From contig OZ244898.1 of NCBI GenBank assembly GCA_965221585.1, forward strand, positions 2,489,083 through 2,553,082: a DNA stretch of 64,000 nt, in the 5' to 3' direction. How positions within the stretch are numbered: position 1 is the stretch's first letter; the number at the start of each line of letters is the position of its first letter. Shown piece by piece: positions 1 through 64,000 of the stretch. The translations under genes and the position numbers were made by a program. Origin of the DNA: Candidatus Aldehydirespiratoraceae bacterium (GTDB taxonomy: Bacteria > Actinomycetota > Acidimicrobiia > Acidimicrobiales > Aldehydirespiratoraceae). The notes below the pieces were generated by a model. It made no database searches. It was not told where the DNA came from and was given only the letters and a program-made list of their open reading frames with translations.

Positions 1-380
1 GAACGCTGCGCCCACGGCCCTTTCAGCCCATAGGGCCTGATCGAGGTGATGACTGCGAACCGATGTCGCCCTTCGATGTCCCCGACAACTGCGGGTCCAA
101 GCGTGTCGTCGACAACGATCAGATCGGCACTGGCGAGCAGCTCTTCGACGGCTTCCTCCCCGAGCCGCCCCACGACCGAGCGAGTGCCTGCCGCCAGAAA
201 CGAGAACAACGGTCCGTCGGCCCCCTCCGAGACCCGTATCGAACTGCGTCGGCGCAAACCAACGCCGGCTTCGGGTTCGACACGAATGACATCGGCACCA
301 GCGTCTGCGAACAGACGTGACAGGTAGGCCCCAGCGATACCGACGCTGAGATCGACAACGCGGACGTCTCCCAGAATCAC
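1..380 (-). CDS. CoA-transferase family III (CaiB/BaiF), N-terminal part; runs off the window edge
   Basis: Manual translation from GTG at 380: MILGDVRVVDLSVGIAGAYLSRLFADAGADVIRVEP...LLASADLIV...ITSIRPYGLKGPWA, a typical CaiB N-terminus. Open to position 1; not in the ORF track. Confidence 0.85.
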   Translation of the reverse strand, partial: MILGDVRVVDLSVGIAGAYLSRLFADAGADVIRVEPEAGVGLRRRSSIRVSEGADGPLFSFLAAGTRSVVGRLGEEAVEELLASADLIVVDDTLGPAVVGDIEGRHRFAVITSIRPYGLKGPWAQR

Positions 381-394
381 GTCACCAACTCACC

Positions 395-1261
395 TCAGCT
401 GGAGACGTTGGCAATGACCCTGTCACCCCAAGCGGCAAGCGCATCGGCCGTGTCGTTGAAGAACAGGAAGGACGGCACGATCATACGGCTCGCTCCCCAT
501 GAACCCAGTTCCTCAACCGCCGCACCCGGATCTTCACCGAAGATGCCCATGTGCTGGCCGGTCAACTCGATCGCATCCGGATCACGGCCATGGTCCGCCG
601 CGGTCTGCCGGCATATGTCGTACAGTTCCGCCAGGTCGCCCTTGGCCGGCCAGAAGCCGTCGCCGACCCTGCCCGCTCGTTCCGCCGCGGCGCGGCTGTG
701 CCCGCCGATGTGGATCGGTACCGAGCCGTTGGCAGGTTTGGGGTTGCAGGAGATCGGATCGAAGCTGACGAACTCTCCGTCGAATGACACGGCATCGTCA
801 GCCCAGAGTGCCCGCATCACCTCCATGTACTCCTCGGTACGCGGACCGCGCCTCTCCCACGGGACGCCAAGCGCTTCAAACTCCTCCTTGAGCCAGCCGA
901 TGCCGATTCCCAACTCGACCCGCCCACCCGACATGTTGTCGAGTGTGGCCACCTCCTTGGCGTAGGTGACGGGGCTCCGCTCGGGCAGCAGGGAGATGCC
1001 GGTCGCGAGGCGCAGGTCGGTGGTGTGAGCGGCCACGAACCCGAGCCAGATCAAAGGGTCGGGGATCGGGTTCTCGCCCGTCCCGGGCATCTTGCCGCTC
1101 TCGTCGTAGGGGTAGGTCGACTGGTAGCCCTCGGGGTAGATGATGTGTTCAACGGTCCACACCGACTCGAAGCCCGCTGCCTCAGCGGCTTGACCGATCA
1201 TCTTGGCACCCTCTCCGGTACCGAAGTGCATGACGTTGGCGAACGCCAGTCCGAATTTCAT
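395..1261 (-). CDS. LLM-class F420-dependent oxidoreductase
   Basis: AEAAGFESVWTVEH, DPLIWL, LDNMSGGRVELGIGIGW, PIHIGGHS motifs; GGAG RBS upstream. Confidence 0.9.
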   Translation of the reverse strand: MKFGLAFANVMHFGTGEGAKMIGQAAEAAGFESVWTVEHIIYPEGYQSTYPYDESGKMPGTGENPIPDPLIWLGFVAAHTTDLRLATGISLLPERSPVTYAKEVATLDNMSGGRVELGIGIGWLKEEFEALGVPWERRGPRTEEYMEVMRALWADDAVSFDGEFVSFDPISCNPKPANGSVPIHIGGHSRAAAERAGRVGDGFWPAKGDLAELYDICRQTAADHGRDPDAIELTGQHMGIFGEDPGAAVEELGSWGASRMIVPSFLFFNDTADALAAWGDRVIANVSS

Positions 1262-1312
1262 CTCTGGCTCCTGATTCTCACTAGTGAAGCGCCCATCCTG
1301 CCACGCTATTGC

Positions 1313-1407
1313 CGCCGGGCGTAACCGGAGCTCTGTTTGCGCCGGGCGTAGCCGGAGCCGCGGTTGTCTCGCGCCGGGCGTAACCGGAGCTCTGCTAGCG
1401 CCGGGCG
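1313..1407. repeat. REP-like cluster of short GC-rich repeats (CGCCGGGCGTARCCGGAGC), 3 full copies and 1 partial
   Basis: Copies start at 1313, 1340, 1372 and 1399 (partial). Copies 1 and 3 are identical over 23 bp (cgccgggcgtaaccggagctctg). Each full copy contains a CCGG-N6-CCGG mini-hairpin. Confidence 0.75.
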
Positions 1408-1415
1408 GGCGAGGC

Positions 1416-2057
1416 TCAGTTGAGCCAGGGTTCGTCCAATTCCCAGGGTTCGGGGTTGTCGGGTTTCGGGGCTCGCGAGGGGCGCGGTTCGGCCATTGCC
1501 TTGGCAGCGATCACACCACCGAGCATGCCGAACAGGTGACCTTCCCACGAGATGAAGTCCTGCGGGACTATCCCGGCCACCAGTCCGCCGTAGAACATGA
1601 TGACCAACAGTGCCGAGGCCAAGGCTCGCAGACGGCGCTCGAAGACCGCCGCGGCGAGGATCGCCCCGAAATACCCGAACACCACCCCGCTGGCACCGAT
1701 GTGGTTGCCGAATCCTGCAAGGGCCCAGGTCAGAGTGCCACCGATGACTATCACCGTCACTGTCACCCACGCCCAGTAGCGCATCCCCCGCACCGCGACC
1801 AGTCCACCGAGAATCAGCAGAGGCAGTGAATTCGAGGTGACGTGACCGAAGTCCGAATGGAGGAAAGGCGCGAAGGCGATGCCGTCGATTCCTTCCCGGC
1901 GCCGGGGGAGGATGCCATTGCCCTGAAGGCGGTCATCGAGTGCGAGCGTGTCGACAATCTCGATCCCCCACATTGCTGCGAGGGCCAGGAGCAGCAGACC
2001 GACCGGGGTCCACAGCAGTCGCCAAAGCGAGCGCCTCGGTTCTGCGGATTCGGGCAT
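1416..2057 (-). CDS. Rhomboid-family intramembrane serine protease
   Basis: PFLHSDFGHVTSN, HIGASG (catalytic Ser) and SWEGHLFG (catalytic His); multiple TM segments. Confidence 0.9.
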   Translation of the reverse strand: MPESAEPRRSLWRLLWTPVGLLLLALAAMWGIEIVDTLALDDRLQGNGILPRRREGIDGIAFAPFLHSDFGHVTSNSLPLLILGGLVAVRGMRYWAWVTVTVIVIGGTLTWALAGFGNHIGASGVVFGYFGAILAAAVFERRLRALASALLVIMFYGGLVAGIVPQDFISWEGHLFGMLGGVIAAKAMAEPRPSRAPKPDNPEPWELDEPWLN

Positions 2058-2138
2058 GCCTCATCGTAGATGCGACTCGCCGGAGAATTTCGCTAAGTTG
2101 TTCCGCTACCGGGTCGGCGACCAGCAGGAAAGACCGAG

Positions 2139-3089
2139 ATGAGCGACAACCCTCAGCCCCTTGGAGGCAACGAGATGCCGCGTTTCGGGGGCATCACGAC
2201 GTTCATGCGCCTGCCCGGAGCTTCATCGCCCGAAGAGTGCGATGTCGCCGTCGTGGGGGTGCCCTTCGATATCGGCACCTCCAACCGGCCCGGCGCCCGA
2301 TTCGGTCCCAGAGGCATCCGTGAAGAGTCGGTGCTGTTGCGTCCATACAACATGGCCACACGGGCCGCACCCTTCGACAGTCTGAGAATCGATGACCTGG
2401 GCGACGTCGCCACCAACCCCTACAACCTCATCGACTCCGTCGAGCGGATCACCAACCATTTCATGGAGTTGCTGCGACACGATCTCATCACCGTCGCCAT
2501 GGGCGGTGACCACACCATCGTCTTGCCGATTCTTCGTGCCATGGCCGCCAAACACGGACCGGTCGGTTTGGTCCACATCGACGCCCACACCGATATCAAC
2601 GACACCATGTTCGGCGAGAAGATCGCCCACGGCACCCCTTTTCGCCGCGCCGTCGAGGAGGGCCTGCTCGACGGGCCGCGCGTCGTGCAGATCGGCATGC
2701 GAGGCACCGGTTACGCCGCCGATGATTTCGACTGGTCCCGAGAGCAGGGGTTTCGGGTGGTGCAGATCGAGGAGTGCTGGCATCGGAGCCTCGATCCGCT
2801 CATGGAGGAAGTGCGGGTCCAACTCGGGTCCGGACCGGTCTATCTGAGCTTCGATATCGACGGACTCGACCCGTCGTTCGCTCCTGGTACGGGAACGCCC
2901 GAGGTCGCAGGTCTGACCACGACTCAGGCGCTGGAAATAATCCGTGGCTGCCGCGGCCTCGACCTGGTGGGGTGCGACCTGGTTGAGGTTGCGCCCATCT
3001 ACGACACCAGCGGTGCCACATCGCTGACCGCCGCCAACATGCTCTACGAGATGCTCTGCGTCCTACCCGGTGTCGAGTATCGGAAGTGA
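2139..3089 (+). CDS. Ureohydrolase of the agmatinase family, guanidinobutyrase (GbuA)-like
   Basis: GGDH, DAHTD, SFDIDGLDP and APGTGTP Mn-binding motifs. The N-terminus QPLGGNEMPRFGG resembles Pseudomonas GbuA as I recall it. Confidence 0.88.
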   Translation: MSDNPQPLGGNEMPRFGGITTFMRLPGASSPEECDVAVVGVPFDIGTSNRPGARFGPRGIREESVLLRPYNMATRAAPFDSLRIDDLGDVATNPYNLIDSVERITNHFMELLRHDLITVAMGGDHTIVLPILRAMAAKHGPVGLVHIDAHTDINDTMFGEKIAHGTPFRRAVEEGLLDGPRVVQIGMRGTGYAADDFDWSREQGFRVVQIEECWHRSLDPLMEEVRVQLGSGPVYLSFDIDGLDPSFAPGTGTPEVAGLTTTQALEIIRGCRGLDLVGCDLVEVAPIYDTSGATSLTAANMLYEMLCVLPGVEYRK

Positions 3090-3319
3090 CCAGCAAGCCT
3101 GACCAAGGACATGGTTCCGAATCAATGCCCCACTCACGAGAAACTGAACCAACTTTCTCCATTCGCAGTTTCTGGATAGCGGCTCTCTCGGGCGTGATCT
3201 GTCTAGGAATCTATTGGCTCGTATTCGGCATCAGTTCCGAAGCGCTAATTCCCGCGGGAGGTGCTGTAGTAGCGGTATTGGTCGGCACAGTCATACGACA
3301 CAGGCAAGCAACTAGCTGA
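3086..3319 (+). CDS. Small hypothetical 2-TM membrane protein
   Basis: GTG start overlaps the upstream stop (GTGA). Two hydrophobic segments; AT-richer codon usage. Confidence 0.5.
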   Translation: MTSKPDQGHGSESMPHSRETEPTFSIRSFWIAALSGVICLGIYWLVFGISSEALIPAGGAVVAVLVGTVIRHRQATS

Positions 3320-3357
3320 CGGAAATGGCCCCAAAGAAATGTGTCTCTTGGCAACAG

Positions 3358-3615
3358 TTAGCATTGGCGCCTGGTGTTGTGCTCGGCGAGCACCACCTCC
3401 AGACGTGCTCCGGCGATAAGGCCTGCTAATTCATCGTGTGACCGGTCTTCGGCGTGTGCCGCGGAGTGCTCTTCGACCAGATCCCCGAACGATTGCTCTG
3501 CAAACACTTGGGCCTCAGCCGCGCGTTCGCACGCCTCTGCGTTGTACGAGCCTCCGCACCCGGTTAGAGCGAGGCTTGTCGTTGCAACGACAAGCCTCAC
3601 GATGGTTCGGTTCAC
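3358..3615 (-). CDS. Small putative lipoprotein (85 aa)
   Basis: GTG at 3615 overlaps the upstream stop (GTGA). MNRTIVRLVVATTSLALTG-C lipobox followed by a helical domain with a Cys pair. Confidence 0.6.
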   Translation of the reverse strand: MNRTIVRLVVATTSLALTGCGGSYNAEACERAAEAQVFAEQSFGDLVEEHSAAHAEDRSHDELAGLIAGARLEVVLAEHNTRRQC

Positions 3616-3902
3616 CCGTCGTTTTCCAAAGGGAACGCGGCTCGGCCCCAGACGACCCACGCTACCCAGGCCACGGACCAAGTCAGAACCGTAGCGATTG
3701 TGACAAGTGCGTGGACGGCCAGTGAGTATTGAAACACGCTCTCAGGGATTACTACCGCCAACGGCACCACCAGCCCGACAATCACCCACGCAAGCGTCTC
3801 ACCTCGGCTTCTGGCCCACCAAAATACTCGGTGTGCAGCTTGTTGCTTGGATCGCCGCATTTCCTCTCTGTACTCGCTTACCACGAGCCTAAACGTGCTC
3901 AT
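3612..3902 (-). CDS. Small 2-TM membrane protein (96 aa), possible immunity protein
   Basis: ATG at 3902 overlaps the upstream stop (ATGA). Basic N-terminus followed by two Trp-rich hydrophobic helices. Confidence 0.6.
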   Translation of the reverse strand: MSTFRLVVSEYREEMRRSKQQAAHRVFWWARSRGETLAWVIVGLVVPLAVVIPESVFQYSLAVHALVTIATVLTWSVAWVAWVVWGRAAFPLENDG

Positions 3903-4297
3903 CCCGACACCGCCGCAATGACAGCGGCACATCCTGCGCCAGCCACCCCAGCACCAATGGGCCCGGCCGGAAGACCTACGCCATAGCACAACCAACCCGC
4001 TGAACCACCAATCAGCGCGCGCTCCCACCAGTGCGTGTGCGAAACGTTCACGCAGACCTGCCGCCAACGTGTGACTGTGCGAGTCACCCATTCTCCGTTC
4101 TCTCGTGCTCTCGTTGTGACAGCATAAGGGGTCCAGCTACACGAGCGTTGAGTATGCGCCGACACTACAGATTCGTCTGTCAGCAAGTCGCCCACTACCG
4201 GCATGGCGCCGATAACCGGTGTCGTTGCTGGCAATGGTGCTACCGTCAAAGTGGCCGTTAGCGCAACTGCTGTGAGCAAGCGGGCGAGGGTCTTCAA
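3899..4297 (-). CDS. Secreted protein with His/Cys hairpin and Gly-rich hydrophobic C-terminus (bacteriocin-like)
   Basis: Probable TTG start at 4297 after a G-rich RBS. Signal-like N-terminus KTLARLLTAVALTATLTVA; then VSA-HTQRSC...C-VNVSHTH; C-terminus ALIGGSAGWLC...GPIGAGVAGAGCAAVIAAVSG. Confidence 0.65.
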   Translation of the reverse strand: MKTLARLLTAVALTATLTVAPLPATTPVIGAMPVVGDLLTDESVVSAHTQRSCSWTPYAVTTRARENGEWVTRTVTRWRQVCVNVSHTHWWERALIGGSAGWLCYGVGLPAGPIGAGVAGAGCAAVIAAVSG

Positions 4298-4333
4298 GGG
4301 AACCCCCAAGACAAAAGGGAACCCCCAAGACAA
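4296..4333. repeat. Perfect 19-bp tandem duplication (aagggaacccccaagacaa x2) covering the RBS of the 3899-4297 gene
   Basis: 4296-4314 and 4315-4333 are identical. Confidence 0.95.
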
Positions 4334-4360
4334 GAGGAGCGTGCATTAGATTTCTCATTT

Positions 4361-4396
4361 CTACGTGACGGATACTTGCTGTTATCCACCGTGTAG
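4361..4396 (+). other. Candidate lox-like recombination site A
   Basis: ctacgtgacggata-CTTGCTGT-tatccaccgtgtag: 14-bp imperfect inverted arms (10/14 complementary) around an asymmetric 8-bp spacer. Confidence 0.55.
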
Positions 4397-4688
4397 ACGT
4401 GTTGACCACGAACATTTGAAGCGCACCGACTCCAACCACATCACCACTGGTAGAAGGTAAAATTAGAGATGATCGAAGCGGCCTAGGCCATCCCAAGCGT
4501 GTTGTCGGCGACTAACGTCCAGTCACCATTCGGGGCGAGTACCAACCTTCCCAGATTCGGTAGAGTCCGGGCTTTGAGGCTCGTCCGATAAAGAAATTCA
4601 GTTGGCCAACCTGCTAACTGTCGACGCAGGTCAACCACGCAATCGGCGGGCACGGGTCGGAGTCGGTCAAAAACTGAGCTGACAAGAC

Positions 4689-4720
4689 TTGACAACCGTC
4701 CCAGACCCAAGATATGAAAT
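4689..4720 (+). promoter_or_regulatory. Candidate sigma70-type promoter inside the putative invertible segment
   Basis: Perfect TTGACA at 4689-4694 and an AT-rich -10-like tatgaaat at 4713-4720, facing the recombinase. Confidence 0.45.
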
Positions 4721-4743
4721 AACAGCAATTATCTACTGAGTGC
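4708..4743 (-). other. Candidate lox-like recombination site B, inverted relative to site A
   Basis: The minus strand reads gcactcagtagata-ATTGCTGT-tatttcatatcttg. Core 4719-4733 matches 4371-4385 at 14/15 in reverse orientation. Confidence 0.55.
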
Positions 4744-4789
4744 ACCTTGTGGAGTTCCGTTCAGACACGAACCTGCTAAATCTGTGGTC

Positions 4790-5836
4790 ATGACTCAAAC
4801 CACAGGAAACATAATAAAAGCGGCCCGATGTGTGAACGTTGCACACATTGCAGATGAGGACCTGAGCGACGAAGCGATTGCGAGGTTGATCACCCAAGGC
4901 AAAGCTGCCGCTCATTCGGACAACACCCGGAAGACCTACGGCATCGGATACAGGAGTTGGAGTCGGTGGGCGTCTGGCCGTGGTCTCCCGGTGTTTCCCG
5001 CCGATCCAACACACCTTCAGAAGTGGCTCGCGGCCTTGACTAACCAGCACAAGAAACCCTCGACTTTGCGCACCTATCTTGCTGGGGTGGTGTACATGCA
5101 CCGCGAGTGCGACGAACTGAACCCAGCCCGTGATCCCCAGGTCCGACAACTGCTACGGGGCCTGACCCGCAAGTCTGCCGCTGACGGGTACGCCGCTAAA
5201 CAAGCCTCTCCGCTGCGCTGGTGCCACATCCAACGCATTGCTGACACGGCACACAACCCACGACGCAACCAACCCGGCGGGCGCATAGAAAACCCTCATC
5301 AAGCCCGACAACGCGCCAATGCCGACATCGCAATGATCACAGTTGCGCACGACGCCGCCTTGCGTGGCAGCGAACTGCTCGCTCTCACCTGGGCAGACAT
5401 AGTGCCGTCAAAAGGCAACGAATGCGGGCTAGTGAACATTCGCCGCTCAAAGAGCGATCAAACAGGCGAAGGAGCTGTCGCACCCATATCCGAATTCGCC
5501 TCGCAAGCGCTCACCCGAATGAAACCTGACGACGCCGAACCAGACGATCGCATCTTCAGGTTCTCACCCAACACCCTCAACCGTCGCCTAAAGGCCGCAG
5601 CGCGAACCGCCGACATGAACGTCCGACACATCAGCAGTCATTCACCGCGGGTGGGGATGGCCCAAGACCTCTTGGCCTACGGCACCGACATGCCCGGCCT
5701 CATGCAAGCAGGCCGTTGGAAAACCCCCGGGACCGTCGCCCGCTACACCGAACATCTCGCCGCGCACCACACCGCGGCCGGTCAGTACCTCAGAACCCAG
5801 CAAAGAACCAACCCGCTGGACCACAGGGAGACCTAA
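4790..5836 (+). CDS. Cre-like tyrosine recombinase/integrase
   Basis: Helical N-domain (NTRKTY...WSRW). Catalytic R (ALRGSE), K (RRSKSDQ), HxxR (SHSPRVG), W (GRWKT) and Y (VARYT), the Cre-type arrangement. Confidence 0.92.
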   Translation: MTQTTGNIIKAARCVNVAHIADEDLSDEAIARLITQGKAAAHSDNTRKTYGIGYRSWSRWASGRGLPVFPADPTHLQKWLAALTNQHKKPSTLRTYLAGVVYMHRECDELNPARDPQVRQLLRGLTRKSAADGYAAKQASPLRWCHIQRIADTAHNPRRNQPGGRIENPHQARQRANADIAMITVAHDAALRGSELLALTWADIVPSKGNECGLVNIRRSKSDQTGEGAVAPISEFASQALTRMKPDDAEPDDRIFRFSPNTLNRRLKAAARTADMNVRHISSHSPRVGMAQDLLAYGTDMPGLMQAGRWKTPGTVARYTEHLAAHHTAAGQYLRTQQRTNPLDHRET

Positions 5837-5916
5837 TGCTGTCTGTCCTCCGACGGTAGTACCTTGCCCTGCTGCGTTGATGACCGATAATGACGCGCCC
5901 GCGTCCATAATGAAGC

Positions 5917-6762
5917 GTGATCGCGGTAGGTGAAACGTCTCCGATACTGGCGAGGCAGCGTGATCTGTATGTCGACCTGTTGATGGGGTGCCTCAGCCGT
6001 GAGTTGTTCCTGGCTGAGGAGAGCCACGACGTCGACCTCGCGGAATGGCCTGGCGATGCTGATGAACTCCGTTCGCTGCTCAAGGCCAACCAATGGCGCC
6101 TGACCAAACAGGGTGGCCGGCCCGATCTGCGAGCCGAAGGCCATGACTGGCCGCCGGCTGCGGAGACCATGGTCGGCCGGCAACGACTGGCCGATGTCCG
6201 TTGGTGCATCGAAGCGGTGATGGCTGAAGAAGTGCCGGGAGACTTCATCGAGACAGGTGTTTGGCGTGGCGGCGTCACGATCCTCATGAAGGGGATGCTC
6301 GAAGCTTGGGGAGACACCCAGCGTCGCGTCTGGGTAGCCGACAGTTTCAGCGGCCTGCCGGTGCCCGATCCGAACAACTATCCGGCCGATGAAGGCCACG
6401 ACATGTCCACGGTCAAGGCGCTACAGGTCTCGGTTGATGAGGTAAAGGCCAACTTTGATCGGTACGGCCTGCTCGATGAGCGGGTGTGTTTCCTCGAAGG
6501 CTGGTTCACCGACACCTTGCACACCGCGCCGATCGACCAACTTGCGATCCTGCGGCTCGACGGCGACCTGTACGAGTCGACCATGGACGCTCTCAGCGCC
6601 CTGTATCCGAAGCTCAGCGTCGGCGGGTATGTGCTGGTCGACGACTATGGCGCCTGGGAACCCTGCCGGAAGGCCGTTGACGACTACCGTGCCGCCAACG
6701 ACATCACCGACGAGATCGTGAATGTCGACTGGACCGGCATCCACTGGCGGCGCAGCGCCTGA
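5917..6762 (+). CDS. TylF/MycF/NovP-family O-methyltransferase
   Basis: ETMVG, VPGDFIETGVWRGG, VADSFSGLP, LRLDGDLYESTMD, VDDYG. Confidence 0.92.
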   Translation: MIAVGETSPILARQRDLYVDLLMGCLSRELFLAEESHDVDLAEWPGDADELRSLLKANQWRLTKQGGRPDLRAEGHDWPPAAETMVGRQRLADVRWCIEAVMAEEVPGDFIETGVWRGGVTILMKGMLEAWGDTQRRVWVADSFSGLPVPDPNNYPADEGHDMSTVKALQVSVDEVKANFDRYGLLDERVCFLEGWFTDTLHTAPIDQLAILRLDGDLYESTMDALSALYPKLSVGGYVLVDDYGAWEPCRKAVDDYRAANDITDEIVNVDWTGIHWRRSA

Positions 6763-6763
6763 C

Positions 6764-7453
6764 ATGGGCGAGATCAACACCTACTACGGGCTGCTGCGGA
6801 GAGCCCACGAGGTACTTGAACCTCAGCGTTACCTGGAAATCGGCGTCCACAAAGGCCATGCGTTAGCGCTGGCTGGACCACAGACCCGAGTGGTGGGAGT
6901 TGATCCCGATCCCCTCGTCACCGACCTGAGCGACAACACCGAGGTCGTGTCGGCAACCTCCGACGACTTCTTCGCCGACGCGGACCTTCTGGGCCTGCTC
7001 GGAGGGCCGATCGACCTAGCCTTCGTCGACGGCCTCCATCTATACGAACAGGCGCTCCGAGACGTGGCCAATGTTGAGCGCAACAGCGACCCCGACGGCG
7101 TCATCCTGATTCACGACTGCCTGCCGATCGACGCGGCAACCTCGGCCCGGGAGCAGACCAGCATGGTCTGGTCCGGCGATGTCTGGAAGGTCGTGGTGGC
7201 ATTGCGCCGCTACCGGCCTGACCTCAGCGTCACCACCGTCGACGTGGAACCTACGGGCCTGGCGATCGTTTCCGGCCTCGACCCCGACAGCAACGTCCTG
7301 TTCGACCGCTATGAGCAGATCGTCGACGAGCTAGCGGACCTCAGCTTCGAAGACCTCGAGGATCTCGGACGCCGCGAGACGCTCAACGTTGTCGATGCCG
7401 ACTGGCAGACCGTCGAGGAGCTGCTCAACAGCAACCACCACCAGAGCCGATAA
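6764..7453 (+). CDS. Class I SAM-dependent methyltransferase (Methyltransf_24-like)
   Basis: YLEIGVHKG, IDLAFVDGLH, ILIHDCLP, WSGDVWK; ATG 1 nt after the upstream stop. Confidence 0.85.
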   Translation: MGEINTYYGLLRRAHEVLEPQRYLEIGVHKGHALALAGPQTRVVGVDPDPLVTDLSDNTEVVSATSDDFFADADLLGLLGGPIDLAFVDGLHLYEQALRDVANVERNSDPDGVILIHDCLPIDAATSAREQTSMVWSGDVWKVVVALRRYRPDLSVTTVDVEPTGLAIVSGLDPDSNVLFDRYEQIVDELADLSFEDLEDLGRRETLNVVDADWQTVEELLNSNHHQSR

Positions 7454-7541
7454 GCCCTCGTCCGGCTGGGGGATCGACTGGTTTCGGTCGTGGGGCTAAA
7501 GTCGGGGGTTCGAGACGGTCGAGAACACGGAGAGCAGAACG

Positions 7542-8627
7542 ATGCCACAAACGGTCAAGGGAGTTATTTCAGCGGCGGTTGGTGAGCCGGTCACGTTAAC
7601 CGACATCGTGATCCCCGATCCCGGGCCGGGCGAAGCAGTGGTGGCGATACAGGCTTGCGGGGTGTGCCACACAGACCTCCACTATCGCGAGGGCGGGATC
7701 AACGACGAATTCCCGTTCCTGCTCGGCCACGAGGCCTCCGGCATCGTCGAGTCCGTCGGTGACGGGGTGAGTGAAGTCGCTCCGGGCGACTTCGTGATCC
7801 TCAACTGGCGGGCGGTGTGCGGCGACTGCCGATCATGCAACCGGGGCAGGCCGCATCTCTGTTTCAGCACCCACAACGCCACCCAGAAGATGACCCTCGA
7901 AGATGGCACCGAACTGTCACCGGCCCTGGGTATCGGTGCTTTCGCCGAGAAGACGCTGGTAGCTGCCGGCCAGTGCACCAAGGTCGATCCCGAGGCCTCC
8001 CCCGCCGCAGCGGGACTGCTGGGTTGCGGCGTGATGGCCGGGATCGGTGCGGCCATCAACACCGGAGGTGTCGGACGCGGTGACAGCGTGGCGGTGTTCG
8101 GCTGCGGAGGTGTCGGCAACGCGGCCATTGCGGGGGCACAACTAGCCGGGGCGTCCACCATCATCGCCGTCGATATCGACGACCGTAAGCTCGAACTGGC
8201 CAAGGGTTTCGGAGCGCACCACACGATCAACTCGAGCGAAGAGGACGCGGTCGCCAAGATCCAGGAGTACACGGGTGGGTTCGGGGCCGATGTCACCATC
8301 GATGCCATCGGACTTCCCGAGGTGTACAAGCAGTGCTTCGAAGCACGGGATCTTGCGGGCACCGTGGTGCTCGTCGGGGTGCCGACGCCCGAGATGAAAG
8401 TCGAGCTGCCATTCCAGGAGGTGTTCGGCCGGGGCGGGGCGCTCAAGTCGAGCTGGTACGGCGACTGTCTGCCGACCAGGGACTTCCCGATGCTGATCGA
8501 CCTCTATCAGCAGGGCCGACTCAACCTCGACGGGTTCGTGTCCGAGACGATCGGTCTCGACGGCGTGGAGGAGGCCTTCCACAAGATGGAGCGGGGCGAG
8601 GTGCTGCGCTCTGTGGTCCTCACCTGA
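7542..8627 (+). CDS. mscR: S-(hydroxymethyl)mycothiol dehydrogenase / S-nitrosomycothiol reductase
   Basis: Zn-ADH motifs GVCHTD, GHE and CGDCRSC; family-typical [17 protein letters not shown] and [11 protein letters not shown]. Confidence 0.9.
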
Positions 8628-9259
8628 TGGCTGTCGAACTGGTCACAACCGACGGAATCTTCGCCCTCGACGGGGGCGAATGGGAGGTCACCAACAACAT
8701 CTGGCTGGTGGGCGACGACCGGGAACTGGTCATTTTCGACGCTGCCCATGATCATCAGCCGATTGTTGACGCGGTCAACGGCCGGCGAGTCACCGCGATC
8801 GTGTGCACGCACGGCCACAACGACCACATCAACGCCGCGGTGGAGCTGCGCGACGCGGTGGACGCCCCGATCCTGCTGCATCCCGACGATCAGATGCTCT
8901 GGGATGTGGTTTTCCCCGACGACTCGGTCGACGGCGCGCTGACCCCCGGCGAGACGATCAGCGCTGGTGGCCACACTCTGGGGATCATCCACACTCCCGG
9001 GCATTCGCCTGGTTGCTGTTGTTTCTTCGATGTGGATGCTGGGCGGGTGATCTCGGGCGACACTCTGTTCTGCGGTGGTCCGGGAGCGACCGGGCGCAGC
9101 TACAGCGACGAACCGACGATCCTGCGCTCGATCCGCGACCGCCTGCTGACGCTCCCCGGCGACACCACGGTGCACACCGGCCACGGCGACACCACCACCA
9201 TCGACGACGAACGCCAAAGGGTCCTCGACCGCATCAGCGAACTCGGCCTCGATGCTTGA
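8627..9259 (+). CDS. MBL-fold hydrolase (glyoxalase II-like partner of MscR)
   Basis: THGHNDH, HTPGHSPG, SGDTLF, HTGHG; TGATG overlap with mscR, a conserved actinobacterial gene pair. Confidence 0.88.
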   Translation: MAVELVTTDGIFALDGGEWEVTNNIWLVGDDRELVIFDAAHDHQPIVDAVNGRRVTAIVCTHGHNDHINAAVELRDAVDAPILLHPDDQMLWDVVFPDDSVDGALTPGETISAGGHTLGIIHTPGHSPGCCCFFDVDAGRVISGDTLFCGGPGATGRSYSDEPTILRSIRDRLLTLPGDTTVHTGHGDTTTIDDERQRVLDRISELGLDA

Positions 9260-9294
9260 ACCTGCGAAGGCGATCGCACAGCTACGCTAGGTGG

Positions 9295-9441
9295 ATGGCA
9301 GCAACAGCGGACGGCAACGCCGCGGAGGTATTACAGCGCATCCGGTTCGGTCTCCAGGTACAAGAGCAAATCGCTGCCCTGCGGAGCGACCCCGATGCCT
9401 GGGCCGATTACCTGGCTGAAGTAGAGGCCCTCTCGCATTAA
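9295..9441 (+). CDS. 48-aa hypothetical protein, antitoxin-C-terminus-like
   Basis: MAATADGNAAEVLQRIRFGLQVQEQIAALRSDPDAWADYLAEVEALSH; TACGCT 6 nt before the ATG (leaderless geometry). Confidence 0.45.
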   Translation: MAATADGNAAEVLQRIRFGLQVQEQIAALRSDPDAWADYLAEVEALSH

Positions 9442-9455
9442 AGCACCATGGATGC

Positions 9456-10922
9456 CTAAAGCTGCAGGGTGGTGCCGTGGATGGTGACGGGGGTGCTGAT
9501 CAGGTCTTCGGTCGTTGCGGTGGAAGCAACATCGGGGTCGTCTAGGGCTGCCACGGCGCGGCTGCCGGAGGCGAGGTCGACAATGGCTCGCACACCGGAA
9601 GGGCCCATACCCTCGTAGACGACGGTGTAGGTCGCAACGGTCCCCTTTCCGGAGGGATCTTCATCGAGGGGAACCTCAGCAGTGGCGGCTCTCGCCTCAT
9701 CGGCCAGATCAGCGACGAGCAGCCCAGTCGCGGGTGCCTCCGTGCTCCAAACGGTGAGTCCCGGTTTGGTCAACAATCCACTGACCGCGGCGACCGCACC
9801 ATAGGCGCCGGGCTCGGACCGCACAGCCTCGATCATCGCGACCGTGGCTTGAAGCACGAAGTTGTTGAACGGACCCCCAGCAAACGCCATGCCCCCAGTG
9901 ACAGTGCAAACCCGGTCGAGGTTCACATCGAGTTCGGCTTGCTGAACCGCCACCGCGGCTGGAAAACAGCTGTAGACCTCGATGTGTTCCATGTCGGCCA
10001 CGGCGCGGCCGATATGGCGCTCGGCCGCCGACCCCAACGCCGCCATGGCCGGCCAGCGATGAAGGTCGCCGCGACGGGACAACGAAAGAGCCATCGACGA
10101 CTCGAGGCCCACATGGGGGAAGACCCAGCGATCACGAGGCACGCCGAGCGACTCCGCGGTCGGAGCCGAACACAGGATCAGAGCCGCGGCCTGGTCCACG
10201 CCCCACTGCGAGTTGTGCCACTTGTTGTAGGGGAAGGCCAGCGGCCGGTTCGTAGGGGTTGGATCACGAATCTCTTCCAGCAGCATCGGCTCACCGAAAG
10301 CCGCCCGCGGATTCATCTGAGCGACCTGATTGAAATGGTGCCAACGTCGGGCGATCTCGTCGCGGTGTTCGCTCAGTGTCCAACCCTGAGCAGCGCGGCG
10401 AGCATTCTCGATCATGGCGTACTGCTGGACCGGAACAACCGCTCCGATGTTGATCTCCGGGCGGGCAACGATCTCGCCGCTGGGGCTGAACTCTTCGTCG
10501 GGCACCAGGCCGTCTTGATCATGGCCGGGTAGTTCCAGTCCGGCCCGGCGAGCAACATCGTCTCGATGCTTGGTCTCGCCGCCACAGACAACTGCAATGT
10601 CGGTCTTACCCGAACGGATCGCCTCGAACGCCAAGTTGATCAGGGTCTGCTGCGACACGCCCACATCCACCGCGACCGTATGGGGGTCCGCGCCAACCGC
10701 CTCCCCGATCCGACGCGCAGCGTCGGGAAGCTGCGAAAGCCCGCGGGTGGCGCCGATCCAGCCGATCCTGGGGCCAAGACCGGCTACACCACTGTCGCTC
10801 AGCGCGGCTCGCAGCGCCTCGCTCATCAGTTCTGTGGTGTCATGCCCGGCGCCGGGATCAGCGAGCCGCTGATCAGCGGCACCCGCGCCGATCAGCACCA
10901 CGGTGTCGGGTTCGTGACTCAT
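9456..10922 (-). CDS. Thiolase-like acetyl-CoA acetyltransferase (actinobacterial type)
   Basis: VDQAAALILCS, EVYSCFP, TVTGGMAFAGGPFNNF; C-terminal ATYTVVY extension. Confidence 0.85.
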   Translation of the reverse strand: MSHEPDTVVLIGAGAADQRLADPGAGHDTTELMSEALRAALSDSGVAGLGPRIGWIGATRGLSQLPDAARRIGEAVGADPHTVAVDVGVSQQTLINLAFEAIRSGKTDIAVVCGGETKHRDDVARRAGLELPGHDQDGLVPDEEFSPSGEIVARPEINIGAVVPVQQYAMIENARRAAQGWTLSEHRDEIARRWHHFNQVAQMNPRAAFGEPMLLEEIRDPTPTNRPLAFPYNKWHNSQWGVDQAAALILCSAPTAESLGVPRDRWVFPHVGLESSMALSLSRRGDLHRWPAMAALGSAAERHIGRAVADMEHIEVYSCFPAAVAVQQAELDVNLDRVCTVTGGMAFAGGPFNNFVLQATVAMIEAVRSEPGAYGAVAAVSGLLTKPGLTVWSTEAPATGLLVADLADEARAATAEVPLDEDPSGKGTVATYTVVYEGMGPSGVRAIVDLASGSRAVAALDDPDVASTATTEDLISTPVTIHGTTLQL

Positions 10923-11012
10923 TGAGTGCGGACCCTACTGTGAAGGTGTTCGACACACATCGCCGGTTCCGGCGATTTCGACCCGGACCCACACAACTGG
11001 GAGACTCATCAG

Positions 11013-12143
11013 ATGACTGAGCTACTCGACGCCGCTCGCGACCTTCGCGGCACCCTCGATGCCGAAGGCGCCAAGGCCGAAGCCGAAGGCACTCCCATGA
11101 CCGACGAGGCGGTGAAGCTCTGCCGCGAGGCCGGTCTCTACGGCACGCTCATCCCCAAAGACGTCGGCGGAGCGGAGCTGACGTTCAACCAATCGCTTGA
11201 CGTGTTCACTGAACTGGCCCGTGCAGACGGCTCCATCGGCTGGGTCGTGATGGCGGGCAGCACCGCCGCCTGCTATTTCGGGTCGTGGTCGCCCGCCTCT
11301 TTCAGCGATGTGATGTTCGCCGACGGCGTGCCGCTGGTGGCCGGACAGTTCGCACCCAACGGAACCGCCGTGCCCGGTCCCGAGGGCTACCACATCACCG
11401 GCAACTACTCCTTCGGCTCGGGTTTGCAGCACGCCGAATGGGCAGGCTGCGGGTCTTTCAGCGCGCCCACCGAGGGCGACCCCGACTACCTGCTTGCGGT
11501 CGTGCCCGTCGAGGAGGCTGACATCACCGGAAACTGGCATGTGATGGGCCTTCGCTCGACTGCCTCGTACGACTACAAGATCGACAGCTTGGTGCCCGAG
11601 GACCGGACGCTGTCGTTCTTCGGGTTCACCAAGTACCGCGGCGGTCCCACCTACAACCTCGGAGTGCTGTGCATCACCGAGGTCGGCCACGCCGGTTGGG
11701 TACTCGGCGTGACACGCAGGGCCATCGACGAGGCGACGGCACTGGCCAAGACCAAACAGCGCATGACCGGCAAGTCGACCCTCGCAGACGACCCACGCTT
11801 CCAGTACGACCTGGCCGAGGCCGAGAGCCTCTTCCGTGCCGGTGACCTCTGGATCCGCTCGGCCTTCAGCAAAGCGGAGCAGTCGGCGCTCAACGACAAC
11901 ATCGACCAGGCCGCCATCAGCGAAGCGCTCCAAGCGACCGCCTGGTTCACCCAACAGTCGACCCAGGTGATCCAGACCGTCTACCGCCACATCGGAACTA
12001 CAGCCTTGCGAGACGGCGGGTTCCAGCGCTGCTTCCGCGACATCCATGCAGGCAGCCAGCACGCCATGGTCAGCCCCACCCACTCCTACGCTTTCGCCGA
12101 GGCGATGATCGCCCCCGCCCCCGACTCCGCCCTGGAGTTCTAG
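11013..12143 (+). CDS. Acyl-CoA dehydrogenase-fold flavin-dependent monooxygenase (HsaA-like)
   Basis: ARADGSIGW, ITGNYSFGSG, WHVMGLRSTAS, QRCFRDIHAGSQH. Confidence 0.82.
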   Translation: MTELLDAARDLRGTLDAEGAKAEAEGTPMTDEAVKLCREAGLYGTLIPKDVGGAELTFNQSLDVFTELARADGSIGWVVMAGSTAACYFGSWSPASFSDVMFADGVPLVAGQFAPNGTAVPGPEGYHITGNYSFGSGLQHAEWAGCGSFSAPTEGDPDYLLAVVPVEEADITGNWHVMGLRSTASYDYKIDSLVPEDRTLSFFGFTKYRGGPTYNLGVLCITEVGHAGWVLGVTRRAIDEATALAKTKQRMTGKSTLADDPRFQYDLAEAESLFRAGDLWIRSAFSKAEQSALNDNIDQAAISEALQATAWFTQQSTQVIQTVYRHIGTTALRDGGFQRCFRDIHAGSQHAMVSPTHSYAFAEAMIAPAPDSALEF

Positions 12144-12150
12144 CAACCAA

Positions 12151-12981
12151 TCAGAGCGAGACGCTGGTGAGGTCATCGCCGATGACGACCTCACCAGAGA
12201 AATGTGCGGCAGCAATGGCACGCCACTCGTCGTACTGCTCGGGTTGGGGTGCGGGCACCAGATGAGTGAGCACCAGAGTCTTGACCCCGTTGCGGGCCGC
12301 GGTCTGAGCCGCCTGCTCAACGCTCGAGTGATAATCGAGAATGTCCTGCATACGCAGCACCGGAACCAACTTCACAAGGTCGTCGCGAATGACAGTCTGG
12401 ACATAAACGTCGGCGTTGCTGGTCAACTCGTCGAGCCCAGCACACGGGATGGTGTCGCCCGCCAACGCTGCGATCTTGCCCTCCCGTTCGACCCGGTAAC
12501 CGACGGTGGGCTCAACCGGCGCATGAACAGTCGGGAAAACGGTCACCTGCATCGACCCAAGACCGAATGAGTCGCCCGCTTGCACCTCAGTCACTTCAAC
12601 GGTCGGGCCCCAGTTCAGATCATCGTGGTGAGCGAGCCGGTATCCGATGTCGGGTCCGAGAGCGTCCAAGGTGCGGTCAACAAAGCGTTCGATCCCGACA
12701 GGACCCCAGATCCGTAGAGGCGTCGGCTCATTGGTCATCACCCAGTGGGTGGTGATGACATCGTTGAGGGCGGAAAGGTGATCGCTGTGCAGGTGCGTTA
12801 TCAGCACGCCCTGCAGCAGCACGGGCAGCGAACCCGCCGCGGCCATACGCATCACACATCCTCGGCCTGCATCGACAAGCACCTGCTCCAGGCCACCTTC
12901 ACCGGCCTTGAGCAGCGTTGCGGGGCCGGCCCGATTGGCATCAGGGAGAGGTGAGCCAGTTCCCAAGAGGATAACTTCCAT
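12151..12981 (-). CDS. RNase Z-like MBL hydrolase (possible type III sulfatase)
   Basis: LLGTGSPLP, LVDAGRG, THLHSDH, AGDT, YHSS, LVLTHLVP. Confidence 0.85.
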   Translation of the reverse strand: MEVILLGTGSPLPDANRAGPATLLKAGEGGLEQVLVDAGRGCVMRMAAAGSLPVLLQGVLITHLHSDHLSALNDVITTHWVMTNEPTPLRIWGPVGIERFVDRTLDALGPDIGYRLAHHDDLNWGPTVEVTEVQAGDSFGLGSMQVTVFPTVHAPVEPTVGYRVEREGKIAALAGDTIPCAGLDELTSNADVYVQTVIRDDLVKLVPVLRMQDILDYHSSVEQAAQTAARNGVKTLVLTHLVPAPQPEQYDEWRAIAAAHFSGEVVIGDDLTSVSL

Positions 12982-12990
12982 CAGACCCCC

Positions 12991-15573
12991 TTAGTTTGCG
13001 CCCGCCGAAGTCGGGCTTCGATCGACGGTATCACGCTTGGCGAGCACTCGCAGCATCATCTCGCGGGCCACCATGGGCCCGGCATTCTGGTTCTGGCCGG
13101 TGATGAGGTCTCCGTCGACCACCACATGGTTGGCAAACGCGTCACGGCGGCGATGGCTGCTCTGGAAGTCAGCGCCCAAGCGGCGGAGCTCCGTCTCGGG
13201 GTGCTGCGGCGTGTTGCCGATACCGAGTTCTTCGACCTGCTTGTCGGTGACCGCGGTGAGCGGGCGGCCCTTGACCAGCGGTTCGCCATCCGCGGTCGTG
13301 GCTTTCAACAACCCCAACGGCCCATGACAGACGCCGCCGAGCACCTTGTCCTTGGCGGCGGCCACAGTGACCTGCTCACCGACCGCATCCGAGGTGCCGA
13401 GGTCCCAGGCCGCTCCCCAACCACCGGCGAAATAGACGATGTCGTAGTCGTCCATGTCGAGGGCTGCGATTGCGAGACTGTTGCGGACCTTCTCCTTGGC
13501 CTCGTCGTCGACCAGGAAACGGTCGTCGTGGTGCGTACGAACGATCGGAACGAACGATTTCGGGTCGAACGGAATGTCGCCGCCCTTGGGCGAGGCGACA
13601 TCGACTTCCATCCCCGCATCAAGGAACTCATAGTACGGAACGGTCAACTCCGACGCGAACACGCCGGTGGGTTTGCCAACGTCGAGTGTTCCATGGTTGG
13701 TGGCGACAATCAGCGCCCGGTGGCCCGTCAAGTTGAGCTTGCGCGCCTCCGGATCTTCAGGATGCATGCCGGCTCTTTGAAGCAGGCGTCGCAGGCCCCG
13801 TGCCGGCAGCGGAGGTCGTTTGGATTTCGGCGGATCAGCTTGCCGTTGGGCTGTGGGCCAGTCGGCGTTGCGCTTGGGGATCCGTTCGCTGCGGATTCGC
13901 TCCAGGGTTTCCTTCAACATTCCAAACACCTCTTTGAGATCGGGGTCGTCGCTTCGGTTATTGGTCTCGATCGGGTCGTCGCTGAGGCAGTACAGCTCCC
14001 ACTGGTCTGGAATCGGCTCGCTGCGATAGACGGGTCCTGCCGGCGTACGGGCCGATAGTTGCCGCACGTGAGGCTCGGTCCAGATCGCGGGATCGTCGAA
14101 GGTGCGGACCAGCTTCCACAATCGACCATCGACAGTGCCGACAACAGCTTCGAGATTGGTTGCGGCGTGGGACGGAACCTTGATCTGCAGCGGATACGGA
14201 GCTTCGTTACGGCCGCGTGCTGCCAGCATCGCCGCGCTCGAACCGTCGCCTTCCAGCATGTTGTCGCGAGTCATCAGATAGACGGAATCCCGTGGTGCCT
14301 GCTCCGGCGACGACAGCACTCCGCTCAAGTCGCGCCCCGGGAGCCGATGGACCTCGCTGTGGGTCTTCGCCAACTCGGCGCCCAGCGCTGCCTCGTCGGC
14401 CCCAGCCAATCCCAGCAGGGTCGGCAACAGGTCGATGTGGCTGGTCGGCTCATCGACTACCGCCGGGGTGGTGGCAGCAGCGCCGATGCGAACGATCTGC
14501 AACGGCACCCGAGTCGCCTCGTCATAGAGCTGATACCACTTCTGATGCAGACCGCCGTGCGAACCCAGCAGGTCACCGTGATCGGAACTGAACACCAGAA
14601 CAGCATCCGCGCTGCCCCCATCAGTGACCGCACGGCGAACCCGGTCGATCGGTCCGTCAACATCATGGTGCAGGCGGTAGTACGTCCGCCGGTAGCGCTC
14701 CGCGTTGCCCTCATAAGCACGACGGATCAGCGGGGCCGGACCGTAGGCCGAGTAGTAGCCGTCGCGGTAGGCCATCTGCAGCGCCGGTTTTGTGGAGAGA
14801 TCCTCATCGTCAGTCGGCGACGGCGGGATCGGCGGCGGTTCAGCCAGCGACGGGGCCAGCGTGTTGCCACGCCTCCTCTGCATCGCCAACAGCGGCCACA
14901 GCACGATGTCGTGGGGATTGACGAACGAACAGATCAACAAGAAGGGTCTGGCCGCCGCCTCGTCGCCCGCCGCACGACGCTGGTAACGCTCTTGGAGCCA
15001 TGCCACCGCACGATCCGCGTAGATCGGGTCGCGGACATAACCCGAGTCGGACCAGTGGCCGCCATGGGGTTCGGGGCCCACCCAACCGGAGAAGCCGAAC
15101 TCGTCGAGCGGGTCAGCGGCAAGGTAGGCGTCAATCGCTTCGGGAATCAACTCGCCCTCGGAGGTATTGGTGCGCAGGCGGCTGCCGTCGACGATCAGGT
15201 CGGCATGGCTGACATGCCACTTGCCGACATAGGCAGTGTCGTAGCCGGCGGCGCGCAACCAGTGGCCCATCGTGGGCACCTCGTCGGGTTTGAGCCAGCG
15301 CATCCGGCTGTCGGTGGCTCGCTTGCCCAGTCCGTCGGTCTGGGTGACGCCGTGCACATCGGGGTACTGGCCCGTCAGCAGGCTCGGCCGGCTGGGAACA
15401 CACGCGGTGGAGGCCACATAGTGACGTTGAAAGTCGACACCGTTCTCGGTGAACCAGCGACGCCCAACGAGATGCTGTTCACGCCAAGCCCGGATTTCGG
15501 CTGTTTCGTAGGCCGGCGCGGCCCGCTCCTCGTCGGTGAGCAGGATCACAATGTCGGGTTGGCTCTCGGACAC
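12991..15573 (-). CDS. Formylglycine-type sulfatase fused to a C-terminal DJ-1/PfpI domain
   Basis: TDEER, CVPSRPSLLTG, GKWH, NPHD, SDHG, then GVFASELTVPY, GGWGAAWD, GVCHGP, ITGQNQ. Confidence 0.88.
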   Translation of the reverse strand: MSESQPDIVILLTDEERAAPAYETAEIRAWREQHLVGRRWFTENGVDFQRHYVASTACVPSRPSLLTGQYPDVHGVTQTDGLGKRATDSRMRWLKPDEVPTMGHWLRAAGYDTAYVGKWHVSHADLIVDGSRLRTNTSEGELIPEAIDAYLAADPLDEFGFSGWVGPEPHGGHWSDSGYVRDPIYADRAVAWLQERYQRRAAGDEAAARPFLLICSFVNPHDIVLWPLLAMQRRRGNTLAPSLAEPPPIPPSPTDDEDLSTKPALQMAYRDGYYSAYGPAPLIRRAYEGNAERYRRTYYRLHHDVDGPIDRVRRAVTDGGSADAVLVFSSDHGDLLGSHGGLHQKWYQLYDEATRVPLQIVRIGAAATTPAVVDEPTSHIDLLPTLLGLAGADEAALGAELAKTHSEVHRLPGRDLSGVLSSPEQAPRDSVYLMTRDNMLEGDGSSAAMLAARGRNEAPYPLQIKVPSHAATNLEAVVGTVDGRLWKLVRTFDDPAIWTEPHVRQLSARTPAGPVYRSEPIPDQWELYCLSDDPIETNNRSDDPDLKEVFGMLKETLERIRSERIPKRNADWPTAQRQADPPKSKRPPLPARGLRRLLQRAGMHPEDPEARKLNLTGHRALIVATNHGTLDVGKPTGVFASELTVPYYEFLDAGMEVDVASPKGGDIPFDPKSFVPIVRTHHDDRFLVDDEAKEKVRNSLAIAALDMDDYDIVYFAGGWGAAWDLGTSDAVGEQVTVAAAKDKVLGGVCHGPLGLLKATTADGEPLVKGRPLTAVTDKQVEELGIGNTPQHPETELRRLGADFQSSHRRRDAFANHVVVDGDLITGQNQNAGPMVAREMMLRVLAKRDTVDRSPTSAGAN

Positions 15574-15576
15574 GGG

Positions 15577-16038
15577 TTATCTCCGTTCTGCTCCTGTGGA
15601 GGCGGTTAGTGTCACCGCGGCGTCCAGATCACGAAGCAGGCGTTGGTTGACCGAACCCATCTGTCGGGCCAGCAACCGGGCCGCGAGTTTCATCGGCGGT
15701 CTGGGGCCGGGTTCAACATGGGCACTGAGCGCGAGTTGTGTGCGGTCCCGGTCCGCGGTGAGTGTCCATTCGTTGACAACGCTGCTGACCAACGACGGCA
15801 GACCAACGATCTCATAGGCCAGCGCCTCGTTGGGTTCCCAGACAGTGACCCGTTCGAGAAGAACGTTGGACTTGACCTGAACCCTGCGTTCGGTGCCGAC
15901 GCCTTCACGACGTTCGGTCAACGCACAACTGTGGTCGATTTCCTGGGCCCAGCCAGCGATGCGGCTGAAGTCGCGCAGCACCGCCCAAACCTCCTCGCAG
16001 GAGGCAGCGACATTGATTTCGTGAGTGACCGTGACCAC
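15577..16038 (-). CDS. SRPBCC (polyketide cyclase/dehydrase-like) family protein
   Basis: INVAASCEEVWAVLRDFSRIAGW, GVGTERRV, ERVTVWEP. Confidence 0.82.
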   Translation of the reverse strand: MVTVTHEINVAASCEEVWAVLRDFSRIAGWAQEIDHSCALTERREGVGTERRVQVKSNVLLERVTVWEPNEALAYEIVGLPSLVSSVVNEWTLTADRDRTQLALSAHVEPGPRPPMKLAARLLARQMGSVNQRLLRDLDAAVTLTASTGAERR

Positions 16039-16041
16039 TGC

Positions 16042-16686
16042 TCACACCTGTGCCAGCACCGCTGACAGCATCGACTTGAGGATCTTGGCAGTGGTAGGCC
16101 GGTCCAATCCCCGAACATGTCGAAGCAGGTCGATGGCATCGATTGAACACATGGTTGCCAGAGATTCGGCCAACAATTCAGCGTCGTCTGGCGCGAGCCC
16201 GTCGAGTTCGGTCGCGAAGTGTCTTGTTACCTGGTCAACGTTCAGAGCCGCTGTCTGTTCAAGGTTCTCCGCTAGGACAGGCTCGAAAGGGGCGCGCATC
16301 TGTCCGACGCGCCACACGGACGCGGCCGCGTCGTAGAGCGTCAGGCGCTGCTCAACGAGCCGTTCCACGCGCTCATCGAGGGAGCCGACTCCAGTGTCGG
16401 GTACCACCCAGATGTCTACCGTCGCCGCCAACTGGCGTTCGACAGCGACCCGGCACAACTCGCCGAGGTCGTCGAAGTAACGAAAGACGCTGCGATGCGA
16501 CACACCCGAGCGTTCTGCGACTGCGCTCACCGAGGGTCGCAGGTCGCCTTCTCGATACAGTTCCAACATCGCGTCGACAACCCTCTCCCGGTTGCGGTCG
16601 CGTCGGGCCCGGCGTCCGTCGGGGTTGTCGGCCTGAGCTGTGTCGTCGCCGGGAGCAGCCGGAGCCGCGGGTGTTGCGCGGGGCAT
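16042..16686 (-). CDS. TetR/AcrR-family transcriptional regulator
   Basis: DGRRARRDRNRERVVDAM and HTH VAERSGVSHRSVFRYF; ATG at 16686 preceded by TATGGT. Confidence 0.9.
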   Translation of the reverse strand: MPRATPAAPAAPGDDTAQADNPDGRRARRDRNRERVVDAMLELYREGDLRPSVSAVAERSGVSHRSVFRYFDDLGELCRVAVERQLAATVDIWVVPDTGVGSLDERVERLVEQRLTLYDAAASVWRVGQMRAPFEPVLAENLEQTAALNVDQVTRHFATELDGLAPDDAELLAESLATMCSIDAIDLLRHVRGLDRPTTAKILKSMLSAVLAQV

Positions 16687-16812
16687 AGTCCGATCACCAT
16701 ACAACTGGCATTCGTACTGTCACAACAAAGGGGAGACGATTCAACATATGCTGTACCGGCTCATCGGGCATAGGTCCGTCTGCTGCACCGAAAACCAGGA
16801 AGCGAGCTCACA

Positions 16813-18357
16813 ATGAAAAACAACATCGGACTGTTCGTCACCAAACGCGCGCAGTTGAATCCCACAACAGAAGCGATCGTCGACGTCACCAGCGGCAAAC
16901 GCCAGACCTACGCGCAACTGAACGAACGCTGCAACCAGGTGGCCAACAGCATGCGCGACGGCGGGCTCAACAAAGGCGACCGAGTAGCAACCCTGCTGAT
17001 GAACGGCAGCGAGTTCGTCGAGATCTTCTTCGGAACAGCCAAAGCAGGCGGTGTGATCGTTGCCCTCAACTGGCGGCTCGTAGCCGACGAACTCTCGTTC
17101 ATCCTGAACGACTCCGGTGCCAACACGCTGGTCTTCGGCACCGCCTTCAACGAGGTCGTGGCCGAGCTGCACTCCCGCGGCTCGGACGCGACCGCAGTCA
17201 CAACCTGGGTACACGTCGGCGACGCCGCGGACCGTCCCGAATTCGCCAGCGGTTACGAAGACCTGCTCGCACAGGCCTCCACGGACGAGCCGGAGATCAA
17301 CACCAGCGACGACGACCTCCTGTTCATCATGTACACATCAGGAACGACCGGGCTGCCCAAGGGCGTGATGCACTCGCACCTCACAGCACTCTGGTCGGTC
17401 ATAACGGGGAACACCACTGCCGACACCCGCTACACCGACCGCTACCTCATCTGCCTGCCGCTGTTCCACGTCGGTGCCCTCAACCCGATGCTCAGCATCA
17501 TTCACAAGGGCGGGACCGGGGTGATCATGAGCGAGTTCCATCCCGTGAAGATCTGGGAGGTGTTCGCCGCCGAGCGCATCTCGGTCACCCTGGCGGTGCC
17601 AGCGATGCTCAACTTCATGTTGTCCACCTACGACAAGGAGAGCCACGACATCTCGCACCTGCGCTGGGTCATGAGCGGAGCCGCACCAGTTCCAGTCCCC
17701 CTCATCAAGGCCTACGAGGCCATGGGCATCGAGATCCATCAGGTGTACGGGCTCACCGAGACCTGTGGACCCGGCTGTCTGATCTCTCCGGACGATGCGC
17801 TGACACGAGCAGGATCGACTGGCAAGACGTTCTTCCACACCGAGGTGCGTGTGGTCGACGAACGGGGCAACGACTGCGCTCCGAACGAACCGGGCGAGGT
17901 CATCATCTCGGGTCCCCACGTCATGGTCGGATACTGGAACCGGCCTGACGCCACCGCCGAGACGATCGTGGACGGCTGGTTGAAGACAGGTGACGTCGCG
18001 ATCCAGGACAGCGACGGGTTCATCTACATTCAGGACCGGATCAAGGACATGATCATCTCCGGCGGCGAGAACGTCTACCCGGCCGAGATCGAGAACGTGC
18101 TCATGGCGATGGAGGGAGTGGCCGACGCTGCGGTCATCGGGGTCCCCAGCGACAAATGGGGCGAATCGCCTCTGGCCGTCATCGTGCGCTCAAGCGAGGA
18201 CGTCACCGCAGAGGACGTGATCGCGCACTGTGACGGCAAGCTGGCACGCTTCAAGATGCCCAAAGCCGTCGAGTTCACCGACGTCATTCCCCGCAATCCG
18301 ACCGGCAAGGTGCTCAAGCGGGTGCTGCGCGAACAGTACGAGTCGGCATCGACATGA
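16813..18357 (+). CDS. Long-chain fatty acid--CoA ligase (FadD13-like)
   Basis: YTSGTTGLPKG, YGLTE, TGD, IISGGENVYP, RNPTGK. Confidence 0.92.
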   Translation: MKNNIGLFVTKRAQLNPTTEAIVDVTSGKRQTYAQLNERCNQVANSMRDGGLNKGDRVATLLMNGSEFVEIFFGTAKAGGVIVALNWRLVADELSFILNDSGANTLVFGTAFNEVVAELHSRGSDATAVTTWVHVGDAADRPEFASGYEDLLAQASTDEPEINTSDDDLLFIMYTSGTTGLPKGVMHSHLTALWSVITGNTTADTRYTDRYLICLPLFHVGALNPMLSIIHKGGTGVIMSEFHPVKIWEVFAAERISVTLAVPAMLNFMLSTYDKESHDISHLRWVMSGAAPVPVPLIKAYEAMGIEIHQVYGLTETCGPGCLISPDDALTRAGSTGKTFFHTEVRVVDERGNDCAPNEPGEVIISGPHVMVGYWNRPDATAETIVDGWLKTGDVAIQDSDGFIYIQDRIKDMIISGGENVYPAEIENVLMAMEGVADAAVIGVPSDKWGESPLAVIVRSSEDVTAEDVIAHCDGKLARFKMPKAVEFTDVIPRNPTGKVLKRVLREQYESAST

Positions 18358-19139
18358 CCGGCAGGCTCACTGGGCAGGTCGCAGTCGTCACCGGCGGTGG
18401 AGGTGGCATCGGCGAGGCCTACTGCCGCCGCTTCGTCACGGAAGGCGCCAAAGTAGCGGTCGTTGACATCGGCCGTGAGCAGGGAACTCGTGTAGCAGAG
18501 TCACTCGGCGACGACGCCGTGTTCGTAGAGACCGACATCAGCGACGACGCCTCGGTCGATGCCTGCCGCGACGCCGTGCTCGACGCTTTCGGAACTGTCG
18601 ACGTGCTGGTCAACAACGCTGCGCTCTACGGAGAGTTGGACCTCTCGAACAACTCCGTCGACTACCTGCGACACGTCTACGACATCAACGTCATCGGACA
18701 ATGGCTGATGGCCCGGGCCTTCGCTCCCACAATGGTCCAGAAGGGTCGCGGGCGGATAATCAATATCGGCTCCATCGCCGGCTACCTGCCGCTCGGTGCC
18801 CTGGGACCGCCCGGTGATCCCCAAACCTGGTCTCTGAGTTCGTTCGCCTATCAGCAGACGAAGTTCGCGGTACTGGGCTTGACCAGGCAACTCGCCGGAG
18901 AATTGGGGAAGTACGGGGTCACTGCCAACACCATCGCCCCTGGTCTGGTGATGACACCGGCCACCGACAAACAGGTGCCGGCTGGTTTCGATCAGGTCTT
19001 CGCGGACATGTCCGCCGCCAAACGCAATTCACAGGCCGAAGACATGTGCGGCCCGGTTCTGTTCCTGGCCAGCGACGACAGCGCCATGGTCAACGGACAG
19101 GTCATTTGCGTCGACGGCGGCAACGTCATGCCCGCCTGA
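18354..19139 (+). CDS. SDR-family oxidoreductase
   Basis: TGGGGGIG, NNA, YQQTK, IAPG. Confidence 0.9.
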   Translation: MTGRLTGQVAVVTGGGGGIGEAYCRRFVTEGAKVAVVDIGREQGTRVAESLGDDAVFVETDISDDASVDACRDAVLDAFGTVDVLVNNAALYGELDLSNNSVDYLRHVYDINVIGQWLMARAFAPTMVQKGRGRIINIGSIAGYLPLGALGPPGDPQTWSLSSFAYQQTKFAVLGLTRQLAGELGKYGVTANTIAPGLVMTPATDKQVPAGFDQVFADMSAAKRNSQAEDMCGPVLFLASDDSAMVNGQVICVDGGNVMPA

Positions 19140-19152
19140 AGGGGCCGTTCGC

Positions 19153-20253
19153 GTGACCTCCAAAACCCTGGTCGTGGGCGGTACGGGACCGACCGGACCG
19201 GCAATCGTGGCAGGACTCGAAGCCCGCGGGCACGATGTGACCATCTGCCATACCGGCAAACACGAAGTCGACGAAGTGATGCACCTGCCGCACATCCATT
19301 GCGACGTGCGTGACCATGACTCGCTGAGCCAAGCCATAGGAACCCTGGATTGGGACGTAGCGGTCATCACCTACGGGCGGTTGCGGGCCATCGCCGAAGT
19401 GCTCGAAGGACGTGTCGGACACTTCGTCTCCGTCGGCGGCGGACCCGCTCTGCGCGGCTACTTCGATCCCTGGGCTTTCGACCCGCCCGGGCTACCGCTA
19501 CCGACTCCCGAAGATGCGCCCACAGCCACAGAGGACGACGACGGCAAGTCGTACCGGGTCGCCCGGACCGAACAGTACGTGTTCGAGCGCCACCCGCGTG
19601 CCACGCACTTCCGCTACCCCTACGTCTACGGACCACGCCAGCTCGTGCCGAGGGAATGGTGCGTCGTCAAGCGAATCATGGACGGACGCCGCCAGATCGT
19701 GCTGGCCGACGGTGGGCAATCTGCTCACAGCTTCGGCTATGTGGACAACCTGGCCCATGCAATCCACCTTGCTGTGGACCAGCCCGAGGCGGCAGCTGGT
19801 CGGATCTTCAACGCCGCCGACGAGGAGGCGCTCACCGTCCGCCAAGTGGTGGAGATCTGCGCCTCGGCCCTGGGCGCGGAGCTGGAGATCGTGTCGATGC
19901 CGGCGGAACTGGCGGTTCCGGCTCGACCGTTGATGATGGGGCCGTCAACCCATCATCGAGTGTTCGACATCAGCGCGCTGCGCCATGTGCTCGGCTATCG
20001 AGACGTGGTCAGCGCACGTGAGGCCGTGGCCCGCACCGCCAGGTGGTTGGTCGAGAACCCGCATCCCGCCGGCGGCCAGGTGGAACGAATCCTGGAGGAC
20101 CCGTTCGACTACGAGAACGAGGACCGGCTGATCTCCTGGTGGAAGTCTGCTACCGCCACACCGCCCGATCTGGTATGGGAGACCCCGCCGGGCTACGGAC
20201 TCAGCTACTCCGGCCCCGGAACGAGCTACCAACGCCCCGACACCCGCATCTAG
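19153..20253 (+). CDS. NAD-dependent epimerase/dehydratase family protein
   Basis: [32 protein letters not shown]. Confidence 0.85.
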
Positions 20254-20261
20254 AGCATCAC

Positions 20262-20777
20262 ATGTCAGCACCACACGATCAGTACCCCAGATTGAAGCTC
20301 ATCACCGGCGACATAACCGCCGAGGATGTCGACGCCATCGTCAACGCCGCCAACTCCTCGCTGCTCGGAGGCGGCGGGGTCGACGGCGCGATCCATCGGG
20401 CCGCCGGTCCCGAACTGGTCACACACTGCCGCACGCTAGGGGGCTGTGAAACCGGACAGGCCAAGATCACACCAGGATTCAAGCTCAAGGCCCGTTGGGT
20501 GATCCACACTGTCGGACCTGTCTGGCACGGTGGTGCCCGAGGCGAGCCGGAACTGCTCGCCTCCTGTTATCGGGAGTCGCTGGCCCGAGCCGACGAGGTG
20601 AGCGCTGCAACCGTTGCCTTCCCGGCAATATCCACCGGGGTCTACGGTTACCCGATAGAGGCCGCGGCCGCCATCGCGGTCAGCACAATCCGTTCCACGC
20701 CCACCAAGGTGACCGAGGTTCGTTTCGTCGCCTTCAATCAACAGAGCTTCGACGCCTACCGCCAGATCCTGGATTAA
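20262..20777 (+). CDS. ymdB: Macrodomain O-acetyl-ADP-ribose deacetylase (YmdB-like)
   Basis: [47 protein letters not shown]. Confidence 0.9.
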
Positions 20778-20842
20778 GAGCGCGCGCAGATTGGCAGGCC
20801 TTCGAGCGGTAAGGCGTTGTCTCCCGTCGGATCCGTGAGCGT

Positions 20843-22504
20843 TCACGGGGGCGTGTCTTCGTAGACCTGGATCGTTCCGCCGTATGTTGCAACCCAGACC
20901 CGCAAGTCCACGGGGTCGTAGGTGATCCCGATCGGGCGGTCGGGCGTCGCGACTCGTTGCAGCACGGCCATGTCGGCGGTCCGAACCTTGCTGAAGGTGT
21001 CGTCGTGGTAGTTGACAACGAATAACGCTGTGCCGTCATCGCTCATGGCCAGCGAACGCGCCCCCGAACCGGTATAGGCAGTACCGACGACCGCATTCGT
21101 CTCCAGGTCGATCTTGACCACGGCAGCTTCGTGGTTGAGCGACGCGTACAGGTACCGGCTGTCTGGACTGAGCAGCAACGATCTTGGGGCTCGGCCAACC
21201 CGCGGTATCTCGGTGATCGGTGCGGTCAGGTTCGTGAGATCGACAACCGCAATCTCGCTGCCGCCCATGACCGCCACGTACGCCGTTGTCGAGTCACTCG
21301 AAACGGCAACACCGCGGGGATACCGTCCAATCGGGACGCGGGCAATCTCGGCTGCGGTTACGGTATCGACGACGCTCAGGTCGAACCCACACCAGTTGGT
21401 GACCAGGACCTTCGTGTCATCCGGCGTGACAGCCACAAACTTCGGTACCGGTCCCACACCGATCACTCGGTCGATTGCCAGGGACTCGACATCTACGCGG
21501 TAGAGAAAACTGTCGTCCCAGCCGCCCGGCACACACTGATCATGGCCGGCGCGCGAATACCCGGGACCGAACATCTGGTAGTTCGACACGTAGGCGTAGC
21601 GGCCGTCCGACGTGAACGCTGCCTCCACCGGGGCACCTGAGTAGACCGCACCGGGACTGGCGCCGGCAACGCCGAAATCGGAGAGCACCACACCGTCGCT
21701 GATCGTTCCTACCAGCGCCAACGACCTGTCGTAGACGGTTATCGTGTGCCGGTACATCATGTTCTGGGCGAAGAACAGGTCCCGCCCCGAAAACACCACA
21801 GACTTGGGCGTTATGGCTCCGCGAATCTCGCCGATTCGCCGCAGAGTCAGCGTGTCCGAGGGTGGATTGCACCGTGGGCTGCTCGCAGCAAGCTCCACCG
21901 CCGGGCTGCCCTGGTAGCGATACAGGAAGGTGGCGAGCTGCCCACGGGTGATCGTGTTGTCCGGAGAGAATGTGGTTGGACCGGTGCCAGTCGTGATGGA
22001 CTCCGCCACCATCCAGGCAACCGGTCGCTGCTGCCAGGATTTGGTGACGTCCGTGAACGGATGCGTGGTCGCCGGAGGCCGTCCGGCTACACGGTGCAGC
22101 ATCGCCGCGAACTCACCACGAGTGACTGCATTATCGGGAGAGAACGTGGCTGGAGTCGTCCCGACGGCAATGCCCCGGTCGGCCGTCCACGAGACCGGCG
22201 CATGCTGGTATGCGGCCACGACATCCTCGAACTCGTGCGGCGGTGACTCCGGTTCACCCTCCATCCGCCACAGAAACGTCGCAGCCTGGCCCCTGGTGAC
22301 CGGATCGTCCGGGGAGAAACAGCTCTCGGAGGTCCCGGTGGTGATGTTGTCGTCGACCATCCACTGCACCGCTGTTGCGTAGTACCGGTCCGCGTGGATG
22401 TCGCCGAATCCTGCGACGCCGGTTGCCGGCGACGGGGCAGCCAACACCGCGCCGATCAGCGCCACCGAAATCACGCCGAGAAGGATACCCCGCACGTCCG
22501 ACAC
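20843..22504 (-). CDS. Secreted SLH-domain protein with YVTN/YncE-like beta-propeller
   Basis: Signal peptide; three SLH repeats (ITTG...FSPD..VTRGQ); propeller repeats AYVSN, VLVTN, AYVA, LYAS, LFVVN. Confidence 0.85.
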   Translation of the reverse strand: MSDVRGILLGVISVALIGAVLAAPSPATGVAGFGDIHADRYYATAVQWMVDDNITTGTSESCFSPDDPVTRGQAATFLWRMEGEPESPPHEFEDVVAAYQHAPVSWTADRGIAVGTTPATFSPDNAVTRGEFAAMLHRVAGRPPATTHPFTDVTKSWQQRPVAWMVAESITTGTGPTTFSPDNTITRGQLATFLYRYQGSPAVELAASSPRCNPPSDTLTLRRIGEIRGAITPKSVVFSGRDLFFAQNMMYRHTITVYDRSLALVGTISDGVVLSDFGVAGASPGAVYSGAPVEAAFTSDGRYAYVSNYQMFGPGYSRAGHDQCVPGGWDDSFLYRVDVESLAIDRVIGVGPVPKFVAVTPDDTKVLVTNWCGFDLSVVDTVTAAEIARVPIGRYPRGVAVSSDSTTAYVAVMGGSEIAVVDLTNLTAPITEIPRVGRAPRSLLLSPDSRYLYASLNHEAAVVKIDLETNAVVGTAYTGSGARSLAMSDDGTALFVVNYHDDTFSKVRTADMAVLQRVATPDRPIGITYDPVDLRVWVATYGGTIQVYEDTPP

Positions 22505-23971
22505 TCATCCCACCGGAAACTGAGCGCTCGATCGGGCCGCGATCCGGTAGCGCTCTGTTACCCCCGAAGCATCGGTGGCGGGCATGACGGTGACGCCCTC
22601 GCCCAGGTTCCATGCCTCTGCGACAGCACCGAGGGAACCGCCGGTGCTGATCGCCGCGGCCTGCACTGCCGCGCCCACCGCCACGGTCTCGTCGTTGTCC
22701 GGCACGATCACCGGGGCGTTGCACAGATCCGCAGCTCGCTGACGATAGGCGGCCGAACGGGCCCCGCCCCCGATCAGCAGCAGCCGACCCGAGGTGTCGA
22801 CGCCTGCCGCAACCAGCGCGTCGAGACCTGCCAGCAAACCGCACAGCACGCCATCGTGAGCGGCCAAGGCCAGGTCTTCGCGGCTCGTGGTGTTGCGAAG
22901 GCCCGCGAACATACCAGCGGCATCAGGCAGGTCGGGGGTTCGCTCACCGTCAAAATACGGCACCAGCACAGGCGGCTCCGCAGTTGGCGACGCGGCCAAA
23001 GCGAGAGCAGCCAGACCCGCAGCATCAACTCCCAACCAGCGAGCGACCGTGTCGGTGACCTTGGTCGCGTTGAGCGTGCAAACCAGGGGCAGGAATCTCC
23101 CAGAGGCATCCGCAAACCCCGCCACCGCCCCCGACTCGTCCGCCGTTGGTGTCGACGACACCCCGTAGACGGTGCCGGAGGTGCCAAGCGAAACGACCAC
23201 ATCACCGGGTTGCAGACCGAGGCCTAGCGCCGCACCCATGTTGTCTCCGCTGCCAGGGCCGACAACCACGGCGGGGCTGAGCCCCAGCGCGGACGCTGCC
23301 TGGGTGCTCAATTCACCCGCCGCGGCGTCGGCTGCGAGCACTTCAGGCAAACGGGAACGCCACGAATCCGTGCCGCCGACAAGTCCGAGCAGGTCGTCTC
23401 GGTAGACGTTGCTGCGAGGATCGAACCAGCCCGTACCGGACGCATCACCCCGGTCGGTCACATGGCGACCTGTCAAACGCCAGGTCAGGTAGTCGTGAGG
23501 CAGCATTATCCTGGCGATCCGGTCGACGAGTTCCGGTTCGTTGTCGACGATCCACGCCAGTTTGGTGGCGGTGAACGACGCCACCGGCACCGATCCGCAT
23601 GCTTGGGCCCAGCCCGCGGCGCCGTACCCAGCGACGAGTCGCTGAGCCTGCGGTGCCGAGGTCGTGTCGTTCCAGAGCTTGGCCGGGCGCAAAGGCACGC
23701 CGCAATCATCGAGCAGGACCAGTCCGTGCTGCTGTCCTGCCACGCTGATCGCAACCACCTCCGCACAGTGGTCCGAGAGCTGAGCGAAACACTCCACCAA
23801 CGCCGACCACCAGGCTTCCGGGTGTTGTTCACTGACCGGTGGAGATGTGGGCGGGTGTGGAGCGCTGGCGCGTGCCACCAACTCACCTGTGTCGATATCG
23901 CGCAGCTCTACCTTCGTGGATTGCGTCGAGGAATCAACCCCCGCTGCCAGCAACCGCCCGCGTCGCGGCAC
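22505..23971 (-). CDS. xylB: Xylulokinase
   Basis: GVDSSTQSTK, AGQQHG, LWNDT, TDRGDASGT, PYFDGERTP, GGGARS; GTG start overlaps the xylA stop. Confidence 0.9.
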   Translation of the reverse strand: MPRRGRLLAAGVDSSTQSTKVELRDIDTGELVARASAPHPPTSPPVSEQHPEAWWSALVECFAQLSDHCAEVVAISVAGQQHGLVLLDDCGVPLRPAKLWNDTTSAPQAQRLVAGYGAAGWAQACGSVPVASFTATKLAWIVDNEPELVDRIARIMLPHDYLTWRLTGRHVTDRGDASGTGWFDPRSNVYRDDLLGLVGGTDSWRSRLPEVLAADAAAGELSTQAASALGLSPAVVVGPGSGDNMGAALGLGLQPGDVVVSLGTSGTVYGVSSTPTADESGAVAGFADASGRFLPLVCTLNATKVTDTVARWLGVDAAGLAALALAASPTAEPPVLVPYFDGERTPDLPDAAGMFAGLRNTTSREDLALAAHDGVLCGLLAGLDALVAAGVDTSGRLLLIGGGARSAAYRQRAADLCNAPVIVPDNDETVAVGAAVQAAAISTGGSLGAVAEAWNLGEGVTVMPATDASGVTERYRIAARSSAQFPVG

Positions 23972-25302
23972 TACCCAACGCTCCAAACATGCTTGTTGAC
24001 CTGGTTCTCGAGGAGTTCCTGACGTCCCGATCTGGGTGCGGGGTCGACATTGTTCTCGGTGGCGTGGTCGGCCAGGGCCGCCAAGTCCATCGAACCCGCC
24101 AAGATGTCGCTTCCAAGGTCTCGACCCCAGCCCTCGTAGCGGGCATCGCGTGCGGCTTCGATCGTGCCGTCGTCGACCATTGATTCGGCCACCAGCAAAG
24201 ACCGGGCCAGTGTGTCGATACCACCGACATGACCATGGAACAGGTCAGTACGGTCCAGGCTCTGGCGACGCAGCTTGGTATCAAACAGGAATCCTCCGGT
24301 GTCGAAGCCCCCACCGAGCACGATCTCGTAAAGCGCCAACGACATCTCGTCCACCGAGTTGGGGAACTGGTCGGTGTCCCAGCCGTTCTGGGGATCACCA
24401 CGGTTGGCGTCGATGCTGCCGAAGATGCCGTTGGCCATCGCGTACGCAACTTCGTGGTGAAACGAGTGGCCGCCGAGGGTGGCGTGGTTCACCTCGATGT
24501 TCACCTTGTACTCGCCCAACAGGTCGTAACGATCCAGGAATCCATGGACGGACGAACAGTCGTAGTCGTACTGGTGCTTGGTCGGCTCCTGAGGCTTCGG
24601 CTCGATCAACAACGTCCCGGTGAAGCCGATCTGGTGTTTGTATTCCGCAACCATGGTCAAGAACCGCGCCAGCTGATCCGCTTCTTGGACCATGCGGGTG
24701 TTCAACAGAGTCTCGTATCCCTCACGACCTCCCCAGAGCACGTAGTTGTGCCCGCCCAGGCGGTGCGTGGCATCGACCATGTTGCGAACCTGCGCGGCCG
24801 CGTGCGCGAACACTTCGGGGTTGGGGTTGGTGGCTGCACCGGCCGCGTAGCGGGGATGGGAGAACAGGTTGGCGGTTCCCCACAACAGTTCGACGCCGGT
24901 TTCGGCCATCTTCTCGGCGGCACGCTCAACCATCGCTTCGAGGTTGGCCCTCGACTCGGCCAGGGTCTCCCCCTCCGGTGACATGTCGACATCGTGAAAC
25001 GAGAAGTAGGGCGTGCCGAGTTTCGCGAAGAACTCGAAGGCCGCGTCCTGTTTGGCACGCGCCGCGGCCATCGGATCGAGCCCGGTCTCGAGCCAGGGCC
25101 GGTCGAATGTGCCGACGCCGAAGATGTCCGATCCCGGCCAGTTGAAACTGTGCCAGTAGCAGACACCTATGCGCAGGTGTTCCTCCATGCGTTTCCCGAG
25201 AACCATGCGGTCCGGGTTGTACACCTGGTAGGCCAGGTCGCTTTCGGTCCGGGCCGAGCCGGCGAAGGGAATCGGCTCGGCGACATCAGTGAAGAAGGTC
25301 AT
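23971..25302 (-). CDS. xylA: Xylose isomerase (class II, ~440 aa)
   Basis: [53 protein letters not shown]. Confidence 0.95.
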
Positions 25303-25368
25303 TGTGATCTCTCATCGTTCGATTCAGTCGAGTTGATCCTTGCGGTCAACCTGATCCAATACGGTCTA

Positions 25369-26478
25369 CTAGGTCGAGGCACCCGCGGTGGCAACGGGGA
25401 GCAGGCGGCCATCGAGGGCCGCGCTGGCGAGGGCAACATCGGTCAGGAGTTGAACTCGGGCACCTGCCGCGAGGCTTGGGGTGCAGGGTCGCCCAGCGAT
25501 GATGTCGTCGATCCAACGGCGGGCCATGACATCTGTCGTGCGGAATATGTCCCGGTAGGTGTTGTGGACGGTGTCGAATCTCACGGTCGGCCACTGGGCG
25601 TGCAGATCGATCGGTCGGGACGGACCGGTATCGCCGCGTGCCAGCACCCGGACCTCTTGGGTGGTGTCCCAGTCGCTGGTGGCGTAGATCGTGCCGTCGC
25701 TGCCGTGCGCATCGATGTGATGAGTCTGTCCGAACGGCGTGCCCTCCCAGCTGGCGGCACAGGTTTGAAGAGTTCCGAGCGCTCCGTTGGCGAAACGCAC
25801 GCTGATGATGCAGGAGTCTTCGCTGCGTTCGTAGTCCGAACCGTCGGGGCGCGGGTCTCGCTCGACGAAGGCCGTGCTCACGCATCCCAGTTCTGCGATC
25901 GGTCCGAACAACCACTCGGCGTAGTAGAGCCAATGCGAACCAAGGTCACCGATCACTCCCGATCCTGCGAGTTCTTTGTCGAAACGCCAGCTGTAGGAGG
26001 GATCCAAGGCGAATTCGGTGAAGTACCTCAGGTTGAGATGGTGGGGTCTGCCGAGGAATCCCTGGTCAATCAAACGCTTGGTGGCTGCGAAAATGGGCAT
26101 GTACTGGTAGGTGAACGGAACCATCGTGCGCAGGTCGGTACCAGCCGCGGCTGTTGCCACCGAGTCGGCTTCCGCCGCGCTCAACGCCAACGGCTTCTCA
26201 CACAGCACATGGAGACCTTCGGCCAGTGCCTGCCGAGTAATCGGAGCGTGCGTGTCGTTGCCGCTAGCGACGATCACCGCTTCTATTTCTCCACTTGCGA
26301 GCATCTCGCTCCATTCGGTGAACACCAAGTTGATTCCCCACTGATCGGCCCGAGCCTGCGCAACCTCGGCGTTGCGGCCGCAGATGGCGGTGACTGCGCA
26401 ACCGGCATGGTCCGCCAACGCCGGCAGGTACATCGAGTCGGCCCACCATGAGGTTCCAACGATTCCGACCCGGATCAC
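25369..26478 (-). CDS. Gfo/Idh/MocA-family oxidoreductase
   Basis: HVLCEKP, GVIGDLGSH. Confidence 0.88.
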   Translation of the reverse strand: MIRVGIVGTSWWADSMYLPALADHAGCAVTAICGRNAEVAQARADQWGINLVFTEWSEMLASGEIEAVIVASGNDTHAPITRQALAEGLHVLCEKPLALSAAEADSVATAAAGTDLRTMVPFTYQYMPIFAATKRLIDQGFLGRPHHLNLRYFTEFALDPSYSWRFDKELAGSGVIGDLGSHWLYYAEWLFGPIAELGCVSTAFVERDPRPDGSDYERSEDSCIISVRFANGALGTLQTCAASWEGTPFGQTHHIDAHGSDGTIYATSDWDTTQEVRVLARGDTGPSRPIDLHAQWPTVRFDTVHNTYRDIFRTTDVMARRWIDDIIAGRPCTPSLAAGARVQLLTDVALASAALDGRLLPVATAGAST

Positions 26479-26490
26479 GGACTGATGCTC

Positions 26491-27363
26491 CTAGTAGGGC
26501 GAGACATCGCGCCCGATCTGAACAGCCGCCTCGGCCTCGTCGAACAGTTTGGGATAGGGGTAGTCCATGGCCATGAGCTGGCGCAGCATGGGCGTCGCTC
26601 GCTCAACCACCTCGGGCCCAACGCCCGAGAGCTGGTCTTCGAGTGGGGTGACGAACTTGGGGAGGTACTCGATCAGGATTCCGGTGCGGTCCTGTTCGGA
26701 GACGTTGGGCATGGCACAGTGCCAGCACATCCCGTTGAAAATGACGCAATCGCCGGGGTCGCCCTCCATCCGCGCGGCTTGCGCGAAGAACCGCTCACGG
26801 TCCTCGGTCTCGGGGTAGATCAACTCACCCTGGGAGTAGGGAAGGAAGGCGGTCGCTCCAGTCTCCGGTGTGAAGGGGTCGAGCATCACCGTCGCCTGAC
26901 AGTTGAGCGGATAGCTCGAGTTGATCCTCATCGGGAAAGAGGACCGCTTGTAGAGATCCCAATAGGGGTAGTCGATATGGGGTTCTTGACCCGGGCCGCC
27001 GGGCATCAGGCGGTTGGCTGCGACCGAGCCCATGATGAACTCGTCACCGAGGAAGGCGCCGACGATCTTCATAACCAGGGGGTGCTGGACCATCTGTTCG
27101 AACACCTCGCCCTTGTTCAACAGGTTCCAGACACGCCGCTGAAGGTTGACCTGATCGGTGCTGGCCCCCAGGAAGTGCGTCTCCTTGTCGTCCTCTTCGA
27201 CTGTGTACTGGTGGATCAGATCGCGCGCCTCGGAGATCATCCCGACCGGAAAGGCGTCCTTGATGATGATCGCGCCCGATCCGCTGAGCAGCTCCTGCAG
27301 CAACTCCGGCATTTGCTCGTCGATGTCGTCGGTATCGACAACTGTGATCGGACTAGCTGACAC
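26491..27363 (-). CDS. PhyH-family Fe(II)/2-oxoglutarate dioxygenase
   Basis: PHID (HxD), GATAFLPYS, GDCVIF, WHCAMPN...R. Confidence 0.87.
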   Translation of the reverse strand: MSASPITVVDTDDIDEQMPELLQELLSGSGAIIIKDAFPVGMISEARDLIHQYTVEEDDKETHFLGASTDQVNLQRRVWNLLNKGEVFEQMVQHPLVMKIVGAFLGDEFIMGSVAANRLMPGGPGQEPHIDYPYWDLYKRSSFPMRINSSYPLNCQATVMLDPFTPETGATAFLPYSQGELIYPETEDRERFFAQAARMEGDPGDCVIFNGMCWHCAMPNVSEQDRTGILIEYLPKFVTPLEDQLSGVGPEVVERATPMLRQLMAMDYPYPKLFDEAEAAVQIGRDVSPY

Positions 27364-28396
27364 GGCTCCCCTTCGACCTGTTGTTGGCGGGCGCTCGTTG
27401 TGTCACGGGGCCGCTGGTGCTGCGACATACGAGCGAGGGGGTCAACAGTTCGTGGACGGGGTCTGTTCGCTCCTCGTCGAGACGCTCTATCAGGTACTGG
27501 GCGGCCAACCGGCCTAGCAGTTCGCATGGTTGGTCGACGGTGGTCAAGCTCATCTGGTGCAGCGCCGCTGCTGCGGTGTTGTCGAATCCAACCAGCGACA
27601 CATCGTCGGGGACTCTCAGACCCCGGCCCTGAAGACGGTCCAACACTCCGGTGGCCATCAGGTCGTTCGCCGCAAAGATCGCAGTCGGAGGCTCACCGTC
27701 GCTCAGCAGTCGATCCACACCGGCAGTCCCGGCGTGTTCGCTGTACTCGCCGGCAACAACGCGAACGTGCTCGGACAGTCCGCGTTGGTCCATCGCAACC
27801 TGGTAGCCCTCACGGCGCCTGCGCGCCCCAGCACCTGGACCGCCGTCTATGTGGGCAATGCGTTGGTGACCGAGATTCGCCAGGTGGTCCACGACCATCT
27901 GCGCTCCCAACCGGTCGTCGATGCTGACCGTGTCATAGCTGTCCGAAGTCGAGACCCGTGCCGCGACCACCAGGTTGGTCTCTGCAGCAAGCGCCTCCAA
28001 TTCGTCCCCGAACAACTCGCTGCCGACCAGGATGATCCCATCTGTGCGGAATTCGAGGAAAGTGTCGACCGCGGCCTTCTCGCCGACCCGGTTGCGCAGT
28101 CCGGTGTTGATGACGATGCGATAACCGGCCTCGAGAGCTGCTTCGTGGATGCCGTCGGTCATCTCCGCGAAGAAGGGGTTGTGAAGGTCGTTCAACACCA
28201 GACCGATTGTCATGGTGCGTCGGCTGGCCAGGTGGTGGGCCATAAGGTTTCGTCGGTAACCGAGCTCTTCCGCCGCTTCGAGGACGGCGATTCGCGAGCG
28301 TTCGCTCACCTTCGGCGAGTTCCGCATGACCAGCGAAACCAGAGCCCGCGAGACGCCCGCGCGGCTCGCGACGTCTTCCATCGTCGGTTGAACCAA
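27353..28396 (-). CDS. LacI-family transcriptional regulator
   Basis: TMEDVASRAGVSRALVS HTH, LGYRRN, NPFF, AANDLMA, VGFDN, LTTV. Confidence 0.93.
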   Translation of the reverse strand: MVQPTMEDVASRAGVSRALVSLVMRNSPKVSERSRIAVLEAAEELGYRRNLMAHHLASRRTMTIGLVLNDLHNPFFAEMTDGIHEAALEAGYRIVINTGLRNRVGEKAAVDTFLEFRTDGIILVGSELFGDELEALAAETNLVVAARVSTSDSYDTVSIDDRLGAQMVVDHLANLGHQRIAHIDGGPGAGARRRREGYQVAMDQRGLSEHVRVVAGEYSEHAGTAGVDRLLSDGEPPTAIFAANDLMATGVLDRLQGRGLRVPDDVSLVGFDNTAAAALHQMSLTTVDQPCELLGRLAAQYLIERLDEERTDPVHELLTPSLVCRSTSGPVTQRAPANNRSKGSRVS

Positions 28397-28424
28397 GACC
28401 CCGGACTCCTCTCACGTCTCACGC

Positions 28425-28468
28425 TTGACAACGACTGACGAGAGAGTAATAGTTAGAGCGCTCTACAA
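28425..28468 (+). promoter_or_regulatory. Promoter of the iol arm with adjacent LacI-type operator
   Basis: TTGACA at 28425-28430, AT-rich taatagt at 28447-28453, and a perfect palindrome TAGAGCGCTCTA at 28454-28465 with the central CG of LacI-family operators. Confidence 0.75.
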
Positions 28469-28530
28469 TCAACAGAGCACGCAATCTGGAAAGCCGTCCT
28501 GGAGGGCAGCAGAGTGAAGCGACAGCGTTC

Positions 28531-29427
28531 ATGACGACTGTTTTGGAACGCACCGCTGCCGCGCCCATCTCCTGGGGAGTGTGCGAGGTTCCCGGCTGGG
28601 GTATCCAACTTCCCGTCGAACGCGTGCTTCGGGAAATGTCTGAGGTGGGCTTGCGAGCCACCGAACTGGGGTCGGTCGGCTACCTGCCCACCGACCCGGC
28701 CGAGCTGTCACGAACGCTCAGTTCCTTCGGACTCGCCCTCACCGGCGGATTCAACCCGCTTGCGCTGGCCGACCAGGGGAAAAGAGACGAGACCCTCGAT
28801 CGGGTACACGAGAGCGCTCGCCTGCTTGCCGATGCAGGCGCAACAGACTACGTGACCTGTGTGGTCAGCGATCCCGACGACTGGACCCGGACGCCACTGA
28901 CCGGCCGCGACTGGTCGAACATCTTCACCATGCTTGACATAGTCGGCGACACCGTCGGCACCTACGGATTGACCCAGGTGCTGCACCCCCATGTCGACTC
29001 GCTCATCGAGACCGCTGCCGAGGTTCAGTGCGTGCTCGACAACTCCGATGTCAAGTGGGTGCTTGATACAGGCCATCTGCTCATTGGCGGTTACGACCCC
29101 GTCGCTTTCGCAGAAAGGTACGCCGAACGGGTGGCACTCGTTCACCTCAAAGACCTCAGAGAAGACTTGGCCGCAGATCTCAACGCCGGCACCTTGACCT
29201 TGATGCAGGCAGTCCAAGCCGGACTGTTTGTACCGCTCGGGCAGGGCGACGCTTCCATCGCGGCCGTTGTGCAGATGATGGAAGCCAAGAATTACCAAGG
29301 CTGGTACGTGATAGAACAAGATGTCGCCATTACCACCGGGGAGCCCCCCGAAGGTGAAGGCCCAATTCGTGATGTTCAAAGGAGCGTCGCGTTCATCCGG
29401 AGCTTGGAAGCCGGATTCGACTCATGA
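28531..29427 (+). CDS. iolE: Myo-inosose-2 dehydratase (IolE/MocC-like TIM barrel)
   Basis: APISWGVCEVPGWG, HPHVD, LDTGH, HLKD, IEQD; iol context. Confidence 0.8.
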   Translation: MTTVLERTAAAPISWGVCEVPGWGIQLPVERVLREMSEVGLRATELGSVGYLPTDPAELSRTLSSFGLALTGGFNPLALADQGKRDETLDRVHESARLLADAGATDYVTCVVSDPDDWTRTPLTGRDWSNIFTMLDIVGDTVGTYGLTQVLHPHVDSLIETAAEVQCVLDNSDVKWVLDTGHLLIGGYDPVAFAERYAERVALVHLKDLREDLAADLNAGTLTLMQAVQAGLFVPLGQGDASIAAVVQMMEAKNYQGWYVIEQDVAITTGEPPEGEGPIRDVQRSVAFIRSLEAGFDS

Positions 29428-29491
29428 ACGCATGGGACGAACGGTTCCGACACCGGTTACTTGCAACCCCGAACAGGAGGGAATCCCAATA

Positions 29492-30487
29492 ATGAAGAAA
29501 CTACGGTTTCTGTTAGCACTGCTCGCGATCTTCTCGCTCTTCGCTGTTTCTTGCGGCGATGACGACAGCGCAGACGAGCCGGAGCCAGCCGCTGAAGAAG
29601 CAGCACCCGACAGCGGCTTGATCTTCCACATGATCACGCACTCCGACGACGGTCCGTTCTGGTCGGTCGTCAAGCGCGGCGCTGAAGCCGCTGCTGCGGA
29701 TGTGGGCGTGACACTCGTCTGGAACCCGTCCAACAACGATCCTGGCGTTCAAGCCAGTGACATCGATGCCGCTGTCGCTGCGGACTCAGACGGTATCGCC
29801 GCGTCACTGCCGAGTCCCGACCAGTTGATCCCGCCGCTGCAAGCGGCTGTCGCTGCCGGCATCCCCGTCTACACCCTCAATTCCGGTGTGAACGACTACC
29901 AGTCGATCGGTGCTACCAGCCACGTCGGTCAGACCGAAGTGATCGCCGGCAACGGCGCAGGCCTCCGCTTCAATGCGCTCGGCGCGACCAAGGTGCTCTG
30001 CGGCATCCAGGAGCAGGACAACGTCGCTCTCGGCGAGCGCTGCGACGGTCTCGCTGAGACCTTCAACGGCGAAGTCATCCAGGGCTTCATGGACCTCGAC
30101 GCCAACCAGGTCGCCCAGGAGGGTGCCATCAACGCAGCCCTCGCGGCTGACTCTGACATCGACGGCTTCCTCGGTGTGGGCCCGGTCATCGCCATGTCCG
30201 GTCTCTCGGCAGCCAAGGCGCTCGGCAAGAATGTCGGCAGCGACTTCCATGTGGGCGGCTTCGACATCACCCCGGACATCATCGACGCCATCGAGGCGGG
30301 CGAGGTTGCGTTCACCGTCGACCAGCAGCAGTACCTGCAGGGTTACATCCCGGTCGTGCTGATGTACCTCGAGGTGACCAACCAGAACACGCTCGGTGGC
30401 GGTCTCCCGATCCTCACCGGACCCGGCTTCGTGACCCCCGACAATGCCTCCGCCGTCAAGGCGCTGGTAGCTGCCGGAACTCGATAG
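29492..30487 (+). CDS. Sugar (inositol-type) ABC transporter substrate-binding lipoprotein
   Basis: Lipobox AVSC; DGPFWSVVKRG, HVGQTE, GFD, VDQQQYLQGY; AGGAGG RBS. Confidence 0.9.
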   Translation: MKKLRFLLALLAIFSLFAVSCGDDDSADEPEPAAEEAAPDSGLIFHMITHSDDGPFWSVVKRGAEAAAADVGVTLVWNPSNNDPGVQASDIDAAVAADSDGIAASLPSPDQLIPPLQAAVAAGIPVYTLNSGVNDYQSIGATSHVGQTEVIAGNGAGLRFNALGATKVLCGIQEQDNVALGERCDGLAETFNGEVIQGFMDLDANQVAQEGAINAALAADSDIDGFLGVGPVIAMSGLSAAKALGKNVGSDFHVGGFDITPDIIDAIEAGEVAFTVDQQQYLQGYIPVVLMYLEVTNQNTLGGGLPILTGPGFVTPDNASAVKALVAAGTR

Positions 30488-30496
30488 TCAAGACGA

Positions 30497-30579
30497 GCTG
30501 ATCGAGCCCGCTCGATCAGCCGGCAATTGCAGCAAAACCCGAGGTGGGGTTGTCGGCACTCAGGTGTCGGCAACCCCGC
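30497..30579 (+). promoter_or_regulatory. Two strong stem-loops after the binding-protein gene (mRNA stabilisers or partial terminator)
   Basis: gctgatcgagc-cc-gctcgatcagc (30497-30520) and gtggggttgtcggcac-tcag-gtgtcggcaaccccgc (30544-30579, with G-U pairs). Confidence 0.6.
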
Positions 30580-30697
30580 CCTGGGACCTCCACCTCTGAA
30601 TTGAGGCATCCCTGGGTCGGTAACGCTGGAGCCGCTCAGGGTTTGAAACAGTGTCCGGCGATGTGCGCCAGGGCGCTGGCGCAGCTAAGGGGGAAAA

Positions 30698-32770
30698 ATG
30701 ACAGACGTGGCGGCACACCCCGACACCGACGACGGTGCATCAGGCGACGAACGACTCGCCTACCGGGGTGTCTTCACACGAATGCTGGTCAGGCCCGAGA
30801 TCGGCGCGGTCATTGGTTCCGCTGCCATCTGGCTCTTCTTCTGGGCCGCTTCGGAGCAGTTCGGCACCGCCGGCAGTCAGGCCGTGGTGCTCGACGTCTC
30901 GGCCACGCTCGGAATCATGGCCGTGGCGGTGGCCCTGCTGATGATCGGCGGGGAGTTCGACCTGTCCTCGGGTGCGGCAACAGGCGCATTGGGCATAGTC
31001 ACGATCCTGCTGGTCAAGGACATCGGCGAACTCGGCGGCGCGGGATTGAGCCTATTCATCGCCATCCCCCTGTCGTTCGTTGTGGCCATGGCGCTCGGCT
31101 GGTACAACGGCACAGTCGTCGAGCGAACAGGTTTGCCGAGCTTCATCGTCACGCTGGCGACATTCTTCGTGCTGCGGGGTTTCAAGCTCGGCTTCTCCAA
31201 ACTCACCATCGACAACATCTCTGTCGGCCGGATCGACGAGGGCCACGGTTTCGACTTCTGGCATCCGATCTTCGCCGGCGTCTGGGCCCGCAACGACCAC
31301 ATCTGGGAGACCCGAGATGTGGCATACACCGTCGGGATCCTGCTCGGCCTCGCTCTGATGGTCCTGGCCGTGTACGAGGGGAACTACCTCCGCAAGAAGG
31401 TTCCCAACCTCATTGGTCTGGTGCTCTTCGCCGGTGGTGTCGTCGGCACGGTCGCCGGTGTGTTGCTGATGCACAACACCGACGGCGTCTCAGGCGACCT
31501 CGCCTCAGGGCTGGTGATCGCGGCGGCGACGCTTGTCGGCCTCTTCGGAGTCGCGCTGTGGCGCTACGAGCCCATCACCGCCGACAACCGGATCCACCTG
31601 GATTCGCGAGTTCTCGAACTTACCGGTCTCGGCGTGGTGCTGATCGTCATCGGTGTCGTGTGCGCCCTGGTGGTCGACGTCGACGGACAGGAGACCATCC
31701 TCAACCGCCTTCCTGTCGCCGTAGAATGGCTGATCACGATCGCGATCGCAGTGCTGGCAGGGGGAATAGTCTGGCGTCGCAATGCAGGCGGAGATTCCGG
31801 CGCCGAACAGCGGGCCGCCGCAATGAAGACAGCGCGGGCCGGTCTGGTAGGTGCAATTTCCGTCTTCGCTTTCATGTTCATGGCGACCGAACAGGGCTTG
31901 CGGGCCATACTGTTCGTCGGTCTGGCAACAACTGGCCTGATTCTGCTGGCAATGGCAGCACTACGGGCCAGGAAGAGTTCGGCGCTGTCAGGCTCAGTGA
32001 TCCTGGTTCTGAATTCGGTGGCGATCGCGGTTCTGGCAGTGTTCATCCAAGCCGAATCGGGCCACGAGAAGTTCCGCACCGCGGTCTTCAGCGTGATGAT
32101 GTTCGGTGCGGTGACTATCCTCGCGTGGGCGTTGGTGAGCGGCCGCTATCAGCAGAGACGAGTTGCTGACCACGATGCCGACCGCTTGTCGACATGGTTG
32201 TCGGGTACAGGCCTGGTTGCGATCCTCATCGGTTTGATCTCGCGGTTGCTGTGGACCACCACAGACGAGATCGAAGCTGGATCCACTCCCGCCAATTTCC
32301 GCATGAGCATCCTCTGGTTCATCGCCGTCACCGCGGTCGCGACCTTCGTGCTCGGACGAACCAAGTTCGGCAGCTGGATCTTCGCGGTCGGTGGCAACAA
32401 GGAGGCCGCACGCCAAGTCGGTGTGCCGGCGGCCAAGACAAAGACGCAACTGTTCATGATCGTCTCCGGCGCAGCCTGGCTGGTCGGCCTGCTGCTGGCA
32501 TTCCGCTTGCAGACCCTGCAGTCCGGCACCGGCAACGGTCTCGAGTTCGAGTACATCATCGCCGCTGTGGTCGGCGGCACGGCACTGACCGGTGGCTACG
32601 GCTCGGTGCTCGGAGCTGCCATCGGGGCGTTCATCATGGCCATGTCCAAGCAGGGAATCGGTCTGGCGTTGTGGAACTCGGACTGGCGCTTCGCCTTCCT
32701 CGGCGTGATCCTGCTCGGAGCGGTCATGGCCAACAACTTCATCAAGGCCAAGGCGGAGGCCGTCCGATGA
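30698..32770 (+). CDS. Sugar ABC permease (RbsC type) with a large multi-TM insertion
   Basis: GGEFDLS and LPSFIVTL at the N-terminus; [14 protein letters not shown] and [13 protein letters not shown] at the C-terminus; 690 aa. Confidence 0.88.
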
Positions 32771-32819
32771 GCAGACCCCCATTCGACTCAAACGCACGCG
32801 ACGCACAGGAGGTCATCCG

Positions 32820-33608
32820 ATGAGCAACCTCATTGAACTGGAGAACGTGGGCAAGTTCTACGGCAACATCATCGCCCTGCAGGGAGTCACCACGACCGTG
32901 AACGCGGGCGAAGTGACCTGCGTGCTGGGCGACAACGGTGCCGGCAAGTCCACCCTCATCAAGATCCTCTCGGGGGTCCACGACCACAGCGAGGGAACCT
33001 ACATGTTCGAAGGCGAGGAGTGCGCCTTCACCTCCCCCCGGCAGGCCCTCGACCGCGGCATCGCCGCGGTCTACCAGGATCTGGCGATGGTACCGCTGAT
33101 GTCGGTCTGGCGGAACTTCTTCCTAGGCGCTGAACCCACGGTCGGCCGCTGGCCGATCCGCTGGGTCAACAAGTCCAAGGCCAAGTCCATCGCCAAGGAG
33201 GAAATGGCCAAGATGGGCATCGACATCCGCGACACCGAACAGTCGGTGGGCACGTTGTCGGGTGGTGAACGCCAGTCGGTCGCCATTGCCCGGGCGGTCT
33301 ACTTCGGCGCCAAGGTGCTGATCCTCGACGAGCCGACCTCGGCTCTCGGGGTCAAGCAGTCCGGGGTGGTGCTGCGATACATCGTCGAGGCTCGCAACCG
33401 GGGTCTTGGAGTGATCTTCATCACCCACAATCCGAGCCATGCCTATCCGGTCGGAGACCGTTTCCTGATTCTCAACCGTGGTCAGTCGATGGGCAACTTC
33501 GCCAAGGAGGACATCTCTCTGGCTGAACTGACCCAGTTGATGGCAGGCGGGGCCGAACTCGAACAACTCCAGCATGAGCTCGAGCAAGCAGTGTCGGGTG
33601 GTGCCTGA
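32820..33608 (+). CDS. Sugar ABC transporter ATP-binding protein
   Basis: [20 protein letters not shown]. Confidence 0.93.
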
Positions 33609-34596
33609 CTCCGTCCGTAGTCTCGAACTGCTCTCGGTCGGACGAGTCAGTGTCGATATCTACGCGCAGCAACTCGGAGTGTCGATGACCGAAGCGACAA
33701 CCTTCCGCAAGTCGATCGGTGGAACCTCGACCAATGTGGCAGTGGCCGCATCCCGCCTGGGGCACCGCTGCGCCACGGTCACCCGCGTCGGGGACGACGA
33801 GTTCGGTGCGTATGTCCGCCACGCGCTGGAGCACACCTTCGGGGTCGACACACGCTTCGTCGGAACCGACCCCGAACTCAAGACTCCGCTCGCTTTCGCC
33901 GAACTCAACCCGCCCGAGGACCCCAACATCATCTTCTATCGTGAGCCCCGGGCACCGGATCAGAACCTCTCACTCGACGATGTGGACCTGGATGTCGTGC
34001 GTGAGGTACCGGTGTTGTGGATTCCGGCCTCACGCTTCGCCTGGGAACCGAGCCGGTCAACGGTAGGTGCGATGCTGCGCGAGCGCGACCGGAGGCCCCA
34101 CACGGTGCTGGACCTCGATTGGCGGCCAATGTTCTGGGACTCGCCCGACGCGGCAAGCGAACAGATCGCACCGATGCTCGACCATTTCAGCATCGCGATC
34201 GGCAACCGCGACGAGTGCGCGATAGCCGTGGGTACCCGAGACCCCCACGAAGCAGCTGATCGCATGCTGGCAAGAGGGCTGCACGCCGCGGTCGTGAAGC
34301 TGGGTGCCGACGGCGTGATGGTCGCTCTGGCGGACGGAACCCGCGAGACGATCGCACCGTTTCCGGTCGAAGTCGTCTGCGGACTCGGTTCCGGCGACGC
34401 CTTCGGCGGCGCGTTCTGTCACGGCCTGCTCAACGACTGGGATCTGATACGGACCGTGGAGTACGGGAACGCCGCTGGGGCGATCGTCGCGAATCGGCTG
34501 ATGTGCGCCGACGACATGCCGACGGTGTCTGAGATCGACGACTTCCTCGCCTCGCGACTCCAAGCAGACCCGACGGCACAGAGGCAGGCGATATGA
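33601..34596 (+). CDS. iolC: 5-dehydro-2-deoxygluconokinase
   Basis: [37 protein letters not shown] (PfkB family); iol context. Confidence 0.88.
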
Positions 34597-35618
34597 GCAC
34601 GTTGCCGACGATCTACGTCGACCGGGCAATGCCCGCCGGATTCGAGGAACTGTTCACCGGCAGGGCCGAAGTCGTGGGACCCGACGCCTCCGCGCTGCAG
34701 CACTCACACGGAGTGATCGCCGGCGGCGGGGTGTGGGACGGGCCGCTCATGGACCGCGCTCCGGAACTACAGGTGATCTCTCGTGCGGGCATCGGATTCG
34801 ACGCGGTCGATCTTGAGGCGGCTACGGACCGCGGTGTGGTCGTCTGCAACGCACCGGCGTCGCCCACGGTCTCCACCGCCGAGCACACCATGGCTCTGCT
34901 GCTGCACGTCGCCAAATCGCTCAGCGCCAACCAGAGACGGCTCCGAAGCCATATCGGCGACTACTACGTCGACAATGAGGGCATCGAACTGGCCGGACGC
35001 ACTCTTGGCGTGGTCGGCTACGGCCCCATAGGCAAACGGGTCGTCAAAGCCGCGCGGGGTCTCGAAATGGAAGTTGTCGCCCATGACCCCTACCTCGACC
35101 CGGACAACGAGGACATCGATCTGGTCTCTTTCGGCGAGCTGTTGGAGCGCAGCGATGTGGTCAGCGCCCACTGTCCATTGACCGACGAGACCCATGAACT
35201 CTTCGACAGCAGCGCCTTCGCCAGGATGCGCCGCGGTTCGCTGTTCATCAACGCGGCACGCGGAGGCGTAGTCGACCAGGATGCCCTGGTAGAAGCCCTC
35301 GACTCGGGGCACCTGGCGGGCGCGGGTCTGGACGTCACGGTTCCCGAACCGCTCCCGACGGACCATCCGTTGCAGGGCCGCGACAACGTGATGATCACCC
35401 CCCACATCGCTTCGGCGACCGACCGCGGCCGGCACCGAATGTTCAGCGCAGCTCTCGACAATGCCATGACCTGCCTCAACGGACAGCGCGTCGCCACCTG
35501 CGTCAACCCGGAGGTCTACGACCGACTCGGCACCGACCGCATCGCCCACACCAATCACGACACGCAAACCGGGGTCTGCGGCACCGACCGCAACGACAAC
35601 AGAGGGCAACAGATATGA
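34593..35618 (+). CDS. D-isomer-specific 2-hydroxyacid dehydrogenase
   Basis: GIGFDAVD, GYGPIG, INAARG, LDVTVPEP, TPHIA. Confidence 0.88.
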   Translation: MSTLPTIYVDRAMPAGFEELFTGRAEVVGPDASALQHSHGVIAGGGVWDGPLMDRAPELQVISRAGIGFDAVDLEAATDRGVVVCNAPASPTVSTAEHTMALLLHVAKSLSANQRRLRSHIGDYYVDNEGIELAGRTLGVVGYGPIGKRVVKAARGLEMEVVAHDPYLDPDNEDIDLVSFGELLERSDVVSAHCPLTDETHELFDSSAFARMRRGSLFINAARGGVVDQDALVEALDSGHLAGAGLDVTVPEPLPTDHPLQGRDNVMITPHIASATDRGRHRMFSAALDNAMTCLNGQRVATCVNPEVYDRLGTDRIAHTNHDTQTGVCGTDRNDNRGQQI

Positions 35619-36790
35619 CCCGCGCCTCGATCGGTATCGGCGTTATCGGTTTTGGCTGGATGGGTCAGGCTCACTCCCGCTCTGCGAAACGGGTCCCTTC
35701 GCTGTTTCCAGAGCGGGAGTTTGACCCTCGCCTGGTGGTCTGCTGCGACAATGTCACCGAACGGCGAACCGAGGCCCTCGAAGGGTTCGGGTTCGAACGG
35801 GCCACGGCAGACTGGCACGACGTGGTGTCGGATCCCGAAGTGGATGTCGTCTACATCACCGCACCCAACATGCTGCACGAACCGTTGGCGGTCACGGCAG
35901 CCGAGAACAGCAAACATGTCTTCTGCGAGAAGCCAGTCGGAGGAACGCCTGAGCAGACCATGCGGATCAACACCGCTGCGACCGCCGCCGGGGTGATAAC
36001 GGGAGTCGGCTACAACTACCGCTGGGCGCCGTTGGTGCAACACGCAAAGACGCTGATCGACTCGGGGGCGTTGGGCCAGATCACCAACTACCGGGGACGT
36101 TTCTTCTCGATGTACGGCAGCGACCGGCTCGGCACGCTGTCCTGGCGCTACCTGATCGACCAAGCCGGCTACGGCGTGTCGTCAGACATCATGAGCCACG
36201 CCGTCGATCTGGCACACATGCTGGTGGGACCCATAACCACAGTGATGGGGACAATGGAGACCTTCATCAGACAAAGGCCTCTCCCCGCCGCCAACGGCAC
36301 CCACTACGACCAGGGAAAACCCGGTGATCCGACCGGTGAGGTGACCAACGAGGACTACGCAGCGGCCATGGTCGTCTTCGACAACGGTGCGCGGGGGACA
36401 TTTGAATCGTCCCGCTCGATCGTCGGCCCCGAGAGTCAGATGGCCTTCGATGTCTACGGGACCAAAGGGGCGCTTCGTTGGAACCTCGAAACCATGAACG
36501 AACTCGATGTCTTCATCGTCGATGACAACGGTGTCGCACCACGCGGCTACACCAAGGTCTACTCCGGCGACCGCTACCCCTATCACGGACACTTCGTGCC
36601 CGGGGATGCCAACAGCATCGGCTACGAAGACCTCAAGGTCATCGAGAACTACGAGTTCTTGAGTGCGGTGGCCCGCGGAGAACAGCACGAGCCGGGGTTC
36701 GCCAATGCGGTCGATTATGTGAGCTTTCAAGATGCCTGGTTGCGCTCCTGCGACACCGGCACATGGACCAAGGTGGAACGCTTGTCGTGA
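35615..36790 (+). CDS. Gfo/Idh/MocA-family oxidoreductase (inositol-isomer dehydrogenase-like)
   Basis: GFGWMG, HVFCEKP, GYNYR, DIMSHAVD. Confidence 0.88.
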   Translation: MTRASIGIGVIGFGWMGQAHSRSAKRVPSLFPEREFDPRLVVCCDNVTERRTEALEGFGFERATADWHDVVSDPEVDVVYITAPNMLHEPLAVTAAENSKHVFCEKPVGGTPEQTMRINTAATAAGVITGVGYNYRWAPLVQHAKTLIDSGALGQITNYRGRFFSMYGSDRLGTLSWRYLIDQAGYGVSSDIMSHAVDLAHMLVGPITTVMGTMETFIRQRPLPAANGTHYDQGKPGDPTGEVTNEDYAAAMVVFDNGARGTFESSRSIVGPESQMAFDVYGTKGALRWNLETMNELDVFIVDDNGVAPRGYTKVYSGDRYPYHGHFVPGDANSIGYEDLKVIENYEFLSAVARGEQHEPGFANAVDYVSFQDAWLRSCDTGTWTKVERLS

Positions 36791-36811
36791 CACCAACCAC
36801 AGGGCGCTGAG

Positions 36812-38665
36812 ATGAGAACAGTTCGACTTACCACAAGCCAAGCCATCGTCAGGTACCTGATGGCGCAGAAGATCATCATCAACGACGAACCGAAACCGCT
36901 GTTCCCTGGCGTGTTCGCCATCTTCGGGCACGGCAACGTCACCTGCCTGGGCACCGCCCTCGAGGAGGTCAAAGAGGGCTTCCCCACCTGGCGAGGACAG
37001 AACGAACAGGGCATGGCCTTGGCGGCAACGGCTTACGCCAAGGCCTCGAAACGCCGTCAGATCATGGTTGCGACATCGTCTGTCGGTCCCGGAGCCACCA
37101 ACATGGTGACCGCCGCCGCGGTCGCAATGGCCAACCGCATGCCGTTGCTGTTGATATCTGGCGACACCTTCGGCAGCCGTATCCCCGATCCCGTGCTCCA
37201 GCAGGTGGAGCATTTCGGCGATCCGTCCACCACCGTCAACGACAGCTTCCGTGCGGTGGTGCGTTACTGGGATCGCATCACGCATCCGGCTCAGGTGGTT
37301 CACTCGCTACCTCACGCGTTGCACACGATGCTCGATCCCGGCGATTGCGGACCGGCATTCATCGGACTGCCCCAGGACATCGCCGCCGACGCCTACGACT
37401 ATCCGCTGCGCTGCTTCGACGAGACAATCCATGAGATCCGTCGCCCCCGCCCGGACCGAACCGAACTGGCCCGCGCCGCGGCGTTGCTGAGCACCGCAAC
37501 CCAACCGCTGATCATCGCCGGTGGGGGCGTTCACTGGTCCGAGGCGGAAGCCGCGCTCGCAAAGTTCGTCGAGGCCCACAACGTGCCGGTCGTCGAGACC
37601 GTGGCGGGACGGACCAGTCTGGCGCAATCCCATCGGCTGCACGCGGGGACCATCGGCGTGACCGGATGCACATCGGCGAATGCTCTGGCCGCGCAGGCCG
37701 ACGTGGTGCTGGCGATCGGCACTCGGCTGGGGGATTTCGCGACCGGGTCCTGGACCGTGTTCGCCAACGAAGCAACCAAGATCATCGGCGTCAACACCGC
37801 CCGGTTCGATGCCACCAAGCACCTGTCCGTGCCGCTCGTGGCCGACGCCCGCGAGGCCCTGACCGAACTTTCGACCGCTCTCGGCGACTACCGGGCCGAC
37901 GAGTCATGGTCTGCAACCTGTGCCTCCGAAGCCGCCCAGTACCACGCCTACACCGACAAGCTGGCCGCGCCGAACGCCCCTGACGCACAGACTCTCCCCA
38001 CATATGCGCAAGTTGTCGGTGTTGTCGACCGCGCCGCAGACGAACGCACCTACGCACTCACCGCCGCCGGCGGGTTCCCCGGCGAGTTGGTGAACGGCTG
38101 GCGCAGCGACACCGTGCACTCCTTCGACGCCGAGTACGGCTACTCGTGCATGGGCTATGAGATCTCCGGGGGTTGGGGGGCGAAGATGGCACTGCCGGAC
38201 CGCGACGTGGTGGTCTTCGTCGGCGACGGCTCCTACATGATGATGAACAGCGACCTGTACAGCTCCGTGCTGTCGGGTCACAAGCTGATCGTCATCGTCT
38301 GCGACAACGGCGGGTTCGCAGTCATCAACCGCTTGCAGACCAATCAGGGGGGTGTTCCGTTCAACAACCTCATTGCCGATTCCAAGGTCGTGGAGGAAGT
38401 CCGTGTCGATTTCGCCGCCCACGCCGCGGCCATGGGCGCCGAGTCAGAGACGGTGTCGACTATCGAAGAACTCTCCGAGGCATTCGAACGGGCCAGAGAT
38501 GCCGATCGCAGCTACGTCATCGCCTTGCAGACTTCGGCCTACGACTGGACCGAAGGCGGCTCCTGGTGGGAAGTCGGTGTTCCAGAAGTCTCTAATCGTC
38601 AGGAGATCCGCGATGCCCGAGCCGAACTGGATGACGGCAAGACGGCGCAGAGAGTGGGCTGGTGA
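36812..38665 (+). CDS. iolD: 3D-(3,5/4)-trihydroxycyclohexane-1,2-dione acylhydrolase
   Basis: AIFGHGNV, NEQGMA, PDPVLQQVE, EYGYSCMGYEI, GDGSYMM (ThDP motif). Confidence 0.95.
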   Translation: MRTVRLTTSQAIVRYLMAQKIIINDEPKPLFPGVFAIFGHGNVTCLGTALEEVKEGFPTWRGQNEQGMALAATAYAKASKRRQIMVATSSVGPGATNMVTAAAVAMANRMPLLLISGDTFGSRIPDPVLQQVEHFGDPSTTVNDSFRAVVRYWDRITHPAQVVHSLPHALHTMLDPGDCGPAFIGLPQDIAADAYDYPLRCFDETIHEIRRPRPDRTELARAAALLSTATQPLIIAGGGVHWSEAEAALAKFVEAHNVPVVETVAGRTSLAQSHRLHAGTIGVTGCTSANALAAQADVVLAIGTRLGDFATGSWTVFANEATKIIGVNTARFDATKHLSVPLVADAREALTELSTALGDYRADESWSATCASEAAQYHAYTDKLAAPNAPDAQTLPTYAQVVGVVDRAADERTYALTAAGGFPGELVNGWRSDTVHSFDAEYGYSCMGYEISGGWGAKMALPDRDVVVFVGDGSYMMMNSDLYSSVLSGHKLIVIVCDNGGFAVINRLQTNQGGVPFNNLIADSKVVEEVRVDFAAHAAAMGAESETVSTIEELSEAFERARDADRSYVIALQTSAYDWTEGGSWWEVGVPEVSNRQEIRDARAELDDGKTAQRVGW

Positions 38666-39477
38666 TGGCGCGGCGTTTCGAGGGGAGGGTGGCGCTGGCC
38701 ACAGGTTCAACTCAAGGGGTGGGAGCGGCCCTGCTGCAGCTGATGGCCGACGAAGGCCTCGCCGGTGCAGTAGTCACCGGGCGCAACGCCGAACGAGGAT
38801 CAGCGGTGCGTGACGAACTCGAGGCCAAGGGATGCTCGGCGATCTTCGTACAGGCGGACCTCGGCGACGCCGAGCAGGTGGAAGCGCTGATCACCGCTGC
38901 CGACGAGCGGTTCGGAAGGATCGACCATCTCGCCAACTGCGGCGCTCTCACCGACCGTGGCGATGTCTGGGACACCAGCGTCGAGCTGTTCGACGCGATG
39001 ATGGCGGTCAACGCCAGAGCGCCCTTCCTGCTCACCCAGGGCGTGGCCCGGATCGCCCGCCGCAACGGCACGGCAGCTTCGGTGGTCAATGTCGGCAGCA
39101 TGTCGGGGCACGGCGGGCAGCCCTTCATTACCGCCTACTGCATCTCCAAGGGCGCGCTGATGACGATGACCAAGAACCTGGCCTACCAGCTGATGCGGCA
39201 CCGCATTCGTGTGGTCACAGTCAACCCGGGCTGGATGGACACACCCGGCGAAGACGCGACCCAGCGCAAACACCACGGGGCCGTCGACGGCTGGCTCGAG
39301 GCTGCCGCGGCGGCCCGGCCTTGGGGCCGGTTGGTGTCAATCCGCGAACTGGTCACCACCATGGCTTTCGTACTGAGCGACGAGTCCGGGTTGATGAGCG
39401 GATCGATCATCGATCTCGACCAGTCCGTGCAGGGAGCAGGCGAACCGCCCGTTCCGCCCGCCGAGCTCGGCCCGTGA
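38665..39477 (+). CDS. SDR-family oxidoreductase
   Basis: TGSTQGVG, YCISKG, NPGW; TGATG overlap with iolD. Confidence 0.88.
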   Translation: MARRFEGRVALATGSTQGVGAALLQLMADEGLAGAVVTGRNAERGSAVRDELEAKGCSAIFVQADLGDAEQVEALITAADERFGRIDHLANCGALTDRGDVWDTSVELFDAMMAVNARAPFLLTQGVARIARRNGTAASVVNVGSMSGHGGQPFITAYCISKGALMTMTKNLAYQLMRHRIRVVTVNPGWMDTPGEDATQRKHHGAVDGWLEAAAAARPWGRLVSIRELVTTMAFVLSDESGLMSGSIIDLDQSVQGAGEPPVPPAELGP

Positions 39478-40934
39478 CCGCGACACTGCGCGACTACAGC
39501 CTGGCCGGACCGGAGAACCGCCGAGCCTGCGAAGCCGGACTGGCCGGCGCACCCTGGTGGAAACCACCCATCGACGAGGACCGGCTCGCCGAGTTGATGG
39601 CACGCAGCAATGCTCGTGCAGCACGCGACACCGCGTTGTGGCTCGGCGCGATCATCGCCTTGGCCGTGCTGATTGTGGCGAGTTGGTTCTCCTGGTATTC
39701 GCTGCCCTTGCTGTTCGTCTACGGGGCCCTCTACGGCGGGGCAGCCGACTCTCGTTGGCACGAATGCGGCCACGGCACCGCCTTTCGGTCCACGACGGCC
39801 AACAACGTCATCTACTACATCGCTTCGTTCATGTTGTGGCGTGAACCAACCATGTGGCGTTGGTCCCACTACCGGCATCACTCCGACACGATCATCGTGG
39901 GACGCGACGCAGAAATCGTGTTTCCGCGTCCACCCAGCGTACGCGCGCTGCCCCTCACGTTCTCCCATGTCGTCAACGGTCCGAGGATGCTGTGGCGCCT
40001 GCTGTGCCACGCCGCAGGTCGCATCGACGCCGACGCCGCTGATTTCATCCCGCTATCCGAGCATCGGCGTTTGATCTTCGAGGATCGGGTCTTTGCGGCG
40101 GTCCTCGCCGCGGCGGTCGGTACGTCGCTGGTCCTGTGGCATCCGCTGCCCGTGCTGTTGGTCGGGTTGCCGACCATCTACGGCGGTTGGCTGGTGGTGT
40201 TCTTCGGGATCACCCAGCACGCCGGCCTTCGCGAGGATGTGCTGGATCATCGGTTGAACACCCGCACCGTGTACATGAACCCGCTGTTCAGGTTCCTGTA
40301 CTCGAACATGAACTACCACATCGAGCATCACCTGTTTCCGGGTGTGCCCTACCATGCCCTGCCCGCACTTCACGAGGAGATCAAGGATTCGCTGCCGCCC
40401 GCGCTGCCCAACACCCGTGCGGCGTACCGGGAACTGCTCGGGGCGATCCGCCGACAGTCGAAAGACCCGACCTGGGAGCTGCCTGACCGGCGGATCCCCG
40501 AAGTACCCGACGCGTCACTGAGCCTCGTTGATCACGGCCCGATCGTTCCCGAGACTGCCCAGGCGGCGGTTGCCGGCCATGTCGATCTCGGCGAACTGAA
40601 CGGGATCGCGGTGGGACGGGCGCGCCGTTGCGATCTCGGCGAGCAGACATATGCGCTCTACCGGCTCAGCGAGACCGAGGTAGCCGTGAGCGACGGGCTC
40701 TGCACCCACGCTGCAGCACATCTGTCCGAAGGTTTGATCCTTGACGGGGTGATCGAGTGTCCCAAACACAACGGGCGCTTCGATCTAAGGACCGGCGAAC
40801 CGCTGCGCAGACCAGTCACTGAGCCGTTGAACATCTATAGGTGCGAGGTTGTCGGAGGGCGGATAGTGGCCGACCTGTCGACTGCCGAGCCCGCAGTCGA
40901 CAACAGCTCAAACCAACCCAAGGAGACACCGTGA
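39474..40934 (+). CDS. MocD-like membrane di-iron oxygenase (fatty acid desaturase family) fused to a MocE-like Rieske ferredoxin
   Basis: GTG at 39474 overlaps the upstream stop. RDYSL N-terminus; His boxes HECGH, HYRHH, HIEHH; C-terminal CTH...CPKH Rieske motif. Confidence 0.88.
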   Translation: MTATLRDYSLAGPENRRACEAGLAGAPWWKPPIDEDRLAELMARSNARAARDTALWLGAIIALAVLIVASWFSWYSLPLLFVYGALYGGAADSRWHECGHGTAFRSTTANNVIYYIASFMLWREPTMWRWSHYRHHSDTIIVGRDAEIVFPRPPSVRALPLTFSHVVNGPRMLWRLLCHAAGRIDADAADFIPLSEHRRLIFEDRVFAAVLAAAVGTSLVLWHPLPVLLVGLPTIYGGWLVVFFGITQHAGLREDVLDHRLNTRTVYMNPLFRFLYSNMNYHIEHHLFPGVPYHALPALHEEIKDSLPPALPNTRAAYRELLGAIRRQSKDPTWELPDRRIPEVPDASLSLVDHGPIVPETAQAAVAGHVDLGELNGIAVGRARRCDLGEQTYALYRLSETEVAVSDGLCTHAAAHLSEGLILDGVIECPKHNGRFDLRTGEPLRRPVTEPLNIYRCEVVGGRIVADLSTAEPAVDNSSNQPKETP

Positions 40935-40950
40935 ACCCGAAGGAGAGATC

Positions 40951-41964
40951 GTGAGCGACGTGCGAGTAGGAGTGCTGGGTGTCGGCCGAATCGGCCGGAT
41001 GCACTCGGAACTCATTCAACGTCGGGCCGAGGGCGCCTCGCTGGTTGCCGTCTACGACGTGTTCGACGAGAGTTCCCAGGGAGTCGCTTCGGAGTTCGGC
41101 GCCCGGTCCGCTGCGTCGCCCGAGGAGCTGATCAACGCCGACGATGTGGACGCGATTGCGGTGTGCACCCCCACCGACACCCATATCGACTTTCTGGTCG
41201 CGGCGGCGGAGGCCGGCAAACCGGTGTTCATGGAGAAGCCCCTCTCGCTCGACCTTTCCGAGGTCGACCGTGGGATCGCTGCCGCGCAGGCCGGCGGGAT
41301 CGCTGTGCAAGTCGGTTTCAACCGGCGTTTCGACGCAAGTCACAAGGCGGTGCGTGACATCGTGGCCAGCGGTCAGATAGGCGATGTGCAGATGGTGCGG
41401 ATCACCAGCCGCGACCCCGCCCCGCCCCCCATCTCCTATATCGACTCCTCGGGCGGGATTTTCTTGGACATGACCATCCACGACTTCGACATGGCCCGGT
41501 ATGTGACCGGCAGTGAGGTCGTCGAGGTGTACGCCACGGGGGCGGTGATGGTCGATCCGGCTATCGGGGAGGCGGGCGACCTCGACACTGTGGTCGTGGT
41601 GATGACCCACGAGAACGGTGCGATCACCACCATCGACAACAGCCGTCAGGCTGTATACGGCTACGACCAGCGAGTTGAGGCGTTCGGTTCGGCGGGGATG
41701 GTCACTTCGGACAATCCGGGTGTGACCACCACGTCGAAGCGCACCGCCACAGGCTCAACGGGTTCGACCATCCCGTACTTCTTCCTGGACCGCTACATCC
41801 CTTCGTACCTGGCCGAGTGGACGGATTTTGTGGCGATGGTCCGTGACGGTGCGCCGTCGCCGGTCACGTTGCACGACGGACGCGCCCCGCTGGTGATCGG
41901 ACTGGCCGCCTGGCGTTCGGTTCACGAAGGGCGTCCCGTCGAGACCAAGGAGATCACACCATGA
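40951..41964 (+). CDS. iolG: Inositol 2-dehydrogenase
   Basis: GVGRIG, MEKP, VGFNRRFD, ITSRDP, SGGIFLDMTIHDFD, YGYDQR. Confidence 0.9.
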   Translation: MSDVRVGVLGVGRIGRMHSELIQRRAEGASLVAVYDVFDESSQGVASEFGARSAASPEELINADDVDAIAVCTPTDTHIDFLVAAAEAGKPVFMEKPLSLDLSEVDRGIAAAQAGGIAVQVGFNRRFDASHKAVRDIVASGQIGDVQMVRITSRDPAPPPISYIDSSGGIFLDMTIHDFDMARYVTGSEVVEVYATGAVMVDPAIGEAGDLDTVVVVMTHENGAITTIDNSRQAVYGYDQRVEAFGSAGMVTSDNPGVTTTSKRTATGSTGSTIPYFFLDRYIPSYLAEWTDFVAMVRDGAPSPVTLHDGRAPLVIGLAAWRSVHEGRPVETKEITP

Positions 41965-42815
41965 CCCCGACGTCGTCGGCTGCAGCATCAGGCCCTATTC
42001 GGTCTTCCGACGGCCCGGGCCGGATCATCGAGATCACCCCTGAGACCGCAAACTGGACCTATCTGAGCTTCTCGGTTCTCGAACTGGACACCGCCACCGC
42101 TTTCGACGAGGTGCTCGACAGCCAGGAGACCGCCATCGTGCCGCTGAGCGGCGCCGGTGAGGTCCATGCAGGCGGCGAGGTCTTCGAGCTGGCACGCTCC
42201 TCGGTCTTCGCGCAGAAACCCCACATCGTCTACGTGCCACCCGGGGTCGAGTTCCACATCGAGACCAGTGGCCGGTTCAGTTGCGCCGTCGGGTCCGCCC
42301 CTGCGGAGGGAAGGCTGCCTTTGCGACTGTTCCGACCCGACGAGATGCGCAGTGAGATTCGCGGCGGAGGGGCGGCCCATCGGCAGGTGGTCCACGCGCT
42401 GGCGTCGCCTCTGCCTGCCGAACGCCTGATCCTCTATGAGGTGTACGTGCCTCGGGGCACCTGGTCCGGCTGGCCGCCGCACTGCCACGACGGACGCGAC
42501 GGATCGCCGTACCTTGAGGAGGTCTACTACTTCCGCCTCGACCGGCCCGAAGGCTACGCGCATCACCGGAATTGGCGTGACGACGAGCGCTTCGACGAGA
42601 CCTTGGTGATCAAAGACGGTGACGTGGCCCTGGTGCCGAAGGGCTACCACACTTCGGTGGCGTGCCCCGGGTCGAACATGTTCTTCCTCAACTACCTGGC
42701 CGGTGATCTTCAGGGCGATGATCGTGGCACTCCCCCGTGTTTCGCTGCTGAGCACACTTGGATCGAAGCCGATTGGAATGCTGGCGAGTGGGGTCTGCCA
42801 GTCGTCACCTCGTAA
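41961..42815 (+). CDS. iolB: 5-deoxy-glucuronate isomerase
   Basis: EVYVPRGTWSGWPPHCHD, LEEVYY, VPKGYH. Confidence 0.9.
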   Translation: MTPTSSAAASGPIRSSDGPGRIIEITPETANWTYLSFSVLELDTATAFDEVLDSQETAIVPLSGAGEVHAGGEVFELARSSVFAQKPHIVYVPPGVEFHIETSGRFSCAVGSAPAEGRLPLRLFRPDEMRSEIRGGGAAHRQVVHALASPLPAERLILYEVYVPRGTWSGWPPHCHDGRDGSPYLEEVYYFRLDRPEGYAHHRNWRDDERFDETLVIKDGDVALVPKGYHTSVACPGSNMFFLNYLAGDLQGDDRGTPPCFAAEHTWIEADWNAGEWGLPVVTS

Positions 42816-42825
42816 GCCTCACGCC

Positions 42826-43686
42826 ATGAGCCTGGAGGGAATCTCGGACAATGGCCGCTTTTGCGTGTTGGCCATCGACCATCGCGACTCGCTGCGCAAG
42901 TTTTTGTCGCCCGACGACCTTGACGCTGTATCAGCCGACGAGCTGACCGACCTGAAGGTCGACATTGTGCGTGAGTTGGCGCCGATGGCTACAGGCGTGA
43001 TGCTTGAACCGGAGTATTCGATCCCCCAGGTCGCCGATGCAGGGGCGTTGCCTTCCGCTGTCGGTTTCGTAGCTGCACTCGAGTCGCAGGGCTACCTCGG
43101 CGAGTTGGGTTCCGCCCCCACCACCGTGCTCGACGGCTGGTCGGTCGAGGCTGCAGCGGTCTGCGGGGCGGACGCCGCCAAGCTGTTGTTGCCGTACCAT
43201 CCCGACCGTGCGCTGGCGGTTGAGCAGCGAGCGGTCGCTGCCGAGGTGATCACCGAGTGCCGCCGGGTTCAGATTCCGCTGGTGCTTGAGCCGTTGTTCT
43301 ACGATCTCGACGATCCCCGCGACCGGCGTCGTGTGGTTGTCGAGACCGCTCGTGAGTTCGCCGCAGCCGACCCTCACCTACTGAAGCTGCCGTTCCCGGT
43401 CGATCCTGTCGTCGAACCCGCCAGGGATGTCTGGCTCGATGCCTGTGAGGAAATGAACGAGCTGATCCCGATGCCTTGGACGCTGCTTTCGGGAGGCGGC
43501 GATTTCGAGTCTTTCTTCGCCCAGGTCGAGGTGGCACTCGAGGCCGGTTCGTCGGGCTGCATGGTCGGCCGAGCCCTCTGGGGCGAAGCCGCCAGAGCCA
43601 CTCCCTCCGACCGCCCCGCAATCCTCAAATCCCTGATCGCCCCCCGCCTCTCCCGCCTCCATTCCCTGGTCTGCAACCGACCCTAG
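42826..43686 (+). CDS. Class I aldolase (LacD/tagatose-bisphosphate aldolase-like), probable IolJ substitute
   Basis: LAIDHRDSL, AAKLL, VLEP, LKLPFP, WTLLSGG, VGRALW. Confidence 0.82.
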   Translation: MSLEGISDNGRFCVLAIDHRDSLRKFLSPDDLDAVSADELTDLKVDIVRELAPMATGVMLEPEYSIPQVADAGALPSAVGFVAALESQGYLGELGSAPTTVLDGWSVEAAAVCGADAAKLLLPYHPDRALAVEQRAVAAEVITECRRVQIPLVLEPLFYDLDDPRDRRRVVVETAREFAAADPHLLKLPFPVDPVVEPARDVWLDACEEMNELIPMPWTLLSGGGDFESFFAQVEVALEAGSSGCMVGRALWGEAARATPSDRPAILKSLIAPRLSRLHSLVCNRP

Positions 43687-43734
43687 GAGCGATGCTACGT
43701 CGACCAAGAGTTGACGAACTTCCTGACGGGGCGC

Positions 43735-44676
43735 TCAACGGGGTGGGGGGCTTTCGATCAGTTCGATGCAGGTTCCGTCGGGGTCCTCGAAGAAGAGTGC
43801 CCTCAGGTCCGACGGCAGTCCGGGACCCATCTCCAGTTCAGCCGGCGGGGAATGGCAGCTGACCCCGGAATCGATCAGTGCGGCATAGTCCCGGTTGATG
43901 TCGTCTGTGAGAAGCGCGATGCGAAAGATGCCCAACTCGTTGGCCCGCCGTCGACCAGAGCCCCCGGCGCGAGGCTCGATCCATTCGACCAAATCGACGA
44001 CGAACCCCGAACCGCCGTCGGTCTTCGCGCCAACGGACAAGGCGTCCCAGACCACCGAACCTTCAACCCTCAGTCCGGCACCGGGCCGAGGTTCTGCCCG
44101 GCGAGCACGCGTCCGTGCATCCAAGCCCAGCACATCGCAGTAGAAGCGCCGGGACCGCTCCAAGTCGGAACAGTTGACGTTGACGCCCGCCAGGCGGGTG
44201 TTCTCCCCCTCGACAAAGAGCACCGCGGTGCCGTCCGGGTCGGAACACATGAACATCTCGGCATCAGCCATGCCGTTGACACCCAAACCCAGACGGCCCG
44301 GAGGTGACCACACATCGTGCCCGGCCTCGCTGAGCCGCCGGTGCAGCCCAGCCAGGTCGTCACTGAGGATGCAGAGCCGACAGAAGCCCAACTCGGCAAG
44401 AGAATCCGGAGGCGACCCCGACGGCGGCGGCACCTTCCACTCCAGCAAGTCGAGCACAACCCCGCCAGAAGCATCATCCCCGGCCATGATCCAGGCATCC
44501 CACTGCACCTCGGGCAAGCCGAACGCCCCTCCCGGTTGGGGCTGCTCCGGCCGAGTGCGAACCATCTTCTTCAACCCCACCAGATCTCCGTAGAACCCCA
44601 GCGATCGCTCCAGGTCCGAACAGTTCACATTGACATGAAAAAACGACAGCGACCCGACATGCACGGGAGTCTGCAT
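43735..44676 (-). CDS. Tandem two-domain VOC/glyoxalase-family protein
   Basis: Repeated VNVNCSDLERS..FY and DPDGT motifs. Confidence 0.85.
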   Translation of the reverse strand: MQTPVHVGSLSFFHVNVNCSDLERSLGFYGDLVGLKKMVRTRPEQPQPGGAFGLPEVQWDAWIMAGDDASGGVVLDLLEWKVPPPSGSPPDSLAELGFCRLCILSDDLAGLHRRLSEAGHDVWSPPGRLGLGVNGMADAEMFMCSDPDGTAVLFVEGENTRLAGVNVNCSDLERSRRFYCDVLGLDARTRARRAEPRPGAGLRVEGSVVWDALSVGAKTDGGSGFVVDLVEWIEPRAGGSGRRRANELGIFRIALLTDDINRDYAALIDSGVSCHSPPAELEMGPGLPSDLRALFFEDPDGTCIELIESPPPR

Positions 44677-44808
44677 AACACAGTTCGCGCTCGTGAACGC
44701 AAACACCCAGAAACTAAGACTCGGGAAACCCGAGCGGAGGGTAGTGTTGGCGGGCTTGGGACGACTCGCGGTGGAGCCGATTCTGCCGCGCTGCTGAGGT
44801 AGGGAACC

Positions 44809-46041
44809 GTGACAAACACACGCGTGAGTCTGGTGATTCCTGTGGGCTTGTTCACGCTCGCGGCCTCGATCGGGATGGTGTTCGCGCTCTTCCACGAACT
44901 GCGTGATGCGCACAACCTGAGCGGAGGCGCGATCGGCTGGATCGCCGGAGTGTCGTTCTTCGCCGCGGTCGCCTCGCAGATCCTGATCGCACCCTTCGCA
45001 GACCGTGGCTACGCACGTCGGGTCATGGTGTTGTCGGTGCTGAGCGGAGTGGTCGCGTCGCTGATCTTCGCCGTCGCTTCGGAAGCCTGGCAGTTCGTGT
45101 TTGCACGGACCGTTGCGGGGCTCGCCTTCGGCGCCTTCCTGCCTGCGGCGCAAGCCCTGTTCACCGCGGCAGATCCCGAGCGCGCAGGGCAGCACCTCGG
45201 TCGACTCGCCGGGATCCAGACCGCGGGTTTCATAGTCGGCCCCGGGATAGGCGCCGGACTCGTTGCCGCCTGGGGTCTCGATGCTCCGTTCTATTGCCTC
45301 GCCGCCGCCCTGGCACTGCTGGTCGCTCCTATCGCCACTACCCACGTCGACGAGGTCGTATCGGACGGCCCTGACTTGGGAGTGTTCCAGAACACAGTCG
45401 AAATGCTTCGCACGATGGCAAGAATCAGTCGACGTCGAGAAGCACTGGCTGCTGCAATATTGAGCGCGGCGCTGATCATGCCGGCCGGAATGTACGAGGC
45501 GATCTGGGCAATCTTCCTGCAGGATCTGGGAGCGTCAACCACATTCATCGGCGTGAGCCTGGTGCTGTACGGGTTGCCGTTCATGATCGCCGCACCCATC
45601 GGCGGGCGGCTCGCGGACCGCCACGGGCCGATGCGGATCGCCATGGTCGCGCTGGCCGCGATCATCCCGCTGACCGTGGTCTACGGACATCTCACCGTGC
45701 CGTTGCTGTTGATGAGCCTGGCCATGATCGAAGGCGCGGCCAACGGTCTGGGGATGCCGTCGGCCCAGACGCTCATGGCTCTGTCCACCAAGGACGGGGA
45801 GCGCGCAACCGGGCAGGGGCTCGCAGCCGCGACTGGGCAGCTGGCCGCGGGCGTGAGCGCGCTGGTGGCCCCAAGACTCTTCGAGGACTACGGCCCCGAA
45901 TGGACCTTCTTCTGGGTGGCAGTGGCGATCCTCGTCCTGAGCACGCTCGGATTCGCGATCGGCCTCGGTGACCGCACCAAGAGCCGGACCGTGCCGATCC
46001 GCAGCTACGGCCTGTTGCGAATCCGCGGAGGCGGCCGCTAG
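44809..46041 (+). CDS. MFS transporter
   Basis: About 12 hydrophobic segments; FADRGY and GGRLADRHG motif A copies. Confidence 0.88.
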   Translation: MTNTRVSLVIPVGLFTLAASIGMVFALFHELRDAHNLSGGAIGWIAGVSFFAAVASQILIAPFADRGYARRVMVLSVLSGVVASLIFAVASEAWQFVFARTVAGLAFGAFLPAAQALFTAADPERAGQHLGRLAGIQTAGFIVGPGIGAGLVAAWGLDAPFYCLAAALALLVAPIATTHVDEVVSDGPDLGVFQNTVEMLRTMARISRRREALAAAILSAALIMPAGMYEAIWAIFLQDLGASTTFIGVSLVLYGLPFMIAAPIGGRLADRHGPMRIAMVALAAIIPLTVVYGHLTVPLLLMSLAMIEGAANGLGMPSAQTLMALSTKDGERATGQGLAAATGQLAAGVSALVAPRLFEDYGPEWTFFWVAVAILVLSTLGFAIGLGDRTKSRTVPIRSYGLLRIRGGGR

Positions 46042-46044
46042 CAG

Positions 46045-47223
46045 CTAGACGGCCCGTTGAGTAAGCGCCAGTCCGTTTTCGCGCATGATCTTGCGGATCT
46101 CCGCCGAGTTGAACCCTTCGAGATCGTGAACGAAATCGGTCGGCTCTGGCAGGCCCTCGGCGTGGGGCCAGTCCGAACCGAACAGCATGTGGTCGGCACC
46201 GACCTTGCCGCGCAGGTCCAAAAGGTCGTCCTCGTAGTAGGGCGAGACCCAAACCTGACGACAGAACACCTCGATCGGGTCCTCCGCGAACATGTGCTTC
46301 TGTTGACGGTAGGTCTTGTCGAACTTCTTGAACAGCGGTTGAACCCACTCCGAGCCGGTCTCGATCGTCGCAACCCGAATGTTGGTGTGCTCGCTCAGCA
46401 CGCCCTCGCCGATCAACGAAGCCAGGGCATCGCTGATGGGCGAGTAGGTGAGCAGTGACTTGAAGGCGTTCTGGCGGAACGACTCGAACTCGGTGGTCAT
46501 ACCCCAGTAGTCGCTCAGGAACTCATATCCCGCATCGCCGGAGTGCATCGCCAGGGTGATGCCATGGGCATTCATTTTCTTCCAGAACGGGTCGTGGGCC
46601 GGGTCGCCGAGCGACCGGCGGCCGCCCCTGCCGTCCGGCACCGACGACGGACGCATGTTGACCACACGCACGTCCCGTTCGATCATCCAGTCGAGTTGGT
46701 CGAGAGCCCAGTCGACATCGGCAAGGGTGATGTAGCCCGCGGTGAAGATCCGGTTCTTGTATGCAAATCCCCAATCTTCATCAAGCCAGCGGTTGAATCC
46801 GGCGAAAGCGGTAACCACGGCTTCGGTGTCATGGTCCAGAGAGGACTCCATCCCCACCCCGAGGGTCGGGAACAGGAAGCACGCCTCGAGGTTCTGGCGG
46901 TCCATGACCGACAGCCGCTTGTCACGGTCACGGTACTCGTCGGGAATCGGCACGAGTTCCCCGAAGGCGGCGACGATGTCGTCTCTGGCCACCTTGCCAC
47001 GGAAGTAGTCGTCAAGGCAGCCCGGGCGGGCCACGGGGTCGAAGGTCGGGTTGGGGATGAACCGGTTGACCCGGCCGCCGACCAGCAGGCGTTTGCGACC
47101 GTTGATCTCCGCCCACTGCATGCAGCGTTTGTGCATCTTGGGGTCCACGTGGCGGATGAAGGCGTCCTCCGCCTCGTAATAGTGGTTGTCGGCGTCGAAC
47201 GCCTTGAAGTCAAGCTCAGCCAT
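46045..47223 (-). CDS. Amidohydrolase family protein (Amidohydro_2)
   Basis: DADNHYYE, MHSG, FGSDWPHAEG. Confidence 0.88.
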   Translation of the reverse strand: MAELDFKAFDADNHYYEAEDAFIRHVDPKMHKRCMQWAEINGRKRLLVGGRVNRFIPNPTFDPVARPGCLDDYFRGKVARDDIVAAFGELVPIPDEYRDRDKRLSVMDRQNLEACFLFPTLGVGMESSLDHDTEAVVTAFAGFNRWLDEDWGFAYKNRIFTAGYITLADVDWALDQLDWMIERDVRVVNMRPSSVPDGRGGRRSLGDPAHDPFWKKMNAHGITLAMHSGDAGYEFLSDYWGMTTEFESFRQNAFKSLLTYSPISDALASLIGEGVLSEHTNIRVATIETGSEWVQPLFKKFDKTYRQQKHMFAEDPIEVFCRQVWVSPYYEDDLLDLRGKVGADHMLFGSDWPHAEGLPEPTDFVHDLEGFNSAEIRKIMRENGLALTQRAV

Positions 47224-47272
47224 GAAGCCACTCTATGCATGCACCGCGAGGAGGCAAAGTTGACGCTGCGAA

Positions 47273-48448
47273 CTACAGGCGGTAGATCGCTGCGGCGTTG
47301 TCGTGGAGGATCTTTTTCAGGGTGGCGTCGTCGAGCGACCCCAGAGCGCTGTTGGCATAGTCCCGCGGGTACTGCGCGGGTGTGGCCGGACCAGGGAACT
47401 GACAGGTCGGATGCGGGTAGTCGGTCTCATACAGGATGTTGTCGGGGTATTGCTCGATGGCGAATCTGGCCGAAGCCTGCTCGAACCAGAAACAACCGTA
47501 GATCTGTCGTTTGAAATACTCGCTCGGCAACAGGTCGTATTCGGGGTGTTCAACTGTCACTCCACCGTTGCGCCATTGCCAGTCGAACGACTCGAGCGCC
47601 CCGGGGATCCAGCCGGCGCCGCTCTCCACCGAAACCAGCTTGAGTTCCGGGAAGCGATGGCATACACCGCCGAAGATCAGATCTGCGATGCAGCGCATAT
47701 TGTCGAGGAAGATCAAGGACGACACCTTGGCGAAGTTGGTCATCCAGCCCATATTCGCGGTGTCTTGAAATTGCGTGCCCATCGATCCGCCGCCGACATG
47801 GAAGCTGACCGAGACTCCGGCCTCCTGGGCGACCGCCCAGATCGGGTCCCAGTGGGTTGACGCCAGCACCGGCATGCCATGATCCTGGGGCTGGTTGCAG
47901 AAGTTGATGGCGCGGTGCCCTGCCTCGGTGCAGCGGGTGATCTCCTCCACCGCAAAATCAATGTCCCAGAACGGCACCGCGGTCACACCGACAAGGCGGT
48001 CGCGATCCGCGCTGGTCCAATCAGTCACCCAATCGTTGAAAGCCCGGACGCATTGCTTGACAACTTCCGGTTCACCCATCTGCATGAAGTAGGCGTTGCC
48101 GAAGCCTCCGACATTGGGGTAGAGCACCTGGGCGCGGATGCCCTGTTCATTCATGAACTTGAGTCGTTCGTGGCTGTCGTACATGGACGGGTGGATCTCC
48201 TCGAAGGTGTTGGGAACCTTCACGGGCATGAGGCCGTCGAAGCCTGCCATCGAATAGAACCCTGGTTGGCCCAGACGGTTGCCGTCGCACATCCAGACGT
48301 CCTGACCGTCGATGCGTTCCACGTGCGGAACTCGGTCGTGCAGCGATGCCGGGGTACGGGCGGTCCAGACATCAGGCGGTTCTGTCACGTGGGTGTCGAC
48401 GTCAATGACATCGAAGCGTTCGAAGAGGTCTGTGGTGTTCACAGCCAC
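47273..48448 (-). CDS. Amidohydrolase family protein (Amidohydro_2)
   Basis: DVDTHVTEP, FHVG, ESGAGW, ETDYPHP. Confidence 0.88.
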   Translation of the reverse strand: MAVNTTDLFERFDVIDVDTHVTEPPDVWTARTPASLHDRVPHVERIDGQDVWMCDGNRLGQPGFYSMAGFDGLMPVKVPNTFEEIHPSMYDSHERLKFMNEQGIRAQVLYPNVGGFGNAYFMQMGEPEVVKQCVRAFNDWVTDWTSADRDRLVGVTAVPFWDIDFAVEEITRCTEAGHRAINFCNQPQDHGMPVLASTHWDPIWAVAQEAGVSVSFHVGGGSMGTQFQDTANMGWMTNFAKVSSLIFLDNMRCIADLIFGGVCHRFPELKLVSVESGAGWIPGALESFDWQWRNGGVTVEHPEYDLLPSEYFKRQIYGCFWFEQASARFAIEQYPDNILYETDYPHPTCQFPGPATPAQYPRDYANSALGSLDDATLKKILHDNAAAIYRL

Positions 48449-48486
48449 AAGACTCGCACCACTGCGTCCACCGGCGCCACTCAGCG

Positions 48487-48520
48487 CGGATCACGCCACG
48501 GATCACGCCTCGGATCACGT
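48487..48520. repeat. 12-bp-period tandem repeat (cggatcacg core x3)
   Basis: cggatcacgcca-cggatcacgcct-cggatcacgt. Confidence 0.85.
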
Positions 48521-48521
48521 C

Positions 48522-48574
48522 AAAAAGGGACTTGGGTCCGGCTAGCGAAACCGCCAACCGGACCCTGATTTCCC
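48522..48574 (-). terminator. Intrinsic terminator
   Basis: Minus strand gggaaatca-gggtccggttggcg-gttt-cgctagccggaccc-aagtccc followed by TTTTT. Confidence 0.75.
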
Positions 48575-48644
48575 TGGAGGGGGACGGGAATGAAGTTCCC
48601 GAGTCTGAAGCATCCGGCCCTGCGCCCAGATGACCTCGAACCCA
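48522..48644 (-). ncRNA. Candidate ~120-nt structured small RNA or attenuator leader
   Basis: TTGAAC-18 nt-TAGGGT promoter (48680-48651), two hairpins, an unpaired UCCCCCUCC tract and a terminator with U-run; no Rfam family recognised. Confidence 0.55.
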
Positions 48645-48854
48645 CACACAACCCTAGTGCAAGAATCTTGCGGCGTTCAACATTTAAGCAAAGAAACTGC
48701 AATGAAAAAGTAAAGAACTGGGGAAAACCCCTACCCAGTTATATTGAAACACCTTGAAACTTCCTTGAACGCCATGTGCAGGTTCATGCAGATTGCTTCG
48801 CTCGCGTTTCGATCGTCGTCACGGTCTGCGCCGTCCGGTTGCGTTCACCGGGTT

Positions 48855-49646
48855 CTAGGTGTCGTAGAACTCTCCGGCATTGACCAGCAGGCGTTGCCCC
48901 GTGACCATCCGGGCACGGTCCGAAGCGAAGAACACCGCCGCCTCGGCCACATCCCCGTCGGTAGGCATCTCCCGCAGCGCCATACCCTGAGCGATCTCGT
49001 CCCGTACCTCCTCGGCGGTGATGCCCCGTTCGGCTGCCTGCCACTCACAGAACATCTGGACGTTGGGACCCCACATCCAGGTGGGTACAACGGTGTTCAC
49101 GCGGATTCCCTGCGGCCCGAGTTCCGCGGCCATGTTGCGCGCCATGGACAGCAGCGCCGACTTGGCGGCTGCATACGCGAACTGCGGGATTGCAGGCACG
49201 GGCTTGAGCGAAGCTTGGGAACCAATCAGCACGACCGAGCCACCCCGCTCATTGGATGAGAACGTCGGCGTGACCGAACGGACCACATTCACCGCGCCCA
49301 ACGCGTTGATGTCGAGCACGTTCCGCAATTCGTCATCGTCAAGGTCGGCGAAGGAGCCAATGCTCGCGTCCATGGCAGCAACGTTGATCACAGCATTGAG
49401 CCCACCGAAGCGCTCAACACCGGCGCTCACCGCGGCTTCGAGTGCCGGCCGATCCATCATGTCGGCCCCGGCAACAAGAATCCGTTCCCCGGATGGGTCC
49501 AGTTCGGCGGCCACACCTGTGAGGCGCTCCAGATTCCGGGCCACGGCGACCACGTTGGCACCGTCACGCAGAGCTGCCGCAGCACAGGACCGGCCGAGTC
49601 CGGGCCCGACCCCTACGACCATCACCGTCGAGTTCTCAAGAATCAT
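48855..49646 (-). CDS. SDR-family oxidoreductase
   Basis: GVGPGLG, YAAAKS, IRVNTVVPTWMWGP. Confidence 0.88.
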   Translation of the reverse strand: MILENSTVMVVGVGPGLGRSCAAAALRDGANVVAVARNLERLTGVAAELDPSGERILVAGADMMDRPALEAAVSAGVERFGGLNAVINVAAMDASIGSFADLDDDELRNVLDINALGAVNVVRSVTPTFSSNERGGSVVLIGSQASLKPVPAIPQFAYAAAKSALLSMARNMAAELGPQGIRVNTVVPTWMWGPNVQMFCEWQAAERGITAEEVRDEIAQGMALREMPTDGDVAEAAVFFASDRARMVTGQRLLVNAGEFYDT

Positions 49647-49657
49647 TGCTTCGCTCC

Positions 49658-50461
49658 TTACCAGAGTTGGTCTGTGTAGGTGTCGGTACCGACGATCGTC
49701 GGCAGGAACGGCGCGGCATAAACCACCTCGCCGAGTCCGCTCGCGGCGAGACCGTCGGCGTAGGCCCGGAACCTGTCCCAAACCGCTGTCGGTTCGTCCT
49801 CCAAGAAGAAGCACTGCAGCTGTCGGTCGGTCGGCCCGGGGGGCATTCCCAAATCCATCGGAGCCCGGTCGGTGTCGCCGCTCGATGCGTCCTGATAGTG
49901 CCACGAGACCATGCTCGCGACCGGCGAGTCGGCCATAAGCGCCGGTAGCGCCTCATCGTTGAGATGTTCCACCAGCCGCTCCTCGCTCACACCGTCTGCG
50001 GGATCGACCGCGACCACCCCGAGTCCCTTGTAGGGATGGTCGAAAGCCAACTCGATCGGCACAGGATCGTCGTCGCGGTAGTGGTAGCCGGGCCTTTCCA
50101 AGAGCACCGTGTGAGCATGTATCCGATTCTGGAAACCCCGGTTGTTGCTGTAGAGCCACACCACCTGATCAGCGCCCCAGGCGAAGTGCTCGTCGTGACA
50201 TCCCTCAAGGACGTAATACAGCGCCAGATACGAACCCCGCTCAACGGGACTGGCCACCGGAGTGTCGCCGCGGGGAAAGCGCAGATCCTTCAGTTCCTTG
50301 GTGGCGACCCAACGCTTGCCGGCGAACAGTTTCGGGCCGATCATGCAGCCGGCATAGAAATGATCGCGTTCATACCAACGGTTGTACTCAACCTCGTAGC
50401 CCCTCTCGGGATCGACCATGGTGAACAACATCGAACCGACTCTGATGGGGTAATCGTTCAT
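49658..50461 (-). CDS. Conserved hypothetical protein (possible dimeric alpha-beta barrel, EthD-like)
   Basis: EYNRWYERDH motif, host-like codon usage, AGGA RBS. Confidence 0.65.
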   Translation of the reverse strand: MNDYPIRVGSMLFTMVDPERGYEVEYNRWYERDHFYAGCMIGPKLFAGKRWVATKELKDLRFPRGDTPVASPVERGSYLALYYVLEGCHDEHFAWGADQVVWLYSNNRGFQNRIHAHTVLLERPGYHYRDDDPVPIELAFDHPYKGLGVVAVDPADGVSEERLVEHLNDEALPALMADSPVASMVSWHYQDASSGDTDRAPMDLGMPPGPTDRQLQCFFLEDEPTAVWDRFRAYADGLAASGLGEVVYAAPFLPTIVGTDTYTDQLW

Positions 50462-50521
50462 TCCTGCTCCTATCGAATCTGGCGGGACCTAAGACTGCGT
50501 GATCAAGACGACAAACGCCAA

Positions 50522-50995
50522 TCAGCTGTCGAAGACGATCCGGCCGATCCATTCGGCTATCAGCGCCGGCTTGGCAGCGCCTTCGATCTCGACGGTGATT
50601 ACCCGGGTGCTGTTGATCGCCGCTCCCTTGAGTTCCACCTTGCCGACCACACTGTTGGCTCGAACTCGGCTCCCTGAGAGGACCGGATTGAGGAACCGCA
50701 CCCGGTCGAAGCCGTAGTTGATACCCATCATCACGCCTTCGAGCGGGGGAAGGTCCTGATCGATTGAGTTGGTGAGGTGCGTCAACATCGACAGCGTGAG
50801 GAAACCGTGGGCGATCGTTCCGCCGAACACCGGCGTGGCCCGCTCCGGGTTGATATGGATGAACTGATGGTCGACGGTGCAGTCGGCAAACTCGTTGATC
50901 TGTCCCTGGGTGATCTCGAACCAGTCGCCGTAACCCTCGTCAACACCCTCTTTGGCTTTGAGAAGTTCGTAGGCGCTTGCTGCGTTGCTCATCAT
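50522..50995 (-). CDS. MaoC-family dehydratase
   Basis: FADCTVDHQFIH, GTIAHGFLTLS, NYGFDRVRF; GGAG RBS. Confidence 0.88.
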   Translation of the reverse strand: MMSNAASAYELLKAKEGVDEGYGDWFEITQGQINEFADCTVDHQFIHINPERATPVFGGTIAHGFLTLSMLTHLTNSIDQDLPPLEGVMMGINYGFDRVRFLNPVLSGSRVRANSVVGKVELKGAAINSTRVITVEIEGAAKPALIAEWIGRIVFDS

Positions 50996-51090
50996 GATCT
51001 CCATGGCTCTTTGTCGGAACGATCGCGACTCTAGAACGAACCCGACTGCAACAGCACTTCGAGGAGCGCTCATGCTCATATGCTCAGGGG

Positions 51091-52392
51091 ATGACTGCTC
51101 GTGACATTGCGCCGCCCACAGGCAAACTCGGGGTACTGACCCCGGGAATGGGTGCGGTGGCCTCCACCTTCACCGCCGGTGTGCTCGCCGCCCGCCAGAC
51201 TGGCGAAGCCCCCCTCGGTTCTGTCAGCCAGATGGCCCACATCCGTCTGGGCACCCGTGACGAGAACCGCAACCCGTTGATCCGCGACTTCGTGCCTCTG
51301 GCTGGTCTTGACGACATCGTTTTCGGTGGCTGGGATCCGATCTCGGCCAACGCGCTCGAAGCCGCCCGAACCTGCGGCGTCCTCGAAGAACGCGACCTGG
51401 CCACGATCTCAGCGGAGATGGAGGGCATCGTCGCCATGGACGCTGTCTTCGACCAGCGCTGGGTGAGCCGCCTCGACGGGGCCCGCGTCAAGACTGAGAC
51501 CAACATGTGGGATCAGGCGATGGCGCTCATGGCCGACATCGAGAACTTCCGCATCGAGAACGACTGCGAGCGTCTGGTCATGGTGTGGTGCGGTTCGACG
51601 GAAGCCTTCCAGGAACCCAGCGAGGTCCACGCCACCATCGAATCGTTCGAGAACGGCCTCAAGAACAACGACGACAACATCTCCCCGAGCCAGATCTACG
51701 TCTACGCCGCGTTGCAGTCCGGCGTGCCCTTCGCCAACGGCGCCCCCAACCTCTCCACAGACCTGCCCTGCATGATCGAGCTGTCACATCGCAACCGTGT
51801 GCCGATCGCCGGCAAGGACTTCAAGACAGGCCAGACCCTCATGAAAACCCTCATCGCGCCTGGATTGAAAGCGCGGATGCTGGGGCTTCGCGGCTGGTAC
51901 TCCACCAACATCCTGGGCAACCGGGACGGCGAGGTGCTCGACGCCCCGGAGAACTTCAAGACCAAGGAGGAGTCGAAGCTGGGGGTTCTGCACACGATCC
52001 TGCAGCCCGAGACCTACCCCGAGCTATACGGCAACGTCGACCATGTAGTGCGGATCAACTACTACCCGCCTCGTGGCGACAACAAGGAGGGCTGGGACGC
52101 CATCGACATCTTCGGATGGATGGGCTACCCGATGCAGATCAAGATCGACTTCCTGTGCCGCGACTCGATCCTTGCCGCGCCGATCGTCTTGGATCTGGCG
52201 CTGTTCATGGACCTGGCCGCACGTGCCGGTGAGTGCGGCGTGCAGGAATGGTTGAGCTTCTATCTCAAGGCGCCGCAGGCCGCGGGAGATGTGCCTGCTG
52301 AACAGGATCTGTTCATCCAGCAGACCAAGCTGAAGAACACTTTGCGTGAGTGGATGGGTGAGCCTGCGGTGACCCACTCCGAAGCTGGCTGA
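51091..52392 (+). CDS. ino1: Myo-inositol-1(3)-phosphate synthase
   Basis: WCGSTE, NGAP, GKDFKTGQT, NILGNRDG, GDNKEGWD, CRDSILAAPIVLDL. Confidence 0.93.
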   Translation: MTARDIAPPTGKLGVLTPGMGAVASTFTAGVLAARQTGEAPLGSVSQMAHIRLGTRDENRNPLIRDFVPLAGLDDIVFGGWDPISANALEAARTCGVLEERDLATISAEMEGIVAMDAVFDQRWVSRLDGARVKTETNMWDQAMALMADIENFRIENDCERLVMVWCGSTEAFQEPSEVHATIESFENGLKNNDDNISPSQIYVYAALQSGVPFANGAPNLSTDLPCMIELSHRNRVPIAGKDFKTGQTLMKTLIAPGLKARMLGLRGWYSTNILGNRDGEVLDAPENFKTKEESKLGVLHTILQPETYPELYGNVDHVVRINYYPPRGDNKEGWDAIDIFGWMGYPMQIKIDFLCRDSILAAPIVLDLALFMDLAARAGECGVQEWLSFYLKAPQAAGDVPAEQDLFIQQTKLKNTLREWMGEPAVTHSEAG

Positions 52393-54828
52393 CTAGCCCT
52401 GGTCGATCTCCAGCACGCCTTGGGTGATCAGGTCCTCGATCTCATCGCCGTCGAGGCCCAGCCACTCTGAGGCGATCTCACGGGTGTGTTCGCCGAGCCC
52501 GGGGGCGGGGAAGATATCAGGGGCTTCCATGGCTGAGGCATGGAACCCGCCGCCCTCGAAGATCATGTTGCCGATGGGTGGCTGATACATACTCTGCAGG
52601 TATCCGCGGGCCTCGAGATGAGGATCTGTCGACTGGGAGCTGGCGGTGTGCATCACTCCCGCGGGAACCCCAGCCGCCAAGCAGATCTCGGCTACCTCAG
52701 TGTTGGGGCGTGTGCGGGTCCACTCTGCGATCTTTGAATCGACAGTGTCCTGGGCGGCGCGGCGCCCCGGCTCTTCTGCGAGATCCGGGGCTGTGGCCCA
52801 ATCCGGTGACCCCATCACTGACACTAGGGACTCCCATTCACTGTCGTTGCGCACGCAGATCGCAACCCAATGATCGTCACCCTCACACGGGTACAAACCC
52901 CAGGGCGAACCGTGCTCGGAGTGGTTGCCGAGGGGTTGCACCGAACCGGGCACCAAGGACTCCTTGGCCAGCAGATCACCGATCGTCGACACCGCCTGTT
53001 CGACCTGGCAGACCTCGATGTGTGCACCAGGGCTGTCCCAGCGCCGGCCCAAGAGGTTGGCCAGCGCAGCCACGGAACAGACCCGGCCAGCGAAATGGTC
53101 GGGGTAGATCGATTGGTTGCCGGCCGGTTCAGGGTAGTTCTCGTAGTTCCAGAGGTGCGCGAGGCCGCCCGTCACCTGGGTGTTCGGGCCGTAGCCGAAC
53201 CAGTCGGCCCAGAGTCCCCGTGAACCCATGAGCTGGCTTGAGACCATCACCACATCGGGGTTGGCGGCCTTCATCACCTGATAGCCGAGGCCCATGGCGT
53301 CCATCGTACCCGTGGAATTGTTCTCGATGACGACATCGGCGTCGCGAGCCATCCGCCGCAACAGTTCGACTCCACGTTCGGTCTTGGCATTGACGCCCAG
53401 ACTGCGCTTCGAGCGGTTCGATGAGGCGAACGACGGTGACATCTCCCCTCCGAGCACGGCTCGAATGAAGTCGATATAGCTGCGGCTCTCGATCTTGACG
53501 ACATCGGCACCGTACTCACCGAACATACGGCCGCATTCCACCCCGACTCCACCATGCCCGAAGTCCATAACCCGCAGACCCTTCAACGGTAGGGCCTTCC
53601 CCCCCTCGGAGCCTGATTCCTCTGATTCGGCCCACCATCGGGCGGCCTGGGCCAGTTCGGCGTCACGGCTGACGGGACCCGTCCCGCACCAGAGCGAAGC
53701 GAACACCTCCTCGGTGTGCTCGCCGACATGAGGAGGTCGGCCCGTAGGGCCGCAACGTTCACCGTCGACCTCGAACCAGCCCGACGGCAATTTCATGACC
53801 CGGCCATCATCAATGGTCACATGATCGAACGTCTTGCGGCTCTCGAAATGGGGATTGGCCAACACGTCATCGGGTTTCAGGAAGGGTGTGCAGACGATCC
53901 CCCGCGCCTGGGCCTGCTCGGACACCTCGGCCATGGTCATCGACGAGAACAACTCCGCATACAGAGGGTTAAGCACGGCATCGGCGATCATCAAACGACC
54001 GATGAACCCATCGAGTTCAGGATCCTGCAGATAATCGGGTTCTCCCAACCAGGAACGGATGGCATGCCACTGACGCGGGCTCAACACGATCAGGCGCACG
54101 AAACCGTCCGCGCAGGGAATGATCGTGTAGACCACCCCGGGCCCCGCTCTCTGCTCAGAGTGGGGCTCGCCGGCATCTGCGGAACGGCTCCAATTCGACA
54201 GTGACCAGTCGGTTATCTGAGCCACACACTCGTTGACCGAGGCGTCGATGACCTGCCCGGCACCGGTGTTCCGGAGCTGCCAAAGAGCGCACAGGATTCC
54301 GAACGCGGTGGTGAAGGAGGCTGTGTCGTCGGCGATGTTGCCAGGCGGGAGGATCGGGCCTCCCTCGTGCGTGCCTGCTTTGAACGCCATCCCACCGGTT
54401 GCCTCGATGACCGCGTTGGGCACGTCGCGCCCGGCCCACGGCCCGGTTCGGCCGTACGCGGTGATGGAGGCCACGACCAGATGAGGGTGGCGCGCCAAAA
54501 GCTCGTCTGCGTCGAGGCTCGGATCAGCATGGGTCCCGGGTTCAGCCGAGTCGATCACCACATCGCTTGCATAGATCAGCCCGTGGAGACTCTCGCGCTC
54601 TTCGTCGTCGGACAGATCGACCACCGCGCTGCGTTTGCCGCAGTTGCGGAAGGTGAAGAAGAGCGAATGGTCGCCGTCGATCGGAGGTTTCGAGCGTGAG
54701 GGAGACCCGCCTGGCGGTTCGATCTTGATGACCTTCGCCCCGAGGTCGCTCAATATGCGACCACACAGTTCACCGCGATCAACCGTCAGGTCAACAACTT
54801 GAATCCCGGCCAACGGACGCAGCGCCAC
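52393..54828 (-). CDS. Tandem-duplicated CoA-transferase family III protein
   Basis: Two CaiB modules (PLAGIQVVD...LGAKVIKIEP and PLKGLRVMD...YGADVVKIE). Confidence 0.88.
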   Translation of the reverse strand: MALRPLAGIQVVDLTVDRGELCGRILSDLGAKVIKIEPPGGSPSRSKPPIDGDHSLFFTFRNCGKRSAVVDLSDDEERESLHGLIYASDVVIDSAEPGTHADPSLDADELLARHPHLVVASITAYGRTGPWAGRDVPNAVIEATGGMAFKAGTHEGGPILPPGNIADDTASFTTAFGILCALWQLRNTGAGQVIDASVNECVAQITDWSLSNWSRSADAGEPHSEQRAGPGVVYTIIPCADGFVRLIVLSPRQWHAIRSWLGEPDYLQDPELDGFIGRLMIADAVLNPLYAELFSSMTMAEVSEQAQARGIVCTPFLKPDDVLANPHFESRKTFDHVTIDDGRVMKLPSGWFEVDGERCGPTGRPPHVGEHTEEVFASLWCGTGPVSRDAELAQAARWWAESEESGSEGGKALPLKGLRVMDFGHGGVGVECGRMFGEYGADVVKIESRSYIDFIRAVLGGEMSPSFASSNRSKRSLGVNAKTERGVELLRRMARDADVVIENNSTGTMDAMGLGYQVMKAANPDVVMVSSQLMGSRGLWADWFGYGPNTQVTGGLAHLWNYENYPEPAGNQSIYPDHFAGRVCSVAALANLLGRRWDSPGAHIEVCQVEQAVSTIGDLLAKESLVPGSVQPLGNHSEHGSPWGLYPCEGDDHWVAICVRNDSEWESLVSVMGSPDWATAPDLAEEPGRRAAQDTVDSKIAEWTRTRPNTEVAEICLAAGVPAGVMHTASSQSTDPHLEARGYLQSMYQPPIGNMIFEGGGFHASAMEAPDIFPAPGLGEHTREIASEWLGLDGDEIEDLITQGVLEIDQG

Positions 54829-54898
54829 GTATCCCCCTTTGAAGCCTCAGAGTGCTGATCGTAGCGCCGAACCTCCAACCCGGCTAAGGCGCCGGCGG

Positions 54899-56083
54899 TC
54901 AGCCGCGGGGGAGGTTGAGGATGCGCTCCGCGATGATGTTGCGCTGAATCTCCGAGGACCCGGCCGAGATCGTGCTGCCGAAAGTGGCGAAATAGTCCTC
55001 GATGAGTCCCAGATCGCTTCGTCTGCCTTCCGTGGTCGCCAGAGCCGCCGGGCCTCGCCACTGCGCAGTCACCCGGCCGAGTTCACGCCGCAGTTCGCTG
55101 GCGTACATCTTCATGAGCGCCTGTTCAGGGGCGGTGCCACCCTTGACGAAACGGGCGAAGCCGCGGTAGCCGAGCGCCCGTGCGCATTGCGCTTCGATAT
55201 AGAGACCCACGATGTCGTCGGTCGCCATCACCCGTTCGCGCGGGCTGAGCGGAGCCATGATCTCCGGGACCATCTCCAACAGTTGCGCCATCGCCGATTC
55301 CACGCCCATCACCGACATGAGCCACACCATGGATCGCTCGTGGGCCAGCGATCCGCCTGCCATCTTCCAGCCGTCGTTCAAATCACCGACCAGGTTGGCC
55401 ACCGGAACTGTCACGTCATCGAGGAACACCTCGGACAGGTCGGGATAGTCGGGATGGACGATCTCTTTGAGCGGGCGCACAGTCACGCCTTCGGTGTCGA
55501 GGGGCAACAGCACGATGGAGATGCCGCGATGCTTGGGCACATCGGGGTCGGTGCGACAGAACAAGAAACAGAAATCGGCGTAGCCGGCCCCGGAAGTCCA
55601 GACTTTCTGACCGTTGATCACAAAACGGTCGCCATCGAGCACAGCACGGGTCTTGAGGTTGGCCAGGTCGCTGCCGGCATCGGGTTCGCTCATCCCCAAG
55701 CAGGCGGTTCGCTCACCGCGCAGCAACGGCATGGCGTACTGTTCGATCTGTTCGGCCGTGCCGTAGTCGACCAGGGAGGGGGCGACTATCCCGAGGCCCT
55801 GGGGGTTGGTGGTGCGAGGCACCCCGGAACGGTTCAACTCCTCGAGGTAGACGAGCGTCTCGACCGACCCCGCGTTCCGTCCTCCCAGGTGCGGGGGCCA
55901 GCCCGGAACCAGCCAGCCCGAATCGAACATCCGCCGAGTCCAGGCTTTGGCCCAGTCAGGGCAATGACCGCTGGAGCGGGCCGGGTCGTCGGCCATCTCC
56001 TGATCAGTTGGACGGTTCAGTTCCAACCAAGCGAGAAACTCAGCCCGGAACGCCTCCACATCCTCTTCGAACCGCAACTTCAT
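54899..56083 (-). CDS. Acyl-CoA dehydrogenase
   Basis: MSEPDAGSDLA, NGQKVWTS, EVFLDDV, AGSSEIQRNIIAE. Confidence 0.9.
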   Translation of the reverse strand: MKLRFEEDVEAFRAEFLAWLELNRPTDQEMADDPARSSGHCPDWAKAWTRRMFDSGWLVPGWPPHLGGRNAGSVETLVYLEELNRSGVPRTTNPQGLGIVAPSLVDYGTAEQIEQYAMPLLRGERTACLGMSEPDAGSDLANLKTRAVLDGDRFVINGQKVWTSGAGYADFCFLFCRTDPDVPKHRGISIVLLPLDTEGVTVRPLKEIVHPDYPDLSEVFLDDVTVPVANLVGDLNDGWKMAGGSLAHERSMVWLMSVMGVESAMAQLLEMVPEIMAPLSPRERVMATDDIVGLYIEAQCARALGYRGFARFVKGGTAPEQALMKMYASELRRELGRVTAQWRGPAALATTEGRRSDLGLIEDYFATFGSTISAGSSEIQRNIIAERILNLPRG

Positions 56084-57237
56084 GGCGACACCTCAACCGT
56101 GAGCTCCGACCGTTGAGCCAACCCCAACAGGCCTGCTAACTGTGCTCGATGCCACGAAGCCGAACCGCACAGGACATCACCGACCTTGGCCCGTTTCAAC
56201 AGGAAATGCAGGTCGTTCTCCCAGGTGTAACCGATCCCTCCGTGAAGTTGCAGCCCTTCCTCGGCGAGCAGCCTCTGGCAATCGCCGGAAGCGACTTTGG
56301 CAACATGGCTCGCTTCGCTGCGCCGGGCATCGTCCTCGGCGATTGCCAGCGCCGCGAAGTAGCAGATGGCGTTGGCTTTCTCAACCGCCAAGTACATGTC
56401 GGCGAAGCGGTGTTTCAACGCCTGGAAGGAGCCGATCAATCGGTCGTATTGTTCACGCACCTTGGCGTAGGCAAGCGTGACCTCGAAGATCCGGCGGCAG
56501 GCACCAACTGTGTGCAAAGCCATCGCCACAACCGCTTGCTCGCAGGCCCTTGCGATTTCGCGGCTGGCATCTCCGGCGAGCAGCAGTGTTGCGGGCACGG
56601 CATCGAAGCGCACGTCGGCCAAGCCGATTGCCGGGTCTAAGGCCCCCGAAGCGGCGACTTCCGCATGTGCCCGATCCACCAGGAGGACAGCCAACTGCTC
56701 GCCGCGGTCACTGCCGCTCGGGCGTGCCACAACCGCGAACGAGTCAACTTCGACCCCTGCCAACACCGCCGTCTTGTGGCCCGAGACGGTGATCGAGTCG
56801 CCTCGGCCAACGAATGTGGTGTTGATCGAATCGAACGACCAACGCCCGTTCTCGGCCAACACCAGCGAACCCGTGCGGTTCCCCGTTGCAACCTCCGTCA
56901 GCAGTTCGCCAACCTCGGCGCTCGGCTCGCTGTCGAGTGCCTCGACGAGCAACGGCACAAATTGCGTGATTGTGGCAAGCAAAGGTGTCGGCGCGCTGAC
57001 CCTGCCCAGTTCCTCGGCAAGGATGCCCAATTCGACGAATCCCATACCGATTCCGCCGTACTCTTCAGGGACACCCAGCGCGGGCCAACCCAGCTCGACC
57101 ATCTGTCTCCACAGATCACCAGCATCAGCGGTGCCCTCATAGACCCCGCGAACCAACCCAGCCGGACACTCTCGGGCAAGCACCGCACGAACATTGTCTC
57201 TCAGATCAATCTGATCGTCGCTCAGTTCCAGGTGCAC
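56080..57237 (-). CDS. Acyl-CoA dehydrogenase-family partner subunit (probable heteromer with 54899-56083)
   Basis: REQYDRLIGSFQALKH, LQLHGGIGYTWE; degenerate N-terminal motifs; ATGA overlap. Confidence 0.85.
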   Translation of the reverse strand: MHLELSDDQIDLRDNVRAVLARECPAGLVRGVYEGTADAGDLWRQMVELGWPALGVPEEYGGIGMGFVELGILAEELGRVSAPTPLLATITQFVPLLVEALDSEPSAEVGELLTEVATGNRTGSLVLAENGRWSFDSINTTFVGRGDSITVSGHKTAVLAGVEVDSFAVVARPSGSDRGEQLAVLLVDRAHAEVAASGALDPAIGLADVRFDAVPATLLLAGDASREIARACEQAVVAMALHTVGACRRIFEVTLAYAKVREQYDRLIGSFQALKHRFADMYLAVEKANAICYFAALAIAEDDARRSEASHVAKVASGDCQRLLAEEGLQLHGGIGYTWENDLHFLLKRAKVGDVLCGSASWHRAQLAGLLGLAQRSELTVEVSP

Positions 57238-57240
57238 GGT

Positions 57241-58434
57241 TCAGCCGAGTTCGGTGCCGTAGATGCCCACGAAGCTGATCATCTCGCCGGGGTAGCCACC
57301 GAGGTTGTGGGTCAGCCCCTGAGTCCGGTCGCTGACCGGGATTCTGCGGTCGTCGGGAGCGGCACCGCGCAGCTGCAGCCAAACCTCATAGAGCATCCGC
57401 AGACCCGAAGCCCCGACCGGATGGCCGAACGACTTGAGGCCTCCGTCGGTGTTGACCGGAAGCCGCCCATCGAGCGCGAAGTCCCCGTCGAGAACATCAC
57501 GAAACGCCTCGCCCCGTTTCGAGAAGCCCAGGTCCTCCATCAGCACAAGTTCGGTCGGCGTGAAGCAGTCGTGCACCTCAGCCATGGCGATCTCAGCTGT
57601 CGGGTCGGTGATTTCCGCTTGTGCGTATGCATCATCGGCAGCCCATTTCGATTCGTTGAGCGTCGTGTAGTCATAGTCGGGGTCGAGCGACCCGGCACCC
57701 GTGCCGGCGACGCAAGACAGTGCCTTGATGTACAGAGGGTCGTCGCAATACCTGTGGGCATCGGTGGCACGGCACATGATCACACCTGCAGCTCCGTCGG
57801 CCACGCCCGCGCAGTCGAACACCGACAACCGTCCCGCCACTGCCGCCATCTGGCAGATCTGTTCCGCCGTGGTCTCGCGCCGGAATTGCGCAAGCGGGTT
57901 GCGGGCTCCGTTGTAGTGGTTCTTCTCGGCGATCTTGGCTACGGCGTAACGCAGCTCGTCCTCGTCGATCCCGTACTTGGCTGCGTAGGCGGGGAGAATC
58001 AGACTGAACATCGCCGCCGCGGTCAGCGTGCGCTGAGTTCCGTCAGTAGGGATGGGGAAGGCGTTGAGACCCTGGTAGCCGCCGTCCTTGACCTTCTCCG
58101 CTCCCAGCGTCATCACCAGGTCGTATGCGCCTGAAGCCACGGCGTAGGCGGCTTGACGCATCGCCTCGGAACCGGTCGCGCAATAGTTCTCGACGCGGGT
58201 GATCGGTTTGCCATGAATCTTGAGCGGGCCGCCCATGGCCAACCCGGAAGCCGACGACTGTGAGGTACCGAACCAGAAAGCATCGATGTCGTCCTGGGCC
58301 ACGCCCGCCGAGGCGTAGGTGGCCTGGGCACCGTCGATGATCAGGTCGTCGAGCGATTTGTCCCAATGTTCGGCGAAGGGAGTGCATCCCACACCGATGA
58401 TCGCCACCTGGTCCTTGATCCCGTGTGACCCCAT
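57241..58434 (-). CDS. Thiolase (SCP2/archaeal-type acetyl-CoA acetyltransferase)
   Basis: VENYCATG, AEVHDCF, GHPVGASG, HNLGG. Confidence 0.9.
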   Translation of the reverse strand: MGSHGIKDQVAIIGVGCTPFAEHWDKSLDDLIIDGAQATYASAGVAQDDIDAFWFGTSQSSASGLAMGGPLKIHGKPITRVENYCATGSEAMRQAAYAVASGAYDLVMTLGAEKVKDGGYQGLNAFPIPTDGTQRTLTAAAMFSLILPAYAAKYGIDEDELRYAVAKIAEKNHYNGARNPLAQFRRETTAEQICQMAAVAGRLSVFDCAGVADGAAGVIMCRATDAHRYCDDPLYIKALSCVAGTGAGSLDPDYDYTTLNESKWAADDAYAQAEITDPTAEIAMAEVHDCFTPTELVLMEDLGFSKRGEAFRDVLDGDFALDGRLPVNTDGGLKSFGHPVGASGLRMLYEVWLQLRGAAPDDRRIPVSDRTQGLTHNLGGYPGEMISFVGIYGTELG

Positions 58435-59858
58435 CAGCCCTCCCGCGTGGAGACGGTCCGCACCGGACGCACCTTCCAGAAATAGTTGTGGATCTCGTCG
58501 CTGGTGAAGAGGCGCCTGAACGTCGGTTCGACTCGCCCTCCCACTTCAACCTCGTCGGCAGCGACATCTGTGAGTTCCAGCGGTGCTCGTCCTCCCCCGT
58601 CAAAATCAACGACCGCAAAGACCACCGGAGGGCTCGGCGAATACACCAACTTGTCGACTGTGAAGCTGGCGATGGTGCCGGGGGTGTCGGCCATAGGGAT
58701 CGGCTCCATGTCGTCCACCGCACCGCCCTTCTCCGACACCCGCGCCGGTGGGAGATGGACCATCTGGGAGGAACGGTCACGTGTGCCGACGAACCCGAAC
58801 TTCCAGTCCTCACGGCGGTGAGCAGCGCTCGCTGACGGCCGATTGGGCGCTGGTCGGTTCGGAGGCTCAACCGCAACCATCTGACGCCACGACAGATACT
58901 TGCCGTAGCTGACAGCGCCGCCCGTTGCTATCTGTGCCGATACCGTCGACGACCCTGGCTGTTCAACGATCGCCTCGGTTGTGCGCAACACCACCGCTTC
59001 GACGCCATCCGCTAGAACGACCAGCACGATGACCTCGTCCGGGCCCGCTGACTCGAGGGCTGTGGCGAGCATCAGTGATCCATGGGCGGTACCGGTGTTG
59101 CCGACCGTGTCGGCCAGGTCGTCGACCAGGTTCGCGGTCGGAACCCCGAGCCGCGCCCGGTTGCGCTTCACCGCCCGGTTGTGCATCCCAGTCAACGCCA
59201 GGTGGTCGACATCATCGCTGGTGATGCCCGCGTCGGCGAGGGCCGCTTCAAAGGCTGTTCGGATCAGCGGCGTGTAAGCGACTTCGCCGAACCGTTCCTC
59301 CCAGACACGGGAACGGGCCGCACCCGGAAGCCGCCAACGTTCCAGGAGTTCGTCGGTGGCTACACCGCAGCCGAGATACTCAGCGATGACAGTGCCGGCG
59401 CTCTCGTCTCCGATCAGAAGTGCTGCGGCGCCGTCACCACCGGTCGCTTCGTCGCTCGAGGTGGCCATGCCGTCACGAATGTCTGATGCCACGACCAGGG
59501 TGGTGCCCAGCCCAGAGAGCGCTGTGCGCAAGGTGCCGATCCCGGAGCGCAGCGCTCCTCCCATGTCAAGCGCCCCGACGGAGGGCCCTAGACGAAGCGC
59601 CGCGTGGATCGCGGTGGCGTTGGTCTTCTCCAGATACGCGGGCGTCGATGTGGCGAACCAGAGAGAGTCCACCGCGACGTCGCCGGCGTCGCGCAGCGCA
59701 TTGCGTGCCGCCGCGGCTCCCATCGTCGTGGTGTCCTCGTCGTAGGACGCTACTGCGCGGGTTCCCTGGCCTCCTCCCTTCCCGAACAGCGCCGCGATCT
59801 CCCGTCGATCAAGACGGTGATGTGGAACGTGGACCCCGGCGGCGATGATGCCACGCAT
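58434..59858 (-). CDS. HMG-CoA synthase/FabH-like domain fused to a C-terminal DUF35 OB-fold
   Basis: DEDTTTMG, GDGAAALL, VGNTG; C-terminal GTIASFTVD...VVDFDGGGR...TFRRL...NYFWK. Confidence 0.85.
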   Translation of the reverse strand: MRGIIAAGVHVPHHRLDRREIAALFGKGGGQGTRAVASYDEDTTTMGAAAARNALRDAGDVAVDSLWFATSTPAYLEKTNATAIHAALRLGPSVGALDMGGALRSGIGTLRTALSGLGTTLVVASDIRDGMATSSDEATGGDGAAALLIGDESAGTVIAEYLGCGVATDELLERWRLPGAARSRVWEERFGEVAYTPLIRTAFEAALADAGITSDDVDHLALTGMHNRAVKRNRARLGVPTANLVDDLADTVGNTGTAHGSLMLATALESAGPDEVIVLVVLADGVEAVVLRTTEAIVEQPGSSTVSAQIATGGAVSYGKYLSWRQMVAVEPPNRPAPNRPSASAAHRREDWKFGFVGTRDRSSQMVHLPPARVSEKGGAVDDMEPIPMADTPGTIASFTVDKLVYSPSPPVVFAVVDFDGGGRAPLELTDVAADEVEVGGRVEPTFRRLFTSDEIHNYFWKVRPVRTVSTREG

Positions 59859-59996
59859 GCGCTCTCCTGTGGCTCAAGAGCCTCGATCAGTTATGACAAT
59901 GCGCATCAGACCCTACACGCTGACATCGGTCGCCCCCGCATCGCCCCGCGCCCGCGGCGTGCACCCGGCTGCCTTGAACCGCCGTAGCCTGAACCG

Positions 59997-61499
59997 ATGT
60001 CCCGACGGCGTCACCGACAGACCGGGCCCCCTCCGGCGATGACCACCCCACCGCCGGAGGGCGGGGCCTACCGCCCGCTGGCGGACAGCGACGCGGAGGC
60101 CATCACAGACCACGCCTTCGCGATCCTCGAACAGGTCGGGTTGGACGACGCGCCGCCCGCGACCCGTGACCGGCTGATCGCGGCGGGAGCGCACCAGCGC
60201 GGCGACGGGCGGCTCACGTTCCCTCGTCAGATGGTCGAACGGGCCGTCGAGCGGTCGCCGTCTCGGGTTGACCTGCCCGGATTCGTCGAGGACCGGGGCC
60301 TCACGGTCGGCGGCGGGACAGTGCACGTCGGAACCGGCGGGGCGGCGGTCCAGGTGCTCGACGCTGCAACCGGCACCTACCGCAACTCCACCCTCGCCGA
60401 CCTGTGGTCGCTGATGCGGGTCCTCGACGAATGTCCCAACATCCACTACGGCCTGCGACCGCTCATCGGCCGCGACGCCCCGACCGGGTCGGCCCTCGAC
60501 CTCAACACCGCCTTCGCCTGCGTCTCGGCCACCAGCAAACCGACTGGCGTCAGCTTCACAGACGCCAGCAGCGTGGATCCTGTCGTCACACTGTTCGATC
60601 TCGCCCTCGGCACCGAGGGCGCCTTCGCGAGACAACCGTTCTGCATGGCGGTGGTCGTACACGTCGTGCCCCCGTTGAGATTCAGCCCCGAGGGCTGCGA
60701 CATCATCGACGCCGCCGTCTCGCGGGGCATGGTCATCCAGACCTGCTCCGCCGGCCAGGCCGGGGCCACCAGCCCGCCATCGCTGGCCGGTGCCCTCGCC
60801 CAGGGGCTGGCCGAGACCCTGGCAGCCGTGGTCCTGGTCGACACGGTCCGGCCCGGCCACCCGGCGATCCACGCCTTCATGCCGTTCGTGTCGGACCTCC
60901 GGACCGGGGCCATGACCGGAGGGGGCGGCGAGTCCGCCGTGGCCGCGGCAGCTGCTGCTCAACTGCTCGGCGCGCTCGGGCTGCCGCACGCAGTGTCAGC
61001 CGGTATCACCGACTCGAAGACTGCCGACAACCAGGCCGGGTACGAGAAGGGCTACACCATGGCCCTGGCTGCCCACGCAGGCGCCGACATGGTCCAGCTC
61101 TCGGTCGGCATGCTGGGATCGATCACGGTCGCTTCGGCCGAGGCGCTCGTCATCGACGACGAGATGAGCGCAGCCATCCTCCGCTCGGTCCGAGGGATCG
61201 ACCTGGAGCGCGACACCCTGGATCTCGACATGGTCGAGTCGGTGGTGACAGGCGACGGCCACTATCTGGGGCACCACCGGACGCTTGAGTTGATGCGAAC
61301 CGAGTACGTCTACCCCACCATCGGCGACCGAGCCTCCGTGGCCGAATGGGAAGCTGCCGGTCGCCCCTCCATCTGGGGCCGGGCCCGCGACCGGGTGGCC
61401 GACATCCTCGGACAGGGCCGTCCCGAGCACCTGTCCCACGCGGCAGAGAAGGCCATCCGAGCCCGATTCGACATCCTCCTCGACGAGCAGCGGTCGTGA
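59997..61499 (+). CDS. Trimethylamine methyltransferase (MttB) superfamily, non-pyrrolysine member
   Basis: GTGGAA, VPPLRF, AGATSPPSLAG, DLRTG, TDSKTADNQAGYEK, GHYLG; no in-frame TAG. Confidence 0.9.
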   Translation: MSRRRHRQTGPPPAMTTPPPEGGAYRPLADSDAEAITDHAFAILEQVGLDDAPPATRDRLIAAGAHQRGDGRLTFPRQMVERAVERSPSRVDLPGFVEDRGLTVGGGTVHVGTGGAAVQVLDAATGTYRNSTLADLWSLMRVLDECPNIHYGLRPLIGRDAPTGSALDLNTAFACVSATSKPTGVSFTDASSVDPVVTLFDLALGTEGAFARQPFCMAVVVHVVPPLRFSPEGCDIIDAAVSRGMVIQTCSAGQAGATSPPSLAGALAQGLAETLAAVVLVDTVRPGHPAIHAFMPFVSDLRTGAMTGGGGESAVAAAAAAQLLGALGLPHAVSAGITDSKTADNQAGYEKGYTMALAAHAGADMVQLSVGMLGSITVASAEALVIDDEMSAAILRSVRGIDLERDTLDLDMVESVVTGDGHYLGHHRTLELMRTEYVYPTIGDRASVAEWEAAGRPSIWGRARDRVADILGQGRPEHLSHAAEKAIRARFDILLDEQRS

Positions 61500-63955
61500 C
61501 GGACCAGGCCCGCACCGTGGTAATCGGCGGCGGCGCGGTCGGTGCCTCGGTGCTGTGGCATCTGGCCCAGGCCGGCGAGACCGACGCCCTGCTCGTGGAG
61601 AAGCACGAACTGACCGCCGGTTCGAGCTGGCACGCGGCGGGCAACGTCCCCACCTTCTCCAACAGCTGGCTCGGCCAACGAGCCGGGAACTATGCCTACA
61701 GGCTCTACACGCAACTCGCCGACGATCCCGACGACCCGATCACCTACCGCCACACCCGCGCGATCTGGCCCGGCCACACCACCGAACGGATCGACCATTT
61801 CCACCATGTCATCGGGATCGCCACCGGCCTCGGTCTCGACCTGCACCTCGTGTCGGTGTCCGAGATGGAGGCGATGCACCCGTTCTGGCACGACGACGGC
61901 TCCGTCATCGCCGGCCTCCTCGACCCCTACGAGGGTGACATCGACCCCAGCGGTCTTACCCACGGACTCGCCCGCCGGGCCCGCAGGCTCGGGGCCAGGG
62001 TCCGACGCCACACCCGGGTGGTCGACATCGAACGGCGGTGCGCCAGTTGGCGAATCCACGTCGACACAGCTGACGGGCGCGACGTGATCGACTGCGAGAT
62101 CGTGGTCAACGCGGCAGGGTTCTATGCGGGAGAGGTCAGCCGCATGGCCGGCTGCGACATCCCGCTGGCCGTGCTCGAGCACCAGTACCTTGTCACCGCC
62201 CCCGTCGCCGAACTGGCCCAGTGCCGCGAGCCGCTCCCGCTGGTTCGCGATCCCGAGATCATGTTCTACCTCCGGCGGGAACAGGACAGCCTCCTGTTCG
62301 GCAGCTACGGCCACGAGGGACGCACTGTCTGGGAGCAGAGCCTCCCCGACAGCTTCGACTCGGCGCTGTTCGCAGAGTCCACCGACGATGTCACGGCGGT
62401 TGCTGCTCGGGCCATGGCCCACGTACCGCTGCTGGGCGAGGTCGGTATCGCCCGGTTCGTCAACGGCCCCATCGCCTACAGCCCCGACGCCAGTCCCCTG
62501 GTGGGCCCGGCCGCCGGACTCCCCGGCTTCTACCAGGCAGCCGGGCTCCAGATCGGCATAACTCACGCCGCAGCAGCCGGCAAGTGCCTCGCCGAGATGA
62601 TCACCGGCGGCGAGACCGAATGGGACATGTGGCCCTGGGACCCACGACGCTTCGGCCCCTGGGCGCTCGCCGGTTCCGGAAATGGCAGCTACGCCAACGC
62701 CCGAACGCGTGAGCTGTACGAGCACCAGTACGCCGAACCGTTCCCGCATCGCATCTGGCAGTCGGCTAGGCCCGTACGCCAGTCGCCGCTCTATACCGAT
62801 CTGGCGGCCAGAGGCGCGAACTTCGGCCAGGTCGCAGGCTGGGAACGGGCTTTCTGGTTTTCCCCCACCACGCGCTACGACCATCGAACAGCCAGCTACC
62901 GCGACGAACCCTGGCACCGCAGCGTCGAGGCCGAGTGCCTCGCCGTTCGGGACGGCGTCGGCGTCATGGACCATGCAGGCTTCGCCCGCTACGACGTCAC
63001 GGGACCGGATGCCACGGCGTTCCTCGACCGGGCCTTCTGCACGCGGCTGCCCCAGCCTGGCCGGGTCCGCCTAGCCTACATGCTCCGAGGCAACGGCACC
63101 GTTTGGAGCGAGGCCACGATCGCCCGCCTCGCCGCCGACCGGTACCTCGTCCTGGGGCCGACCGCGGCCCGCGAACGCGACTTCGACTGGCTGCGACACC
63201 ACCTGGATCCCGACGAGGATCTGCAGTTGAGACACAGCACCGAGCGGACCTCCACGCTCATGGTCATGGGACCGGCGAGCCGCGAGCTGCTGTCGCGGCT
63301 CAGCGATGACGACCTTTCCCGAGACGGCGCACCGTGGATGTCGGCCCGCTCGATCACCGTGGCGGGGGCCGAGGCAACAGCGTTGCGGGTCAGCTTCGTT
63401 GGCGAACTGGGCTGGGAGCTACACCTCGACGACCAGGATCTCACCCCCGTCTATCACGCTCTTCACCGATCGGGCACCGATCTCGGACTCCGCGACTTCG
63501 GTTCTTACGCGCTCGACTCCATGCGGATCGAAAAGGGTTATCACGGCTGGCAGACCGAGTTCGGGGTCGAGTACACACCCCAGGACTCCGGGCTCGAACG
63601 CTTCGTGCATCCGGACAAGGGCGATTTCATCGGCCGCGACGCCGTGCTGGCCAGAAACGGCCGGCCGGCGGCTTGGTCCTACGGCATCTGGACGGCGGAC
63701 CTCTCAGAGCTCCCCGGCAGGCCCGGCGACCCAGCACCCTCGGCCACCATCCGCGTCAACGGCGAGGTGGCCGGTTATGTCACCTCAGCCAGTCCGGGTT
63801 TCCGAACCGGCACCCGAGCGTGCCTCGGCTATGTTCGGGACCGCTACGCGCAGGCCGACAGCGGCTTCACCATTGACGCGTTCGGCACCCTCTGCCCCGC
63901 CACCCGCCACCGGCACGCCGTCTACGACCCCGACCACGAGCGACCCCGAAGCTAG
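61496..63955 (+). CDS. GcvT-family FAD-dependent oxidoreductase (dimethylglycine/sarcosine dehydrogenase-like)
   Basis: VIGGGAVG, GSSWHAAG, EHQYLVT, SFVGELGWELH, MRIEKGY; GTGA overlap with the MttB gene. Confidence 0.9.
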   Translation: MTDQARTVVIGGGAVGASVLWHLAQAGETDALLVEKHELTAGSSWHAAGNVPTFSNSWLGQRAGNYAYRLYTQLADDPDDPITYRHTRAIWPGHTTERIDHFHHVIGIATGLGLDLHLVSVSEMEAMHPFWHDDGSVIAGLLDPYEGDIDPSGLTHGLARRARRLGARVRRHTRVVDIERRCASWRIHVDTADGRDVIDCEIVVNAAGFYAGEVSRMAGCDIPLAVLEHQYLVTAPVAELAQCREPLPLVRDPEIMFYLRREQDSLLFGSYGHEGRTVWEQSLPDSFDSALFAESTDDVTAVAARAMAHVPLLGEVGIARFVNGPIAYSPDASPLVGPAAGLPGFYQAAGLQIGITHAAAAGKCLAEMITGGETEWDMWPWDPRRFGPWALAGSGNGSYANARTRELYEHQYAEPFPHRIWQSARPVRQSPLYTDLAARGANFGQVAGWERAFWFSPTTRYDHRTASYRDEPWHRSVEAECLAVRDGVGVMDHAGFARYDVTGPDATAFLDRAFCTRLPQPGRVRLAYMLRGNGTVWSEATIARLAADRYLVLGPTAARERDFDWLRHHLDPDEDLQLRHSTERTSTLMVMGPASRELLSRLSDDDLSRDGAPWMSARSITVAGAEATALRVSFVGELGWELHLDDQDLTPVYHALHRSGTDLGLRDFGSYALDSMRIEKGYHGWQTEFGVEYTPQDSGLERFVHPDKGDFIGRDAVLARNGRPAAWSYGIWTADLSELPGRPGDPAPSATIRVNGEVAGYVTSASPGFRTGTRACLGYVRDRYAQADSGFTIDAFGTLCPATRHRHAVYDPDHERPRS

Positions 63956-64000
63956 CGGGCCACCGTCACCGGCGTTGTCACCCCGCGCGGAGTTCGGCGA

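Follow-up and report, generated by a model that had tools for sequence, protein, structure and literature searches.

The window analysed here, a stretch of 64,000 nucleotides from the genome of a Candidatus Aldehydirespiratoraceae bacterium (contig OZ244898.1), carries an inserted island in which a recombinase gene, REC, and a gene for a variable secreted protein, X, point away from each other on either side of a short non-coding module bounded by two inverted lox-like sites, Table 1. In nine of the twelve relatives that bear the agmatinase gene, this gene is followed directly by a TylF methyltransferase gene; in the window 2.8 kb lie between the two, with a G+C content of 0.50-0.58 compared with about 0.63-0.66 in the flanks, and one other genome (G005) has a different family member at the same spot. 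No lox half-sites were found near 3095 and 5880, the two ends of the island, where an integrative element would have hybrid-site ends, and the best match to a further half-site within 2000-8000 was only 15/20, inside the agmatinase gene. In relatives the junctions of the element seem to lie outside the sites, in the leader that separates site 2 from REC.

Table 1 Features of the island and of the two-site module (positions within the window)
Feature	Position	Strand	Description
Inserted island	3095-5880	.	About 2.8 kb of lower G+C; p77, lipoprotein-like gene, membrane-protein gene, X, two-site module, REC
Lipoprotein-like gene	3358-3681	-	107 aa; downstream of X, same strand
Membrane-protein gene	3612-4091	-	159 aa; downstream of X, same strand
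Gene X	3899-4346	-	144-aa ORF from TTG 4333; signal-peptide-like N-terminus, Gly-rich C-terminus
Tandem duplication	4296-4333	.	Perfect, 19 bp, AAGGGAACCCCCAAGACAA twice; within the 5' end of X
Site 1 (site A)	4362-4395	+	13-8-13, lox-like; outer arm TACGTGACGGATA (4362-4374), spacer CTTGCTGT (4375-4382), inner arm TATCCACCGTGTA (4383-4395)
Interior, candidate invertible segment	4396-4708	.	313 bp, non-coding; alignable from end to end with 21 other modules
Conserved interior block	4627-4645	+	CAGGT(A/C)AACC..CAATCG; CAGGT at least 80% conserved, neighbouring columns 70-90%
CTTGACAAC box	4688-4696	+	-35-type TTGACA at 4689-4694, toward REC; at least 80% conserved over 22 modules, adjoining site 2
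Site 2 (site B)	4709-4742	-	Inner arm AAGATATGAAATA (4709-4721), spacer ACAGCAAT (4722-4729; reverse complement ATTGCTGT), outer arm TATCTACTGAGTG (4730-4742)
REC	4790-5836	+	Cre-type tyrosine recombinase, 348 aa; GTG 4784 is a possible alternative start

The product of REC matches Phage_integrase and a SAM-like N-domain in Pfam, and among solved structures it is closest to 17 Cre or Cre-derived chains (E 1.7e-12 to 5e-11), which align with residues 26-326 and thus with both domains; XerD reaches an E of 0.005 only, and in NCBIfam the protein stays far under every family cut-off, the Xer and integron-integrase models included. All 25 phage records that match REC cover at least 80% of it, and the 12 of these 25 that are listed are all Escherichia, Enterobacteria, Salmonella, Cronobacter or Punavirus phages, with 11 of the P1/P7/SJ46/RCS47 type and ten annotated as cre. 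Identity to Cre is about 23%. The catalytic residues R192, K221, H284, R287, W310 and Y319, kept in 11 of 11 intact homologues, are the counterparts of R173, K201, H289, R292, W315 and Y324, the residues given for Cre in PMC10250229. The assignment to the Cre type made in the initial annotation is thus borne out by similarity over the N-terminal and catalytic domains and by all six catalytic residues. The family occurs in multiple copies (at most seven matches in one genome), with an internal stop in 5 of 33 listed places and several other partial copies.

The inverted pair of lox-like sites in the window is real. The 15-bp core GATACTTGCTGTTAT (4371-4385), reported from the outset to recur in inverted orientation, does so as ATAACAGCAATTATC (4719-4733), its reverse complement at 14 of 15 positions, and the other descriptions given at that stage were reproduced as well: the lox geometry of site 1 (34 bp, arms complementary at 9/13), the same central 6 bp, TTGCTG, in both spacers, and the match at 9 of 12 positions between the outer arm of site 2 and the reverse complement of the inner arm of site 1. 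The two sites lie 347 bp apart, site 2 being inverted relative to site 1. In 200 shuffles of the 456-bp intergenic stretch an inverted match of 14/15 or better never arose, and of the three occurrences of the 10-mer TTGCYGTTAT on both strands of the 3.07-Mb genome two are these sites. When the genome was scanned with a consensus built from other genomes, site 1 was the best match (26/34, runner-up 22/34); site 2 scored below 20/34, and its acceptance rests on where it lies and how it aligns with the other modules. The four arms of the window are poorly alike (9/13 and less), those of site 2 being degenerate, and its sites are the most degenerate of the 22-module set described below: canonical sites of relatives reach 30-33/34 against a palindromic consensus, compared with the 26/34 and less than 20/34 found here. 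A second inverted pair of equal length within 3600-6400 (I12, 4631-4645 and 4875-4889) has one half in the conserved interior block and the other in the REC coding region; in six other REC-adjacent modules that bear the block its best counterpart was 9-12/15, at varying places, and two modules lack the block, so that we set I12 aside as chance.

Related Acidimicrobiia genomes provide a set of 22 complete copies of a module of about 380 bp (17 in 11 genomes and five further loci), all of which have two inverted 13-8-13 sites 322-348 bp apart, with the CTTGACAAC box adjoining the REC-proximal site and the start of a variable gene X beyond the other. The genome-collection scan matched 90 stretches, and among the 80 listed the 18 of Acidimicrobiia type were examined, the other 62 belonging to other phyla. 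REC, intact or broken, stands directly beside site 2 in 10 of the 22 modules, the core TAATTGCCGTTAT of site 1 is at least 80% conserved over all of them, and the arms end in GATA or AATA beside the spacer, in keeping with the (G/A)ATA ends that PMC10250229 reports for active Cre-type targets. Paired inverted cores, which the initial annotation had proposed to look for next to homologues of REC, are thus conserved there, together with the TTGACA box and the divergent secreted-protein gene. The interiors of close relatives differ by indels of 1-2 nt. At a larger scale, G001 has a stretch of about 33 kb with two REC genes between two near-identical modules placed in inverted order, three REC-module-X units lie about 14 kb apart in G003, and the mosaic module G003a has its right breakpoint precisely within site 2, which suggests that the sites have been used in vivo. 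Among metagenome contigs the pattern of box plus site 2 gave no match and the two-core pattern a single locus, which is taken as the same module as L110 since the two contigs are equally long (23,558). The short two-core pattern also hit 26 loci in viral contigs, none with lox-like arms (best 19/34) or a box, and these were discarded as chance.

The crossover cores of the two sites change in concert. In 20 of 22 modules both spacers have the same central 6 bp (130 of 132 cells match), compared with an identity of 65% for the arms. Departures from TTGCCG show the same letter in both sites in eight cells and affect one site only in two, while the same count for the arms gives 39 and 199. On a tree built from the interiors alone, paired core changes fall in about six lineages, TTGCTG having arisen three times and CTGCCG, TCGCCG and ATGCCG once each, and a permutation test of the covariation reached the observed value in 0 of 100,000 trials. 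Position 1 of the spacer, which lies outside a Cre-like 6-bp overlap, differs between the sites in four modules. This pattern fits a recombining pair with a Cre-like overlap of 6 bp, the overlap invoked in the initial annotation. In G003 one module has TTGCTG in both sites and the others TTGCCG, which places the partner of each site within its own module. Pairing of the two sites as RNA or single strands was considered as a cause of the covariation and rejected, the arms being only 65% alike and the core 98%. On the strength of the concerted core change and the mosaic breakpoint in site 2, REC is a candidate for the enzyme acting on the two sites.

As first described, the TTGACA of the box faces the ATG of REC. 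This ATG lies 47 nt past site 2, and the box is a putative promoter. Inside the inner arm of site 2, 18 nt downstream of TTGACA, is TATGAA (4713-4718), a weak candidate for the -10 element; a scan with a promoter consensus called no promoter at the box because this second hexamer lacks the final T. The only minus-strand call of the scan, 4836-4808, is inside REC and outside the module, and by eye no leftward promoter for X could be made out in the conserved columns beside site 1, which is a weak negative. A search of 3000-6000 against Rfam gave no match at E up to 1.

Gene X begins close to site 1. The distance of about 75 bp given for the cargo start in the initial annotation has to be corrected, since the ATG at 4346 lies 15 nt and the TTG 28 nt from the outer edge of the site. 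This ATG is the homologue of the start of X in relatives; the 19-bp duplication puts it in a different frame from the 144-aa ORF. Among the first 17 modules the ATG stands 3-20 nt beyond site 1, which leaves no room for a separate X promoter, and 16 of them have a GGAGA-type ribosome-binding site in front of it, the window being without one; in four of the five later loci (L060, L076, L110 and L131) X starts about 30-45 nt from site 1. Compared with the 206-aa X of relatives, the protein of the window has 29% identity over 102 aa (pairwise E 2e-4). Neither it nor the products of its two neighbours match Pfam or PHROG, and seven X proteins of relatives gave only sub-threshold hints of fn3, Gly-zipper and PilP, so that the earlier description of the cargo as bacteriocin-like finds no bacteriocin or other family match in these searches. 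In one relative, a similar lipoprotein-like ORF was noticed by eye near a REC gene. Given its degenerate arms and the duplication in X, the copy in the window may be a decaying member of the family.

All modules were found in one orientation. No flipped allele occurs among the 22 complete or the three truncated modules, the box always pointing away from X, even where REC is broken or missing; the opposite-orientation alleles for which the initial annotation had suggested searching related genomes are thus absent from this set. Four runs of one sample each gave, for 3900-5400, a single 13.6-kb contig identical to the window and without joints; these are assembled contigs, which drop rare forms, and possibly the source data of the genome itself. 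If the box were the sole promoter of REC, the flipped state would lock itself and should accumulate, while it is the opposite state that is always seen. A switch needs extra assumptions, for example that expressing X is costly, that autorepression is tight or that there is a second promoter.

An invertible promoter switch worked by the adjacent Cre-type REC is nevertheless our best reading of the locus, held with belief and doubt in about equal measure. According to this reading, REC monomers would bind the four arms and synapse site 1 with site 2, strand exchange would span the 6 bp at the centre of the 8-bp spacer, and the inverted placement of the sites would lead to a flip of the 313-bp segment. 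In the orientation of all assemblies, transcription would run through site 2 into REC, and REC bound to site 2 would cover its own promoter and repress itself; a flip would bring the box to a point some 35-40 nt upstream of the start of X, with its ribosome-binding site and ATG, and expression of X would be turned on. Binding by REC, inversion, promoter activity and the direction of control are here inferred from sequence. Of the autoregulated switch originally proposed, the Cre-type enzyme, the inverted pair, the box and the divergent gene stand, with the core covariation in addition, while no flipped allele and no bacteriocin match came to light. One could go further and regard the family as natural, self-contained Cre/lox inversion devices of uncultured Acidimicrobiia, which move a promoter back and forth between the gene of the enzyme and that of a hypervariable surface protein, with heterospecific cores that form orthogonal pairs and a flipped, X-expressing state that is rare or terminal; this is a tentative view, somewhat more doubtful than not, in which a rare or terminal flipped state would account for the single orientation in every assembly.

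These readings have to be weighed against others in which the segment has no role as a switch. The sites may be true REC sites that serve mobility or rearrangement, through segments exchanged between modules, inversions on a large scale, or the integration and excision of a REC-X island, any local flip being without regulatory role. Such a role would suit the insertion of the island relative to nine of twelve relatives and the different family member in its place in G005, the multiple copies of REC, some of them broken, the inverted modules around 33 kb in G001 and the three spaced units of G003, the mosaic of G003a with its breakpoint in site 2, and the invariant internal orientation. We nonetheless consider it unlikely, while giving it real weight: the spacer variants are specific to the module and not to the genome, as the two cores of G003 illustrate, the ends of the window's island are devoid of lox half-sites, two inverted sites cannot excise the DNA between them, and the fixed ribosome-binding site and ATG of X just outside site 1 argue for a coupling to expression.

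Still less probable, in our view, is the alternative already raised in the initial annotation, that the sites are operators only. On this view REC would bind both, perhaps with looping of the DNA between them, and would repress the promoter of its own gene and perhaps X as well, no productive exchange of strands taking place. Binding at site 2, which contains both the -10 candidate and the expected start of the transcript, would repress, and the constant orientation also speaks for operators; matching spacers, however, would be unneeded, and yet paired changes of the central 6 bp occur in about six lineages against a background of drifting arms, all catalytic residues are kept in 11 of 11 intact REC copies, and one mosaic breakpoint falls in site 2. 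As for a chance match in an AT-richer intergenic region, I12 is a reminder that an equally long inverted pair can occur nearby and prove non-conserved, but the shuffles and the recurrence of the pair, equally spaced, in 21 other modules refute this explanation and leave it practically no probability.

Close known systems include those of the Cre type. REC is related to Cre over both domains and shares its six catalytic residues, and the sites of the module, like the targets of Cre/loxP (P1), Dre/rox, Vika/vox and the further Cre-type enzymes of PMC10250229, have 34 bp in 13-8-13 order, within 1 kb of the gene and with arms ending in (G/A)ATA. The covariation pattern of the module fits the 6-bp overlap of Cre/loxP; REC differs from Cre in sequence and in its location, which is a chromosomal island of Acidimicrobiia and not a phage or plasmid. 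Phage P1 has a single lox site, for cyclisation and dimer resolution, whereas the REC module is fixed with two inverted sites about 345 bp apart. Switches worked by other tyrosine recombinases include fimS of E. coli, with FimB and FimE, and those of the Bacteroides Tsr recombinases. Invertible promoters of this kind are also described for UPEC (ipuS, PMC6083910) and for the RecV switches of C. difficile (PMC7446863). Switches of the ipuS, RecV and fimS type share with the module a neighbouring gene for a tyrosine recombinase and a segment of roughly 300 bp that has inverted repeats at its ends, contains a promoter-like box and abuts a surface or secreted protein gene. The repeats of the module are, in contrast to their short inverted repeats with flanking half-sites, complete palindromic lox-type sites, and its enzyme is Cre-type; those switches are defined by the observation of both orientations, while the module is seen in one only.

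The integron platform, with intI, attI and Pc, has an outward promoter that serves divergent, highly variable cargo. As in the integron, the gene of a tyrosine recombinase stands next to a recombination site in the module, together with a promoter that points outward, putative in our case; the module differs in having no attC-type cassette sites or array, two inverted double-stranded lox-like sites and a Cre-like enzyme. Inverted lox sites have been engineered into switches in the FLEx/DIO and heterospecific lox designs, to which the module would be a natural counterpart, with five spacer cores (TTGCCG, TTGCTG, CTGCCG, TCGCCG and ATGCCG). In the man-made designs, too, flipping between inverted lox-type sites alters expression and spacers must match within a pair, following the inversion and spacer rules of lox sites quoted in PMC10250229. 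Supplementary Table S2 of the same paper holds about 500 predicted recombinase and target pairs, among which the REC family may be found. Our literature search found nothing that joins Acidimicrobiia with invertons, and for inversion by Cre-like enzymes or at inverted lox sites it returned known switches only.

Covariation in the family makes clear that comparative genomics alone can reveal the crossover region of a site-specific recombinase. For genome engineering it offers a distant relative of Cre whose target is defined by 22 natural examples, and the five natural spacer cores, each matched within its own pair, hint at heterospecific sets. Should the segment never flip, a fixed inverted pair would still need explaining. 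If it does flip, the switch would be made of complete lox-type sites and a Cre-type enzyme, unlike the short repeats of fim-like systems, and would bring phase variation of a surface protein to a clade known here from metagenome-assembled genomes alone.

The inverted site pair beside the Cre-type recombinase gene (4790-5836, forward strand), reported in the initial annotation, is a genuine feature of the sequence: the 15-bp core at 4371-4385 matches its inverted copy at 4719-4733 at 14 of 15 positions, and a match of this quality arose in none of 200 shuffles of the 456-bp intergenic stretch. Of the three occurrences of the 10-mer TTGCYGTTAT in the 3.07-Mb genome, two are sites 1 and 2, and site 1 is the genome's best match to the consensus derived from other genomes (26/34, the next reaching 22/34). 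An equally long inverted pair, I12, also lies within 3600-6400, and shows no conservation in the other copies of the ~380-bp module formed by site 1, the interior, a TTGACA box and site 2. Given the shuffles and the recurrence of the pair in other modules, a chance match can be given almost no credence. By setting the site boundaries in register with related copies, we obtained two mutually inverted, lox-like 13-8-13 sites with identical central six spacer bases; TATGAA follows 18 nt after TTGACA, within the inner arm of site 2. The sequence details originally given for the sites hold on re-inspection, apart from the start of the divergent secreted-protein gene (gene X), which had wrongly been placed ~75 bp past site 1.

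Features between and around the recombinase gene and gene X in the window
Feature	Position	Description
Site 1	4362-4395	outer arm TACGTGACGGATA, spacer CTTGCTGT, inner arm TATCCACCGTGTA
Site 2	4709-4742	outer arm TATCTACTGAGTG, spacer ACAGCAAT (reverse complement ATTGCTGT), inner arm AAGATATGAAATA
TTGACA (box)	4689-4694	between the sites, near site 2
Recombinase start	ATG 4790	47 nt beyond site 2
ATG	4346	15 nt from site 1
TTG, start of 144-aa secreted-type ORF	4333	

The recombinase matches Pfam Phage_integrase and a SAM-like N-domain, with no NCBIfam model close to its cut-off. Among solved structures it is closest to 17 Cre or Cre-derived chains, with E from 1.7e-12 upwards across residues 26-326, compared with E 0.005 for XerD, and its six catalytic residues align with those of Cre and are present in 11/11 intact homologues. 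The 25 phage records matched all belong to enterobacterial phages; among the best 12 of these, 11 are of the P1/P7/SJ46/RCS47 type and 10 are annotated cre, at ~23% identity. The 1,175 plasmid matches all fall below 60% identity, the best 12 reaching at most 34% and bearing a generic name only. Homologues (E <=1e-10) occur in 15 of the 61 genomes searched, the window's own counted; of the 17 other genomes in its genus, 12 have them, with up to 7 matches per genome. Among the matches listed, an internal stop interrupts 5 of 33 places, and several more match only in part. These relatives are metagenome-assembled genomes of Acidimicrobiia, Acidimicrobiales and "Candidatus Aldehydirespiratoraceae".

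Modules in relatives were defined by a 13-8-13 palindrome search near homologues, a genus-wide pattern scan and a consensus scan of loci. The pattern scan matched 13 of 18 genomes, and a backwards control pattern matched in 10; single matches are therefore near noise, and the signal lies in pairs. Together the searches gave 16 site pairs, all in plus-then-minus order and 332-348 bp apart, which with the window make 17 modules in 11 genomes. When a species-genome collection was scanned for the box together with site 2, 90 stretches matched, and the 18 of Acidimicrobiia type inspected among the matches listed (80 of 90) comprised 13 known modules and 5 new ones. The total is thus 22 complete modules, all in Acidimicrobiia-type genomes, besides three truncated ones, and the paired inverted cores asked about initially do recur next to homologues. 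The 22 can be aligned end to end, with four blocks conserved to at least 80%: the site 1 core, CAGGT, CTTGACAAC and the site 2 core. Beyond site 2 lies the recombinase gene in 10 modules (intact in 6, broken or internally deleted in G015b, G002a, G008a and G009a), other DNA in 4, and in the others the ~100-bp leader that precedes the gene elsewhere. Where a recombinase gene has no module, a degenerate single site and this leader persist upstream of it, as seen around loci L048/L051 of genomes G015/G016. The complete module at locus L076, with TTGCTG in both sites, may be an orphan in its genome, apparently G012, in which no recombinase homologue was found at E <=1e-10.

The ATG of gene X lies 3-20 nt past site 1 in the first 17 modules (15 nt for the homologous ATG in the window), behind a GGAGA-type ribosome-binding site in 16 of them, the window being without one; in 4 of 5 later loci X starts ~30-45 nt from site 1. 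Its N-terminus is conserved (M-x-x-Q-P-D-A-P-K-T..R-R-H-R plus a signal peptide), and all X proteins, among them those at L044, L046, L048, L049 and L056, have in common a short N-terminal leader and a signal peptide that ends in ..SAH. Past the signal peptide they are highly divergent, often repetitive and of secreted type (129-1009 aa); His/Cys-rich or VAPF-type repeats occur in some, and none matched a family above threshold. In the window, the ATG at 4346 and the 144-aa ORF are in different frames because of a perfect 19-bp tandem duplication (4296-4333) at the 5' end of X: with one copy they would share a frame, and with two only the TTG is in frame. The duplication may have disabled the gene, or the tract may be prone to slippage. 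Since it shifts the frame, and since no other module with an intact recombinase has four arms as dissimilar as those in the window, this copy may be decaying.

In the window, ~2.8 kb of lower G+C (roughly 3095-5880) separates an agmatinase gene from a TylF methyltransferase gene, which directly follows agmatinase in 9 of 12 other genomes with agmatinase. Genome G005 carries a different recombinase-module-X unit at the same place (recombinase 61% identical), with TylF absent, and in G009 a homologue of the 77-aa ORF (3086-3319) adjoins the agmatinase gene. No lox half-site was found at the ends of the island in the window. Just upstream of TylF, at 5882-5935, is a short repeated motif, ..CCATAATG..GCGTG..GGTGAA.., present in one or two copies at empty sites in relatives (L148, L149, L154) and as two partial copies at the insertion's right edge in the window; it could represent either a small repeat element or a target for insertion. 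Genome G001 holds two near-identical modules in inverted order (L044 2795-3175, L045 16236-16616), ~33 kb apart, and the segment between them contains two recombinase genes and two large X genes facing inward, with the boxes outward at both ends. A 208-aa ORF in G015 (L048 5604-6230) joins a formate/nitrite-transporter-like N-terminus to a hydroxyacyl-CoA-dehydrogenase-like C-terminus; both source genes flank the element in G016 (L051), a configuration suggestive of tandem insertions and a later deletion.

Within a module, identity between the arms of site 1 and site 2 is 65%; for the central six spacer bases it extends to 130/132 cells and is complete in 20/22 modules. Departures from the TTGCCG core carry the same letter in both sites in 8 cells and are confined to a single site in 2; the corresponding arm counts are 39 and 199. 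When partners were shuffled among modules, the observed count of matched non-canonical pairs was reached in 0 of 100,000 trials, the window being one base out of register there. On a tree built from module interiors only, TTGCTG in both sites has three origins, namely the window, G003b (sister to two TTGCCG modules, support 100/100) and L076 (sister to L131, 96/93), and CTGCCG, TCGCCG and ATGCCG have one each. At spacer position 1, sites 1 and 2 disagree in four modules; at position 8 they always agree, and disagreement within the core is confined to two modules. Cre exchanges strands across a 6-bp overlap, and the spacer pattern, with its matched core and a position 1 free to differ, fits the overlap invoked initially and is what such exchange would be expected to leave. 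It is unexpected for operators or for pairing of the sites as RNA or single strands, because the arms would then co-vary too; their failure to do so led us to reject such pairing as the cause of the covariation. One genome can contain modules of different cores, and each site's partner therefore sits in its own module. Module G003a is a mosaic: its flanks resemble those of G003b and its interior that of G003d/G001b, and of its two breakpoints the right one falls exactly at the spacer/outer-arm junction of site 2, the left one 25-60 nt inside site 1. Genome G003 (L046/L047, contig C1 at ~2.570, 2.585 and 2.599 Mb) has three recombinase-module-X units ~14 kb apart with near-identical X, one with TTGCTG in both spacers, one with a core mismatch and one the mosaic. 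From these sequence comparisons we infer that the two sites are conserved and co-evolve as a substrate for recombination by a Cre-type enzyme.

The initial annotation proposed that the recombinase flips a promoter between its own gene and X. The co-evolving pair and its Cre-type enzyme bear this out in part, but a working switch is not what the orientation data suggest: 0/22 complete and 0/3 truncated modules, the window's included, are flipped, the box facing away from X in every one. For the window itself, the read data were contigs only, from four runs of a single sample that may be the source; they carry the reference form with no joints, although a minority form could escape contigs. Were the box the sole promoter of the recombinase, the flipped state should self-lock and therefore accumulate; the opposite was found, even in modules that have lost the gene. 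A promoter scan called no promoter at the box, and the -10 is weak. Promoter flipping between the two genes is nevertheless the best-fitting mechanism, judged from sequence, and we give it an even chance. It is possible, with about half that weight, that the sites serve exchange and mobility. That they are operators only, the alternative raised initially, seems rather unlikely, as matched spacer cores without covariation of the arms are not expected of operators.

A tyrosine-recombinase invertible promoter beside a surface-protein gene is an already known kind of arrangement. Our literature search found no paper joining Acidimicrobiia and inverton, nor any other relevant to the system. The novelty lies in the pairing of a Cre-type enzyme with full lox-type sites, in the host clade, and in the spacer variants that occur naturally.
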